47,200 nt of DNA from Candidatus Hodarchaeota archaeon (GTDB lineage: Archaea > Asgardarchaeota > Heimdallarchaeia > Hodarchaeales > Hodarchaeaceae), in assembly GCA_016839785.1 (NCBI GenBank), contig JAEOTQ010000124.1, positions 1-47,200 of the forward strand, given 5' to 3'. Each line of letters starts with the position of its first letter. Positions within the stretch are counted from its first letter, which is position 1. Shown here in pieces: positions 1 to 47,200 of the stretch. Both the position numbers and the translations under genes were made by a program. A model generated the notes under the pieces. That model was not told the DNA's origin. It searched no databases and saw nothing but the letters and a program-made list of their open reading frames with translations.

Positions 1-46
1 GTGTTGAATAAGCTTCTTTATTCTGATTTTCTGCAACCATAGACAT
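1..46 (-). CDS. Possible 5' end of a gene running off the left edge (MSMVAENQNKEAYST...)
   Basis: ATG at 46-44 on the minus strand, frame open to the window edge; too short to assess. Confidence 0.3.
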   Translation of the reverse strand, partial: MSMVAENQNKEAYST

Positions 47-180
47 ATTTCGACCTTTATATTGAATTAAATTCAGAATTAAATTTGGATTCTCGAGGAC
101 AGGCAAGAAAAAGGAAATGGATAAAGCTTATGCTTTACAATTTAGCCATTTAACACAGGTTAAATGACAGATACACAGAT

Positions 181-1278
181 CTAATGTTGTTGCATCTCTC
201 CACCACAGAACATGCAATTAGACATGTTTGTTTCTTTCATAGTGGAGTAGCAATCTGGACAAACACTTCTAAAACAGGTAAGACATTGATAGTGAGGAGC
301 GGAGATAGAAATTTCTCCCTCATGTAGATAACATCTTATTTTATCTGATCCCAATACTAAATAATCATCAGAGGCTGTATCATATGTTCCTGAGGTATCT
401 AAGAACCCCTGAATAAGTTGTTGTTCAACTAAATTTCTCAGTATCATATTCACTAGGGGAATGTCTAATTTATTAATTCGGGCAATTCGCGTTAATGGTA
501 TTTGCTTCCTTCCCTCAATATCGTGAATCATCGTAATGGTGTCTAATACAGCCTTTTTATGCTTATTTATTTCTCTTTCTTGCTTTCTGAAGTCTAAAAA
601 TGTACGAGTATTATTTTTGATGTCGGAGAATGACCAACGACGTTTATTTAATGCTTTAATGTCGTTGAGTACCGTGTTTGAAACATCTTTAACTCCTTTC
701 TTTGATAAATTAGTCTTCTGAGTTTGGTAATAATCTCCAAGGGAGGATACAGCACCTTTTCGATTTAATAATGATTTTACATCTTCTTTCTTAAAAATAC
801 GTGGAACAGGAATTAGTCCACCTTTACAATATGGACACGTATCTGTTTGTACGCTCTGATAACAAGAACTACAAATAAACCGTAAACAAGTACCACATTG
901 AAAGTGCAGGTCAAAAACAGAGTGTTCTGTTTGATCTATCTGACAAAAGTAGGTATCCTCACGAAGGATGAGAAACTGTTCATTAGACTCAGGATCTCTT
1001 TCGATGATACCATCAATTAACCGTTGCGCAGTAAATTCTTGAATAATAAAGATTACATCGTTCTCTGAGAGTTCAGTTTCCTTTGCAACTTCGCCTATCG
1101 CAATTCGACCTTCGTGTAATTTGTTAAGTCGAGAAATTGTAATAAAGGTTCGCTTAATTGGGTGTGAAGATATTTTATACTCCGTTTCATAAGCTTGAAA
1201 ATGAGTTACCTCAGAGTTGACAATTCGTGATACTGAAGCCTTAATTTTATCAGAAAAGCTTCGATTAGTTTGATTCAT
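181..1278 (-). CDS. Protein with two tandem [PCI-like winged helix + RING/C4C4-like Zn finger] units
   Basis: Two Cys clusters (CQID..H..CGTC..CSSC..CPYC; CYLH..H.QCLTC..CPDC..CMFC), each preceded by a WH-like segment (RIAIGEVAKETELSENDV..LIDGII; QIPLTRIARINKLDIPLV..LIQGFLD). Confidence 0.7.
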   Translation of the reverse strand: MNQTNRSFSDKIKASVSRIVNSEVTHFQAYETEYKISSHPIKRTFITISRLNKLHEGRIAIGEVAKETELSENDVIFIIQEFTAQRLIDGIIERDPESNEQFLILREDTYFCQIDQTEHSVFDLHFQCGTCLRFICSSCYQSVQTDTCPYCKGGLIPVPRIFKKEDVKSLLNRKGAVSSLGDYYQTQKTNLSKKGVKDVSNTVLNDIKALNKRRWSFSDIKNNTRTFLDFRKQEREINKHKKAVLDTITMIHDIEGRKQIPLTRIARINKLDIPLVNMILRNLVEQQLIQGFLDTSGTYDTASDDYLVLGSDKIRCYLHEGEISISAPHYQCLTCFRSVCPDCYSTMKETNMSNCMFCGGEMQQH

Positions 1279-1584
1279 GGCTTATCTAAATCAGACATCA
1301 AATCAATATTTAAGAATTGTTTTTCTGGAAAAGGACAAGGCGAGGGAGGTAAGTTTCAAAGGGAAATTTCGCTTTACGAATTTGAACTACTCATTTCTGA
1401 ACAACACAATAATCGGTTTACTAAAAAGCCGAATAGAAAAGGAATATCAGTATAATGTATTGTCCACGGTGTTCTAACACCTCGTCCAAGGTTAAAATGA
1501 GAGCTTCTAAAAGATCCTTTCACAAAAAAATTAAATTTCTATGTCCTAAATGTGGTTTGATTAAGATGAAACCTCATTAATCAG

Positions 1585-2535
1585 GTGATAATCTTGAATT
1601 TATCAATTGGTATATCTCTAGGATATTCTCGTTTTCTTTCGCAAGAAAAAGCTAAAACGAAAATCAACCAAATTGAGAAAGCACAGTTAAATTCTGTAGA
1701 ATTTGGATTACTAAACTGTGCTATTGGAAAAGCAAGTTTTTCTGGAATTAATCCCTTCCCCAAAGAAAATCAAACAAAATCCATACTTAAACTGTTCGAT
1801 AAACGGGAGTACTATTTTTCTGTACATGCCCCCTATCGAATTTCAGCTACGACTGAAGAAGAATCTAAGTTAAAATATTCAAAATCCAACCTTTCAGCAA
1901 CTATGAAGGTAACAGATTGGCTTAATGGACGTCATGTTACTTTTCATGCAGGGTCCTTTAAGAAAAAACATAATAACAAACATGTAGAAAAAGTTCTGAA
2001 AAGTTGGGAACAGTGGAGACAAGATAAAGGATATACTGCAAAATTAGCTCCCGAGGTTGGAGGAAAATACAACAGTTTTGCAGATTTTTTCACTCTGGTG
2101 GATATTACAGGGGGGATTGATAATTGTTTAATGACGTGGGATATAAGTCATGATTTTGCTCGTGGGGGTAAAATTATTGATGAGGTGGGAATTTTGAATC
2201 GATTAGAGAAGCTAGACCAAGCTTTTAATCTTAGTCCTTCAAATCGATTACCTATGCATTTTTCAGGCATGGTTGTAGGTAAAACAGGCGAAAAACATCA
2301 TACTCTTCTTGGAAAGGGAAACGGCGTACCTTGGGAATTAGTTCTTTCGGTTTTAAAAGAACAGAACTTTTTATCAAAGGTAAATCTTATCTGTGAAAGT
2401 AAAGTACCGAAAGGCGAGAAAATGAAAGGTGATGCTATTTCTGATGCACTGAAAGCACGCCGATTTCTAGAATCTGATCGGATTGTCAAACAATATAAAG
2501 GAAAACCTGGAAATCTAGATTTTTACTTCACATAA
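1585..2535 (+). CDS. Archaeal endonuclease IV-like / xylose-isomerase TIM-barrel protein
   Basis: Metal-ligand motifs SVHAPY, FHAG, PEVGGK, WDISH, MHFSG, GEKHH, ICES; exact start uncertain. Confidence 0.75.
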   Translation: MIILNLSIGISLGYSRFLSQEKAKTKINQIEKAQLNSVEFGLLNCAIGKASFSGINPFPKENQTKSILKLFDKREYYFSVHAPYRISATTEEESKLKYSKSNLSATMKVTDWLNGRHVTFHAGSFKKKHNNKHVEKVLKSWEQWRQDKGYTAKLAPEVGGKYNSFADFFTLVDITGGIDNCLMTWDISHDFARGGKIIDEVGILNRLEKLDQAFNLSPSNRLPMHFSGMVVGKTGEKHHTLLGKGNGVPWELVLSVLKEQNFLSKVNLICESKVPKGEKMKGDAISDALKARRFLESDRIVKQYKGKPGNLDFYFT

Positions 2536-3887
2536 AACTTCTCTTTTTTCCTTTGTCGAATTTTTAGTAGAATAATTAGAGAGATTAGGAGGGAGGAAAA
2601 TGCTATTCCTAAGGAATTATCGAAAAAACCGCTCTCGAAATCCGCAGTAGTATTTGTTTTCAAAGTTGTAGTGTGATCAGTTGTTGAAAAGGTATCAATC
2701 GAGTCCAAATTCTCTTCAAGGGTGTAAATTATTCCATCATATCCACATATATAATATTCTCCATTATAACTTACACCAAACGATGCAATATTTACAGTAC
2801 TATCTGCTATCAATATATTCTCAGTATTAGAGCTATTTACAGTCAGTGCCCATATTTTCCCAGATCCATAGTCACCATAAATGTATTTAGTATATAAACT
2901 CGGGATTTTTGTTCCATAGTAAACATAGCCACCTGTAATACTGGTTCCTTCAGAATGATCATATTCCCAGACAGGAGGTTGTAACCCTGAGGAATCGCAA
3001 TCTAGAGTAATATAACAATGAGTTCCCTCCTGTATATTCCACCCATAATTTCCTCCGTTTTCAACGATATCTATTTCCTCATAACTATTCTGGCCTACAT
3101 CGCCTACCCAGAGAGATGAAGTATTAAAATCAAAACTCATACGCCAAGGATTACGTAAACCATACGCAAAAATTTCTTCTCGATAACCCTCAAGGTTTCC
3201 AACGAAGGGATTATCATTAGGAATAGCATAATTATTACCTGAGGTTTTTGAATCAATATCTATCCTAAGAATAGCTCCTAACAAAGTTGTTCGATCTTGT
3301 CCATTTTTATCAGGATCACCTGAGCCCCCACCATCACCCATAGCGATGTATAAGTATCCATCAGAAGCAAAAAGGATTTCCCCACCATTATGGTTGCTAT
3401 AGGGTTGTAAAACCTCTAGGATGATAACTTCTGAACTTTCATTTGCTAGATCATGATCATTGTCCATGATCCTGAATTCACTTACGATAGTTCTTCTTGG
3501 TTCGTCAGCAACATAGTTGATATAAAATAGTCCATTTGAATTAAATTCGGGATGAAAAGCTAAACCCAATAGACCCTGTTCTCCTCCGTATAAAACTTGA
3601 TCTTGGATATCTAAAAATACTTTGGTAGAATCATTACTCTCCGAACTATCGATAATCTGAATAATCCCTACCTGTTCGACAACGAATAAGCGGTTATCAT
3701 CAGCATTAAAAATCCCAACGGGTCTAGAGAAACTTAAATTCGGGAAGGCAACAGAAATGTCATAATTGGTCTCCACATTTTGATTAAACGAATTTGTGGA
3801 TGAAAGAATTCCTGTAAGAACTAATACAAGAAGAACAGTAACAGAAATTACTGTCATTTCAGCTTTGGTAACTTTGAGTAATTTCAA
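2523..3887 (-). CDS. PQQ-dependent glucose/sorbosone dehydrogenase family beta-propeller, secreted and C-terminally anchored
   Basis: GEQGLLGLAFHP, NHNGG, YIAMGDGG, AYGLRNPWR, SITGGYVY motifs; N-terminal hydrophobic signal; C-terminal TM followed by a basic tail. Confidence 0.9.
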   Translation of the reverse strand: MKLLKVTKAEMTVISVTVLLVLVLTGILSSTNSFNQNVETNYDISVAFPNLSFSRPVGIFNADDNRLFVVEQVGIIQIIDSSESNDSTKVFLDIQDQVLYGGEQGLLGLAFHPEFNSNGLFYINYVADEPRRTIVSEFRIMDNDHDLANESSEVIILEVLQPYSNHNGGEILFASDGYLYIAMGDGGGSGDPDKNGQDRTTLLGAILRIDIDSKTSGNNYAIPNDNPFVGNLEGYREEIFAYGLRNPWRMSFDFNTSSLWVGDVGQNSYEEIDIVENGGNYGWNIQEGTHCYITLDCDSSGLQPPVWEYDHSEGTSITGGYVYYGTKIPSLYTKYIYGDYGSGKIWALTVNSSNTENILIADSTVNIASFGVSYNGEYYICGYDGIIYTLEENLDSIDTFSTTDHTTTLKTNTTADFESGFFDNSLGIAFSSLLISLIILLKIRQRKKEKFYVK

Positions 3888-4029
3888 AAAGAATCCCGAT
3901 TAAGTAATTCACTATGGTGATATAAGATTTATATTACGAAAAAATACAACGAATTAGTACGATCGAAACATTCTTGATCTTAACCTTGTTGATATATCGA
4001 GAATAGTACATAATCGGAATGTAGTTAGA

Positions 4030-5223
4030 ATGGTTACCTTAAAAATTCCGCAATTAAGATTTGAGCAACGGCAGAAAAAATTTCTTCAAACCATCAAAGA
4101 GAAAGGGCTTTCCCATTTTATTGTGTTAAGTCCCAAGTCAATTTATTATTTAACAGGTTTTTCTATGATTCCTACCGAAAGACCATTTATGTTGATTTTC
4201 AAAAATGATGAAATTAATTTCTTTGTCCCTGAATTAGAGAAAATTCATGTTATAGAAGAAGCCCCATCAGTAAAAGAAGTAGGGAGTTATTTCGAATATC
4301 CCGACGAGGTCCATCCTTTGAATCATTTTGCGAATTTTATTAAGAATCATCTTAACATCAGAAGTAAGATTGGTGCAGAGGGACGAGGAGCTCCTGGGTT
4401 ATGGGGATACCAAGGACCATCTTTTCAAGAGGTTTTAAAGAATATAGTCCCAATACATCCAGATATTATTACTGACATGCGAATTCTAAAGGATTCAGAT
4501 GAAATTGAATGCATTAAAGAAAGTGCTCGATGGGGTGCGAAAGCCCATGAACTTCTTCAACGATATACTCATGAGGGAGAAAATGAAATCGATGTATCAT
4601 TTCAAGCCTCACATGACGCCTCGAAACGAATGAGAACTGAACTGGGTCCTCATTATGCACCTGTCGGTTATGGATCTCGACCGTGTGATGTGGGGTATCG
4701 AGGGCAAATTGGGACTTATAGCGCTATTCCTCATGCCATGACACGGAACGCAGTATTTCAAAAAGGCGATACACTGGTGACAGGAGCAAGTGCAAATATT
4801 GCTGGCTATTTATCTGAGTTAGAAAGGACAATGTTTATCGGTGAACCTACTGAGAAGCAAAAAGGGTATTTTTCAATCATGTTGAAAGCTCAACAGGTAG
4901 CGTTTGATACGATGAAACCAGATATCCCTGTGTCAGAAGTAGACCGAGCCTGTCGTAAGATCTTTAAAGTAAATGGTGTTATGAATTTTATCCAACACCA
5001 TACAGGGCATGCAATTGGGTTAGAGGCTCATGAACGTCCCTTTCTTGATAAAGGACTGGATCGAGTATTAATGAAACCAGGTATGGTCTTCACAGTCGAA
5101 CCAGGTATCTATGATCGATCTATTGGTGGATTTCGACATTCTGATACCGTAATTATTACTAATGAAGGTAATGAACACATAACGATGTATCCCCGCGACC
5201 TTGAAAATTTAATAATAAACTAA
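4030..5223 (+). CDS. Xaa-Pro peptidase (M24 family)
   Basis: Creatinase-like N-domain (YYLTGF), HHTGHAIGLEAHERP, TVEPGIY, GFRHSDTV. Confidence 0.9.
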   Translation: MVTLKIPQLRFEQRQKKFLQTIKEKGLSHFIVLSPKSIYYLTGFSMIPTERPFMLIFKNDEINFFVPELEKIHVIEEAPSVKEVGSYFEYPDEVHPLNHFANFIKNHLNIRSKIGAEGRGAPGLWGYQGPSFQEVLKNIVPIHPDIITDMRILKDSDEIECIKESARWGAKAHELLQRYTHEGENEIDVSFQASHDASKRMRTELGPHYAPVGYGSRPCDVGYRGQIGTYSAIPHAMTRNAVFQKGDTLVTGASANIAGYLSELERTMFIGEPTEKQKGYFSIMLKAQQVAFDTMKPDIPVSEVDRACRKIFKVNGVMNFIQHHTGHAIGLEAHERPFLDKGLDRVLMKPGMVFTVEPGIYDRSIGGFRHSDTVIITNEGNEHITMYPRDLENLIIN

Positions 5224-5232
5224 GGTGATAAT

Positions 5233-5625
5233 GTGTCAGATCTATTAGAATTAGGAATTGAGTTACTTCGACAAGTGGAGAATGAAAAAGCTATTGACAC
5301 GTTCAAAAAAGTCCTGGAGAGAGACCCTCATAATCCTGAGGTATATAGGCATCTTGGATTAGCTTATTTCAACATTGGTAATTATTCTGAGGCTTCAAAC
5401 TGCTGGAATCGATGTTTAGATCTCGATCCCAAGCATCATCAAACTTGGTGGAATCTCGGTCAGCTTCACGAAAGTTTGGGCGATTTTGAAAAAGCCTATC
5501 ATGCATATTCAAAAGCTGAAACTACTGCAAGTGATATTCCTTCAAAAGCTTCGAGATACAAAGAATGGGCGCACAAAGCTCATCGAAATATAAGTAAACA
5601 GAAGAAATCAGATGAATCAGCATGA
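5233..5625 (+). CDS. TPR-repeat protein
   Basis: Three TPR-like units (AIDTFKKVLERDP, YRHLGLAY, WWNLGQLH); GGTGA RBS before the GTG. Confidence 0.85.
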   Translation: MSDLLELGIELLRQVENEKAIDTFKKVLERDPHNPEVYRHLGLAYFNIGNYSEASNCWNRCLDLDPKHHQTWWNLGQLHESLGDFEKAYHAYSKAETTASDIPSKASRYKEWAHKAHRNISKQKKSDESA

Positions 5626-6155
5626 GTAAAGTACCAATGAAATCACAAGAAATCAGACAACAAATTGTGGAGATCATAACAGGACTTAGAACATATGGTC
5701 ATTGGATGCTGGAGGATCTTACAAGAGAAGAAATTCTATGGAAACCTGAAAACACAAGCGCGCGAACGATTCAGAGTTACATACGACATATAATTAATGC
5801 AGAAATTTTCTGGTTAAAGCATTTGGGAGACGAAACCTATAGTTACGAATCTAAAACTAGTGAGTTTCAGAAGCTGCTAGAAACATATACTCAACTTGCG
5901 AATCACTTTATTACCAATATTCAGAACTGTGACGAGTCCCAACTCAAATTTCATACTCCAAAATATGAAGGTGAGGAATTGAAAACACCAGGGACGATGA
6001 GTTGGGTAGTATTAAGAACATCCTTGCACGCGATTCACCATTTTGGACAAATTGCCGCACTACGTTATTCCATGGAGAAACCCCCGAACAAAGAAAATCA
6101 AAAAATTACCTGGGGAGAAGCAATGGATATCGTTGTTAAGGCAATGCTTCTATAA
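5622..6155 (+). CDS. DinB/YfiT-like family protein
   Basis: RTIQSYIRHIINAEIFWL and HAIHHFGQI histidine pattern. Confidence 0.8.
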   Translation: MSKVPMKSQEIRQQIVEIITGLRTYGHWMLEDLTREEILWKPENTSARTIQSYIRHIINAEIFWLKHLGDETYSYESKTSEFQKLLETYTQLANHFITNIQNCDESQLKFHTPKYEGEELKTPGTMSWVVLRTSLHAIHHFGQIAALRYSMEKPPNKENQKITWGEAMDIVVKAMLL

Positions 6156-6170
6156 AAAAAGGGAAGAGGA
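6154..6170 (-). terminator. T-tract terminator candidate for the acyl-CoA dehydrogenase gene
   Basis: Minus strand reads CCTCTTCCCTTTTTTT just after the stop, between convergent genes. Confidence 0.4.
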
Positions 6171-6179
6171 ATATGACAG

Positions 6180-7343
6180 CTATTTATAACAGCCAATATA
6201 CCGAGAAATAACTAAACGCTGTATTTCACTAGTCCCTTCACCTATTTCCAACAATTTTTGATCCCGATAGAATCGTTCAACAGGGTATTCTTTCATCAGG
6301 CCATAACCCCCATGTATCTGGACTGCATGGTTAACTACACGGTTGGCTACTTCCGAACAGTACAGTTTCGCCATAGCAGCGTACTTTTTATATTCAGAAC
6401 GGCCCTGATCATATAGCCACGTCGCTTTATATAATAAATTCCGCGCAGCTTCAATTTCTGTTGCCATATCGGCTAGTTTGAATGCATTTGCTTGAAAAGT
6501 TGCAATCTTTCTGCCAAAAGCTTTACGTTGTTGCGCATATTCTAGAGCAAGCTCATATGCACCAACTGCACACCCCAATCCCATCGCTGCAATGCTTAAT
6601 CTCCCCTTGTCTAGAGTGTCCAACATTTGATGGAAACCTTCGCCACGTTTGCCTAGCATTTGGCTTTCAGGGATTTTACAATTCGTAAAGAATAGTTCTG
6701 ACGTGATAGAAGCTCTCCACATCATTTTTCGATGCATCTCTTGTGCTTCAAATCCTTCTGTTCCTTGGTCTACCAGGAAACATGTGTATTCCTTTTTTCC
6801 ATCTGGCCGTGATCCTGTTATAGTCTGTACTGTAACACCTAAAGAGGAAGGAGATGACCCATTGGTGATGAAGTTTTTACTTCCATTGATAATCCATGAA
6901 TCCCCTTCTTTCACCGCTTTTGTTTTAGATGCACCAGCATCAGAACCAGCTTCAGGTTCTGTAAGCCCAAATCCCCATAACTTATCTCCAGTGGTTAATT
7001 GGGGAAGATAGTGTTCTTTTTGTTCTTTTGAGCCGAAATAATAGATGGGACCAATTCCTAGAGAGTTATGTGCAGCAATTGTAGCAGCTTGGCTTCCATC
7101 CACGCGAGCTAGTTCTTCTACTGCAACAATATAGGCAAGATAAGATAATTCTGAACCCCCATACTCTTCCGGAATATATACACCTAATAATCCTAAATCA
7201 CCCATTTTCTTTGTCAACGTTGGAGAAAACTGTTCTTTCTCATCAAGATCCCCTGCTATCGGAGCTATTTCTTTTTCAGCGAATTCTCGTACTGCTTCAC
7301 GCATCATACTTGCTTCTTCAGGTAAATCATATGAAAGTGTCAT
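6180..7343 (-). CDS. Acyl-CoA dehydrogenase (short/branched-chain type)
   Basis: FGLTEPEAGSDA, INGSKNFITNG, QIHGGYG, EIGEGTSEIQR. Confidence 0.95.
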   Translation of the reverse strand: MTLSYDLPEEASMMREAVREFAEKEIAPIAGDLDEKEQFSPTLTKKMGDLGLLGVYIPEEYGGSELSYLAYIVAVEELARVDGSQAATIAAHNSLGIGPIYYFGSKEQKEHYLPQLTTGDKLWGFGLTEPEAGSDAGASKTKAVKEGDSWIINGSKNFITNGSSPSSLGVTVQTITGSRPDGKKEYTCFLVDQGTEGFEAQEMHRKMMWRASITSELFFTNCKIPESQMLGKRGEGFHQMLDTLDKGRLSIAAMGLGCAVGAYELALEYAQQRKAFGRKIATFQANAFKLADMATEIEAARNLLYKATWLYDQGRSEYKKYAAMAKLYCSEVANRVVNHAVQIHGGYGLMKEYPVERFYRDQKLLEIGEGTSEIQRLVISRYIGCYK

Positions 7344-7698
7344 GTTAGAGTCACCTTAGCTTATTAACTAATTATAGAAATGAGTTACCTAATACCTTTG
7401 TAAATATTCCATCCTCACTTTGGAATCTTATAGAACACTAAAATGGCTGGAAAGTCAAATAAAAGACAAAGTTTATTTACTTTTCAAGAATTCATTCTGT
7501 AAACTCGATCATTCTTAAAATCCTTGACAATTGCGATTGATATGGTTTAAATACTAGAGTTGAGTCAATCGACGCATATTAATAATGAGTCGAAAGAAAA
7601 ACTAAAAAGTTAGTTCAATACGCACCAGAATAGGAAATTGTAAAAAGGCTGTTTTCGATCAAAAAATCCCTTAGTTTTATTTGTTTTGAGGATTACAT

Positions 7699-10017
7699 AT
7701 GGCATCTGAAAGTTCTAAATCTCTAGTTATCGTTTCAGTAGGTGTAGAACACTCTCCTTTATTACAGAATTTTCTTGATGCTGGTTTACAATTAACAATC
7801 TTACCCAATACCACAGGAGATTTTAGTTTAACGGATGAGAATGGTGCTGAAAAGGAAAATGAAATTTGGTATCATCATGAAATCATCAAATTGGCAAGTT
7901 CAATAGTACCTGATGATTTTGCTCAGAGCTCTCTTGCTAAAATCTTTACTAAACCCATTTCTGAGACACCCATGCCTCTTACTGATGCAGAACGCTTTTT
8001 GATCCAGTGGGTATCAGAACAACATAAAGCGAAACATGATTTTACTGATTTTTTCGTTGCTTTAAACGAGTATTCAAATAAGAAGATATCAGTTCATCCA
8101 TTAAAGCTTCCTGAGACTGTATTAACATTACATGGAGAAGAATTTGATATTCCACTAAGATATTTTCAGGTGACGGGCTTTATAGATAGAAAAGCGGAAA
8201 GTAAACCAGATTTAGATGAACTGCGTAATCTTCTCAACGAAACTAAAGAGGGAAAGAGCAACAAAAAAACTAAACCAAAAATTGCAATAAACGGACTAAA
8301 TACGAAGCGAGATATCTTAGAAGAGGCAGCAAAAAAAGCAATTACAGAAGCAGATGCGATTTTAATCCTAGCAAGTGATCCATGTTCTCTTGGAATCCTT
8401 CTTCTACATAAAGAATTTACTCGTGTTATTCGTGAGAGTAAAGCCCCATCCACTCTTGTTTGTCCGATTAAGTTTTCATTTCGTGAACAATTTATTTTAG
8501 AATTACTTTCTATCAAACCTAGCTTGGTCGGTATTGCAGAACTATGCTCTGGTGCTATTGACCATCTGGTTGTTGGTCCTGACGATGCCAGTGAAGTAAA
8601 AACGTTAAGAGATCAAGGTTTTAATGTACTAATGGAAGATTTGACAAAAATAAAAGATGCTCAAGGATTAACAACCATTTTAAAGGGATTGGGAATCTCA
8701 CTTAAAGAATTATCAGTTGAAAGTGAAGAACAGAGTAAAAAAAGCAGTTTAGAGGACCTAGTGACCAAATTAACTTATTCAACTACAGATAACAACTCAA
8801 CCGCTGATATTGCGGATACTGTGGAGGAAGCTGAGACTACTGTAGAACTACCTGACAATCAGGTGGCTGTTAAGGAAAAGCCACGGCCTGTTGTTAAATT
8901 ACAGGATACGGAAACGCGTAATTATGATTTTGAGGACCCTGAATTAGTTTTGACACAGGAAATGATTGAATCATTAATGGAAGAATTGACTGAAGACTTC
9001 ACACCTCCTGAAGACAAACCTGCAATCACTACGGTAGAGAAAACGGAAGAAAAGGTAGCTGAAGAAAGTCAAGAAGTATTCACAGAATCAATTGAGAATT
9101 TCCTAAGTTTTGACGAATCACTTAATCGATCAGAAATGATTCAAAGGATAAGTGAGAGAATATCAAAGAATGCAGATATGGCAGGATATGCAGCAAAAAA
9201 GCTCACAGGTGCCCTTATTTCCTCAAAAACACCTCCCCAGTTTTTAGATGAGTATATTTCTTTAATTAGGACAAGACCCCTATTATTCATTAAAGAATTG
9301 GTGGATTGGCTTGTAACGGATGTAGAAAGTCCTGATTACGTCACGTTTTCCCAAAAATCATTGATTATTGTAAAAATTGGCAGGATCGAAACTCCTTTTG
9401 TAGAGCAAATTATAGAACACTTAGTTAAATATCGGATGACCCAGAAGTTAGCTCCAAAGGAGAGGGAACACCTTCGTACTATTATTGGTATGATTACTGC
9501 TCGAGATGTAACTTTACAGCGTAAAGCAATACGTGAATATCTCTCTCATTATGAAACATTAAAGAAACCTGATGATGTCTGGCTTGGGCTATTAAAATAT
9601 GATGCTGCATTAGTTGCACTGGAACTCATTGAACATGAGTCAAAAAGAGGGATAAAAATTGTTCAAGATGCATTAACACGAGACTTAGGAAGTTTTGGAC
9701 ATATTGTCTATGAAGTATTTGCAGCATATCAGAAAGGTGACATCCAAAGTGTGCTTTCAGCTGCTGGTCCATTATCAGATGGCTTAGTCCGAAAGCAAAA
9801 GAGAGTCGAGCTTGCAGAGAAAATTACGAAATTTGGGAGTATTCCAATTGAAATACTTGCCAATAATGTACAAATGGATCCTAAAGAGTTAGAATCCCTT
9901 GTGTATGAAATGATCAATGAAAATGAAATAAATGCAAAAATTGGGGTCGTAGAGGGGCGTCTCTGTATTGTACAATTAGGGGAGAATGGTAGTAATAATC
10001 AAAAAAATAATGATTAG
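7699..10017 (+). CDS. Hypothetical multidomain protein: degenerate CofD/YvcK-like N-domain, acidic linker, helical region, C-terminal PCI-like winged helix
   Basis: AKKAITEADAILILASDPCSLG..APSTLVCPI resembles CofD; SIPIEILANNVQMDPKELESLVYEMINENEINAKI resembles a PCI C-terminus. Confidence 0.55.
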   Translation: MASESSKSLVIVSVGVEHSPLLQNFLDAGLQLTILPNTTGDFSLTDENGAEKENEIWYHHEIIKLASSIVPDDFAQSSLAKIFTKPISETPMPLTDAERFLIQWVSEQHKAKHDFTDFFVALNEYSNKKISVHPLKLPETVLTLHGEEFDIPLRYFQVTGFIDRKAESKPDLDELRNLLNETKEGKSNKKTKPKIAINGLNTKRDILEEAAKKAITEADAILILASDPCSLGILLLHKEFTRVIRESKAPSTLVCPIKFSFREQFILELLSIKPSLVGIAELCSGAIDHLVVGPDDASEVKTLRDQGFNVLMEDLTKIKDAQGLTTILKGLGISLKELSVESEEQSKKSSLEDLVTKLTYSTTDNNSTADIADTVEEAETTVELPDNQVAVKEKPRPVVKLQDTETRNYDFEDPELVLTQEMIESLMEELTEDFTPPEDKPAITTVEKTEEKVAEESQEVFTESIENFLSFDESLNRSEMIQRISERISKNADMAGYAAKKLTGALISSKTPPQFLDEYISLIRTRPLLFIKELVDWLVTDVESPDYVTFSQKSLIIVKIGRIETPFVEQIIEHLVKYRMTQKLAPKEREHLRTIIGMITARDVTLQRKAIREYLSHYETLKKPDDVWLGLLKYDAALVALELIEHESKRGIKIVQDALTRDLGSFGHIVYEVFAAYQKGDIQSVLSAAGPLSDGLVRKQKRVELAEKITKFGSIPIEILANNVQMDPKELESLVYEMINENEINAKIGVVEGRLCIVQLGENGSNNQKNND

Positions 10018-10037
10018 TACACTTCGAACCTTCGTTC

Positions 10038-11048
10038 CTAGATTTGAAATACTCCTGCGCTAACTAGGATTAAGATTAACAATAGCGTAACGATTAGAAT
10101 CCAAAGGACGTTTAGACGTCGAACTTTTGCTGATTGACGTTTGGATAATCCTCGACTTTTTACGCCAAAGATCCAGAATACACTTGTACAAGATAGAATT
10201 ATAGCTAGAATGTTTAGAAGGAGTAAATTTGCTGATTTCATAGCTAGATCAAATTGACCGATAGCACCTAAGATACCAATCGTTGCGGCGGGAGGGCATA
10301 AAGATGCAGCAATAGCTACCCCTACAATAGAAACATCTAATCCACGAGCAACAATTATCCCTGCAGCTAAACCACCCAGTAACGCAAGAGATATCGTTGG
10401 AATGGTAAGAGAAGTTCGATTTAATACTTCAGAATAGAGTTGATTCCCCCCAGGATCTGTAGCATGTATGTCTATCACATCCACTGCATTGAAAACATAT
10501 CCAATAAGTGCACTAAGACTAATTGTAGTAAAAATTCCTGTAAATTCTGCAAAAATTCCCTTTCTGACAAAGGATGTGGTTTCTAAACTTAATAATCCAA
10601 GTGATGTCAAAACTATTGGTCCTAAAAGAGGTGCAACTATCATACTTGCAATAATTACGACAACATCATTATTTAATAATCCAAACGTTGCCAAAGTAGC
10701 TGCTAATCCATTCATTAATAGATAAGTAAACGAAAGTCCTGAAATAATCCCAACGTTTGCCAAGATTTCTTCTCTATTAACCCCAGCACTTTGTGGGAGA
10801 GTACTTTCACCTTTTTTGCTTGTGATCAACAACGAAAGAGGGCGTACCACGATATCCCCATATGCAACACCGATGCCCCTTGCCTTCAGTTCTTCGATTA
10901 ACATATTTGTTTGGTAATCTTTGATGCGAAGCTCGTATCTAATCGTCTCACCAAAATCGTAAGTGGTGGCAAGAACTGAGAATTCCTTTAAAAACTCGTC
11001 CATCAAGGTTTTTCGATCAGTAGGCAAAGTAACCTGAATTTCCTTCAC
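10038..11048 (-). CDS. DUF389/TIGR00341 family membrane protein
   Basis: VIIASMIVAPLLGPI and VGVAIAASLCPPA motifs, multiple TM segments. Confidence 0.85.
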   Translation of the reverse strand: MKEIQVTLPTDRKTLMDEFLKEFSVLATTYDFGETIRYELRIKDYQTNMLIEELKARGIGVAYGDIVVRPLSLLITSKKGESTLPQSAGVNREEILANVGIISGLSFTYLLMNGLAATLATFGLLNNDVVVIIASMIVAPLLGPIVLTSLGLLSLETTSFVRKGIFAEFTGIFTTISLSALIGYVFNAVDVIDIHATDPGGNQLYSEVLNRTSLTIPTISLALLGGLAAGIIVARGLDVSIVGVAIAASLCPPAATIGILGAIGQFDLAMKSANLLLLNILAIILSCTSVFWIFGVKSRGLSKRQSAKVRRLNVLWILIVTLLLILILVSAGVFQI

Positions 11049-11228
11049 TTTCGGGCCTCAAAATTTGGTATTTCATTGAGGATAAAAATGATAGAGACGA
11101 AATTTATTAAACCTCTGATCCTCGCGTCAAAAAAAAACAAAGGTCTCCATGACTACTTCTAATCTAGATTGGATTTCTCTATTGGAATTAGAATAGTGAT
11201 AGTGAGAAAATATCTTTGATAGTGTTAG

Positions 11229-12947
11229 TTGGAACTAATTCCGATGTTACAAAAAGATAGAGGCCAGCTAGATCGATTGTCTATCCGTTTAGCAAATTTA
11301 ACATCCAAAAGAGAATTTAATACAACTTGGTACATATTCGTTTTTCTATTCTTCTTCGTCTTAGTATTATTCCCAACTATTTATGTGTTAGGTAAAGTAA
11401 TTTTAGAATTTCCTGCGATAAACGATTCAGTCCTTTCAAATACAGAAATTCAGTCTCAAATCATATCTGCACTATTCTATTCAATATCGGTTTCAATATT
11501 TGTGACAATTGTTGATTTGATTTTTGGTCTTCCGATTGCTTGGACGCTGGTACGTAAAGAATTCCGTTTCAAATCCTTACTGAATAGTTTCATTGAATTA
11601 CCACTTGCAGTTCCAACTGCTGGATTAGGTTTTTCTGTTGCCTTATTCTGGGGAGTTACACCGAATGTAGAAACCCCTATATTTGCAGTTCAATTAATTA
11701 AGAATGCTCTTCCAATTCTTATTCTATTTCATTTTACTACAACTTTTCCTTACGTTGTGAGATCTTTGACTGCAATTTTGGAAGAAATTGACGTTACACT
11801 TGAAGTGGCTGCCCGTACCTGCGGTGCAAGTAAATTTACTGCCGCAAGAACCGTTACTTTACCAATGTTTCGTTCTGGTGTTGCTACTGCAATGGTTTTA
11901 AGTTTGGCTAAGAGCTTATCTGATACTGGTGGGGTTGTTACTTTGTTAGCTACAATCCAGAGTGCTACCCAGACTGGAACAACCTTGATCGGTACTTGGA
12001 AGCACGCTTTTGAGGATAAGACGCCTGTTCCTGGGATCCCTTATGATTCCCTTGTACCAAGTACCGCATTTCTTGCAGCTATTATGATAATCATAGCATT
12101 AACCCTGGTATTTATTGCAAAAATGATTGCTAGGAATGCGCGGTTACCGTTCCGTAAAGTTTTTCCTTCATTTGAATGGACTGTGAGTGAGGGTAAAGCT
12201 CCACAAGCTCGTCAAATTGTCGCTTTTGGATTTCTGATTATATTTGTTATAGTTCCTTCTTTATTTCTAGTAGCATATTTGATTCAGGGTGCCTCACTTG
12301 CAGCATTTTCTTCAGCTAATTGGGTACTATTTGGGCAAAGCATATTTATGACTGTTTTAGTCGCAAGCATCGCTACAATCGTTAATGTTGTCCTGGGTGT
12401 CCCCATGGCTATATTGATTGCACGAAAATCCGATAGATTCTCTCGAATACTCGATGCAATGGTTGATATCCCTTATGTAGTTCCAAGCTCTGCACTTGGG
12501 CTCTCTGTCGGATTCTTCTGGACAGATCAATCCATATTACCTGTAAATGAACTCTTCTTTGTAATCATGGCACATATAAGTATGACTTTCCCCTTTATTG
12601 TTCGAAATACACTAGGAGGCTTATCTGAGCTAGATTCTGCTTATGAAGATGTTGCACGGACTTTGGGAGCGCGACCTATGCAAACATTCAAAGAAATTAC
12701 ATTACCAGTCATCAAATTTTCAATTATTGCTGGGGCCATAATGTCATTTACACGAAGTGTTGGGGAAACTGGAGCTACATTGGCAGTTTCTCCCTCATCG
12801 ATAACAGCTCCAGTGTTTATCGTAAATTTAATTAAAAATGACCAAAATTACTTCCTTGCGGCCCTAACCACGTTAATCCTGATATTTATCTCATCATTAT
12901 TGATCTTTACACTTCGAGCTAGTATTTCCCGTGCAAAACGGAGGTAG
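11229..12947 (+). CDS. ABC importer fused double permease (CysTW/ModB/FbpB-like)
   Basis: Two MetI-like halves with EAA loops (EVAARTCGASKF; EDVARTLGARPM) and LPLAVP/IPYVVP motifs. Confidence 0.9.
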   Translation: MELIPMLQKDRGQLDRLSIRLANLTSKREFNTTWYIFVFLFFFVLVLFPTIYVLGKVILEFPAINDSVLSNTEIQSQIISALFYSISVSIFVTIVDLIFGLPIAWTLVRKEFRFKSLLNSFIELPLAVPTAGLGFSVALFWGVTPNVETPIFAVQLIKNALPILILFHFTTTFPYVVRSLTAILEEIDVTLEVAARTCGASKFTAARTVTLPMFRSGVATAMVLSLAKSLSDTGGVVTLLATIQSATQTGTTLIGTWKHAFEDKTPVPGIPYDSLVPSTAFLAAIMIIIALTLVFIAKMIARNARLPFRKVFPSFEWTVSEGKAPQARQIVAFGFLIIFVIVPSLFLVAYLIQGASLAAFSSANWVLFGQSIFMTVLVASIATIVNVVLGVPMAILIARKSDRFSRILDAMVDIPYVVPSSALGLSVGFFWTDQSILPVNELFFVIMAHISMTFPFIVRNTLGGLSELDSAYEDVARTLGARPMQTFKEITLPVIKFSIIAGAIMSFTRSVGETGATLAVSPSSITAPVFIVNLIKNDQNYFLAALTTLILIFISSLLIFTLRASISRAKRR

Positions 12948-12954
12948 GAAAGAA

Positions 12955-14103
12955 ATGATAGATAGCCCCCACATAGTTATCTCCGATTTAACAAAACGCT
13001 TCGGTAAGAAAGAGGTACTTAAAGGAATTAATCTAAATATAAAGAAAGGAGAATACATAGTAATTCTAGGGCCAACAGGTGCGGGAAAAACAACACTCTT
13101 GAAGATCATTGCGGGTTTATTACCCCCTACCAGTGGTAGGATTTCAACTGATACAGGTGATATTACTGATTTACCTCCTGAATTCCGCAATCTCGCATAT
13201 CTTCCACAAACTTCTGATTATTCATTATTTGCATACATGAATGTGTGGAATAACGCGATTTTCTCTCCAAAAATGAAAGATGAAAAATCACTCCAAGAGA
13301 TAACAACAATCGGAAATGAAGTTTTAGATCTAGTGAACTTGCGTCATCGGTATAATGCGTTACCACATGAGCTGAGCGGGGGTATGAAGCAAAGGGTGGC
13401 ACTCGCTCGGGCAATTGCAACAGATGCAAGTATTTTTCTGTTGGATGAGCCTCTTAGGGCCTTAGATGCGCGGTTGAGGATAATATTACGCACTGAAATC
13501 AAGAAATTAGTTACTGATCTAAAGAAAACGACTTTTCATGTAACTCATGATCAGGAAGAAGCGTTAGCTGTTGCTGACCGCATTTTGATTATCAATGAAG
13601 GGAGGATTATTCAGTTTGGAACCCCTCAAGAGATTTACCAACGGCCTAAGACACTTTTTTCAGCGTACTTCTTTGGGATAACAAATCTATTACCTGTAAG
13701 TTTTAAGGATCTTAAAGACGATAAAATGATCTTTTCGGTAGGAAACCACACCATAACAGCTTTAGCTAGCTTAGGAGAAATATCTGAGACTTCTGAAGAT
13801 TTAAAAGATGAATATGTCTTGGCCATCAAAGCTGATAGTATTACAGTTTCATCAATTCCCTCTACAGAGGGTCTCGGATTAAATGAATTCAACGGATCAA
13901 TTGAGAATTTGTATTATTTAGGAAAATGGATTCACATGGTTGTTGTTGTTGAAACATTTCCTAAACAAATGGTCATTGCTATTCCTTCAACTGAAATGAG
14001 AAAGTATAAATTAAATTCTGATGTACTAATCAAATTCGATATAGAAGATATAATACACTATAATGAACCGTGGGAAAAGGTTAAACAACTGGAGGATAGT
14101 TAA
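12955..14103 (+). CDS. ABC transporter ATP-binding subunit
   Basis: GPTGAGKT, LSGGMKQR, LLDEP, VTHDQEEA, C-terminal TOBE-like region; start placed at the ATG after GGAGGT. Confidence 0.92.
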   Translation: MIDSPHIVISDLTKRFGKKEVLKGINLNIKKGEYIVILGPTGAGKTTLLKIIAGLLPPTSGRISTDTGDITDLPPEFRNLAYLPQTSDYSLFAYMNVWNNAIFSPKMKDEKSLQEITTIGNEVLDLVNLRHRYNALPHELSGGMKQRVALARAIATDASIFLLDEPLRALDARLRIILRTEIKKLVTDLKKTTFHVTHDQEEALAVADRILIINEGRIIQFGTPQEIYQRPKTLFSAYFFGITNLLPVSFKDLKDDKMIFSVGNHTITALASLGEISETSEDLKDEYVLAIKADSITVSSIPSTEGLGLNEFNGSIENLYYLGKWIHMVVVVETFPKQMVIAIPSTEMRKYKLNSDVLIKFDIEDIIHYNEPWEKVKQLEDS

Positions 14104-15197
14104 TGCCGACTGTAACGTTAAGAAATATAGGTAAAAAGTTTGGGCGAGTAGTGGCATTGACTGGGATTGATCTTGAGATAAAAGATGCTGAATATCTGGC
14201 AATCTTGGGTCCTTCTGGTTGTGGAAAAACTACTCTTATCAATTGTATTACAGGAATTGTAGATATCAGCGAAGGTAAAATCGAAATTGATGGGAAATCT
14301 GTGGAAGGAATTCCGATTGAAAAACGTGATTTTGCCATGGTTTTCCAAAATATTGCCCTGTTTCCCCATATGACCGTTTCTGAAAATATATCTTATGCTC
14401 CCTATGTAAACGACATTCCTCATGTAGAACTCAAAAAAATAGAATCAGAAATGTTAAAACTAGTAGATTTATTAGAGCAAAAAGACCTTTATCCTCGAGA
14501 ACTAAGTGGGGGTGCGCAACAAAAGACTGCGGTTGCGAGAGCATTAGCAACCCGAGAAAAACTCCTTATACTTGATGAACCTATTAGTGCTCTTGACTAT
14601 AAGGTACGGGTCACGTTAAGGTATGCGATTCGGAAATTAGTCAAGGATCTAGGATTAACTGCAATTCACATAACCCACGACCAAGAAGAAGCAATGTCAG
14701 TTGCAGATAGAATCGTGATTCTCCGCGCGGGAGAAATTGTGGAGATTGGTACTCCACAACAGCTCTACAGCTCACCTCAGACCCTTTTTACAATGAACTT
14801 CGTTGGAGAGAGTAATTTTTTGGAAGGCGTAGTGACAGAGGTGGTTTCTGACCATGAAGTACATGTCAGTTTTAGAAATAATCAATCCCTTGGATTAAAA
14901 AATGGAGACCCGCATTTTGAAGAAGGAGAGAGTATAGTGGTAGCTTTTCGCCCTGAAAATGCTTTTATAAGCAAGAAATCCATAGGTAATTCATTAATCG
15001 GGGAAATTACAGGCAAACAATTTATCGGGGGCTATATCAGATATACTATCTCACTTCGAACCGAGGATGAAATCATTCTCGATTCTCGACTCGATATAGA
15101 ACCACACGGGAATATTTTTATTCAACTCAACCCTCAAGAAGCACGAGTTTTTCGTGCACCAACATATGGACTGAAGAAGGTGTTAACTCTTGAATGA
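14103..15197 (+). CDS. ABC transporter ATP-binding subunit (second paralog)
   Basis: GPSGCGKT, LSGGAQQK, ILDEP, ITHDQEEA; start overlaps the previous stop (TAATG). Confidence 0.92.
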   Translation: MPTVTLRNIGKKFGRVVALTGIDLEIKDAEYLAILGPSGCGKTTLINCITGIVDISEGKIEIDGKSVEGIPIEKRDFAMVFQNIALFPHMTVSENISYAPYVNDIPHVELKKIESEMLKLVDLLEQKDLYPRELSGGAQQKTAVARALATREKLLILDEPISALDYKVRVTLRYAIRKLVKDLGLTAIHITHDQEEAMSVADRIVILRAGEIVEIGTPQQLYSSPQTLFTMNFVGESNFLEGVVTEVVSDHEVHVSFRNNQSLGLKNGDPHFEEGESIVVAFRPENAFISKKSIGNSLIGEITGKQFIGGYIRYTISLRTEDEIILDSRLDIEPHGNIFIQLNPQEARVFRAPTYGLKKVLTLE

Positions 15198-15891
15198 TGG
15201 TCAAAGCGTAAGCAGTTTACTGCATTGGTTTAAGGAAAGAAGAAATCAAATAATATTAAAAACTCTAGATGAACATGCTGGAAAACTAGTAGATACTTGC
15301 ACTGCAAGTCTTGAATTGCTGGAACTCCTGAAGTCTACTGATCAATCTAAGGCTGAAAAGTTATATAACAGGGTAAGCATGCAAGAAAGATCTGCAGATC
15401 ATTTTCAAGATGATTTAGCAACCGAAATTGCACGAGGAATGCTTCCTCCTGAAATACGGGAAAAATTATTTCGCTTAACAAGAGTAGCTGATTCTGTTGC
15501 CAATTGGATTAAAAGCGGAAGTAAGAATTTAGTCCTTTTAGTAAAATTAGAGGTTGATACCTCAGAATTTGATATGATACTGGATTATTTGATTGAAATA
15601 GTCAAGTTAACCCATGAGAGTGTCGTTATCTTTAGGAAAATGGTTAATGCGTTGGGAACAGATGATCAGTTAATACTTGATACTAGACAAATTATCGAGG
15701 ATCGAGAAAGAGAGGCGGACAATGTCCACTTTTCGGTAAGAGAAGAAATTCTTGCCATAAATGATAAACAGGGTTTTTCTGTTCATTTCTTGCTGATCGA
15801 TGCAGCTAAATGTCTTGAAAATGCTTCAGATTCAATTACCAATGCTGCGGATATCCTCTATACTATTGTAATGTTAGGAATTCCCACATAA
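15190..15891 (+). CDS. DUF47 / PhoU-like phosphate-transport-associated protein
   Basis: All-helical with repeated ExxAD motifs (ERSADHF; EREADNV; ENASDSI). Confidence 0.8.
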   Translation: MNDGQSVSSLLHWFKERRNQIILKTLDEHAGKLVDTCTASLELLELLKSTDQSKAEKLYNRVSMQERSADHFQDDLATEIARGMLPPEIREKLFRLTRVADSVANWIKSGSKNLVLLVKLEVDTSEFDMILDYLIEIVKLTHESVVIFRKMVNALGTDDQLILDTRQIIEDREREADNVHFSVREEILAINDKQGFSVHFLLIDAAKCLENASDSITNAADILYTIVMLGIPT

Positions 15892-15926
15892 AATAAACTG
15901 AGAACTAAAAAGGAAAGAAGAACTCC

Positions 15927-16391
15927 CTATGGGAGTTTATCATAGATTTTTTCTTCTTTGATAAGTACTTCAATATTGTCAATACCGTCAAATCGGCCTA
16001 ATTCTGCAACGAAGTAGTCTAGGTCGTGTTTTGATTTGCTATGTACTTCTAAGATGAAATTACTTTCACCATTTGCGCGGTACAATGCAAGAAGATCACA
16101 GTTTAGACCTTGACAGATATAAGGGAGATTGTCCATTTGGGCGTAAGTTTCATAGCTGGGTTCCATCTGGAATCGAATAATAGCTTGTTTCTCATAACCT
16201 AGGTTTACAGGGTCAGTGATCACACGAAAGCCTTGGATTACTCCTTTTTCTCGTAATCTTCGCACGCGATTTCTGACTGTACCCTCAGTACGCTTTATTG
16301 ACTTTGCAATGGTCGTAAATTTAGTTCTTCCATCCCGATTTAGAATTTCTAAGATTTCCCGATCAATTTCATCATATATCATATGTTTCAT
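15927..16391 (-). CDS. Lrp/AsnC family transcriptional regulator
   Basis: DEIDREILEILNRDGRTKFTTIAK..EGTVRNRVRRLREKGVI HTH plus RAM-like C-domain. Confidence 0.92.
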   Translation of the reverse strand: MKHMIYDEIDREILEILNRDGRTKFTTIAKSIKRTEGTVRNRVRRLREKGVIQGFRVITDPVNLGYEKQAIIRFQMEPSYETYAQMDNLPYICQGLNCDLLALYRANGESNFILEVHSKSKHDLDYFVAELGRFDGIDNIEVLIKEEKIYDKLP

Positions 16392-16467
16392 CTCACTTCA
16401 CAATTGTTATTGCTTACTTAACAATAGTGAATTTTTCCTTTAAAAAGCTTTGGGAAAAACGTAGTAA

Positions 16468-16513
16468 TTCGAGAATAGCAATTTTACGATTCTCGAAATT
16501 CACCCGAATTTCG
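16468..16513. promoter_or_regulatory. Two overlapping inverted repeats in the Lrp/SRPBCC divergent intergenic region
   Basis: TTCGAGAAT-N12-ATTCTCGAA (16468-16497) and CGAAATTC-ACCC-GAATTTCG (16494-16513). Confidence 0.45.
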
Positions 16514-16554
16514 TAATAGATAACGTTCTATATTGTGTAAATTTAAATGAAAAT

Positions 16555-16983
16555 ATGTTTGATACAGCAATAGAGCACAAAGTACTGATTAAGGCACTAC
16601 GTGAAAATGTTTTTGATGCAATGACGACTGCTGAAGGATTAGATGGATGGTTTACGCAGGGATCAGAGGTTGATCGACGTCCAGGAGGGAAAATATTATT
16701 TAACTGGGTAGAATGGGGTGTTGACAAAGAAACCTTCAAAGCGGAATGTCCAATACTCGAGGTAGTTATTCCTGAGAGATTAGTCTTTAAATGGTGGAGT
16801 GACCACTATACTACGGTGGAGATGGACTTTCAAACCGTGTCTGAGGGGACGGTCGTGTCACTAATTGAACAAGGGTACGCAGATACAAAGGAAGGGCGTC
16901 ATCGATGTTTGGAATGTGCCGTAGGATGGGGAGAAGCATTAACTTTATTGAAATTCTTTGTTGAGTACGGAATTAGGTATTAA
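16555..16983 (+). CDS. SRPBCC/AHSA1-like (START-fold) protein
   Basis: VFDAMTTAEGLDGWF, RPGG, PERLVFKW, C-terminal GWGEALTLLK helix. Confidence 0.85.
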   Translation: MFDTAIEHKVLIKALRENVFDAMTTAEGLDGWFTQGSEVDRRPGGKILFNWVEWGVDKETFKAECPILEVVIPERLVFKWWSDHYTTVEMDFQTVSEGTVVSLIEQGYADTKEGRHRCLECAVGWGEALTLLKFFVEYGIRY

Positions 16984-17031
16984 TTTTTATTTCCCTAAGA
17001 CTCGTCATTTTTGAATTATAATATTCCAACT

Positions 17032-18786
17032 TTAAGGAAAAGTATCTTTCTTCGCGGTAGACACCGCAAAATTCTGGCCGAATATGCGTTCTGTGGAATC
17101 TTCAAAAGTGGAATGACGTCTTGCTTTGAGGTATTGATTGGTTCGCATAGCCAGAGATTTTCTTTGTAATGGTTCGAGATCTTCACCGCGAATTTTCCAA
17201 TCATCGATATGAGCATCTGGTGGAGCTTGAGCTAATAGGCCAACGGTCATATGTTGGTTGCCATCCATTATGATAATGTATTTTTCTCTAGCCTCAGATG
17301 TAAAGAACAATTCTTCAATCAGAAAGTGTTCAATTTGAAACGCGCCACTGAAAAGATCAGTCAAATATGGATGAAGATTAGTAAGAAATGTCATTACTGG
17401 TGACGCCAAGCCTAGAGATGGCTTTGAAAGAAATGTTGTTACATTAGATTTAAGATCTGTTTCAAAAATGCCCTCAATACTATAATTTCCCTCTCGTAGG
17501 GTATCAAAGGTGTCAACAATTTGAATATTGCTTACTCCCTCAATAACTAATGCCTGAGGCATAAATGTCGCGTCATTGGCAAAAGATCCCCTTTTTAACA
17601 ATCCTCGCAAAGGTTTCTCTTGTACAGAATCTTTAGTTGCGGTAGTAGGTGAAGACAGTGGGATTCGTTCCTCAGATTTACGGAACTTCCCCATTAATCG
17701 TCCAAATAATCCTTTCTTTTTGATTGGAGTTTCTTCCTTCACTTGGGGTTTCATTTTTGGAAGAGATGGGGAGGGTTTTGGTTTCTGATCACCAGAAAGT
17801 GTTTTTTTCCAGGTGCCAGCTTTTTGTTCGTCAAGTCCTCGTAAATGAAGTATTTGAGCAACACTTGAGGCATTCAGATCGTCAGCTGGAGTTTTCATTA
17901 TTAGTATTGGGTTTGCTGGTGAAGATGCATCTCTAACTAACATGAGGTGTTCTAGGGTATTTAAGATTCGTCCTCGAAGCATGACGAATTCACTATTAAG
18001 TATGGGTCTATCTAAAAATGAAGTAATTCTCTGAAATGGTGTTTGAAGTGTATTTACTTTGAAATTCTCGTCTGTATTCCATGATGAGATCAGAGAAGTC
18101 TGTTTTGTAGTAGAAAGGAGAAAAGCTTGGGTTTCATTCATATTTGCGATTGTAACACTCGGATTTTGAGATACAACATGAAGAACTTCGTGTTCTTTAA
18201 GTAATTTCCAAATAGGTGTAAGTAAATCTGAATGCTGCTGATGATCTTGTTGAATGTTATGTGCCTGAATCTCTTGATGTGGATATGTCCGTTTCAAAGC
18301 AGCAGATAAAAGCGCTAATTCCCACCCACAAGGACCCTTAGAAAGATAATTTCCCACTCTTTTTAGATAAGGTGCGACAAAATAATCTTTCAATCGAATT
18401 AATGAAACATCTCGAGGCATACCACGGCCTCCCATAAACAAATCTTGAGATCTCATCTTAATAGCCGTTTTATAGGCAACATAGAATACATGCATGAGCT
18501 TGTCAGGTGATTTATTACGAGAGCGGCCTGATTTAAAGGCTTCAAATATGGAGCTATAACGATCTTCATCGGACGCTTCAGAAGGGACCTCTGATGCAGT
18601 TGCAATGAAATCAGCAACAAAGAGGGCTCGAGCCCCTTCTTCCTCTGTTAATCCCGCATCAGTTGCCAGAGTGAGCAGTTCTGGAGCTGCACTTGCATAT
18701 CGACTTAATCGAACTGGAATATCATATTCTCGTCCTAATTCAATTAATAAAGAATCAAAAAATGGAAGATTTGGTATGCTTGACAC
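17032..18786 (-). CDS. Hypothetical protein, 584 aa, two globular regions joined by a Pro/Lys-rich linker
   Basis: Long ORF with GGTGA RBS; no family recognised. Confidence 0.75.
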   Translation of the reverse strand: MSSIPNLPFFDSLLIELGREYDIPVRLSRYASAAPELLTLATDAGLTEEEGARALFVADFIATASEVPSEASDEDRYSSIFEAFKSGRSRNKSPDKLMHVFYVAYKTAIKMRSQDLFMGGRGMPRDVSLIRLKDYFVAPYLKRVGNYLSKGPCGWELALLSAALKRTYPHQEIQAHNIQQDHQQHSDLLTPIWKLLKEHEVLHVVSQNPSVTIANMNETQAFLLSTTKQTSLISSWNTDENFKVNTLQTPFQRITSFLDRPILNSEFVMLRGRILNTLEHLMLVRDASSPANPILIMKTPADDLNASSVAQILHLRGLDEQKAGTWKKTLSGDQKPKPSPSLPKMKPQVKEETPIKKKGLFGRLMGKFRKSEERIPLSSPTTATKDSVQEKPLRGLLKRGSFANDATFMPQALVIEGVSNIQIVDTFDTLREGNYSIEGIFETDLKSNVTTFLSKPSLGLASPVMTFLTNLHPYLTDLFSGAFQIEHFLIEELFFTSEAREKYIIIMDGNQHMTVGLLAQAPPDAHIDDWKIRGEDLEPLQRKSLAMRTNQYLKARRHSTFEDSTERIFGQNFAVSTAKKDTFP

Positions 18787-18896
18787 ATAATCACCAAGAT
18801 TTAGTAATCGAGAGAAAGAGATATTTCTAAACTATAACCTTTTGCTAATGAAAAACTCTCCTACTTATAAAAAGAATGAGTTTTATATTGATATTC

Positions 18897-19349
18897 TTAC
18901 TTCAAACTTGCTCTTTGCTGTTGGGCTAGATATAGAAGACCCAACGTCAAAGCTCCACCAATAACCCCACCATAGAACCCAACATCGGGCCACCAGGCGT
19001 TATCGTCAATAATATTAACAATTGCAAATCCAATGAAGGCAAAGAGTTGTAATCCGATAGCACCTAATGCAGCAAAAATACCCATATTGGCGTGATAATC
19101 ACTTAATTTATCATTCACTCCAAGATAAGAAATATAAGCGCAAAATGCAAGCAATCCAATGGCCACGAGTAGAAAAGGGGACATCAAAATATGATTATAA
19201 GGATTGATCCACCCTTCTTCTGAAACGCCCACATACCAATTTCCCCAATACCACCCTGCAAAATCCCCGATCAATAAGAGTGCTACTCCAATTACGCTAG
19301 TAATTAAGGAACCAACATACAAACTGTTTGTATTCATCGACTTTGACAT
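18897..19349 (-). CDS. Small four-TM membrane protein
   Basis: Four hydrophobic segments; GGTGA RBS. Confidence 0.75.
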   Translation of the reverse strand: MSKSMNTNSLYVGSLITSVIGVALLLIGDFAGWYWGNWYVGVSEEGWINPYNHILMSPFLLVAIGLLAFCAYISYLGVNDKLSDYHANMGIFAALGAIGLQLFAFIGFAIVNIIDDNAWWPDVGFYGGVIGGALTLGLLYLAQQQRASLK

Positions 19350-19546
19350 AATATTTCACCAAATAAGTTTACTTAAGAAATTATTCTACAAGGATTTATC
19401 AATTTTTTACTCTTTCATTCAAATTGTGCAAATCTGAAAGAAAAAATCTACTAAAAGTTTTGATACAGATATTTTTTTAATTCTATTAAAGAACTGTAAA
19501 ATAATGAGCTGTGATTCAATCATAATTTAATAAATTGGTGAAAACA

Positions 19547-20020
19547 ATGAGTAGACGAGTTTATGTAAAAGGTAAAAAGACCTATGCAAAAGGTCAGGCA
19601 CCAGATTTAAGTGAATCTGACCGCTATCAAAATATTATTTCTCTAATGAGTATTCGGGTAGAGGATGTCCACGAACGTAATCCGATGGATCGAACGGGCG
19701 AATTTTACTTTGAAGTCGGTGGGAAAGGGCTTCTCAAACACGATTATCGTATTCCGCTACATGGTGAGATCAATATTAAAGAAAACTTAACGTATTCTGC
19801 AAAACAGGATTTTACCCTTTGGATTTCCTTTGATGAGGCTAAAAAAGAGAAAACCCGAAGTATTCCTATAAAATTTCGTGAGAGGGATGCTACCAAGGAT
19901 GATACAATTATAAAAGCCGAAATCCCAATAACTTTTGGTTCTGGAACAAAGTATGAAGTGATTAAGGGCCCAGGGATTACCGTCAAATTAAAAATCTCAA
20001 GTCATAAGACACGATATTGA
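19547..20020 (+). CDS. Hypothetical basic beta-rich protein, possibly C2-like
   Basis: GGTGA RBS before ATG 19547; alternating beta patterns, D..GEFYFEV and FRERDATKDDTI motifs. Confidence 0.6.
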   Translation: MSRRVYVKGKKTYAKGQAPDLSESDRYQNIISLMSIRVEDVHERNPMDRTGEFYFEVGGKGLLKHDYRIPLHGEINIKENLTYSAKQDFTLWISFDEAKKEKTRSIPIKFRERDATKDDTIIKAEIPITFGSGTKYEVIKGPGITVKLKISSHKTRY

Positions 20021-20036
20021 ATTGGTGTTTCCTAGT

Positions 20037-20609
20037 ATGGCCAAAAAGGATTCTAAATCAAAGAAAAGCTTTGTCGATCGAATTAAAGACTCAAGCAAAG
20101 ATTTTGTTGACGGGGTAAAAGCAGAAATTGATGAAGTGGGGCAAACTTCGCAGTCGAAAGGAGGAACCTCTTCCTATGTAGGAAGAAAAAAGGAAGAATT
20201 CCGACAAACTGTAAATAGACGTGTGAGTGATACCAGTTCTCCTGAAACTGTTTATTATTCCACTACTGCTTGGTTTTGGGCAATGTTTTTCGTGATCATA
20301 ATATGTCTGTCCCTTTTCTTCTCTGGAATTATGTATCCTCGGTTTTTCTTAATGGGACTTCTCGCATTGATCGCTATGCCCTTTCTAGTAGTCTGGTGCT
20401 TAATCCATATGATTCCTACAATTCGAATATTTGGTTTTACGGTTTTTGATCGAAGTCAATTATCTCTAAGAAGACAGTTAACTGTTGGAAAGGAGATTGC
20501 ACGATTTTTCACTCGTGAATTCCTCCAAGAATCCCCTACATTCGCATTCATTTTGTTTATGTTTATACTCTTCTTTCTATTGTCTATTTTCTTTGCTTTC
20601 CTTCCTTAA
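20037..20609 (+). CDS. Hypothetical membrane protein (charged N-terminus, about 3 TM)
   Basis: Hydrophobic segments in the C-terminal half; directly follows the previous gene. Confidence 0.7.
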   Translation: MAKKDSKSKKSFVDRIKDSSKDFVDGVKAEIDEVGQTSQSKGGTSSYVGRKKEEFRQTVNRRVSDTSSPETVYYSTTAWFWAMFFVIIICLSLFFSGIMYPRFFLMGLLALIAMPFLVVWCLIHMIPTIRIFGFTVFDRSQLSLRRQLTVGKEIARFFTREFLQESPTFAFILFMFILFFLLSIFFAFLP

Positions 20610-20661
20610 ATGGATAGTAGGAGGCATGTTTTTGCCTCTACTTTCTTTCGGATTTCGAATT

Positions 20662-22374
20662 TTATAAACGATTAATAGAAGACTTTGGTTTAGCTAGTAA
20701 GTGAAGCAGCTCATCTTGAGAGGATATAATGCTAACATCTTTCTCATAACCATTAGAATAAACGGTTTTCTGTAAGTAATTCCCAAAACCATCTTCGGCA
20801 TGTATGATTATATGGTCAATATCATTCGCAGTAATCTGTGGAACATATCGATTTATAACACTCGCATCCCATAATACTCGTCCGTAGGAGTTATTTCCCC
20901 AGAAGATTGGATTTTTCATAACTGAAAAATCAAGTTTCTCTCTATTCTTCAAATATACACTTGCATTTACCATAAACACATTTGATAAAGTGTCTTCGAC
21001 CGTGAATCGAAGAAATGTGTGGTGTAAAAGCTGAGGGGAATTTAAATTCCAGCTTTGATTGATAACTCGGGTTTCTATGGTAATGTCAGAGATAGTTGGT
21101 GGAAGCTGGTCAATTATGGGTATATCACGCCAAATTGTGATTTTTTGCGAAGAAGATTTAGGATGTACCTCTAATAATAATTCTTGGGAGTCCTGATATT
21201 CTCGGATCGAATATTGAGAGGAGAATTTTTCCATTATTTGAGGGAAAGGATTATCCCATGATTTTGGAATCAGGATCGCAACCGTTAAAGGAGTTTTGTA
21301 TATTTCAGTATCAAGCTTGGGTGTTGAAAATTCAAACTCAAGCCTATTGTCAAAGTAACTAATAGACGAAAATTCAACGTAGTGTTTTTCGATTTCATAA
21401 GCAACTAACTCACCCCAGGAAGTATACCATACATCAGGCCATCCAGCAATTTTTGAAATTTCATTTTCGTATTTTACAAAATCTGTAACACCATATGAAA
21501 TACCAGAAGGATTGGTATGTCCATATCCCTTGAAAACCTCATATCCTTCAGAGTGGTAAATTTTCTTTAGAATTGGTTCAATTTTTTGTAAATTGTTGTC
21601 ATCTATTCCATCTGTATTTATGGTTGTTCCAGCTAACGGCCACGATGATGGAGGCCATGAGGTACCTTCAGCGCTAATTGTACGACCTAGATCAAAGTAT
21701 TGTTGGACATAAGTTGACCCTCCAGTATCACCATAAGGGTAAGCAAATACTATTGGGGTAAATCCAAACAGATCTTCTATACCAGTACGTCCCCATTCTA
21801 TGAGAAGTTCTTTTTCACGAGAATCAAATTGTGATAGATGAACATGTTTTCCACAATGCGATTGAACATCATAACCTTGAAATAACTCATCTAATAAGAA
21901 CGCATTACGCCAGTATGATCGGTTAGGATAACTCCGGTAAGAAGGTGCAAAGATCGTATGAGAAATTCCGTATTTTTGATCAATTGGGGACAAAAATACA
22001 TCAGTTAATCTCGCATCATCCCATGAGAGGACAAAAGTTGTATTGCAGTCCTGTGAAAAATGAGTAATTCTAGGCTTTTTGGGAAATTGGCGAAAATTAG
22101 GACTACCAATTGGTGGGGGATCAACGATGGTACTTTGCATTAAGCCTAGAATAAGTGAAATATTGACAAGAAGTAGTAGTAATCCCCCTAGTTTCTTTTT
22201 ATTTAGGATTGTGAGGAGATTTTTTTTCTGTGTTGATTTTAGATTATGAATTCTGCAGTTAAATTGGTCAATCTGAATGTACCTCACGATAAACACCTTA
22301 ATAATGGGATCAAAAGTCATTTGAGCCCAAAATAAGAATAGAAATATCGTTTTTAAGACGATACAATCGAACAA
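20662..22374 (-). CDS. Membrane-anchored polysaccharide deacetylase (NodB/CE4-like) with C-terminal beta domains
   Basis: LSWDDA, QSHCGKHVHL, FAYPYG, YGH motifs; TM after KKK; true start probably downstream of 22374. Confidence 0.75.
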   Translation of the reverse strand: MFDCIVLKTIFLFLFWAQMTFDPIIKVFIVRYIQIDQFNCRIHNLKSTQKKNLLTILNKKKLGGLLLLLVNISLILGLMQSTIVDPPPIGSPNFRQFPKKPRITHFSQDCNTTFVLSWDDARLTDVFLSPIDQKYGISHTIFAPSYRSYPNRSYWRNAFLLDELFQGYDVQSHCGKHVHLSQFDSREKELLIEWGRTGIEDLFGFTPIVFAYPYGDTGGSTYVQQYFDLGRTISAEGTSWPPSSWPLAGTTINTDGIDDNNLQKIEPILKKIYHSEGYEVFKGYGHTNPSGISYGVTDFVKYENEISKIAGWPDVWYTSWGELVAYEIEKHYVEFSSISYFDNRLEFEFSTPKLDTEIYKTPLTVAILIPKSWDNPFPQIMEKFSSQYSIREYQDSQELLLEVHPKSSSQKITIWRDIPIIDQLPPTISDITIETRVINQSWNLNSPQLLHHTFLRFTVEDTLSNVFMVNASVYLKNREKLDFSVMKNPIFWGNNSYGRVLWDASVINRYVPQITANDIDHIIIHAEDGFGNYLQKTVYSNGYEKDVSIISSQDELLHLLAKPKSSINRL

Positions 22375-22409
22375 GGCATTTTCATTTACAAACAGACTGT
22401 TTTCATTCC

Positions 22410-22424
22410 AGAACAGAGTGTTCT
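22410..22424. promoter_or_regulatory. Palindromic operator candidate AGAACA-GAG-TGTTCT
   Basis: Perfect 6-3-6 inverted repeat upstream of the deacetylase; sister site at 23808-23820. Confidence 0.5.
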
Positions 22425-22528
22425 AAGTTTTAGATGGCCTGTACATTTTTTAGAACAATATTAGAGGATGAGAATAAACTGTGGGATCGAGTCTAGAGGA
22501 GTAGTCAAATTGTGAGAATATCCGAATT

Positions 22529-22978
22529 CTACAATGGTTTCATTTTGTAAGTTCTTATGGCTTCAAAGCAAAAGATTATCGAGATACTGCTGTTAAACAC
22601 TAGAAAAAGGAGATCTTCTAGTCGTAGGGGGGTATTTCGAGAGAGGATTAGTATTAGAGTTAAGATAAAAAATGTTAGGGAGAAAGAAAGGTAAAATGCC
22701 ATCCTAGGAATTAAGAGGCCTCCAAATTTTACATAGAGCCCCAGAACACCTGTTTTCACTTCCTCTTTAATCAAATATTTATCGGTCTTGATATTCTGTG
22801 AAACTAAGCCAGCAGTAACAAGCTTGTTCATATGGTAAGAAACCGTGGATGATGATGGGATATTCAACTGCTTTTGAATTTCCCTAATTCCAGACTGACC
22901 ATGTGATAACAGATACCAGTAGATCTGAAGGGTTTTACCCTTTAATAACTCCTCTGCTACCGAATTATTTGAATTCAT
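22529..22978 (-). CDS. Winged-HTH transcription factor with two C-terminal TM helices
   Basis: GIREIQKQLNIPSSSTVSYHMNKLVTAGLV HTH followed by two hydrophobic segments. Confidence 0.85.
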   Translation of the reverse strand: MNSNNSVAEELLKGKTLQIYWYLLSHGQSGIREIQKQLNIPSSSTVSYHMNKLVTAGLVSQNIKTDKYLIKEEVKTGVLGLYVKFGGLLIPRMAFYLSFSLTFFILTLILILSRNTPLRLEDLLFLVFNSSISIIFCFEAIRTYKMKPL

Positions 22979-23032
22979 CTATTCTCATCACTCAGAAGTA
23001 ATCTAGGGTAAACCATATTCTGTTTCTGTGTT

Positions 23033-23737
23033 TTACACTGGAAAGATTGAAAAAATTAATTCTTCCAGAGAATTTAGACCGTCATAAATGTTGTTGGAAT
23101 CAATAATATCCAGAAATTGCATATTATGAAGATTATAAGAAAATTTCACAATCTGAACTCCCCAAATGAGATGTTCGGTCTGTTCCCATATCCCTTGAAT
23201 GAATCCAAAAACCATTTTTTCTTTTGAAAAAGCTAAGCTAAATGTTGTTCCATCTTCATAGGCAAGATCCATCAGGAATGTAGGTGGGATTATATCATCA
23301 AGAGTCGTAACTCCTTTACTAATATTATCAAGTGCAAGTATAGAGGATCGGAACTCAGCCATGACATGATTAAGTTGTGAACGGTCAATTGGGGTGATAG
23401 CTGCACTTGGTTCATTGAGTAATGCCATAGAAAACGTACCATTAAGTGATCCTACGAGAAGCCCATCAATAAACCGTGAATAATGCGTTGAGATATTTAA
23501 ATTCAACCAGGTATTATTATAAATCCATAAATAGCTAATATTAGCCTCTTTACTTTCCATTTGTTTTGCGATCGCACTTCCCATAGTGTTTTCAACTATA
23601 GGGATAATAGAGGGCTCTGTAGGAGCTAAAAATGAATAATAAATGCTTGAGATTGCCACAAAGAGAAGAATACCTGTCATTCCTCCAGCAAATATACCGA
23701 TCAAGCCATGTTTTTTAAATGAACCATTTAGAACCAT
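23033..23737 (-). CDS. Single-TM anchored extracellular hypothetical protein
   Basis: N-terminal hydrophobic segment, several N-x-S/T sequons. Confidence 0.7.
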   Translation of the reverse strand: MVLNGSFKKHGLIGIFAGGMTGILLFVAISSIYYSFLAPTEPSIIPIVENTMGSAIAKQMESKEANISYLWIYNNTWLNLNISTHYSRFIDGLLVGSLNGTFSMALLNEPSAAITPIDRSQLNHVMAEFRSSILALDNISKGVTTLDDIIPPTFLMDLAYEDGTTFSLAFSKEKMVFGFIQGIWEQTEHLIWGVQIVKFSYNLHNMQFLDIIDSNNIYDGLNSLEELIFSIFPV

Positions 23738-23807
23738 TTTAACACCCTTGGAATATCAGGATTCCAAGAAAGATAAGCGAAAACTCATCTTAAATACGTA
23801 TACCTTG

Positions 23808-23820
23808 GAACAGCGTGTTC
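23808..23820. promoter_or_regulatory. Palindromic operator candidate GAACA-GCG-TGTTC
   Basis: Same GAACA-N3-TGTTC core as 22410-22424, about 70 nt upstream of the 23737 start. Confidence 0.5.
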
Positions 23821-23998
23821 GTAAATACAAACATACCTTTGAGAGTAAATTTTTGACAATGAAATGTGAATTTGAGGTTACGAGAATAGAGAAAAATTTG
23901 CCTTGAGGAAAAAGAATAATAATCGACTTAATTCGAAAGGGAAACTATAAGGAAACTCTGAAATCAAAGGAAAACAACACTAAGATTATATTTAGGAT

Positions 23999-25441
23999 GT
24001 GGAAACCATCGAAGACGTACTTGAATTTGCAGTGAATGAGGGTGAAAAAGCGGGAGCGGATTTTGTTGAAGCTCGATTTGAGGATTTAAAATTACATACC
24101 CTGATTCGTGAAAAAGACACAATGAAAGATGTTCTAAGCTCACGTCGACGCGGAATTGGAATTACAACTTATTACAAAGGAGTCCAAGGATTTAGCTATA
24201 CAGCTGCCCTTTCACAACCAGATGTACAGGAAACAGTGTTAAGAGCTGTAAAAATTGCCAAAGCCTCTGAACCTACAGCACGATTACGTTTACCTTTTGA
24301 AAAAGACGGAAAATTACCAGATATTCGGACTCCACTCGAATTTAAAGTCAACAAACACCCAATGAAGTATAGTTTAGCTTATAAAAAGGATTTAGTGGAT
24401 AGAGCTTCAAGCACTGCTTTATCCTATGATTCTCCGAAAGCAAACTCAATTATTGGAAGATATGGTGAATTGAGTGGAATTAAAATGCTCTATACCTCGG
24501 AAAATAGGTTGGTAAGCTATAAACCCATCATTACTGATTTGCGAATGACAGTCATTGTGAAGGATCCAAAAACAGGTGAGTTACTAAGAGCAGGAGATGG
24601 CTATGGTGGGGCCTACGGATTAGATAGATGGGAACAGAAGGGAAGAACTCCTGAAGAAATTGCTACAAACGCATATAATTGGGCTGTAGAGAAATGTGAT
24701 GCGAAAAAACCTCCTGCAGGAAAACATCGTGTACTTACGGATCCAGACCTTACCGCTGTACTTGCACATGAATCTTTCGGACATCTAACAGAAGCAGATG
24801 GAGTAGTAGAGAAATCTAGCCCTCTCACGGGAAAAATTGGTCAACAGATCGCTAATGAGGGTATCAATGTTATCGACAGAGGTATAAATCCTGGTGAGGG
24901 AGGACTGTGGTTGCCTTTCGACGATCAAGGAGTTCCTACTGCAAACACGAATCTTGTTGAAAATGGTGTCCTGAAATCATATTTACATAACAGAGGAACT
25001 GAACAGGCAGTACCAGACTCAGGTGGACTAAGCGGGAATGCTAGAGCTTTGAACTATCGATTTTCTCCAATCCCCAGAATGAAAAACACAATATTTCTTC
25101 CTGGTGATGTGAAAACAGAGGAAGAAATGCTGGAATTATTAGGAACAGGTATTTACTCTATTGACACTTCCGGTGGCTCTGTATCAATGTCAAACTTCCA
25201 ATTCTTCGCTTTACGAGGTTATTGGGTTGAAAATGGCGAGAAAAAGTACCCACTTCGAGATCATTTACTAACAGGAAATATCCTACAGTGTCTTTTACAG
25301 GTCGAGGCATTAAGTCAAAAGACAGTCCTATTATCAGGCTACTTTGGTGGTTGTGGTAAGGGCGGACAAAATGGTTTATCAGTTGGTATGGGAGCTCCTC
25401 ATATGCTCTTCTCAGAAATTCAAGTTGGAGGAGAAAGCTGA
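23999..25441 (+). CDS. tldD: TldD family metalloprotease subunit
   Basis: HESFGHLTEAD metal motif, FDDQG, GNARA..PIPRMKNT, CGKGGQ. Confidence 0.9.
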   Translation: METIEDVLEFAVNEGEKAGADFVEARFEDLKLHTLIREKDTMKDVLSSRRRGIGITTYYKGVQGFSYTAALSQPDVQETVLRAVKIAKASEPTARLRLPFEKDGKLPDIRTPLEFKVNKHPMKYSLAYKKDLVDRASSTALSYDSPKANSIIGRYGELSGIKMLYTSENRLVSYKPIITDLRMTVIVKDPKTGELLRAGDGYGGAYGLDRWEQKGRTPEEIATNAYNWAVEKCDAKKPPAGKHRVLTDPDLTAVLAHESFGHLTEADGVVEKSSPLTGKIGQQIANEGINVIDRGINPGEGGLWLPFDDQGVPTANTNLVENGVLKSYLHNRGTEQAVPDSGGLSGNARALNYRFSPIPRMKNTIFLPGDVKTEEEMLELLGTGIYSIDTSGGSVSMSNFQFFALRGYWVENGEKKYPLRDHLLTGNILQCLLQVEALSQKTVLLSGYFGGCGKGGQNGLSVGMGAPHMLFSEIQVGGES

Positions 25442-25462
25442 AGCAGTTCTGGATGTGACTCT

Positions 25463-26854
25463 ATGGGTAAAGTTGAATTTGAAGATATTAAAGGGTATTT
25501 ACAGGGTCTTGCTGATGATACAATAAAATACGGAGTGTCCAAATATCCAGGAATGGAGATAGAATCTTACCTCATGTATGGATATGAGAGTGAGATTAGT
25601 ATTGAAGGTGGCCTCCCTAAGGCTCTTGATGGCTTTGGTGGGGGAATTGGGGTACGTATCGCAGATAAAAAATGCGTTGGATTTGCCTCCTCTTCTGGTT
25701 TGACTAAGGAAAGTCTATTTGATACTGTAGATGATGCTGTTGCGACGATGCAGGCTATAAATGCAACTGATGAAAAATTTCATGGATTTGCGGATCCTGT
25801 TAAACGTCATTCCGTTGATGGTGATTTCTACAAACCTATACTTGATTTAACTTCAGCTGAACTTATTCAAATGGTAAATCAGATTACTTCTGAAGCACGA
25901 GAAGTCGATAAACGTATTGCAACAATTATGGGTAATACAGGAATAGCATATGGAGGATTCGCGGTTGCTAATAACAGGGGAATCAACAATGCGAGTACTT
26001 CAGTGGCCTCTTTCATTGTTATTCAATGTATTGCACAAGAAGCTGGTTCAGATAAGCGTAAAATTGGTTTTGAATTTGATGTCAGTCGTTCAAGAGAACT
26101 TAAATGGGATGGGCTTGCTGAAAAAGCAGCGACTCATGCCGTAAATCTCTTGGAAACCAAGAAGTTAAATAAATCCGAACCACTACCAACGGTCTGGGAA
26201 CCTCGTATTAGCTCCACATATATTATGAGTAGCCTTTCACCTGCATTAAATGGACGTATGGTTGTAGAAGGAAGATCTCGATTTGCTGATCGAATTGGTG
26301 AAGAAATCACGTTAAAAGAATTCTCGTTATACGACGACGGACAAATACCTGAAGGTCTTAGTACCTCAGCTTTCGATGCAGAAGGAATTCCTACCCAAAA
26401 GACTTCCTTAATCGAGAAAGGTGTTTTGAAAAATTTCCTTTTTGATTCCTACTATTCTCGTGTATTCGGGACAGAAAGTACTGCTAACGCCTCGCGTAGC
26501 GGCCAGGGTTTTACTTCTACTCCACAAATCGGAGTTACAACACTTATTGTCCCAGAAGGATCTAAAAATGTTGAAACAGCCATTAACGAAATATCTGAGG
26601 GAATCTTCATGCAAGATTATGTCATGGGACTAGGGCATTCCGATCCAATAAGCGGGGATTTTTCTGCCGTTGCACCTCAATCGTTATATATCAAGGATGG
26701 CGAAATTGCGGGGTCCTTGGATCCTGTTACAATTGGAGGCAATTTCTACAAGGGACTGAATGAGATCCGCCATCTGTGTACTGATGCCATTCTGACTCCT
26801 TGGAATATAAAAATTCCTACCGTGGTTATTGACGGGTTTACTGTCTCAGGGTAA
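25463..26854 (+). CDS. pmbA: PmbA/TldE family partner subunit
   Basis: FDAEG, LIEKGVLKNFL, SGDFS; no HExxxH; adjacent to tldD. Confidence 0.88.
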   Translation: MGKVEFEDIKGYLQGLADDTIKYGVSKYPGMEIESYLMYGYESEISIEGGLPKALDGFGGGIGVRIADKKCVGFASSSGLTKESLFDTVDDAVATMQAINATDEKFHGFADPVKRHSVDGDFYKPILDLTSAELIQMVNQITSEAREVDKRIATIMGNTGIAYGGFAVANNRGINNASTSVASFIVIQCIAQEAGSDKRKIGFEFDVSRSRELKWDGLAEKAATHAVNLLETKKLNKSEPLPTVWEPRISSTYIMSSLSPALNGRMVVEGRSRFADRIGEEITLKEFSLYDDGQIPEGLSTSAFDAEGIPTQKTSLIEKGVLKNFLFDSYYSRVFGTESTANASRSGQGFTSTPQIGVTTLIVPEGSKNVETAINEISEGIFMQDYVMGLGHSDPISGDFSAVAPQSLYIKDGEIAGSLDPVTIGGNFYKGLNEIRHLCTDAILTPWNIKIPTVVIDGFTVSG

Positions 26855-26876
26855 CCCCCTTTCTTTTCATTTTTTT
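26855..26876 (+). terminator. T-rich terminator after pmbA
   Basis: CCCCCTTTCTTTTCATTTTTT directly after the stop codon. Confidence 0.45.
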
Positions 26877-26910
26877 AAGGTGTTACAACAAATTTTAGGA
26901 TTGTGAAGAG

Positions 26911-27786
26911 CTGACAACTGAAACCGAGACGAAAACCATTAGTATTGAACACCCTCTCCTGACTGGTGTAATTTTAACGATTATTTATGGTTTTGTAGTA
27001 TATTTACCTGATTTTCTGGATTTAGAGAATGTAGTCTTTTCAGATCCTACCCCGTTTGAAAGAATACTTTTCGAATTTATCGTGAGATTTACATTAAGTG
27101 GAGTGTTATGGTTAATCATACTTCCTACTGTTTTGTATCTAATGAAAGATACCTCTCCACGAGATTTTGTTGATTTAATTCGACTAAATTCAGGCCAAAT
27201 TACAAGTAGAACCATTCTAACGGGATTAACTATAAGTATTTCATTTTTCATTAGTGTAGTGTTAACTGCGATACTTTTAGGTGTCTATACTTCTGATTTT
27301 TACCTTTTAACCTCCCCAGATTATGAAAATGGATTGGGGTGGTTTATTTTTATTTTTGCACTAATCCCAGGAATTTGGGAAGAAGTCGTGTTCCGTGGGA
27401 TAATTTTCACATTTCTTGTAGCAAAGTGTTCAGTAAGAAAAGCAATATTATTTGATGCCCTCTTGTTTTCATTCTTTCATATTTTCAACTATATACTTTT
27501 AGATCAAGATTTACTTTCTGTACTTCTCCAATCTATTGCTGCCATACCTGTGGGAATATCATTGGCATATTTAGTACTAAGTAGGGATAGCATTCTCCCC
27601 GCAATTATGGTTCACTATTCTATTGATGTTACTCTCTTTATTTGCGGGTTTATTTTTAATTTGAGTAACGATAATTCAGCATCAATCTTTGCTCTTGTCT
27701 CCCTCCTTATTCTCCCTCCTCTACTCATTATTCTTTTTACACGGATACTCGAGAATAAAGATTTAGATGAATCTACAAATTTTTGA
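26911..27786 (+). CDS. CPBP/Abi (CAAX-like) intramembrane metalloprotease
   Basis: WEEVVFRG, FSFFH, AIMVHYSID motifs; frame is open upstream of GTG 27082 to a CTG at 26911, adding a TM-like segment. Confidence 0.85.
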   Translation: MTTETETKTISIEHPLLTGVILTIIYGFVVYLPDFLDLENVVFSDPTPFERILFEFIVRFTLSGVLWLIILPTVLYLMKDTSPRDFVDLIRLNSGQITSRTILTGLTISISFFISVVLTAILLGVYTSDFYLLTSPDYENGLGWFIFIFALIPGIWEEVVFRGIIFTFLVAKCSVRKAILFDALLFSFFHIFNYILLDQDLLSVLLQSIAAIPVGISLAYLVLSRDSILPAIMVHYSIDVTLFICGFIFNLSNDNSASIFALVSLLILPPLLIILFTRILENKDLDESTNF

Positions 27787-27980
27787 ATGGATAATATGAA
27801 TAGAATAGCTCTATTGTAGTTTTTGGAGCCTGAACAAATTATTTAGATGTTAGAACGTTTACAAACCGAGGAAAGGTTAATATACTCCTTTTTAGTGATA
27901 ATTCCCTTTACTATATGGTCTAAAAAAAAATAACTAGCCTAAATAATCTTGATGAGTCTTCCCCATTGTAATCGAAAAAA

Positions 27981-29825
27981 TTACTGTGTAGCAGAAATCA
28001 CAGTTTTTTCTTCAAGTTTTATTTCTTGAAGAGAACCTTGATGGGCATAATAGTTAAAGTAAAGCTTTCGATAAGGCCCTTTGCGATTTATCAATTCTGC
28101 ATGCGTACCTTCTTCCACAATCTTCCCATCGTCTAGGACTAATATTCTATCAGCATTTAGGATAGTGCTCAGTCTATGAGCAATGACAATTGTGGTTCGA
28201 TTTGAAAAAACAGTTTTTAGCGCCTTTTGGATCATATACTCAGTATAGGCATCGACAGATGCGGTTGCTTCATCAAGTAAGAGAATACGAGGATCTTTTA
28301 AGAGAATACGTGCTAAAGAGAGAAGTTGTCGTTGACCTTGAGATAATCCTCTACCTCTTTCACGAATAGGAGTATCTAGACCTTTTGGTAATAACTTGAT
28401 AAACGAATCAGCATTCACGGCATGTAAAGCCCATTGAAGTTGATCTTCGGAAGCATTAGGAGAACCTAACATTATATTCTCTCGAATAGTCCCTGAAAAG
28501 AGGAAGGGTTCTTGTAGCACAAAACCAATTTGGTCACGTAGGCTATCAGCTTCTAAATGTTTTAAACACCATTTTCCATCTAATACAATTTCTCCGTCAT
28601 TATACTCATAAAATCTGGCAAGGAGGGATGCAATTGTAGTTTTACCTGCTCCAGTTGGACCTACGATAGCCAAAGTTTGGCCTGCGGGTATTTTCAGATC
28701 AAAGTTTGTCAAAATAGGTTCATCTTTCTTGTACTCGAATTTTACATTTTGAAATTCAATATCTCCATTGAGAGGTGGTGTGGGCAATTGATCTTGCGAA
28801 TACATTCCGAGGGGAACATCCATCAATGAGAAAATTCGTTCTCCTGCAGCAAATCCACCTTGTAAAGTTGCGTAAAAAGTCGATAGAGCAATGAGAGGTT
28901 GGAATAAGCGTCTCAAGTAAGTAATGAAGAGATAAAGCAAACTGGCAGTTAATACACCAGAGAGGATAGAATTACCTCCTGCAAGTAGAAGAATGAATAA
29001 ACCAATTGCTGCAATCAAATCAAACAATGGGCCAACAACACGAAAGAGAGTGGCCTGACGAATATTTACTCTCACTTTCTCGTGTTGTAGTTTACCAAAA
29101 TTATCGAGAACTGTCTTTTCTTGGCCAAAGGATTTTGTGATTTGTATACCCGATATCTGCTCCTCAACAAAAGAATTCAGAGTAGCTTCGGCCCGTCGTT
29201 GAAGAAGTGAAGCTCCACGGAAGACAGACCTGAAGGCATAAATGGTTCCAAACAAAATCGGAAAAATGATCAATGAAATTAATGTTAATTGCCATTGGAG
29301 TAAAAACATTGTCCCTAAGATAAGGGTGGCCCGTAGAATCACGGAACCTAAATCTATCATGGAAGTCAAAACGCCTCCAAGGGAAAATGTATCCCCTGAG
29401 ATTCGAGACATAATCTTCCCAGTTTTATTTTGATCAAAAAAGGCTATTTCATGTTTATTAACCCTGGAAAATATATCTCGACGTAAATCGTAGGTAACGT
29501 GAGATTGTAGTTTCTGACTATTCACAGTTGAAATGTAGGTTAATATCCATTCAAGGGAGAGAAGAACTAGATACCCTACAGTAGCTAAGATAATAATTGT
29601 AAAATCTCTTTCCTCAGGTTCCTTGAAGAGTTGATCTAGGCCAACTGCTAGTCCTAATGGAACAATAATCGAAGTTAAAGCACTAAGAAGAGAGAAGACT
29701 ATGACTGGTATTAAGTACTTTCGATGGTTTGAAAGATATGGTAATACCCGACGGATGATTTGCCGTTCAGTATACTGTTTATCCCATTTGGCTGCATTCA
29801 GTGCGCCATATAAGTGCCATGCCAT
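27981..29825 (-). CDS. ABC exporter subunit (TMD+NBD) carrying the consensus catalytic Glu
   Basis: GPTGAGKT, LSQGQRQ, LLLDEATASVD, IAHRL. Confidence 0.92.
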   Translation of the reverse strand: MAWHLYGALNAAKWDKQYTERQIIRRVLPYLSNHRKYLIPVIVFSLLSALTSIIVPLGLAVGLDQLFKEPEERDFTIIILATVGYLVLLSLEWILTYISTVNSQKLQSHVTYDLRRDIFSRVNKHEIAFFDQNKTGKIMSRISGDTFSLGGVLTSMIDLGSVILRATLILGTMFLLQWQLTLISLIIFPILFGTIYAFRSVFRGASLLQRRAEATLNSFVEEQISGIQITKSFGQEKTVLDNFGKLQHEKVRVNIRQATLFRVVGPLFDLIAAIGLFILLLAGGNSILSGVLTASLLYLFITYLRRLFQPLIALSTFYATLQGGFAAGERIFSLMDVPLGMYSQDQLPTPPLNGDIEFQNVKFEYKKDEPILTNFDLKIPAGQTLAIVGPTGAGKTTIASLLARFYEYNDGEIVLDGKWCLKHLEADSLRDQIGFVLQEPFLFSGTIRENIMLGSPNASEDQLQWALHAVNADSFIKLLPKGLDTPIRERGRGLSQGQRQLLSLARILLKDPRILLLDEATASVDAYTEYMIQKALKTVFSNRTTIVIAHRLSTILNADRILVLDDGKIVEEGTHAELINRKGPYRKLYFNYYAHQGSLQEIKLEEKTVISATQ

Positions 29826-31634
29826 TTAGATTGCCTCCTCTGAAACAAGTATTTCATCAGGTATTGGAGGTAAATCCTCAAATTGACGAAACATTTCTGC
29901 ATAGTCGGTATTCCGAGCATATAATTTATCGTGTGTCCCTATATCTTGAATTTCTCCTCCATTCATCAGTATTACAACATCTGCTTTTCGGAGAACAGAT
30001 AACCGATGGGTAACAATGATGGTTGTTCGGGATTCAAGCAAATTTCCGATGGCACTTTGAATTTTCGCTTCAGTATAAGCGTCAATAGCTGAGGTGGAGT
30101 CATCCATGATTAAAATAGGTGGGTTCATGATAAAAGCTCGAGCGATGGCTAAACGTTGGCGTTGACCTCCTGATAATGTAATTCCACGTTCACCAATGAC
30201 CGTATCATACCCTTTTGGCAATTTCGAAACAAAGCTGTGAATTTGAGCCGATTTAGCCACTTCTATCATCGAATTTGTTAAATCAGCTTCCCCATTCTTA
30301 CTCCCGAAAAGAATATTCTCCTTTATACTCGCCGAGAAAAGGAAAATATCCTGCTCGATTACGCCGATTTGTCTTCTTAAATCTTCAATTGGATAATCTC
30401 TAACATCTACATCGTCAATTAGTATTTTTCCACTAGTAGGATCATATAGTCTGTGAATCAATTTCTGTAAGGTCGTCTTTCCACATCCAGTATGACCTAT
30501 GATTGCTATTGTTTGTCCAGGAGCAATTGTAAGATTGATATTATTCAACACATCAGGGCCTTCAGGACTATAGCGGAATGACACATTCTGGAATTGAATT
30601 TTGCCACGAAGCTGCTTCACGGGATGATCCCCTTCTTCAAGTAGTTGTTGTTCTGCAATAACAGAATAAACTCGTTGTCCACCCGCAAATCCCATCGATC
30701 CAAGAAAAATTGTGAAACGAATAAATTGGTTGGGCGTTTGGAGAAGAAGGACAAGACTGTTAAAGGCGATTACTGTTCCTGCAGTCATCTCTCCAATATA
30801 AACAAAATAACTTCCTAAAACAAAGAGAATTCCCATAGCAATATAGATGATAAGGGTGGGGAAGTACCGTGCGGATAATATACCCCGTTTAATGAGAATT
30901 TCACGAACAGCTTGCAGATCAGAATCATATTTTTCAAATTCACTCTGACGATTAGATAAGGTTCGGAGGGCACGAATTCCCGCCAGATTTTCTTGAAGAG
31001 TGGCTTGCCATGCCGCAAATAACGCTTGACGGCGAATAGAAACAGGTCCAAGATTTTTACCATATAATACAATTGTAATTGCAATAATTGGTACGAATAA
31101 CAAGAATACAAAGAATAGAAAAGGATCAAGTGAGTACATAGCAATTAAACTACCAAATGTCGTGGCAAAAGCAAGACCAAACATCAAGATTGAAAGAAGC
31201 ATCCAACTAAGTTGTCTAGAATCGCTGGTTGCCATTGCTAGCAGCTCTCCTGTACGAGCACTATCATGAAAAGACATGGACTTCGAATGCATAGATTCAA
31301 AAAACTCATTCTGGACGTCTTTCACCACTTCTTCAGAGAACCATGCGTTTACCCAAGAACCCAGAGATGAGGCTAAAAAATTGAAAACATATAGGAGGAG
31401 GAAAATTGCACTGGCGGTAAAAATTGCATCGAAGTCACTATTAATGGCTTCATCAAAGTAAAATTGTAAAACCAAGGGAATGAGAATCGAGAGGGCAGTT
31501 CCAAAAAACATAAACAAGAATCCGAAAAAGAACAAATACTTGTGCTTTAAAAGATGGCCAAGGATCCAAGTGATAAAATTCCGATAATATCGTGAATGAA
31601 GGTATGTACTAGCTTTATACGTAGATTGAGTCAT
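29826..31634 (-). CDS. ABC exporter subunit (TMD+NBD) with degenerate Walker B; heterodimer partner
   Basis: GHTGCGKT, LSGGQRQR, IMDDSTSAID (D in place of the catalytic E); TM287/288-type pairing; start placed at ATG 31634. Confidence 0.92.
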   Translation of the reverse strand: MTQSTYKASTYLHSRYYRNFITWILGHLLKHKYLFFFGFLFMFFGTALSILIPLVLQFYFDEAINSDFDAIFTASAIFLLLYVFNFLASSLGSWVNAWFSEEVVKDVQNEFFESMHSKSMSFHDSARTGELLAMATSDSRQLSWMLLSILMFGLAFATTFGSLIAMYSLDPFLFFVFLLFVPIIAITIVLYGKNLGPVSIRRQALFAAWQATLQENLAGIRALRTLSNRQSEFEKYDSDLQAVREILIKRGILSARYFPTLIIYIAMGILFVLGSYFVYIGEMTAGTVIAFNSLVLLLQTPNQFIRFTIFLGSMGFAGGQRVYSVIAEQQLLEEGDHPVKQLRGKIQFQNVSFRYSPEGPDVLNNINLTIAPGQTIAIIGHTGCGKTTLQKLIHRLYDPTSGKILIDDVDVRDYPIEDLRRQIGVIEQDIFLFSASIKENILFGSKNGEADLTNSMIEVAKSAQIHSFVSKLPKGYDTVIGERGITLSGGQRQRLAIARAFIMNPPILIMDDSTSAIDAYTEAKIQSAIGNLLESRTTIIVTHRLSVLRKADVVILMNGGEIQDIGTHDKLYARNTDYAEMFRQFEDLPPIPDEILVSEEAI

Positions 31635-32070
31635 TAGGCGACATCCTAATTTATAGTATATTATAAACATGATATTTTAGTTAAAAATATCAATATTTGG
31701 AAGGCTAACCTCCCAAATAAACGATATACCACACTTTCTTTTGGATGACTTAACAATTGTTATTCGAATGACCCTCCTGAAAATGATTTTTAATGTTCTA
31801 ATCTGGTAAGATTTGCATTTGTATTTTTACTCCAATAATATCAATTAGTGTTTACTGGTTAACCAATAAAAAGAGAAAAAGGAGCATAAAGCGGTAATCT
31901 CCCCTTTTAATGAGAATAAGGTTTACTATGAGAGATTCAACTAATTATAATACTTATAAAGGGGAATAAAATTATAAGAATTTGGTTTGTCGTTCCAAAG
32001 AAATATCAAACCAGGAATGATCTTACAATTGGTAGAAATAGGTTATGTGAAACTTCCCACGGGATTTTTC

Positions 32071-33087
32071 ATGTTTAAATCCTCGTGGTTGGGGGTTACT
32101 CTGACTGTTCTACTTGTAGCTTCTACTTGCTGGGGGGATACTTTAGAAGTTACGTTAACAAATTCTCATCCATCTGTAGATTTTCAAGTAAAATCCTTTT
32201 CTTATGTGCCACATCAACCAATTTCACTCAATTCTAACGAAGACTTTGCAAATTCAGATTTTCCAGGATCTGGAACAAGTGATGATCCATATATAATAGA
32301 AGGATTAAATATTACTGTCTCCAATTATAATGAAGATTTAATTTCAATAGTTGGGACGAGAGCCCATTTCATTCTCAGAAATAATTATATAAACGGCTTA
32401 TCGACCGCATGGGGAGGAATAGTCTTAACTAATGTAGAAAATGCTAAGATTGAAAATAATATAATAACTAAAGTTGACTCACAAGCAGTAGCCCTTTACC
32501 AATCACAACATAGTATTGTTGTTAACAATACAATTGGTTATAGTTCTAATGCTATTAGGTTAGAAAATTCTGCAAACTATAACATTATTGTCAATAATAC
32601 GCTTCTTAACACGTTAATGGAAGGTATTATAATAGAAGGAGCCAGTCACAATAATTCATTCATTTCAAACTACATTAGTCATTGTTTTTCCTTCGCCTTT
32701 ATGATTGATAATACTTCGGGTAATAATACAGTGAATTGGAACAGTTTTCTTGCTAATCAAAGAATTTCTGGTTCTCAAGCTACCGATTCAGGGAGTAATA
32801 ATTTGTTTAGTTATAATCATTGGGATGACTGGACAAGTCCAGATACCAATTACGATGGGATTGTAGATGTTCCATATCAGATTGCTGGTTATGTGATTAA
32901 TCTAGATCGATTTCCCTTGGTTGAGCCTATCCAGAATTCTCAAATTCTAAATTCTCCTTCTGGAATAATTAACGATGATTTGTTGTTATTTCCAGTAGAT
33001 GGGCGACTTCTTCTCTCTATCCTATTTTTATTGACTTTTATAGGTCTTTTAGGAGTGTCCATTCGAAAACAACGGTTGGTTGATTAA
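32071..33087 (+). CDS. Secreted right-handed beta-helix (NosD/CASH-like) protein with C-terminal TM anchor
   Basis: GSGTSDDPYIIEG, repeated I.NN.I units, YNHWDDW..D.NYDGIVDVPY, signal peptide and C-terminal TM. Confidence 0.85.
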   Translation: MFKSSWLGVTLTVLLVASTCWGDTLEVTLTNSHPSVDFQVKSFSYVPHQPISLNSNEDFANSDFPGSGTSDDPYIIEGLNITVSNYNEDLISIVGTRAHFILRNNYINGLSTAWGGIVLTNVENAKIENNIITKVDSQAVALYQSQHSIVVNNTIGYSSNAIRLENSANYNIIVNNTLLNTLMEGIIIEGASHNNSFISNYISHCFSFAFMIDNTSGNNTVNWNSFLANQRISGSQATDSGSNNLFSYNHWDDWTSPDTNYDGIVDVPYQIAGYVINLDRFPLVEPIQNSQILNSPSGIINDDLLLFPVDGRLLLSILFLLTFIGLLGVSIRKQRLVD

Positions 33088-33202
33088 TAAATTGAGAAAT
33101 TTACTAGATACGGATGGGGGATAATTCACAGAGAAAGAAATAAGCATTAATATCCCTCTCCCTTTTTTTCTTCTCGATGAATTATCTTCCGAAGTTGATG
33201 CT

Positions 33203-35524
33203 ATGGCTGTTGGTAAACGTTTAAAGCGAAAAGATGCTGATACCAAGGTAACAGGAGAAGCTCCATATGCGTATGATTTGTCATTTGCAGATGAACATTA
33301 TCTAAAAGTAATACGGAGCCCCTATGCTCATGCAAAGATCTTGAGGGTAGAAATCGATTATAAACAACTTGAATCTCTGGGTGTAGTTGCAGGAACAGCA
33401 AAAGATCTGCCAGAAAAAGGAAAAAATGTTCTTCATGTTATCCATGATGACTGGCCTTTGCTTGCAGAGAAGGTTGTTCGACATGTGGGTGAACCTGTTG
33501 TAATATTAGTTGGCTCTACGTTGAAAATTACGGACGAAGCAAGCAAATACGTTTCAATCAAGTATGAAGTACTACCAGCTGTTTTCGATCCTGTGGAAGC
33601 AAAAGATCATCCTTCTATTCACATCTTTGAAGAGAACAATGTATGTTCGTATTGGCAACAAAAGAATGGGGATATTGAAAAGGGATTTTCTGAATCAGAT
33701 ATCATCATAGAGAATGAATACAGAACTCCTGCCCAAGAACATGCGTACATTGAAACGCAGGGATGTATAGCCGTACCTCAGGGACATGATTCAATGACTG
33801 TCTATGGCAGCATGCAGTGTCCATTCTATGTACAACGTTGCGCAGCAGAAGTGTTGGGACTGGAGTGGAGCAAAGTTAATATTATTCAAACTACCACTGG
33901 GGGGGCATTTGGTGGAAAAGAGGACGTTCCTAATCAGATTGGTAGTCTTGCAGCTTTTGGCGCTTGGCTTGTAAAAAAACCAGTAAAATTTCTACTTTCA
34001 AGAGAAGAAGATATTGAAACTACTTCAAAGAGACACCCTGCGGTTATTCGGTATAAAACTGGAGTAACAAAAGAGGGAGAGCTGAAAGCAATTAAAGCGG
34101 AAGTTTTTCTGAATACTGGAGCTTATGCTACGCTTGCACCTGCAGTTCTTTACAGAGCTGCACTGCATGCAGCTGGTCCTTACCGATGTGAGAATGTGGA
34201 TGTTCAAGCTTATGCTGTAACAACGAATTTAGTTCCTTTTGGGGCGTTTCGGGGATTTGGAAGTCCACAAGTAATTTTTCCAGGAGAGGAGCAGATGGAT
34301 CGTGCCGCAGAGAGCATTGGTATGGACCCTAGTGATTTCCGAGAGCGTCACATTCTCAAAGTGGGGGATAAAACAACATTTGGTCAAATCCTTGATCAGT
34401 CAGTCGGTTTAGAAGAAACTCTACACAAAGCACGAGAGCAAAGCAACTGGTATAAAAGACGTAAACCAACTCCTACAATAGCAGAAGTTCTAGAGGATCA
34501 GAAAAAAGGTAAGTATCGACGAAAAGGAATAGGTATAGCCACAATATTTTATGGATGTTTTTTAGGTGCTGCAGGAAAAATAATGTCACGATCTGGAGCC
34601 TATGTTCAGGTGGAACCTGATGGAAGTGTTCGCTTTGCAGTAGGAACTACAGAGATGGGCCAAGGTATGATCACTGTCCTTTCACAAATTGTGGCGGAAG
34701 AGTTGGGCATTGAATATGAAAAAGTACATATGACTCCTGTTGATACTAGCAGAGTACCTGACTCTGGACCAACTGTGGCAAGTCGTGCGACCATCATGTC
34801 GGGTCGTGCGCTTCAAGATGCTTGTGAAAAACTACGGGCCCTCATTTACGACAAAGTCGCTCTAAAATATGAACTTGATATAACAAATCTGGAAATCAAA
34901 GGTTATCAAATCCAAGAAATTACTTCACAGAAGAAAATTCTCTCTGTTTCAGATGCAATTAAACTTGTCTACCAAGAAAGAGGACAGGTAGCCGTAGCGG
35001 GATGGGATGTTGCACCACCGACGCATTATGATAACGAAAAAGGTCAAGGTGATGCTTACTCAGCATATGCATGGTGTACAAATATAATCGAGGTAGAAGT
35101 TGACTCACAGATAGGAACTGTTGACATTTTAAATATTTGGGCAGCTCACGATGTAGGAAAAGCAATTAATCCACAAACATTAGAAGGACAAATAGAAGGA
35201 GGAAGTTTACAGGGCCTAGGCTATGGGCGATATGAAGAAATTGTATTTACACCCGAAGGACGAGTGTTATCTAACAATTTAGGAACCTATCTCATCCCAA
35301 CAACGAAAGAAACCCCAAACATACATTCCATCATCGTAGAGGATCCTTGGAGCGATGGTCCATATGGAGCCAAGGGAATTGGTGAACAACCCCTTATGGG
35401 TATTGCCCCAGCACTCACAAATGCCATTGCGAATGCTGTAGGGATAAGATTAAACACAATTCCTGCTACTCCTGAAAGAGTATGGGCTGCTATTCAAGAG
35501 AAAATTATGGAGGAAGTAAAATGA
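33203..35524 (+). CDS. Xanthine dehydrogenase family molybdopterin-binding subunit
   Basis: RSPYAHA, GGAFGGKE, AFRGFGSPQ, EMGQG, GQIEGG, GAKGIGE. Confidence 0.93.
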   Translation: MAVGKRLKRKDADTKVTGEAPYAYDLSFADEHYLKVIRSPYAHAKILRVEIDYKQLESLGVVAGTAKDLPEKGKNVLHVIHDDWPLLAEKVVRHVGEPVVILVGSTLKITDEASKYVSIKYEVLPAVFDPVEAKDHPSIHIFEENNVCSYWQQKNGDIEKGFSESDIIIENEYRTPAQEHAYIETQGCIAVPQGHDSMTVYGSMQCPFYVQRCAAEVLGLEWSKVNIIQTTTGGAFGGKEDVPNQIGSLAAFGAWLVKKPVKFLLSREEDIETTSKRHPAVIRYKTGVTKEGELKAIKAEVFLNTGAYATLAPAVLYRAALHAAGPYRCENVDVQAYAVTTNLVPFGAFRGFGSPQVIFPGEEQMDRAAESIGMDPSDFRERHILKVGDKTTFGQILDQSVGLEETLHKAREQSNWYKRRKPTPTIAEVLEDQKKGKYRRKGIGIATIFYGCFLGAAGKIMSRSGAYVQVEPDGSVRFAVGTTEMGQGMITVLSQIVAEELGIEYEKVHMTPVDTSRVPDSGPTVASRATIMSGRALQDACEKLRALIYDKVALKYELDITNLEIKGYQIQEITSQKKILSVSDAIKLVYQERGQVAVAGWDVAPPTHYDNEKGQGDAYSAYAWCTNIIEVEVDSQIGTVDILNIWAAHDVGKAINPQTLEGQIEGGSLQGLGYGRYEEIVFTPEGRVLSNNLGTYLIPTTKETPNIHSIIVEDPWSDGPYGAKGIGEQPLMGIAPALTNAIANAVGIRLNTIPATPERVWAAIQEKIMEEVK

Positions 35525-35976
35525 TTATCAGAATTACCATAAATGGGAGATTTATTGTAAGAGATGTTCCTCCAAATCGACGATTATTAGATTTCTTAAG
35601 AGAAGATTTAGGTCTTAAAGGAACTAAGTATGGATGTGATCAAGGGGAATGTGGTGCCTGTTCTGTAATTCTGAATGATAAAATTGTTACTTCCTGCATT
35701 ATTTTGATGGCTCAAATACCTTTAAATAGCACTGTGCTTACAATAGAAGGAACAGATTCTGTTTTACAATTAATCCAAGAAAAATTTAAAGAATTCGGAG
35801 CTGCTCAATGTGGAGCATGTACCACGGGGATGATCATGGCGGCTACTTCTCTTCTCCACTTAAATCCGAATGTTAATCAAGAAGAAATTGAAGAAGGTCT
35901 ATGTGGGGTATTATGTAGGTGTACAGGATACACTAAGATTTATGATGCGGTTAAGGAGGCCCAAAAACAGCTTTAG
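35521..35976 (+). CDS. Xanthine dehydrogenase family [2Fe-2S] subunit
   Basis: GCDQGECGAC..SC and QCGAC..LCRCTGY; start at ATG 35521 after GGAGG. Confidence 0.93.
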   Translation: MIIRITINGRFIVRDVPPNRRLLDFLREDLGLKGTKYGCDQGECGACSVILNDKIVTSCIILMAQIPLNSTVLTIEGTDSVLQLIQEKFKEFGAAQCGACTTGMIMAATSLLHLNPNVNQEEIEEGLCGVLCRCTGYTKIYDAVKEAQKQL

Positions 35977-35984
35977 GTGATATT

Positions 35985-36788
35985 ATGAAAAATTTCTTTG
36001 AATTAATCCACCAAGAAGTAAGTGCTGGTAATCCAGTCTCCCTAGTAAGCGTTGTTGCAGTAGAAGGATCGGCCCCTCAACGAGTCGGTGCCAAAATGCT
36101 TGTTTCTTCTTCTGGAAAATTATTATGGGGAACAATTGGAGGAGGGACCGTAGAATCACTGGCATTAAAACAGGCAAAAATCCAACTTGAAACGAACACC
36201 CCATTACTCAAGTCATTTGACCTGATTGAGTCAGGTGAGGATGCAACTGGGATGTTATGTGGTGGAGAGATGCAACTATTTTTTGATGTGTTCGGAACCT
36301 CAACAAAGGTCTATATTTTTGGTGCAGGTCATATCACTCAACAAATTTTACCATTATTGATGAAATTAGGCTTTACTCCAATTGTATTAGACGATCGTGA
36401 AGAATACCTCAAAGAAAACATCTTATCCCGATTTAATGTCGCCACGCAGACTGGAGCTTTTACTGAACTAATTGATTTGTTGAATATTGAAGAAGACAGT
36501 TTTATCGTGATTATGACTTATTCCCATGAAATGGATGAGCAGATCCTTTTCCAATTACTTTCTCAAAAGCTTCCAGATCTGTCTATAGTGAAATATTTAG
36601 GTATGATTGGTAGTAAACGTAAGGTAAAAGAGATTTTTTCTAGAATGGAATCCAAAGGGATCTCACGTGAGATTTTAAATTCTATTCATTCACCTATTGG
36701 TGTTCCTATCAAAAGCCAGACCCCTGAGGAAATTGCGATCTCAATTGCTGCAGAATTAATTTCTGTACGGAATAAGGAGGAAAAATAA
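35985..36788 (+). CDS. xdhC: XdhC/CoxI family Moco-insertion accessory protein
   Basis: GSAPQRVGAKM, GTIGGG, CGG, FGAGH, YLGMIGSKRK, TPEEIAISIAAE. Confidence 0.9.
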   Translation: MKNFFELIHQEVSAGNPVSLVSVVAVEGSAPQRVGAKMLVSSSGKLLWGTIGGGTVESLALKQAKIQLETNTPLLKSFDLIESGEDATGMLCGGEMQLFFDVFGTSTKVYIFGAGHITQQILPLLMKLGFTPIVLDDREEYLKENILSRFNVATQTGAFTELIDLLNIEEDSFIVIMTYSHEMDEQILFQLLSQKLPDLSIVKYLGMIGSKRKVKEIFSRMESKGISREILNSIHSPIGVPIKSQTPEEIAISIAAELISVRNKEEK

Positions 36789-36789
36789 G

Positions 36790-37668
36790 CTGTACTCTAA
36801 TGAAATATTATCCCCGACTAGTCTAGTTGAAGCACTTGCAATAAAAGATCAGTACGGGAGTGATATTTTCCCCTTGGCAGGAGGTACAGATGTTCTTATA
36901 ATGGTGCGAAACAAATTAGGTGTATGGGGTGAATCACCACCACTACTGAATCTTAATTCCATTCCTGATCTCAATTTTATTCAGGAAACTGATACTAACA
37001 TAGAAATTGGACCATTGGTCACACATACTCAACTCTTAGAAAGCCCGATTATCGCAAAAAATATTCCTGTATTAAAAAAAGCAGTTTCTATTATTGGGTC
37101 TCCCCAAATACGTAATTTAGGAACGATTGTTGGGAATATGTGTAGAGCATCTCCTGCTGCGGATACTTTAGCACCATTATATACACGAAATACACTAGTT
37201 CAGGTTCAAACAGTCAATAATTCGGAATTACTACCTATAGATGAATTTATATCAGGTCCAGGACAAATATCTATTCCAAAAAATGGATTAGTAACCAAGA
37301 TCGTAATTCCAAAATTGGAGGGATATCGAGGAGACTATATTTCTCTTCGACAAAGGTATGCTTTATCAATTGTTGTCGTTTCCATCGCAGTAGAAGTTCT
37401 ACTTTCAAAAGATAAATTAAGAATCGATGATATTCGAATATCGTTGGGAGCTGTTGCGCCCACCATTGTCAGAGCTAGAAAAACGGAAAGTTTGTTGAAA
37501 TCTCACACTTTCAGTGAGGATTTAATTGAACAATCGGAAAAAATGATAGTAGAGGAATGTAGGCCAATCTCTGATATTCGATCGAATAAACGGTATCGAA
37601 AAGCAATGACAGGTGTGCTATTAGGGCGGATATTAAAAAATCTGAATCAATATATTGAGAATATATAA
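36790..37668 (+). CDS. Xanthine dehydrogenase family FAD-binding subunit
   Basis: AGGTD, QIRNLGTIVGN, ASPAAD, PISDIRS..YR; the conserved N-terminal SPTSLVEAL lies upstream of TTG 36874, implying a CTG start at 36790 after AGGAGG. Confidence 0.9.
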   Translation: MYSNEILSPTSLVEALAIKDQYGSDIFPLAGGTDVLIMVRNKLGVWGESPPLLNLNSIPDLNFIQETDTNIEIGPLVTHTQLLESPIIAKNIPVLKKAVSIIGSPQIRNLGTIVGNMCRASPAADTLAPLYTRNTLVQVQTVNNSELLPIDEFISGPGQISIPKNGLVTKIVIPKLEGYRGDYISLRQRYALSIVVVSIAVEVLLSKDKLRIDDIRISLGAVAPTIVRARKTESLLKSHTFSEDLIEQSEKMIVEECRPISDIRSNKRYRKAMTGVLLGRILKNLNQYIENI

Positions 37669-37716
37669 CTTCAGGTGGTAGATGATCAAAATCCGTCTTT
37701 TTATTCGAGATGAGGA

Positions 37717-39858
37717 TTAGAAAAGCTTATCCTCATCTATAAGTAGATTTAAATATTCCTTCAGCTTATCCGAGGTGTCGTCTTTCTTTTGTTCATGTTT
37801 TATGATAACTTGTGTCTCTGAAATTTCCTTAAATTGCAAGGCGGCTCTTATTGAAGCATGAATAATCTTACTTGCAAATCGAACTGAACCCTCTGATTCT
37901 ATAGGAATTTGCATTGCTTCTTTCAATAAATTTCCAAGTTGTTGTTCTGATATTAGTTCAGAAATGTGTGCTTGTCCAATAGGAAATCCTCGTTGAGTAA
38001 AACTAAGGATAAACCCTTTTTTCACATATTCTAGAGTAAAGGCAACTGTTTCACTATCTGGAAGTGAGATTTCGTTTCCACTGGTTTCTAACTCAATTGG
38101 AATAATAAATTCGACCAGGTCCGCTCTAACTCCAGTTTCACTTCGAAGTGTTTTTGTAGTGACATCCATTGTTGAGCTGATTTTTTTAGCTTTTAATTGC
38201 TTGATTGAATTATAGATTATCTTAGCTGCGAAATACATTGATGAAATGCCATCTTCAAAAACGCCAATACTCATAAGATTCTTTTCATAGGCGAGTAAGT
38301 AAAGGATTTCCTCTTCTGTTGCTTCAGATGAAATCAAAGAACTTCCAAGCAATTCCTTTTGCCCCATTTTGCTCCGTAGCTGAAAAGAAATAAGAGCATT
38401 AAGACCAGCATCAACTAAATCTACTTTAAATCCCATCCCTTGAGTATTTGGTAATGCAATAACCCCTTCGTTGCTTTCCATCTCAACTGGAATGTCTAAA
38501 TGTGTATAATCTACTAATTTCTTTTTTACTTCTTTCTCTTTCTTTTGAACTACTTTTTTAGAAGGAATAATATAACTTTGAACTATTTCTCTCATGCTTA
38601 TGTGTGGTTTTTCAGATGCTAATACTAAGCATTTAACAATATCTGCTTCTTCTAATTCTCCCTTAAGAATCATTGAAAATAATCCAAGAAGTTTATTGTG
38701 ATCAATAGTTCGATACTTTTCTACCCCTTGAGATTTCTCAATAAATGGCAAGTACTTTAAGAAAATATCACTTACTAAAGGTACAGGCATTCCAGAAGTA
38801 ACACCCATTTCAAATAATTGGAGCCATCCACTATTTACAAGTTCATTAGCTTCTTCAAAACCGATACGATAGAATTCAATTAGGTGATTTACCTCAACCG
38901 AACTAGTAGGAGGAGTCAATTGAGATTCGGTCTCTATAGAAATTTCTTTAAGTGGTGGTGAAGTGAAGCTTTTTATTTCCATTTCCTCTGAATTGGGATC
39001 TCTGTGTACTAGGGTTGTTTCTGAAATAGATTCCTCGCTTGCTGCACTACCAAGAAAGACTTTAGATTCTTCAGAAACGTCTGATGCTGTTTTCAAAGAT
39101 TGTTTCATAAGAAAGCGTATTTTCTCTGCTACAGCAGTATCCTCATCCGATTCTGTTGGTATTAGTCGTGTTTGTGCCGAGTGAACTGCTGGTTCCATTT
39201 TTTCTGCAAGTGTCATAACAATTTCATGATGTTCTTCTATTTCCCCAATCAATCGTCCATTTACAAAGTCGCTTTGAGCAAGCTTTGGAATAGAAAGTTC
39301 AAAAATCCGTCCAAACGTGTCAATAACACTTTCAGGTCTATAAATTGTTGTTCTAAAAAATTTTAATTGATTTGAGGACTCAATTTGAAATTGCTCTTTT
39401 AATTGCTCATGAATTGATTCATAATTAGGGCTATTCCTAATTAAATCGTTCTTGTGTAAGAATATGAATATATTGGCTGCTGGAGAGAATTTCTTCAATT
39501 TTTCTAAACAAGCAGTGAAATATTGAATTGAGTTATTTCGTGAGGTTTTATTTGCAACATCAGTCAGAAAAATAAATATTTTAACATTACTAAATACAAA
39601 TGGACTAAATCCACTTAGAAATCGTTGTAAAAAGATCTTTTGTCCGCCCAAATCAACAATAGTGACTGGTATATCATTCACTGTGAGAGACAATCTTTCG
39701 TAATTAATTGTCGCAGACAGCTGATTCACGTCTTCAGTTTGCTGTTTTAAAAAGAAAATTCGCTTTACTGCGGTTTTTCCTGCTTCACTCAAACCAGCAA
39801 TTAAGATTTTATATCCGAGTTGTTGAGAAATCTCAGACTCTGAAACCCATCGTGACAT
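37717..39858 (-). CDS. Rag/Gtr-like small GTPase with long C-terminal extension containing two ~100-aa repeats
   Basis: G1 GLSEAGKT, G2 ATIN, G3 DLGGQ, G4 HKND, G5 TTI; start placed at ATG 39858. Confidence 0.85.
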   Translation of the reverse strand: MSRWVSESEISQQLGYKILIAGLSEAGKTAVKRIFFLKQQTEDVNQLSATINYERLSLTVNDIPVTIVDLGGQKIFLQRFLSGFSPFVFSNVKIFIFLTDVANKTSRNNSIQYFTACLEKLKKFSPAANIFIFLHKNDLIRNSPNYESIHEQLKEQFQIESSNQLKFFRTTIYRPESVIDTFGRIFELSIPKLAQSDFVNGRLIGEIEEHHEIVMTLAEKMEPAVHSAQTRLIPTESDEDTAVAEKIRFLMKQSLKTASDVSEESKVFLGSAASEESISETTLVHRDPNSEEMEIKSFTSPPLKEISIETESQLTPPTSSVEVNHLIEFYRIGFEEANELVNSGWLQLFEMGVTSGMPVPLVSDIFLKYLPFIEKSQGVEKYRTIDHNKLLGLFSMILKGELEEADIVKCLVLASEKPHISMREIVQSYIIPSKKVVQKKEKEVKKKLVDYTHLDIPVEMESNEGVIALPNTQGMGFKVDLVDAGLNALISFQLRSKMGQKELLGSSLISSEATEEEILYLLAYEKNLMSIGVFEDGISSMYFAAKIIYNSIKQLKAKKISSTMDVTTKTLRSETGVRADLVEFIIPIELETSGNEISLPDSETVAFTLEYVKKGFILSFTQRGFPIGQAHISELISEQQLGNLLKEAMQIPIESEGSVRFASKIIHASIRAALQFKEISETQVIIKHEQKKDDTSDKLKEYLNLLIDEDKLF

Positions 39859-40094
39859 CGCTAATTGTATCCTAAAATGTAAGATGAAAATCACAGATCA
39901 AAGAAGATTATTATTAGATATATTCATGTATATCTGTGAATAACATTATAATAAGCCTCCTAATTAACTCATCCGAAATTAATTGGGAGAATCTATTTAT
40001 AATTATTGATATCATTTATACAAATTATTAATTAGGTACAATTTCCCTGAGTATTAATAATTCATATGAATTCAACGAAGTGTTGTGATCATAG

Positions 40095-40991
40095 ATGCAA
40101 CAGAATAATAAACCTAACAAGGTATTGTTTATGGGACTGGGAGCAAGTGGCAAAAGTAGCATTAGATCAATTGTATTTGAAGGAAAATCTTTAGAAGATG
40201 TTAAGGATTATAATGCTACTATTAATTATACTCGTTCAACAAAGAATATTATTGACGCACCTTTTCAAATTTTCGATTGTGGTGGTCAAGAGAGTTTTAT
40301 CTCAGTTTTTGTGGGTGAGCAAGCTGAATTTATTTTTAGTGATGTGGCGGTTCTTATCTGGGTAATAGATGTGTCAAATTTCGACGCTGTTTCTACTTCA
40401 AGATTCTATTTTAATCTGGCCCAAAAAAAATTAGTAGAATACTCCAAAGGAGCAATTATATTCTGTCTTCTCCACAAAATGGATTTATTAATACCTGATA
40501 TGAAAAAAAATGTCAATGAAACAATAGAATCGTATTTTAGCCCGATAGCTGGAGTAGAAATTAAATATAGAAGTACATCGATATTTGATCAATCCATCTA
40601 CAATGTTGTAGGGGAGATGATTCAAGCACTTATTCTTAAAAGTACGAAAGCTCAATCAGTGTCAGGGGCAATTGAAGAATTTATTAAAACGCATGATGAA
40701 ATGGCGGGTGTAGCTATCTACACGGATGATGGTTTACCTGTTTTCGAAGAAGGAGATACCGATAGAATAATCTTACCAGCCAATCTCTGGTTGGCGTCAT
40801 ATGATAGGTTATCTAAGGAATATCATCGGGAAGGTATGAAAACAATACTTGAGACAGAAAATTATATTTTCGTGTTCCGCAATATCAAATCTGAACTTCT
40901 CCTTTCAGGAATTGCTCGAAAAATAGCTCCATTACAATATGTTTTGGTAAAAATGGAACAATTAGAAGAGATATTGAATAAACTACTCTAA
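40095..40991 (+). CDS. RagA/Gtr1-like GTPase with C-terminal roadblock domain
   Basis: KVLFMGLGASGKSSIRSIVF, DCGGQ, IFSDVAVLIWVIDV, IFCLLHKMDL, TSIFD; C-terminal GVAIYTDDGLPV..ILETENYIFVF roadblock pattern. Confidence 0.9.
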   Translation: MQQNNKPNKVLFMGLGASGKSSIRSIVFEGKSLEDVKDYNATINYTRSTKNIIDAPFQIFDCGGQESFISVFVGEQAEFIFSDVAVLIWVIDVSNFDAVSTSRFYFNLAQKKLVEYSKGAIIFCLLHKMDLLIPDMKKNVNETIESYFSPIAGVEIKYRSTSIFDQSIYNVVGEMIQALILKSTKAQSVSGAIEEFIKTHDEMAGVAIYTDDGLPVFEEGDTDRIILPANLWLASYDRLSKEYHREGMKTILETENYIFVFRNIKSELLLSGIARKIAPLQYVLVKMEQLEEILNKLL

Positions 40992-41101
40992 AAATCGAAG
41001 AAGAATTGACAAAAAACATTACTTTAACATCATCGTATTGGCGCCTTACAGTATCCTTGTCAATTCATACTGAATAATAATGAAATTATTGGAAAGTCGG
41101 A

Positions 41102-42448
41102 TTATTTATCATTACTTTGCTTTTTTTCTTCATCGGTCATGTATTTGCCAAATAAATTCTGAATATCATCCATTGCTATTTGTAATTCTTCATGTGGAAC
41201 ACCTTTTGACCTTTCAAACCAACCTCTCTTAATTGTGGACTTTGAATCATCATGATATGCAATCAGATTAGAAGCATCATTGAAAACATCCCGTAATTCT
41301 GGAATACGAGGTAAACCAAATAGGAGAAGTAATGAAGATTTTTCCATTTCGGGATCGTCATATGATACAAACGATGGTTGAATGGATCCTCCTTTCACTA
41401 AATAGGGTGCTAAGATTTTTTTCAAGTAAGCAGAATACTCAAGTTTCGAAATATCTTTATTACCAGTCAATATGGAGTATACTGAACCTGCAGCAGGTTT
41501 TTTATCAATATCCGTTAAGGAACAGTGATTGACGGTGTATCTAGCCGCTAAAGCCATTTGCTTATCCATTCGTCCATATTCAGGCAAAAAATACATGTCT
41601 TCAAAGAAACACGGAACTACAACTGGATCTAGTCTTCGAGAATAGTCAGCTAAATCAGTCGTAGGCATAACCTTTTTACCATGTTCTTGAATGCTTGGAG
41701 AGAGAATTGATTCTATAGTACGTAGAGCTAGCGGATTTACTAACTGTGTGAACTCTACTCCAGCGTCTGTTCGTAATTTTTCATCATTTTTTGTTAAATT
41801 TGAGGAATCTATACCAAGAGATTGATCTAATAAACCATTAGCTCGGCCTTCTCTCCACTCCATTACTCGTTTTAACATAGTTTTATTTGATAACAAGAAA
41901 ATTAAATTAGGACCTTTTTTTGGTTCTAATTGATTTCTTAATAGTGTTGATAAAGACCAAATTGAGTTTATTGCTTCAGAAGACTGGTTTTCAAATGGTA
42001 GGACACCAAATACATAAATGAAAATTCTACGTTCATCAGAAAAATGTTTATGTAACAGTTCAACAAGAGCAGGGGTTCCCCCGCACCCAGTCCCCCCACC
42101 CATGCTTGTTAATAGTATAAAACCTGAAACTCCTTCATAACCTAAACCCTGGAGTTGATTAAGAATAACCTCTTGATTTTTCATAACAAGTTCGTAACCT
42201 TCTTTAAATTTCCCTCCTACTCCTATCTCTTCATCAGAATACAATAGTGTATTGCGACTTGGAATTGAATATTCTGTTCTAGTTTTGAGAAGATCAGTCT
42301 TATCAGTATTCATTATGAGGTATTCACGAATCCGTGTGGAACCAGTTCGATTTTTTTCTTCCTGAATATAGGATCCTACTAAATTAGATCCACATTCACC
42401 TAATCCGATCACAAATACATCTGTCTCTCTACTAATTTCACTCATCAT
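41102..42448 (-). CDS. Divergent tubulin/FtsZ-superfamily GTPase with tubulin-like C-terminal helices
   Basis: IGLGECGSNL, MNTD, GVGG, GFILLTSMGGGTGCG, VLPF, NSIWSL, TDLADY..LDP, WF..G....E...A..D...L...Y; GAGGT RBS. Confidence 0.9.
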   Translation of the reverse strand: MMSEISRETDVFVIGLGECGSNLVGSYIQEEKNRTGSTRIREYLIMNTDKTDLLKTRTEYSIPSRNTLLYSDEEIGVGGKFKEGYELVMKNQEVILNQLQGLGYEGVSGFILLTSMGGGTGCGGTPALVELLHKHFSDERRIFIYVFGVLPFENQSSEAINSIWSLSTLLRNQLEPKKGPNLIFLLSNKTMLKRVMEWREGRANGLLDQSLGIDSSNLTKNDEKLRTDAGVEFTQLVNPLALRTIESILSPSIQEHGKKVMPTTDLADYSRRLDPVVVPCFFEDMYFLPEYGRMDKQMALAARYTVNHCSLTDIDKKPAAGSVYSILTGNKDISKLEYSAYLKKILAPYLVKGGSIQPSFVSYDDPEMEKSSLLLLFGLPRIPELRDVFNDASNLIAYHDDSKSTIKRGWFERSKGVPHEELQIAMDDIQNLFGKYMTDEEKKQSNDK

Positions 42449-42460
42449 TTCTATTACCTC

Positions 42461-45400
42461 TTATCTATGCATTACGTAATACTCAACTGCAAATGAAAGG
42501 TATTTCATCATTGGTTGATGTGAATAAGCTTCCTCAATCTCCCTCTTAGCGTTAGCGATATAAGTAACCTTTGCTTCATGAACTGTAGTAGGAACATAAT
42601 CACTAATGAAAAGAAATAGCAAACGTTGCCATTTTGTAAGTAATGGTAAACTTTCTTGTCTCCACTGAGTTTTTAGCTTTGATATAGTGGTCAATATATC
42701 GTAAACTTCATTTAGATTTGTTTCAACCTGCAAACTTGCTCTTGCATCAATTAACTTCTTTAAAGGAAAAATATCTTCAGAACATTCATCAAGTTTAAAT
42801 TCGAAAACAGCATGAATACTTGGATAGTAGGGAACTTTTGGATCATTCGAAAGGTCACTTAAATAAAGTTCATAATTTTTCTTTTCCAATTCTCTAATAG
42901 ATTCGAGACATAATTTAGTCGCCTCCACAATTTCTATAGTGGAACTGGCTATTAGATCAAACGACCAAAATTGTACTGCATTTCGAGCTTGTTTTATTCT
43001 TACTACGTGTGGCATTAATGTCTGTTGAGTATTTTTCCAACCTAATGCCTGAATGAAGTCAAGTATTCTGATAGCTGTGGTATTTGTTGAATCAATAATT
43101 GCAAATAACGATTTTTGTAATTCCTCGTTCTTCAAAATTTTATCTAGCTCAACAAAAGATTGAGTAAGCATTTCAATTGACATCATGTCACTAGTATCGG
43201 CTTGTATTAGTTGTGTGAAAACTTCTATTTGTTCTCCAACAAGATTTTGGATATCTGTTAATCCACATGCCTGAAGTTGACTAATTTTTCGTAGAAGGTT
43301 TTTACTTGCAATGCTTAGTAATTCCATAAGTTTGGCTAATAAGATATATTCATAATCATGAATTGTTTCCACAATCAATCGATTTAGGGACTCTAATGTT
43401 TGTCCTTCAATAGGAATGGTACTCTCAAGATATGAATGAACTTTATGGACTTCAGGAGATACATCACCCATTGCTTCAATTATTCGGGGGAGACTTACAG
43501 TTACTTTATTATAAAATAACGCTTTTAATTTTTCTAATCCTTCCTGAGCTTTAGTAGTTGCATTATTCAAGAAGAATTCAAATTTTGTCATGATATCCTC
43601 TAGATCCTTGGATTGGCTAAGTTCAGTAATCCCTTGTTCAAGAACTAAGAATAATTGATTAAACATTCCTAAATAATGTGTTGGGAGTGACTTATATTGT
43701 TTTAACCATCCAGATAAAATATCTCGACATTTCAGTCGAACTAATTCACTTCTCTTGGTATTATATGTGTGTAAGCGGAACCAAAGCTCTAATAGATCGG
43801 AATAATCAAGTGCTTCCAAATCTCTAGGAATTTCAAACATTGGGAGTGATCCAATCTCTTCTTTGAAGTGTGTTAGGGATGATCGTTTGATGCTATCAAC
43901 CAGTTCAATCTGTCTCGAACATTCTTCTATCATCGTGCCTTTTGATGAGCTCATGAGTTTCATAAACTCGAAGTAAGCTTTGATCATTGCAATCGAATTC
44001 CGAGAAGCAGAGGTTCCAGTTAATTTTATTATAAGTTCATTTTTCTCTTTCCGTAAATCGACTGGAACTTCACCAGGAATCATGGGAAAGTTGAGTGCCT
44101 CTATTTTGTTTTTGAGATAAGAAAGCGTTTTCTGCTTCCAATCCTCGACTTCATCAATCCTGTCAAGTAATTCAGATAAGTCAAGTTCACCTGCATCTTC
44201 TACAAACGGAGTACGAGGTAGATTTGGATCCGATTGTAGTAATTCTAAAATAGTTACATTCTTTACATAATCTTTGATGGAAGCTGCAGTCAATGTGACG
44301 AATTGCTTGTAAAGTCTGTCATATGAGCGTCTATAAAGTAAAAGGGTCTGTATATCAGATTCTGAAGCCATTTTATCATAAAGTGAATTCAGTTCAGTCT
44401 GAAAATTAGGTGGAAAGTTGTTTATTCCTTTTTTTTCAATTTTACTTGCTATCGTAATTGTATCATTTATTGCATGCCTTGCTTCTTGAAGGACATTAAC
44501 AAGTTTATTTTTCCATATGTTGACCGATCTCAAATAATTCAACAGTTCAGTTGGACTATCAGACTCAAAGACAACAACAGGTGGTTTAAGCGATATTAAT
44601 GCCTTAGAATCTGAGTCTGTAGCTTCAAAAGCAAGCTTATTCCGAATTTCTTCACGAATAATTTCCAAAAATTCAGAATAATATACATGAAAATTCTTTA
44701 GCTTTGATAATACCTCTTTTAAGTTGTCTGGTGTTTCCTGAACACGATTCGCGTGTTCTTTGGCGTTGACTAATAGAGTATTCGGTATTGACACCCCCTC
44801 TTGAAACACTCCTTCATTAGCCTGATAAAGCTCTTCTGTAGAAGCTATTCTTTTAACTCCGTTAATAACGTTTGTTTTCCATGTTTGGATTTGCTCCAAA
44901 TAATTCGCTAATTCTGATATCGAAGAATTGGTCATCGCTATCTCTGGAGGGAGTGGAATTAATTTATCGGAAAGTGTTGGAAACAATCCCCTTATCTGAA
45001 CGATACTATTGTTAATCGAGCTTTTTATTCGTGTTATCTCAGATTTAATAGTAGTACTAAACTTCGTTATGAGGGTAGATAGGGATCTATGGAGCTGATT
45101 AAGCTCGTATATCGTCTTCACTTGTTCGATTTCACTAATTAACTGCTGAATACCTTGATATTCTGAACTATCTGTTATAATTTTCCCTTTCTCCGCTTCA
45201 TTTATTGAATACAATAGATCATGTGTCTGTTGAAGCATCTTCTCTTGAACTAAATTCTTAGAGGAGGCTAATTGCAGATCTATAAGTTTTCCTTCCTCCT
45301 TAAGCTCAAAATATACCTTGATCAATCCTTGTGGATCATAAGTAGATAATATCTCATCATTTAAACTTTTACTCAGCTTTAAAGCACTGGATTCTATCTT

Positions 45401-45889
45401 GAATAGATCAGTATATATGGTAATTTTGGATTTATTCTCATCTAATACCTTAGAACATAAATCCTTTACTTGTCTGATTGAGATTTCTAATACTGTTTCT
45501 AAATCTTTAATAAAATCATCAATAGCGTTAATTTCAGATGTTAACGGCAGATTAAGACTCTTTAATGAGTTTGCTGCTTGTGGAGCAACGGTTGATAAAC
45601 TGTTTGCTTGATCGTTAAGTCTTGGTTTAAGTGTTTTAACAATTGATTCATAAATGCATTCTAAACAGTCATCTTCTCCTGTCTTTATCAGAGCCTGGAT
45701 TTCTTCCTGTTGTTTCTTTAATCCTCTTTTGGCTATCCTTCCAGCAGATCTAATCTCATCCTCTAGTTGAGAATATTTTTGAATTTGCTTGGAAAGAGAA
45801 GTGAGGTTTCGTGAGCAAACAGGTGTACTAAAATGTTTATTCAGTCTAGAGAGTAAATCTGTTATTTTCTTCATATTCTTAGAAGACAT
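42461..45889 (-). CDS. 1142-aa all-helical rod-like protein with ~122-125-aa internal repeats
   Basis: Long amphipathic helices, recurring P..EL..YL....WK motif; no Walker A motif or TM segment seen. Confidence 0.8.
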   Translation of the reverse strand: MSSKNMKKITDLLSRLNKHFSTPVCSRNLTSLSKQIQKYSQLEDEIRSAGRIAKRGLKKQQEEIQALIKTGEDDCLECIYESIVKTLKPRLNDQANSLSTVAPQAANSLKSLNLPLTSEINAIDDFIKDLETVLEISIRQVKDLCSKVLDENKSKITIYTDLFKIESSALKLSKSLNDEILSTYDPQGLIKVYFELKEEGKLIDLQLASSKNLVQEKMLQQTHDLLYSINEAEKGKIITDSSEYQGIQQLISEIEQVKTIYELNQLHRSLSTLITKFSTTIKSEITRIKSSINNSIVQIRGLFPTLSDKLIPLPPEIAMTNSSISELANYLEQIQTWKTNVINGVKRIASTEELYQANEGVFQEGVSIPNTLLVNAKEHANRVQETPDNLKEVLSKLKNFHVYYSEFLEIIREEIRNKLAFEATDSDSKALISLKPPVVVFESDSPTELLNYLRSVNIWKNKLVNVLQEARHAINDTITIASKIEKKGINNFPPNFQTELNSLYDKMASESDIQTLLLYRRSYDRLYKQFVTLTAASIKDYVKNVTILELLQSDPNLPRTPFVEDAGELDLSELLDRIDEVEDWKQKTLSYLKNKIEALNFPMIPGEVPVDLRKEKNELIIKLTGTSASRNSIAMIKAYFEFMKLMSSSKGTMIEECSRQIELVDSIKRSSLTHFKEEIGSLPMFEIPRDLEALDYSDLLELWFRLHTYNTKRSELVRLKCRDILSGWLKQYKSLPTHYLGMFNQLFLVLEQGITELSQSKDLEDIMTKFEFFLNNATTKAQEGLEKLKALFYNKVTVSLPRIIEAMGDVSPEVHKVHSYLESTIPIEGQTLESLNRLIVETIHDYEYILLAKLMELLSIASKNLLRKISQLQACGLTDIQNLVGEQIEVFTQLIQADTSDMMSIEMLTQSFVELDKILKNEELQKSLFAIIDSTNTTAIRILDFIQALGWKNTQQTLMPHVVRIKQARNAVQFWSFDLIASSTIEIVEATKLCLESIRELEKKNYELYLSDLSNDPKVPYYPSIHAVFEFKLDECSEDIFPLKKLIDARASLQVETNLNEVYDILTTISKLKTQWRQESLPLLTKWQRLLFLFISDYVPTTVHEAKVTYIANAKREIEEAYSHQPMMKYLSFAVEYYVMHR

Positions 45890-45953
45890 ATTTTATCCTT
45901 CCATTTTGTCCCTAATTTGGTTCATACAATATCAATAATATCCTATGGATTTC

Positions 45954-46892
45954 CTATAAAGTTGTAGAAGATTGGATTTGTATCCATGCTAATGAACACC
46001 TAATTATATATTCAGCAAGTGCTTTCACACAATCCTTGATCTTTTTCCGCATGGTCAGTTCAACCAGTCTAAAAGGAATATTTGATAAATCCTCTTCAGA
46101 GGTTCCTAATATTTGACCTGACAATTCGTTTAGTTTTTCCGATATTTGAGTTGAAAGTAGTGGAATATACTTTGCCCAATCAAAATGAATTAATATACCT
46201 AAAGATAACCGATGAGTCTGTCCTTTATCCAACCATTTTTTTGGACTATAAAGGAATATTGAGGAAGTATATTCTGCGAAATCAATATTTAACGCTGAGG
46301 CTCCCAAATCCTTACCTAAATCAGTTTGATCTCCATTTAGTTCATCATCCTCAATATGCTTCTCAACAAATAAAGAAAACATATCTAGTACCTGTTTTTT
46401 ATCTACTTCACTCATATCATAAGTTACTTCCCACAGGGAAGATGTTGAACCTTGAAAAGCGGAAAAAAAATCGATAATGACTGCAATTTTAGCTTCTTTC
46501 ATTCTACTATAGATTTTTTCATATGGGATGCTCTCTCCCACTTCCAATAAACTTTGGAATGCTGATTCATCTGCATCAAAGAAAGAAGCAAAATCAGTTA
46601 TGGAAGTTTCTTCAACCCCTTCTTCAGCTCCAAAAGCCATCGCTGCGATATCTTCTAAATCCATTTCCTGTAGTGCTCTTTTCTTTTCCTCTCTCTCTTC
46701 AATTTCCGAAAATAATGATGATACCATTGAAGAATCATAGAATAGTTGATAGATTCTTAGAAGTAGATCATTAAGTTCATTTTCTTTAATATCTGCGTTG
46801 AATTCCCTAAGAATCGAACGCATTACTACATGTTTCGCCATCCGTGTTGAACGGACCTTATCTTCGATTTCACCAGTTACGAATTTTGACAT
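45954..46892 (-). CDS. Hypothetical protein: helical N-domain, acidic linker, putative longin/uDENN-like C-domain
   Basis: AVIIDFFSAFQGSTSSLW beta-hairpin; ALNIDF..YTSSIFLY..RLSLGILI beta-strands followed by helices. Confidence 0.55.
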   Translation of the reverse strand: MSKFVTGEIEDKVRSTRMAKHVVMRSILREFNADIKENELNDLLLRIYQLFYDSSMVSSLFSEIEEREEKKRALQEMDLEDIAAMAFGAEEGVEETSITDFASFFDADESAFQSLLEVGESIPYEKIYSRMKEAKIAVIIDFFSAFQGSTSSLWEVTYDMSEVDKKQVLDMFSLFVEKHIEDDELNGDQTDLGKDLGASALNIDFAEYTSSIFLYSPKKWLDKGQTHRLSLGILIHFDWAKYIPLLSTQISEKLNELSGQILGTSEEDLSNIPFRLVELTMRKKIKDCVKALAEYIIRCSLAWIQIQSSTTL

Positions 46893-47102
46893 TGGAGTTC
46901 ATCTTATAATAGAGATAAGTTTCGAGAGAAATATACGAATGATTGTAGCTTCGACCTCTTCTATGAAATCTTTGAGTATAAAATAACTAACTTACTTTTA
47001 AAAATATTGCAATGGAAATAATTAACCAAAATAGAGTAATCATTCAATATTCTTTAATTCCATGACCATCATGACTAATTTTGTCAGACAACTAGTTGAA
47101 AA

Positions 47103-47200
47103 CTAATTCTGGACAGGATGAGTCACACATCCGCTATCCGGCAGGTTAGCAACCAGAGAATGACTGCTTTCCATTGGGACTACTTGGGGGTCAGAGCGAA
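47103..47200 (-). other. GC-richer edge segment, possibly the 3' end of a minus-strand gene (tnpB-like C-terminus) and/or a structured RNA
   Basis: Minus frame reads ..RSDPQVVPMESSHSLVANLPDSGCVTHPVQN*; contains hairpins; truncated by the window edge. Confidence 0.25.

Follow-up and report, generated by a model that had tools for sequence, protein, structure and literature searches.

The window analysed here, an entire contig of 47200 nt, holds a Hodarchaeales-specific duplicate (copy A) of a gene pair that is found Asgard-wide and that encodes a long helical protein, here Rod1142, followed by a tubulin-like GTPase, here Tub448. The duplicate is without the third gene that usually lies downstream of the pair and has gained a gene for a longin-domain protein, P312, upstream. 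We think it reasonably probable that copy A encodes a filament-forming GTPase with its dedicated helical partner, to which the longin gene has been added within a module of Rag-like GTPase genes. The host archaeon belongs to the group closest to eukaryotes.

Organization of the locus

Related genomes conserve the proteins encoded by all five reading frames considered here, which are therefore true genes and not chance ORFs in an AT-rich host genome (~34% GC). The triad lies on the minus strand and begins with P312 (45954..46892, 312 aa), followed by Rod1142 (42461..45889, 1142 aa) and Tub448 (41102..42448, 448 aa). The P312/Rod junction is 64 nt long (45890..45953, minus strand), with GGAAGGA 6 nt 5' of the ATG. 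The Rod/Tub junction is 12 nt long (42449..42460, minus strand) and reads TAA-GAGGTAATAGAA-ATG, with a Shine–Dalgarno-like motif, GAGGT; by our own ORF calls this gap is 10-26 nt in seven orthologous loci. Both junctions are compatible with co-transcription of P312, Rod and Tub, for which an AT-rich region with TATA-like stretches upstream of P312 (46893..47050, minus strand) is the putative promoter. The contig ends shortly beyond P312, and no gene farther upstream is visible.

Tub448 converges on the gene for the first Rag-like GTPase, Rag298 (40095..40991, plus strand, 298 aa), with 110 nt between the stop codons, and the two genes therefore have no common transcript. Rag298 is in turn divergent from Rag725 (37717..39894, minus strand, 725 aa as called), and the AT-rich spacer of 200 nt between them (39895..40094) probably holds a promoter region common to both. 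Gene positions are from the ORF list, and junctions and spacer were read directly; the positions, orientations and 64 nt and 12 nt gaps given in an earlier, sequence-only reading of this DNA match the list exactly. No membrane segment was predicted in any of the five proteins.

A tubulin-like GTPase and a helical-repeat protein

Tub448 matches the Pfam tubulin family (PF00091) with 69 bits against a cut-off of 33 (E 8.5e-19), and its best PDB matches are CetZ structures (4b46, 4b45 and 3zid; E 2.9e-10 to 2e-5, N-terminal domain only), which bears out its earlier description as tubulin-like. The motifs GGGTGCG and TTDLAD (TTD-x-x-D), which we take to be those named T4 and T7, are invariant in all 16 sequences of paralogues A and B and look intact in Tub448. 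No relative of the C-terminal half was found in Pfam or PDB sequence searches. Judged from its sequence, Tub448 is a divergent GTPase of the tubulin/FtsZ superfamily, the genus-level paralogue A of an Asgard-specific CetZ-like family, and it is 52-55% identical to paralogue B, encoded on contig C230.

CetZ, the archaeal cell-shape tubulin homologue, has the same GTPase-domain motifs as Tub448 and is its best solved match. However, the alignment between them is limited to residues 13-171 (E 2.9e-10), and the CetZ-like representatives that served as outgroups in our tree of the Tub family form a separate long branch. CetZ genes, as far as PMC9856176 describes their neighbourhoods, lie among pili, cofactor and sugar genes, which are unrelated to the neighbours of Tub448. 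The Tub448 family is probably Asg.Tub, the 'CetZ-like group in Asgardarchaeota' (Santana-Molina, del Saz-Navarro & Devos 2023, PMC9871819). In the portions of that account used here, Asg.Tub is an Asgard-only group of the tubulin superfamily, present in Heimdallarchaeia and 'Lokiarchaeia', that is closer to CetZ than to true tubulins, has a C-terminal part with no match to other families and has unknown coiled-coil genes as neighbours. The Asgard range, nearness to CetZ, orphan C-terminus and helical neighbour all fit the Tub448 family, in a comparison made by description and not sequence by sequence.

Rod1142 is modelled by AF2 as helices only (pLDDT 83, pTM 0.38), and residues 314-421 recur at 436-544 (hhalign probability 95%, E 2.7e-8). 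Together these results describe an elongated protein in which helical bundles follow one another in series and units of ~110-120 aa are repeated. Fold searches gave only local three-helix-bundle matches (Z up to 9.5), and these data together agree with the all-helical, repeat-containing protein first proposed. In Pfam and PDB we found no sequence relatives, the EzrA family included.

Polymers organised by a long helical or repeat protein are known from BtubA/B–BtubC, FtsZ–EzrA and tubulin–PRC1/Ase1. Tub and Rod resemble these systems in pairing a GTPase of the tubulin superfamily with such a protein, but Rod1142 matches none of BtubC, EzrA and PRC1/Ase1 and is without a predicted membrane anchor. 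PRC1 appeared at Foldseek rank 34 (E 0.46) and EzrA at rank 35 of the fold search (rmsd 29 Å), so that the EzrA/PRC1 analogy of the earlier reading extends to general build and not to a specific relationship. Because Rod1142 has no specific structural relative, it is called a scaffold solely for its shape and gene position.

The Rod–Tub pair across Asgard archaea

When gene neighbourhoods and phyletic profiles were compared across Asgard genomes, Rod and Tub proved to be linked. Of 400 genomes, 127 have a member of the Tub family and 129 one of the Rod family (~870-1170 aa), in the same genome families; the per-family tallies agree to within one genome in f12 and three pooled families, and are for example 0/135 in f20 and 5/5 in f28. 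Outside the genus of the host, 105 genomes carry Tub, and match tables compared by hand place Rod directly upstream of it, in the same orientation, in 91 of them. The remaining 14 comprise nine in which the pair is split over contigs (most with the match cut at a contig end), two in which the position of Rod is unlisted and three without a Rod match. Rod→Tub is an Asgard-wide pair.

The order Rod→Tub→B_335-like was found in all 12 loci that we picked by hand to spread over other families, and an unrelated third gene, of ~300-380 aa, lies downstream of Rod→Tub in all 20 B-type loci examined. No known fold or family was found for the product of this gene, B_335. Neither a longin gene nor Rag genes belong to this usual form (12 sampled lineages). 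The proposal of an undescribed system needs to be narrowed: Tub448 and its relatives very probably correspond to the Asg.Tub of 2023, and the pairing with Rod is no isolated novelty. The portions of the Asg.Tub account used here (PMC9871819) describe neither the constant order of Rod, Tub and a third gene nor copy A of Hodarchaeales, its longin gene or its Rag neighbours.

Two other readings of the pair can be weighed against this distribution. Instead of a cell-shape or scaffold cytoskeleton, Tub and Rod could be a TubZ- or PhuZ-like machine for DNA segregation or positioning, or a non-polymerising GTPase complex. TubZ and PhuZ are prokaryotic tubulin relatives that move DNA and have dedicated partner genes, and the C-terminal half of Tub and B_335, neither of which resembles a known family, would leave room for such a function. 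However, no DNA-binding, plasmid or phage gene was seen in the 20 B-type loci examined, most Tub-bearing genomes have one chromosomal copy of the gene, and the Tub tree clusters by genome family, as vertical descent predicts. Additionally, the acidic T7-loop residues needed for polymer-dependent hydrolysis are invariant. We consider both versions unlikely.

Within the genus both paralogous pairs, A and B, are adjacent. The B-type pair is interrupted in G000 by ~10 kb containing an AAA ATPase and unknown genes and in G002 by ~4 kb, so insertions do occur at the B locus. Such split pairs would suit a reading in which the block is no housekeeping system but part of a mobile element or defence island. 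Against this, GC content varies little across the window (0.33-0.41) and does not shift at the five-gene block, none of the five genes was recognised as an integrase, transposase or defence gene, and the operon is conserved across the phylum at one copy per genome. A mobile or defence origin is thus very improbable.

Copy A and its longin-domain gene

A quick tree of the Tub family recovers copy A as a long-stemmed clade (SH-aLRT 100), nested within a Hodarchaeales clade that has a support of 98. The P312→Rod order is kept in all seven genomes that hold P312, and the order of the whole triad is conserved in every related genome where the contigs permit it to be read; at the level of gene linkage, the three-gene operon first suggested from the sequence holds.

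P312 has no match in Pfam or PDB sequence searches, and its named homologues (39/39) are all from Hodarchaeales or other Asgard archaea and annotated 'hypothetical'. In the AF2 model (pLDDT 70, topology bb-a-bbb-aa) N-terminal helices at 7-134 are followed by a C-terminal longin domain at about 126-302. The best Foldseek matches are longin domains (8yqg, E 1.2e-3, and Lst4), and VIA-align gives Z scores of 10.4 for TRAPP, 10.3 for Lst4, 10.2 for a C9orf72–SMCR8 entry and 9.4 for chain H of an FLCN–FNIP2 entry; longin proteins fill nearly all of the first 37 rows of the structure comparison. The model indicates that P312 is a soluble protein with a longin domain plus N-terminal helices, and of the longin/uDENN-like character ascribed to it earlier, the longin part is upheld and a full DENN protein is not.

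The longin domain superposes over its whole length on those of FLCN–FNIP/Lst4–Lst7, NPRL2–NPRL3, C9orf72–SMCR8, TRAPP and Mon1–Ccz1 (Z 7.4-10.4). These longin regulators act on Rag or other small GTPases, and a Rag-like pair is encoded three genes away from P312. In contrast with them, P312 shows no sequence similarity and has one longin domain with N-terminal helices, without a DENN core or partner domain; no catalytic arginine was identified in it.

All 26 P312-family members give weak BLASTP matches, spanning the whole longin domain, to an ORF on contig C213; the best E value, 1e-7, was obtained in a small search space. This ORF belongs to a family of C-terminal cytoplasmic domains of giant single-pass membrane proteins (E 5.9e-41). 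Where copy A is missing, one of these proteins is encoded next to the long Rag gene, in a conserved arrangement. The profile–profile match between P312 and this domain is weak (3.6% probability, E 0.012), and neither family profile retrieves the other.

The Rag-like pair and its neighbourhood

Both small GTPases match Gtr1_RagA (PF04670; cut-off 22 bits), Rag298 with 131.6 bits and Rag725 with 107.4 bits, and their best PDB matches are Gtr1/RagA (E 1.6e-23) and RagA (E 2.6e-19), respectively, confirming that they are Rag-like. Rag298 has a G domain at 9-184 with intact GxxxxGKS, DCGGQ and HKMD motifs and a roadblock-sized tail of ~110 aa, and is 64-91% identical to its orthologues. In Rag725 the G domain (29-205) is followed by a weakly conserved linker and a conserved C-terminal part of ~400 aa with two similar units, matches to which are confined to uncharacterised Asgard clusters. 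Its true start is probably Met13 (about 39858), because conservation begins there in an alignment of 14 orthologues and paralogues. Among known systems these proteins come closest to the eukaryotic RagA/B–RagC/D (Gtr1–Gtr2) heterodimer: both match Gtr1/RagA best, and they are encoded as a conserved divergent pair with a short and a long member. A Rag-like gene pair of strain MK-D1 is reported to lie in one operon (Tran et al. 2024, PMC10933270). The extension of ~500 aa sets Rag725 apart from RagA/B–RagC/D and from Asgard counterparts with determined or modelled structures (PDB 8yl2 and 9m28; PMC10933270).

The next gene after Tub-A is a member of the Rag pair in all nine copy-A genomes, and the Rag725 orthologue lies at most two genes from Tub-A in all nine. 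This adjacency persists although the G000/G006/G019 branch has the Rag pair inverted. The divergent long and short pair occurs at 12 loci in 11 of the genus genomes examined, with G019, whose contig ends inside Tub-A, counted apart as a thirteenth locus; G012 and G021 lack a short-Rag orthologue after the long Rag gene.

The Rag pair is also found without copy A in at least five genus genomes, with conserved neighbours of its own. In G008, G013, G002 and on contig C78 of G000, genes for a 339-aa protein and the short Rag are divergent from genes for the long Rag and the giant protein; G017 retains the long Rag and giant protein genes and G018 the Rag pair. A 339-type gene flanks the triad-adjacent Rag pair in G010, G003 and G020, and a homologue of the C-terminal part of the giant protein lies two genes past P312 in G010 and G012, so that both flanks of the triad belong to the Rag module. 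Copy A looks to have been inserted into this older module, and the Rag link may therefore be inherited synteny. A single insertion event, inherited by related genomes that are not independent samples, explains the adjacency most simply.

We give about an even chance to the link being a historical accident, in which the duplicated pair landed once between the long Rag gene and the giant membrane protein gene and was then inherited. The triad would then work like the ancestral operon and the Rag pair with its own partners, of the C78_339 and giant C78_1807 types. Besides the module without copy A and its genes on both flanks of the triad, the Rag-free operons in 12/12 sampled other lineages and 8/8 B loci of the genus favour this reading, as does the origin of all nine copy-A genomes from a single genus. 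There are also 36 PF04670 matches in G000, about 13 of them strong, and Rag-like genes are therefore common here. On the other hand, a chance landing by a Rag gene would be a roughly 1-in-100 event (~13 strong matches among a few thousand genes; a rough, post hoc figure), and the adjacency has outlived a local inversion and divergence of Rod and P312 to ~60% identity. What copy A gained is a single gene, for a protein with a longin domain, a fold that typically regulates small GTPases, and P312 weakly resembles the cytoplasmic domain of the module's giant protein.

Since the Rag pair exists without the triad and the triad seems inserted, their adjacency is weak evidence of small-GTPase control; the ancestral operon is without longin or Rag genes, so Rag control is not the general mode of action. 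The possibility of such control raised in the sequence-only reading retains the constant neighbourhood in its favour, and the caveat given with it, that support is stronger for the operon than for the Rag link, was well placed.

Proposed mechanism

Returning to copy A as a filament GTPase with a dedicated partner, we infer that Rod and Tub are probably translated from one transcript. Tub would bind GTP and polymerise head-to-tail into filaments, the acidic T7-loop residues of one subunit completing the active site of the adjacent one, as in FtsZ, CetZ and tubulin. Rod, in this view, would be a long, soluble scaffold dedicated to Tub, with the task of binding, bundling, spacing or anchoring the filaments. 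In Hodarchaeales the pair was duplicated, and copy A shed the downstream third gene, acquired P312 upstream and sits inside the Rag module. P312 may be an adaptor linking the filament system to Rag298 and Rag725, because longin domains are the usual platforms for binding and regulating small GTPases; this is the weaker step, and a coupling of the triad to the Rag proteins is speculative and rather doubtful. What is new relative to the sequence-only reading is the Asgard-wide Rod→Tub picture, in which this locus would be one copy of a filament-forming GTPase and its helical partner.

Arrangement of the genes in the window

The five genes proposed by the sequence-only reading are present with the coordinates, gaps and orientations given there, as the ORF table shows. 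Three are on the reverse strand: the longin gene P312 (45954-46892), the gene for a large helical protein, Rod1142 (42461-45889), and the tubulin-like gene Tub448 (41102-42448). We call these three the triad. They are followed by a short Rag gene, Rag298, on the forward strand (40095-40991) and a long one, Rag725, on the reverse strand (37717-39894). The tubulin-like call and the two Rag-like calls were also upheld by Pfam: Tub448 matches PF00091 over residues 11-171 (69 bits, cut-off 33), and Rag298 and Rag725 match Gtr1_RagA with 131.6 and 107.4 bits, respectively (cut-off 22). The window is a complete contig of 47.2 kb, and what lies upstream of P312 is outside view. The names borne by near-identical proteins place the genome in Hodarchaeales (Heimdallarchaeia). 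Just ahead of the Rag pair there are four genes (33203-37668) whose order is the same in a related genome (G004, locus L029).

The annotated GTG start of Rag725 adds 12 residues (39858-39894) that are conserved in no orthologue. Conservation starts at Met13, which suggests that the true start is probably near 39858, giving a protein of about 713 aa.

Short pieces of 160-288 nt from one run of a sediment metatranscriptome (X1, Logan contigs) match the window. Some are identical to Tub448 (41977-42214), some are near-identical to Rod1142 (42918-43220 and 43659-43823) and more diverged ones fall on Rag725; the stretch 46548-47200 is covered too. No listed piece spans the junction of two genes, and carried-over DNA may be the source, so that neither transcription nor co-transcription is demonstrated.

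The tubulin-like protein

The genus contains two paralogous forms of the Rod and Tub genes: copy A, the type found in the window, and copy B, the ancestral type. The genome from which the window comes (G000) has both, the second member of the Tub448 family being on contig C230. The motifs GGGTGCG and T-T-D-x-x-D, which we take to be the T4 and T7 motifs (T7 placed by its sequence pattern), are invariant in an alignment of 16 A and B copies. Judged from these motifs, it is plausible that the family is a polymer-activated GTPase.

The nearest solved structures are those of CetZ (4b46, 4b45 and 3zid; E 2.9e-10 to 2e-5), but the likeness is limited to the N-terminal GTPase domain, and in a quick tree long branches separate the family from the CetZ-like outgroup rows. 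Tub448 is not FtsZ proper, scoring 39.4 bits against the TIGR00065 equivalog, for which the cut-off is 295. A separate and far stronger PF00091 locus on contig C180 (E 1.1e-45) is presumably the FtsZ gene of this genome. Neither is Tub448 a eukaryote-type tubulin: the best match to that group, in which we included OdinTubulin, AtubA/B and BtubA/B, has an E value of 9e-5 and covers only about 90-110 residues.

Santana-Molina et al. (2023; PMC9871819) describe, in the available excerpt of their paper, a 'CetZ-like' Asgard group, Asg.Tub, with a unique C-terminus and with unknown coiled-coil genes as neighbours. Tub448 very probably belongs to this group, the match being one of description in that excerpt and not of accession. 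In the literature searched, the name Asg.Tub is used only in that paper. True Asgard tubulins are a different and much rarer family, found in about 1% of Asgard genomes according to the excerpted text of a 2026 paper (PMC13394414).

The helical protein

The AlphaFold model of Rod1142 consists of helices throughout (24 sequences, pLDDT 83, pTM 0.38). Profile self-comparison reveals an internal repeat, residues 314-421 aligning with 436-544 (probability 95%, E 2.7e-8), and further, weaker copies. Sequence and profile searches of Pfam, NCBIfam and the PDB found no relative, and in the ESM Atlas the protein matches uncharacterised Asgard clusters only (score 0.79, an 897-aa protein from Thorarchaeota). 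Foldseek gave nothing significant; its best match was a dynein heavy chain (E 3e-3, probability 0.41), with PRC1 at rank 34. VIA-align found local antiparallel three-helix bundles alone, with Z scores of at most 9.5, which is below the meaningful level for helical proteins, and ranked EzrA 35th (rmsd 29 Å). EzrA has an N-terminal membrane anchor, whereas no membrane segment is predicted in Rod1142. 'Helical-repeat rod', the term used when the gene was first noticed, is therefore a fair description in view of the all-helical model and the repeats, but the fold searches, which returned generic bundles, did not establish a kinship to EzrA or PRC1.

A conserved Rod-Tub operon in Asgard archaea

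A profile of the A and B copies detects the Tub family (E up to 1e-20) in 127 of 400 Asgard genomes. It is present in most or all genomes of some families (f12, 15/19; f28, 5/5; three pooled families, 76/89), and the profile search did not find it in others (f20, 0/135; f3, 0/31; f4, 0/12; f5, 0/12). The Rod family is detected in 129 of the 400 genomes, in the same families as Tub, so the phyletic profiles agree with the grouping of the two genes in the sequence-only reading. By hand comparison of the two tables of matches, Rod is directly upstream of Tub on the same strand in 91 of the 105 Tub-holding genomes outside the genus. The spacing between the matched ranges is usually about 50-70 nt (about 560 nt in one case). 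Of the remaining 14, nine have the two genes on separate contigs, in most cases with a match truncated by the end of its contig; in two the place of Rod is unlisted, and three have no Rod match.

In 12 loci hand-picked to span eight other families, the order is without exception Rod (873-1029 aa), Tub (440-499 aa) and a gene resembling B_335 (293-380 aa), the usual third gene, with gaps that are tiny or overlapping. B_335 has no match in Pfam or among PDB profiles. We conclude that a tubulin-superfamily GTPase and a giant helical protein form a conserved, uncharacterised Asgard operon.

The Tub family is set apart among 1.84 billion cluster representatives, with only five matches below 1e-30; beyond these are distant groups, one of them from Baldrarchaeia. 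A quick maximum-likelihood tree was made from 35 rows, including seven distant representatives chosen as outgroups. The Hodarchaeales sequences form one clade (SH-aLRT 98) in which the A copies are themselves a clade (SH-aLRT 100) on a long stem, beside a sister-family sequence and the B copies (85). Copy A is therefore a duplicate of Hodarchaeales origin that has evolved fast.

Copies A and B in the genus

Among full-length matches, copy A is 83-87% identical to Tub448; copy B is about 55% identical to it. Rod also has two forms, with 60-73% and about 23% identity to Rod1142, and P312 occurs solely in the A-linked form. Copy A is present in nine of the 22 genomes of the genus, that of the window included (G000, G003, G006, G010, G012, G015, G019, G020 and G021). 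Rod-A is immediately upstream of Tub-A in all eight of these in which the contig reaches that far, and P312 is immediately upstream of Rod-A in six; in G020, P312 is on a small contig with the start of Rod. Where contigs reach, then, the genes of the triad stay linked. The triad is a Hodarchaeales-specific derivative of the Asgard operon, with a longin gene.

The copy B order is Rod-B to Tub-B, B_335 and B_224 in all eight B loci fetched. Rod-B and Tub-B are split in two genomes, by about 10 kb in G000 (contig C230, locus L013, 6906-16744) and by about 4 kb in G002; they abut in the five others whose Rod-B is intact (G010, G008, G001, G012 and G011). The G000 insert encodes a 425-aa AAA ATPase and six further, unknown proteins (200, 233, 292, 348, 563 and 773 aa), and homologues of the 773-aa gene occur in the G002 insert. 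Rod-B of G016 is shortened to a C-terminal half of 659 aa (L026, 8903-10882) with small ORFs upstream, and may be disrupted or wrongly assembled.

B_224 (about 224-297 aa) is co-oriented with and follows B_335 in the eight genus B loci (L022-L028). It has weak coiled-coil-type Pfam matches (EzrA, E 2.4e-5, under the cut-off) and was found in none of the 12 loci from other families.

The Rag GTPases and the Rag module

RagA/Gtr1 proteins are the best among the PDB matches of both Rag298 and Rag725, and the P-loop, DxxGQ and HKxD motifs are intact. The tail of Rag298 (residues about 185-298) is, going by size alone, right for a roadblock domain. The last 400 aa or so of Rag725 (residues about 330-725; 37720-38900) are conserved, but the linker ahead of them is only poorly so. 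In the ESM Atlas this C-terminal extension matches nothing but uncharacterised Asgard clusters (score 0.80). It contains two units that resemble each other (about 470-580 and about 590-700), and residues 319-445 have a faint match to NCBIfam GatE (25 bits, far under the cut-off).

The same Rag genes are present in five genomes without copy A. The full module, in which the genes for a 339-aa protein and the short Rag are divergent from those for the long Rag and a giant membrane protein, is found in G008, G013 and G002; G017 has the long Rag and giant genes, and G018 has the Rag pair. In the window's own genome, contig C78 carries a second full module (locus L014, 5856-15762), and a third, partial module is on contig C41. 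The recurrent module was noted at L014, L030 (in G008), L034 and L035.

The giant protein has at least 1807 aa, with one strong membrane segment (about 1591-1609) and then a cytoplasmic tail that is conserved and about 200 aa long. It looks receptor-like and may be the protein with which the Rag pair really acts. The profile of the 339-aa protein (C78_339) gave only faint winged-helix-like matches in the PDB (E 0.2-0.3). In G010 the 339-aa gene is in two tandem copies and a full-length HSP90-family gene (PF00183, E 1e-104; L015, 3668-5551) adjoins them; a 629-aa ORF has the same position in G008 (L030). HSP90 is uncommon in archaea.

The longin protein

Like Rod1142, P312 has no match in Pfam or NCBIfam. 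A search of 5.8 billion proteins gave 39 homologues, every one at least 54% identical; those with a name are all from Hodarchaeales or other Asgard archaea and are all 'hypothetical'. The model (26 sequences, pLDDT only 70) has N-terminal helices followed by a bb-a-bbb-aa unit. Longin domains are the best Foldseek matches, led by a Lokiarchaeota roadblock-longin protein (8yqg, at a borderline E of 1.2e-3) and then Lst4. Consistent with this, the first 11 VIA-align rows are all longin proteins (Z 10.4 to 8.0, span 126-302), as are nearly all of the first 37; among them are a TRAPP subunit (10.4), Lst4 (10.3), a C9orf72-SMCR8 entry (10.2), chain H of a FLCN-FNIP2-Rag-Ragulator entry (9.4) and 8yqg (8.7). 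A longin domain in the predicted structure of P312 is thus well supported. The guess that the protein is longin- or uDENN-like stands for the longin domain, on both fold and Z scores, but the DENN architecture is absent. A full uDENN-cDENN-dDENN protein was rejected, as P312 ends at residue 312, directly after the longin helices, and the remainder is N-terminal helices. Comparisons by hhalign also excluded P312 as a shuffled homologue of B_335 (probability 0.3%) and as a relative of C78_339 (0.2%).

Six genomes encode large proteins that weakly match residues 113-264 of P312 (E 3e-5 to 7.5e-4 per genome). An ORF on contig C213, a member of the giant-protein tail family (E 5.9e-41), is weakly matched by all 26 members of the P312 family across the whole longin domain (best E 1e-7, the space searched being very small). 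Profile comparison of P312 with the C-terminus of the giant protein gave an hhalign probability of 3.6%, and there were no profile cross-matches. On account of the pairwise matches we retain the kinship, but as a weak lead only: P312 may have its origin in the cytoplasmic domain of membrane proteins of the Rag module and, if so, would be tied to that module by descent.

Relationship between the triad and the Rag genes

The next gene past Tub-A is a member of the Rag pair in all nine copy A genomes. It is the long Rag in six (G010, G012, G015, G003, G020 and G021); in G000, G006 and G019 the pair is inverted and the short Rag is nearest. No short-Rag orthologue follows the long Rag in G012 or G021. 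The carriers of copy A are all related, so these are not nine independent observations, and the presence of the Rag genes in the five genomes without copy A counts against a specific link with the triad. A homologue of the giant-protein C-terminus is two genes past P312 in G010 and G012. The simplest history is that the duplicated pair was inserted once, with the long Rag gene on one side and the gene for the giant protein on the other.

A 243-266-aa gene beside P312 is common to G006, G012 and G015. In G006 the triad has Rag-like genes on both flanks, a second long-Rag-like gene (L019, 9919-11190; 33-35% identical and cut by the contig end) being two genes upstream of P312.

For a complex of P312, Rag298, Rag725(1-230) and two GTP, structure prediction gave a score of 0.00, the mark being 0.32; this uncontrolled result is evidence neither way. 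It is possible, if rather doubtful, that the Hodarchaeales derivative acts with the neighbouring Rag GTPases. A more detailed scheme seems improbable to us: a Rag-like heterodimer would control the place or time of Rod-Tub filament assembly through P312 as a longin adaptor, perhaps itself taken from the cytoplasmic domain of the giant receptor-like proteins.

Discussion

It is not settled how the eukaryotic cytoskeleton arose or how small GTPases came to control it. Studies of Asgard archaea have until now dealt mainly with actin, ESCRT and true tubulins, which are rare. Among the papers listed on Asgard Rag GTPases, longin and roadblock proteins and tubulin, no title or opening of an abstract mentions a Rod-Tub-longin-Rag module. 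The Tub family is far commoner than true tubulins, being present in about a third of 400 Asgard genomes, and it comes with a giant helical partner; Rod and Tub are a ready target for reconstitution.

According to the excerpted text of Tran et al. (2024; PMC10933270), small-GTPase genes of strain MK-D1 are generally outside operons with longin or roadblock genes. By that account such a layout is rare in Asgard archaea, and the Hodarchaeales duplicate places a longin protein beside specific Rag-like GTPases, a pairing that is concrete and testable. Should the Rag link be inherited synteny and no more, a well-defined, conserved and uncharacterised cytoskeletal operon remains. If a Rag-controlled filament is real, it would represent an early, prokaryotic form of the regulation of cytoskeleton and membranes by GTPases, in the archaea placed nearest to eukaryotes.

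Follow-up and report, generated by a model that had tools for sequence, protein, structure and literature searches.

A tandem-repeat helical rod encoded beside an Asgard-specific tubulin-like GTPase, with a predicted binding interface and a possible spacer role

The window, the whole stretch of DNA analysed here, comprises 47,200 nucleotides from a Candidatus Hodarchaeota archaeon (JAEOTQ010000124.1). On its minus strand it encodes an all-helical protein of 1142 residues, hereafter the rod, followed by a tubulin-like GTPase. The genes and signals at this locus are as follows.

45954..46892, minus strand: gene of 312 aa upstream of the rod gene (open reading frame)
42461..45889, minus strand: rod gene, 1142 aa, all-helical product of no known family (open reading frame and AlphaFold2 model)
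42456..42460, minus strand: Shine-Dalgarno-like GAGGT (read from the sequence)
41102..42448, minus strand: tubulin/FtsZ-superfamily GTPase gene, 448 aa, CetZ-like "Asg.Tub" type (Pfam PF00091)

An earlier annotation made without database searches, the sequence-only reading, had placed the rod directly upstream of the tubulin-like gene; the two indeed share a strand, the rod stop codon being separated by 12 nt from the start ATG of its neighbor, and the GAGGT falls within these 12 nt. All eight peptides quoted in that reading were located in the rod at the places given, and the four tryptophan or tyrosine codons taken as repeat markers were correctly assigned (W337 at 44881, W459 at 44515, W584 at 44140, and Y709 at 43765), the spacings of 122, 125, and 125 codons being exact. 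The 312-aa upstream gene was found only beside the "type A" copy of the rod/GTPase pair, which is the copy in the window, and its counterpart in L033 shared 60% identity. Its product had no Pfam match; homology to the third operon gene described below was rejected (hhalign probability 0.1), and a suggested relationship to a DNA-polymerase-B exonuclease fragment (Protein Atlas, 0.82–0.86) was judged unreliable. The type-A pair in the window also adjoins Rag/Gtr-type GTPase genes.

The tubulin-like GTPase matched PF00091 with an E-value of 8.5e-19 (69 bits, cut-off 33). Its nearest solved relatives were the CetZ entries 4b46 and 3zid, the former being matched by a profile of 13 GTPase orthologues at an E-value of 3.9e-13, and as a canonical FtsZ (TIGR00065) it reached just 39.4 bits, where the cut-off is 295.2. 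The glycine-rich nucleotide-binding loop GGGTGCGG and the motif PTTDLADY were conserved in the 13 orthologues, with T264, D265, and D268 being invariant; from the fold order, we take PTTDLADY to be the T7 loop, which completes the active site of the next subunit. Since the nucleotide-loop and acidic motifs are conserved, the GTPase looks intact, and its ability to form polymers is assumed here. It occurs only in Asgard archaea, in Heimdall-type and Thor-type lineages, and in this distribution and its closeness to CetZ it resembles Asg.Tub, the "CetZ-like group in Asgardarchaeota" (Santana-Molina et al., 2023, PMC9871819), which has also been named the "CetZ-related Asgard archaeal clade" (bioRxiv 10.64898/2026.02.15.705738). 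We infer its identity with Asg.Tub from the description of the clade in the accessible portions of these papers. There, the genome context of Asg.Tub is described as genes of unknown kind, mostly with coiled-coil regions (PMC9871819), and the same portions of both papers give no account of the rod family, its repeat, its unit number, the gene pairing, or the interface. Whereas the GTPase clade is thus already in print, our literature search found no published description of the rod and no bench studies of either the CetZ-like GTPase or the rod.

Among 400 sampled Asgard genomes, 129 encode the rod and 127 the tubulin-like GTPase, and the families concerned are the same (e.g., 21/21 genomes for either gene in f1, 0/135 in f20, and 0/31 in f4). 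The pair therefore occurs in about one-third of the sample, in comparison with only about 1% of Asgard genomes reported for true tubulins (PMC13394414). At 110 of the 138 GTPase places in other genomes, the rod gene was situated directly upstream on the same strand with a median gap of 63 bp; the type-B rod and type-B GTPase of the window's own genome are 9.9 kb apart, and strict adjacency is thus not required. The rod and GTPase trees were congruent, with type A being sister to a group comprising f2 and type B within one Hodarchaeales clade (support 100/98 for the GTPase and 0.999 for the rod), and the pair was duplicated as a unit in the Hodarchaeales, the lineage placed closest to eukaryotes. 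In 11 of the 12 loci examined, the GTPase gene is followed directly by a third conserved gene of approximately 300–360 aa. Neither the window nor L033 has this gene beside the type-A copy, and its sole copy in the window's genome adjoins the type-B GTPase on contig C230.

In the AlphaFold2 model, the full-length rod was all-alpha with a pLDDT of 82.2 and a pTM of 0.37, and a two-unit fragment was modelled with values of 87.4 and 0.70, respectively. The parts of the rod are listed below in the order of the protein.

45380..45889, minus strand: N-terminal helical domain, residues 1–170 (helices at 4–160 in the AlphaFold2 model)
44957..45379, minus strand: U0, residues 171–311, an upstream copy left unnamed in the earlier reading (hhalign)
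44591..44956, minus strand: U1, residues 312–433, with W337 (hhalign)
44222..44590, minus strand: U2, residues 434–556, with W459, missing in the relatives of about 900 aa (hhalign)
43847..44221, minus strand: U3, residues 557–681, with W584, missing in the relatives of about 900 aa (hhalign)
43460..43846, minus strand: U4, residues 682–810, candidate degenerate copy (linker-plus-long-helix pattern as in the other units)
42830..43459, minus strand: further helical bundles, residues 811–1020 (secondary-structure pattern of the model)
42464..42829, minus strand: C-terminal domain, residues 1021–1142, predicted GTPase-binding site (conservation and complex prediction)

The rod is thus composed of an N-terminal domain, at least four tandem units of about 115–130 residues (171–681), further bundles, and a conserved C-terminal domain. 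Each unit opens with a proline-bearing linker of about 20 residues followed by a helix carrying an invariant Trp: W337, W459, and W584, all invariant in 23 orthologues, are located in the modelled helices 324–348, 446–468, and 571–597, respectively. The non-helical linkers of the model span residues 303–323, 429–445, 554–570, and 676–695 (about 17–21 residues each), and four helices per unit were observed in the rod models. Conservation in the rod family is highest in the C-terminal domain and second highest in a basic motif at residues 41–60 within the N-terminal domain. The segmented helical-bundle rod proposed in the sequence-only reading was in agreement with the predicted structure, which is all-helical, elongated, and cut into bundle units.

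The repeat itself was assessed with two alignments, one of 23 close orthologues cut at the unit boundaries of the earlier reading (A1) and a wider one of 38 sequences (A2). On A1, U1 and U2 gave an hhalign score of 44.4 (P 3.2e-7, 98 columns in register), U1 and U3 a score of 32.1 (P 6.6e-5), and U2 and U3 a score of 29.7 (P 1.8e-4, 106 columns); for each of these pairs none of 60 column shuffles scored as high (shuffle maxima 18–22), and the reversed controls gave 11–15. On A2, the score of U1 against U2 rose to 84.1 (P 6e-15), and U0 matched both U1 (49.8, P 2.5e-8) and U2 (49.3, P 3.4e-8), with 0/50 shuffles as high in either case, the remaining unit pairs scoring 13–27. U0-equivalent units in the short relatives scored 13–43 bits, the reversed-sequence null standing at 12.7 bits. 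U1–U3 together with U0 constitute a true tandem repeat, and the claim of a hidden repeat thereby gained statistical support, with P-values of 3e-7 to 2e-4 on A1 and down to 6e-15 on A2.

The status of U4 was different. On A1, residues 682–806 scored 18.2 against U3, 14.0 against U1, and 11.5 against U2, values that were matched by 1/60, 12/60, and 37/60 shuffles, respectively; on A2 the scores of 17–24.5 were of the size also seen for helical pairs without homology, e.g., the N-terminal domain against U0 (26.8). Column shuffles proved to be a poor null for weak pairs, being exceeded by any helical pair and even by this out-of-register one, and therefore the score distribution over all 28 unit pairs and a reversed-sequence null were used instead. 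Neither gave support to U4, U5, or U6 as copies, and U4 was missed by a non-circular, one-step repeat model, for which reversed sequences scored 12.7 bits at best. The U4 equivalents in paralogues were detected by the iterated profile alone (2e-6 to 2e-17), which was discounted as proof since units may have joined the model during iteration; moreover, the invariant aromatic residue of U4 is W703 and not Y709. Thus, of the four copies named in the earlier reading, U1–U3 (312–681) stand beyond chance, whereas the fourth (682–806) is inseparable from the helical background; likewise, of the weaker flanking copies, the upstream one (U0, 171–311) was supported and those downstream were unproven, unit comparisons with residues 811–1020 reaching just 13–27.

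The iterated model counted 4 units in the 1142-aa protein, 5 in the type-B paralogues, 5–6 in the relatives of 1283–1311 aa and of at least 1244 aa, and 2 strong units in the forms of about 900 aa, which align to query positions 4–396 and 628–1132 only. By these counts, the number of units varies between lineages. A protein search with A2 returned close type-A relatives only, and a Protein Atlas search with the rod gave one lead, an 897-aa Thorarchaeota cluster (0.79).

The rod showed no match to Pfam, NCBIfam, or PDB sequences, the Pfam scan at E ≤ 0.1 yielding Phasin, Baculo_PEP_C, and Methyltransf_31, each under its cut-off; at the same threshold, there was no match to the spectrin repeat PF00435 in Pfam or to EzrA in Pfam and NCBIfam. 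Foldseek searches against the PDB gave no matches at E ≤ 0.001 for either the full-length model or the two-unit fragment. The top Z-scores in VIA wide were 9.9 and 10.1, respectively, and VIA on the top Foldseek chains of the fragment gave 10.4, so that all values for the rod (Z ≤ 10.4) were below the helical noise level of about 13 stated by the tool itself. Within the two-unit model, residues 34–116 matched three-helix bundles (Z 10.1, rmsd 1.7, 77 aligned) and residues 113–255 matched four-/five-helix bundles (Z 9.0, rmsd 3.2, 128 aligned), the latter matches also taking in the end of the last helix of the preceding unit. Among the fold-search rows listed by Foldseek and VIA, there was no spectrin or EzrA chain, an absence that excludes neither, and PRC1 (4l3i) appeared with a Foldseek E-value of 0.53–0.55 and a VIA Z-score of 6.2 (rmsd 12.4 over 208 residues). 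The comparison of AlphaFold models with spectrin and EzrA folds that had been recommended hence gave no match above helical noise.

The spectrin repeat consists of about 106 residues in three long helices, the last of which is continuous into the first of the next unit, and carries a conserved Trp in its first helix. A reading of the units as diverged but genuine spectrin repeats, which would make the rod a member of the spectrin/alpha-actinin/PRC1-type family, would be in line with the first-helix Trp residues W337, W459, and W584 and with the antiparallel three-helix bundles matched by the unit core; spectrin and alpha-actinin are likewise built of tandem helical-bundle units, the number of which varies and sets the length. 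The rod nevertheless departs from the spectrin unit in its period of 122–125 residues, its four helices, and its predicted proline-bearing, non-helical linkers in place of a continuous inter-repeat helix, and these differences, along with the lack of a Pfam spectrin match at E ≤ 0.1, of any spectrin chain in the four fold-search lists, and of a close fit to PRC1, render such descent highly improbable. Membership in the spectrin, EzrA, or PRC1 families, which the earlier reading had named for comparison, was therefore not supported.

Several other systems offer analogies. PRC1/Ase1/MAP65 proteins form elongated rods of helices that bind filaments through a helical C-terminal domain, as predicted for the rod, and such an architecture would suit keeping tubulin-type filaments at a set distance, although the rod has no sequence relation to them and the fold match is weak. 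EzrA, an FtsZ regulator with spectrin-like repeats, is similarly a prokaryotic helical-repeat protein with a tubulin-superfamily polymer as its target (predicted in the case of the rod), whereas the rod has no Pfam EzrA match, no evident N-terminal membrane helix, and no EzrA entry in the fold lists. The repeats of Ebh/Embp from staphylococci, of about 126 residues, are close to those of the rod in length and form a rod of tandem three-/four-helix bundles; these proteins are, however, extracellular bacterial adhesins, and the weak matches (2dgj, Foldseek E 1.1, VIA Z 5.9, rmsd 8.8; 6gv5, Z 7.5) make this an analogy only.

The relationship between the two proteins was then examined by complex prediction with rod residues 811–1142 and the GTPase as input, the alignments being unpaired (36 and 13 rows). 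Three runs gave ipSAE values of 0.68, 0.70, and 0.66, against 0.02 for the best of 3 controls, with at least 61% of contacts in agreement and partner pLDDT of at least 79; the pass mark is reached by 58/80 solved complexes and 2/110 mismatched pairs, counts that are rough since our own alignments were used. The rod contacts were predicted at residues 1024, 1086–1097, and 1117–1127, and those of the GTPase at the following place.

41525..41599, minus strand: GTPase contact loop and helix, residues 284–308, predicted (complex prediction)

On the rod these contacts fall in its most conserved region, and on the GTPase at conserved residues (P289, G292, and Q297 in the 13 orthologues). The rod has no solved relative, so the predictor is unlikely to have passed by reproducing a known complex. 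The C-terminal domain of the rod is thus predicted to bind the side loop of the GTPase, and the binding to the tubulin-like protein anticipated in the earlier reading is favored by the prediction (0.68 against 0.02). Together with the near-obligate adjacency and the co-duplication, the passing of the controls ties the rod to the tubulin-like gene. Charge pairing between rod residue 1092 and GTPase residue 303 was seen in most lineages but not all (R-K in f12 and R-R in f8). Covariation across 48 rod/GTPase pairs failed to make the predicted interface stand out: the 22 testable contact pairs had a mean percentile of 0.60, with 88/277 sliding windows as high or higher.

As this covariation test gave no support to a direct interface, and as a third conserved gene accompanies most loci, the rod may alternatively be an independent structural element, e.g., a self-assembling helical scaffold, that is co-expressed without direct binding to the GTPase and linked to it via the third operon gene or a shared location. 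This appears quite unlikely in view of the complex prediction passing three controls, and of the type-A pair in the window, which has no third gene while the C-terminal domain of its rod is conserved.

Under another explanation, the rod would regulate assembly: lying over the side loop and helix, it would sequester GTPase subunits or block lateral association and bundling, and the repeats would be no more than a scaffold; EzrA- or stathmin-type regulators resemble such an action. The location of the predicted contact on a single GTPase monomer (284–308) and the near-equal dosage suggested by translationally coupled genes are consistent with it. A regulator of this kind, which we consider unlikely, would need neither a lineage-variable unit number nor a second conserved end (residues 41–60), and the rod has no similarity to EzrA or other known regulators.

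We instead favor, with a probability of roughly 0.55, the interpretation that the rod is a dedicated and probably length-adjustable partner of the Asgard-specific tubulin-like GTPase, acting as a spacer. The C-terminal domain (1086–1097 and 1117–1127) would clamp the GTPase loop and helix 284–308. In the tubulin/FtsZ fold, these residues presumably come after the T7 loop, H8, and S7, which would put them on the lateral face, clear of longitudinal polymer contacts, and by such a lateral contact the rod could decorate a filament while leaving its growth unblocked. The repeat region would form a stiff spacer, straight and roughly 35–45 nm in length as estimated, with the unit number setting its length, and the rod would thereby keep the filament at a fixed distance from the target of the conserved basic N-terminal domain, candidates for which are another rod, a membrane, or another protein. 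The function as cross-linker, ruler, or tether put forward in the sequence-only reading is likewise putative.

A broader scenario, which must be regarded as doubtful, is that about one-third of Asgard genomes possess a tubulin-superfamily filament system with a MAP-like partner rod of its own, the length of which evolves by gain or loss of bundle units of about 120 residues. One end of the rod would grip the lateral face of the filament subunit and the other would anchor or cross-link; in the Hodarchaeales the rod would have expanded and the whole pair been duplicated, the window's copy settling beside the Rag/Gtr-type GTPase genes. If true, a length-coded filament spacer would be exemplified in a prokaryote, and cytoskeletal paralogues would be seen to have diversified along with their binding partners before eukaryotes arose. 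The Asgard cytoskeleton is at the center of recent work on eukaryote origins, and here a putative filament protein and its partner are seen to duplicate and diverge in step. The pair is also a testable module: the proteins are co-expressible, residues of the predicted interface have been named in each of them, and the ruler idea can be tested directly on the natural length variants of about 900, 1140, and 1310 residues.

In one metatranscriptome library (X5), contigs of 151–238 nt with 0–1 differences were found on the GTPase, rod, and upstream genes, four of the pieces falling on the rod gene. No contig of this library, for which contigs only were available, spans both the rod and GTPase genes, and the contigs give a weak hint of expression, DNA carry-over being possible. 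At the end of the window, positions 47067–47186, in which neither an Rfam match (E ≤ 0.01) nor a tRNA was found, showed a very high contig depth.

The rod, a predicted all-helical protein of 1142 residues with tandem repeats, was encoded in the window (G+C 34–40%) by the second of three consecutive genes, and was separated from the tubulin-like GTPase gene by a gap of 12 nt with GAGGT inside.

45954..46892, minus strand: 312-aa gene, first of the three, upstream of the rod
42461..45889, minus strand: rod gene (1142 aa), second
41102..42448, minus strand: GTPase gene (448 aa), third

The GTPase matched the Pfam Tubulin/FtsZ family (E 8.5e-19), scored far under the FtsZ equivalog cut-off, and had CetZ entries as its nearest solved relatives. 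Both GGGTGCGG and PTTDLADY were kept in 13 orthologues; relatives came from Thorarchaeota, Hodarchaeales, Heimdallarchaeota, Hermodarchaeota and "Asgardarchaeia", one being annotated "Tubulin-like protein CetZ". Santana-Molina et al. 2023 (PMC9871819) describe a CetZ-like Asgard group, "Asg.Tub", whose neighbouring genes are unknown and mostly encode coiled-coil regions. Full-text literature searches, supplements (which might contain gene maps) excepted, turned up no account of the rod, its repeat or its pairing with the GTPase, and neither did passages of PMC10936438 and 10.64898/2026.10.28.762692.

The sequence-only reading had proposed a hidden repeat of four quoted copies with weaker ones on either side. 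Every quoted peptide was found in the rod, and the aromatic residues W337, W459, W584 and Y709, whose codons start at 44881, 44515, 44140 and 43765, were confirmed at spacings of 122, 125 and 125 codons. A search of 5.8 billion proteins yielded 25 close relatives (49–100% identity), the named ones being from Hodarchaeales or "Promethearchaeota"; 23 full-length orthologues were aligned (A1) and cut at the unit boundaries of that reading.

hhalign comparison of the first three quoted units on A1
U1 (312–433) and U2 (434–556): score 44.4, P 3.2e-7, 98 columns in register, matched by 0/60 shuffles
U1 and U3 (557–681): score 32.1, P 6.6e-5, 36 columns in register, 0/60 shuffles
U2 and U3: score 29.7, P 1.8e-4, 106 columns in register, 0/60 shuffles

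The shuffle maxima for these pairs were 18–22, and reversed controls gave 11–15. The fourth copy, U4 (682–806), scored 18.2, 14.0 and 11.5 against U3, U1 and U2, values matched by 1, 12 and 37 of 60 shuffles, respectively, and its invariant aromatic on A1 was W703, not Y709. With distant relatives added (17–25% identity, 864–1311 residues, from 1.84 billion representatives), the resulting 38-row alignment (A2) raised U1–U2 to 84.1 (P 6e-15), U1–U3 to 41.3 and U2–U3 to 44.3, and an upstream unit, U0 (171–311), scored 49.8 against U1 and 49.3 against U2. The remaining 23 unit pairs gave 13–27; because an out-of-register pairing of the N-domain with U0 reached 26.8, scores in the 20s were ascribed to the resemblance that helical segments share in general, and these unit scores did not separate U4, U5 or U6 from helical background. 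A one-step, non-circular repeat model (39 training units from the type-A model, i.e. that of the window's pair) found U0 and U1 equivalents in relatives of ~900 aa at 13–43 bits and did not recover U4, the best value of the reversed-sequence null being 12.7 bits. An iterated profile matched U4 equivalents in paralogues, possibly by circularity. Copies 1–3 and the upstream flanking copy therefore constitute a real repeat, whereas the fourth and downstream copies stayed unproven; the finding itself is real and reaches beyond the stretch for which it was made.

The full-length AlphaFold2 model of the rod was all-alpha (pLDDT 82.2), with a pTM of 0.37 that we took as usual for an elongated chain. 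Non-helical linkers were modelled at 303–323, 429–445, 554–570 and 676–695, each followed by a Trp helix of ~25 residues, two short helices and a helix of ~30 residues. A two-unit fragment (171–436; alignment A4, 30 sequences) gave a pLDDT of 87.4 and a pTM of 0.70. The comparison with known folds proposed earlier returned nothing specific: Foldseek found no match at E≤0.001 for the full-length model or the fragment, and the best Z in the VIA fold search (9.9–10.4) lay under the tool's helical-noise level. Fragment residues 34–116 superposed (Z 10.1, rmsd 1.7, 77 aligned) on antiparallel three-helix bundles and residues 113–255 on five-/four-helix bundles (Z 9.0, rmsd 3.2, 128 aligned), the latter taking in the end of the preceding unit's last helix. 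Adjacent units may thus interlock into a stiff rod, whose shape and length, roughly 35–45 nm, are estimated from the lengths of the helices. That the rod is a true spectrin homologue is highly improbable, given the missing Pfam match, the ~20-residue non-helical linkers and fold matches within helical noise; the likeness survives only as an analogy of architecture.

By the iterated model, the window's rod contains 4 units (174–300, 312–428, 434–551, 559–672), its same-genome paralogue 5, relatives of 1283–1311 residues 5–6, a partial relative of at least 1244 residues 6, and the ~900-aa forms 2 strong units. The genome search aligned these short forms only to query positions 4–396 and 628–1132, so that they lack roughly U2 and U3. 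Rods above ~1060 residues all fell in a single clade in the sampled genomes, comprising the window's genus and its order. In the Asgard families f10 and f11, whose GTPases branch deepest in the GTPase tree, the first recognisable unit began from ~333–370 rather than ~180, indicating a longer N-terminal part; the rods at loci L040 (genome G007) and L046 (G005) of these families measured 1023–1035 aa.

Rod and GTPase were found in 129 and 127 of 400 genomes of the phylum, in the same families. Adjacency was counted over 138 GTPase places (second fragments of two split genes omitted) and 126 listed rod matches covering the C-terminal part or whole protein, with 91 further matches outside the count. 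Among the matches listed, the rod lay directly upstream on the same strand at 110/138 places (median gap 63 bp), farther away on the contig at 3, and nowhere on the contig at 25. Contig C230 of the own genome carries another such pair, type B, with 9.9 kb between rod and GTPase; elsewhere in the genus the type-B genes are adjacent. In the examined part of this interval (L003 10906–18001), several genes without a Pfam family accompany one for an AAA ATPase (Pfam AAA, E 4e-35). The GTPase tree (IQ-TREE, 33 rows) placed type A, present in 7–8 of 22 genomes of the genus, as sister to f2 plus type B in one clade (100/98 support), and the rod tree (FastTree, 32 rows, 891 columns) had the same topology (support 0.999); rod and GTPase were therefore duplicated as a pair.

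A third conserved gene (~300–360 aa) stood directly downstream of the GTPase gene at 11 of 12 fetched loci (L034:12789-13868, L036:6905-7975, L037:11755-12765 and eight more), with a copy in the own genome at G000:C230:26333-27166. It matched no Pfam family and was missing at the window's type-A copy.

Conservation across the rod family was highest at residues 1021–1140 and 41–60. Complex prediction with rod residues 811–1142 (A2) and the GTPase (alignment A5) scored 0.68 (runs 0.68, 0.70 and 0.66) against 0.02 for the best of 3 controls; the score mark is met by 58/80 solved complexes and 2/110 mismatched pairs, counts that hold only roughly because our own alignments were used. The three runs agreed in at least 61% of contacts, with partner pLDDT at least 79, and placed rod residues 1024, 1086–1097 and 1117–1127 against GTPase residues 206 and 284–308. 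The model supports binding, although it does not show it; as no solved relatives of the rod were found, the predictor is unlikely to have reproduced a known complex. A covariation test over 48 rod/GTPase pairs did not single out the predicted interface. Rod 1092 and GTPase 303 were R/K with D/E in most lineages and F with R/K in type A (exceptions: R-K in f12, R-R in f8), and rod 1120 and GTPase 296 were E-K in many lineages, with the charges swapped (K-E) in one; these are two anecdotes fitting a contact. An independent scaffold making no direct GTPase contact, with which the covariation result would agree and the complex score would not, is an unlikely alternative.

We favour, at a probability of about 0.55, the reading that the rod is a dedicated partner of a filament-forming GTPase: its C-terminal domain would attach to the GTPase, the number of units would set the length of the resulting spacer or tether, and the N-terminal domain, which is conserved and basic, would engage a second target. 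GTPase residues 284–308, which follow the T7 loop, H8 and S7 by fold order, are presumably the side loop and H9, which we take to lie away from the longitudinal contacts. Such a position would also suit an assembly regulator masking the lateral face of the GTPase, an alternative that is also unlikely but slightly more probable than the independent scaffold.

The 312-aa gene (45954–46892, minus strand) was kept only with the type-A pair, with 60% identity at L033, a locus in another species of the genus; a Pfam search of its product gave no match, and comparison showed it to be unrelated to the third gene. The type-A pair was flanked by two Gtr1/RagA-type small GTPase genes (37717–39894, minus strand; 40095–40991, plus strand; Pfam E 1e-30 and 4e-38), one of which encodes 725 aa and extends far at the C-terminal end, and both occupy the same place in L033. 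At 47067–47186, where neither an Rfam match nor a tRNA was found, metagenome contig depth was 86–214 vs 0–27 elsewhere on the stretch (same two DNA runs), and with many contigs stopping at 47070, 47106 and 47140, this end of the window resembles an element that is either repeated or widely conserved.
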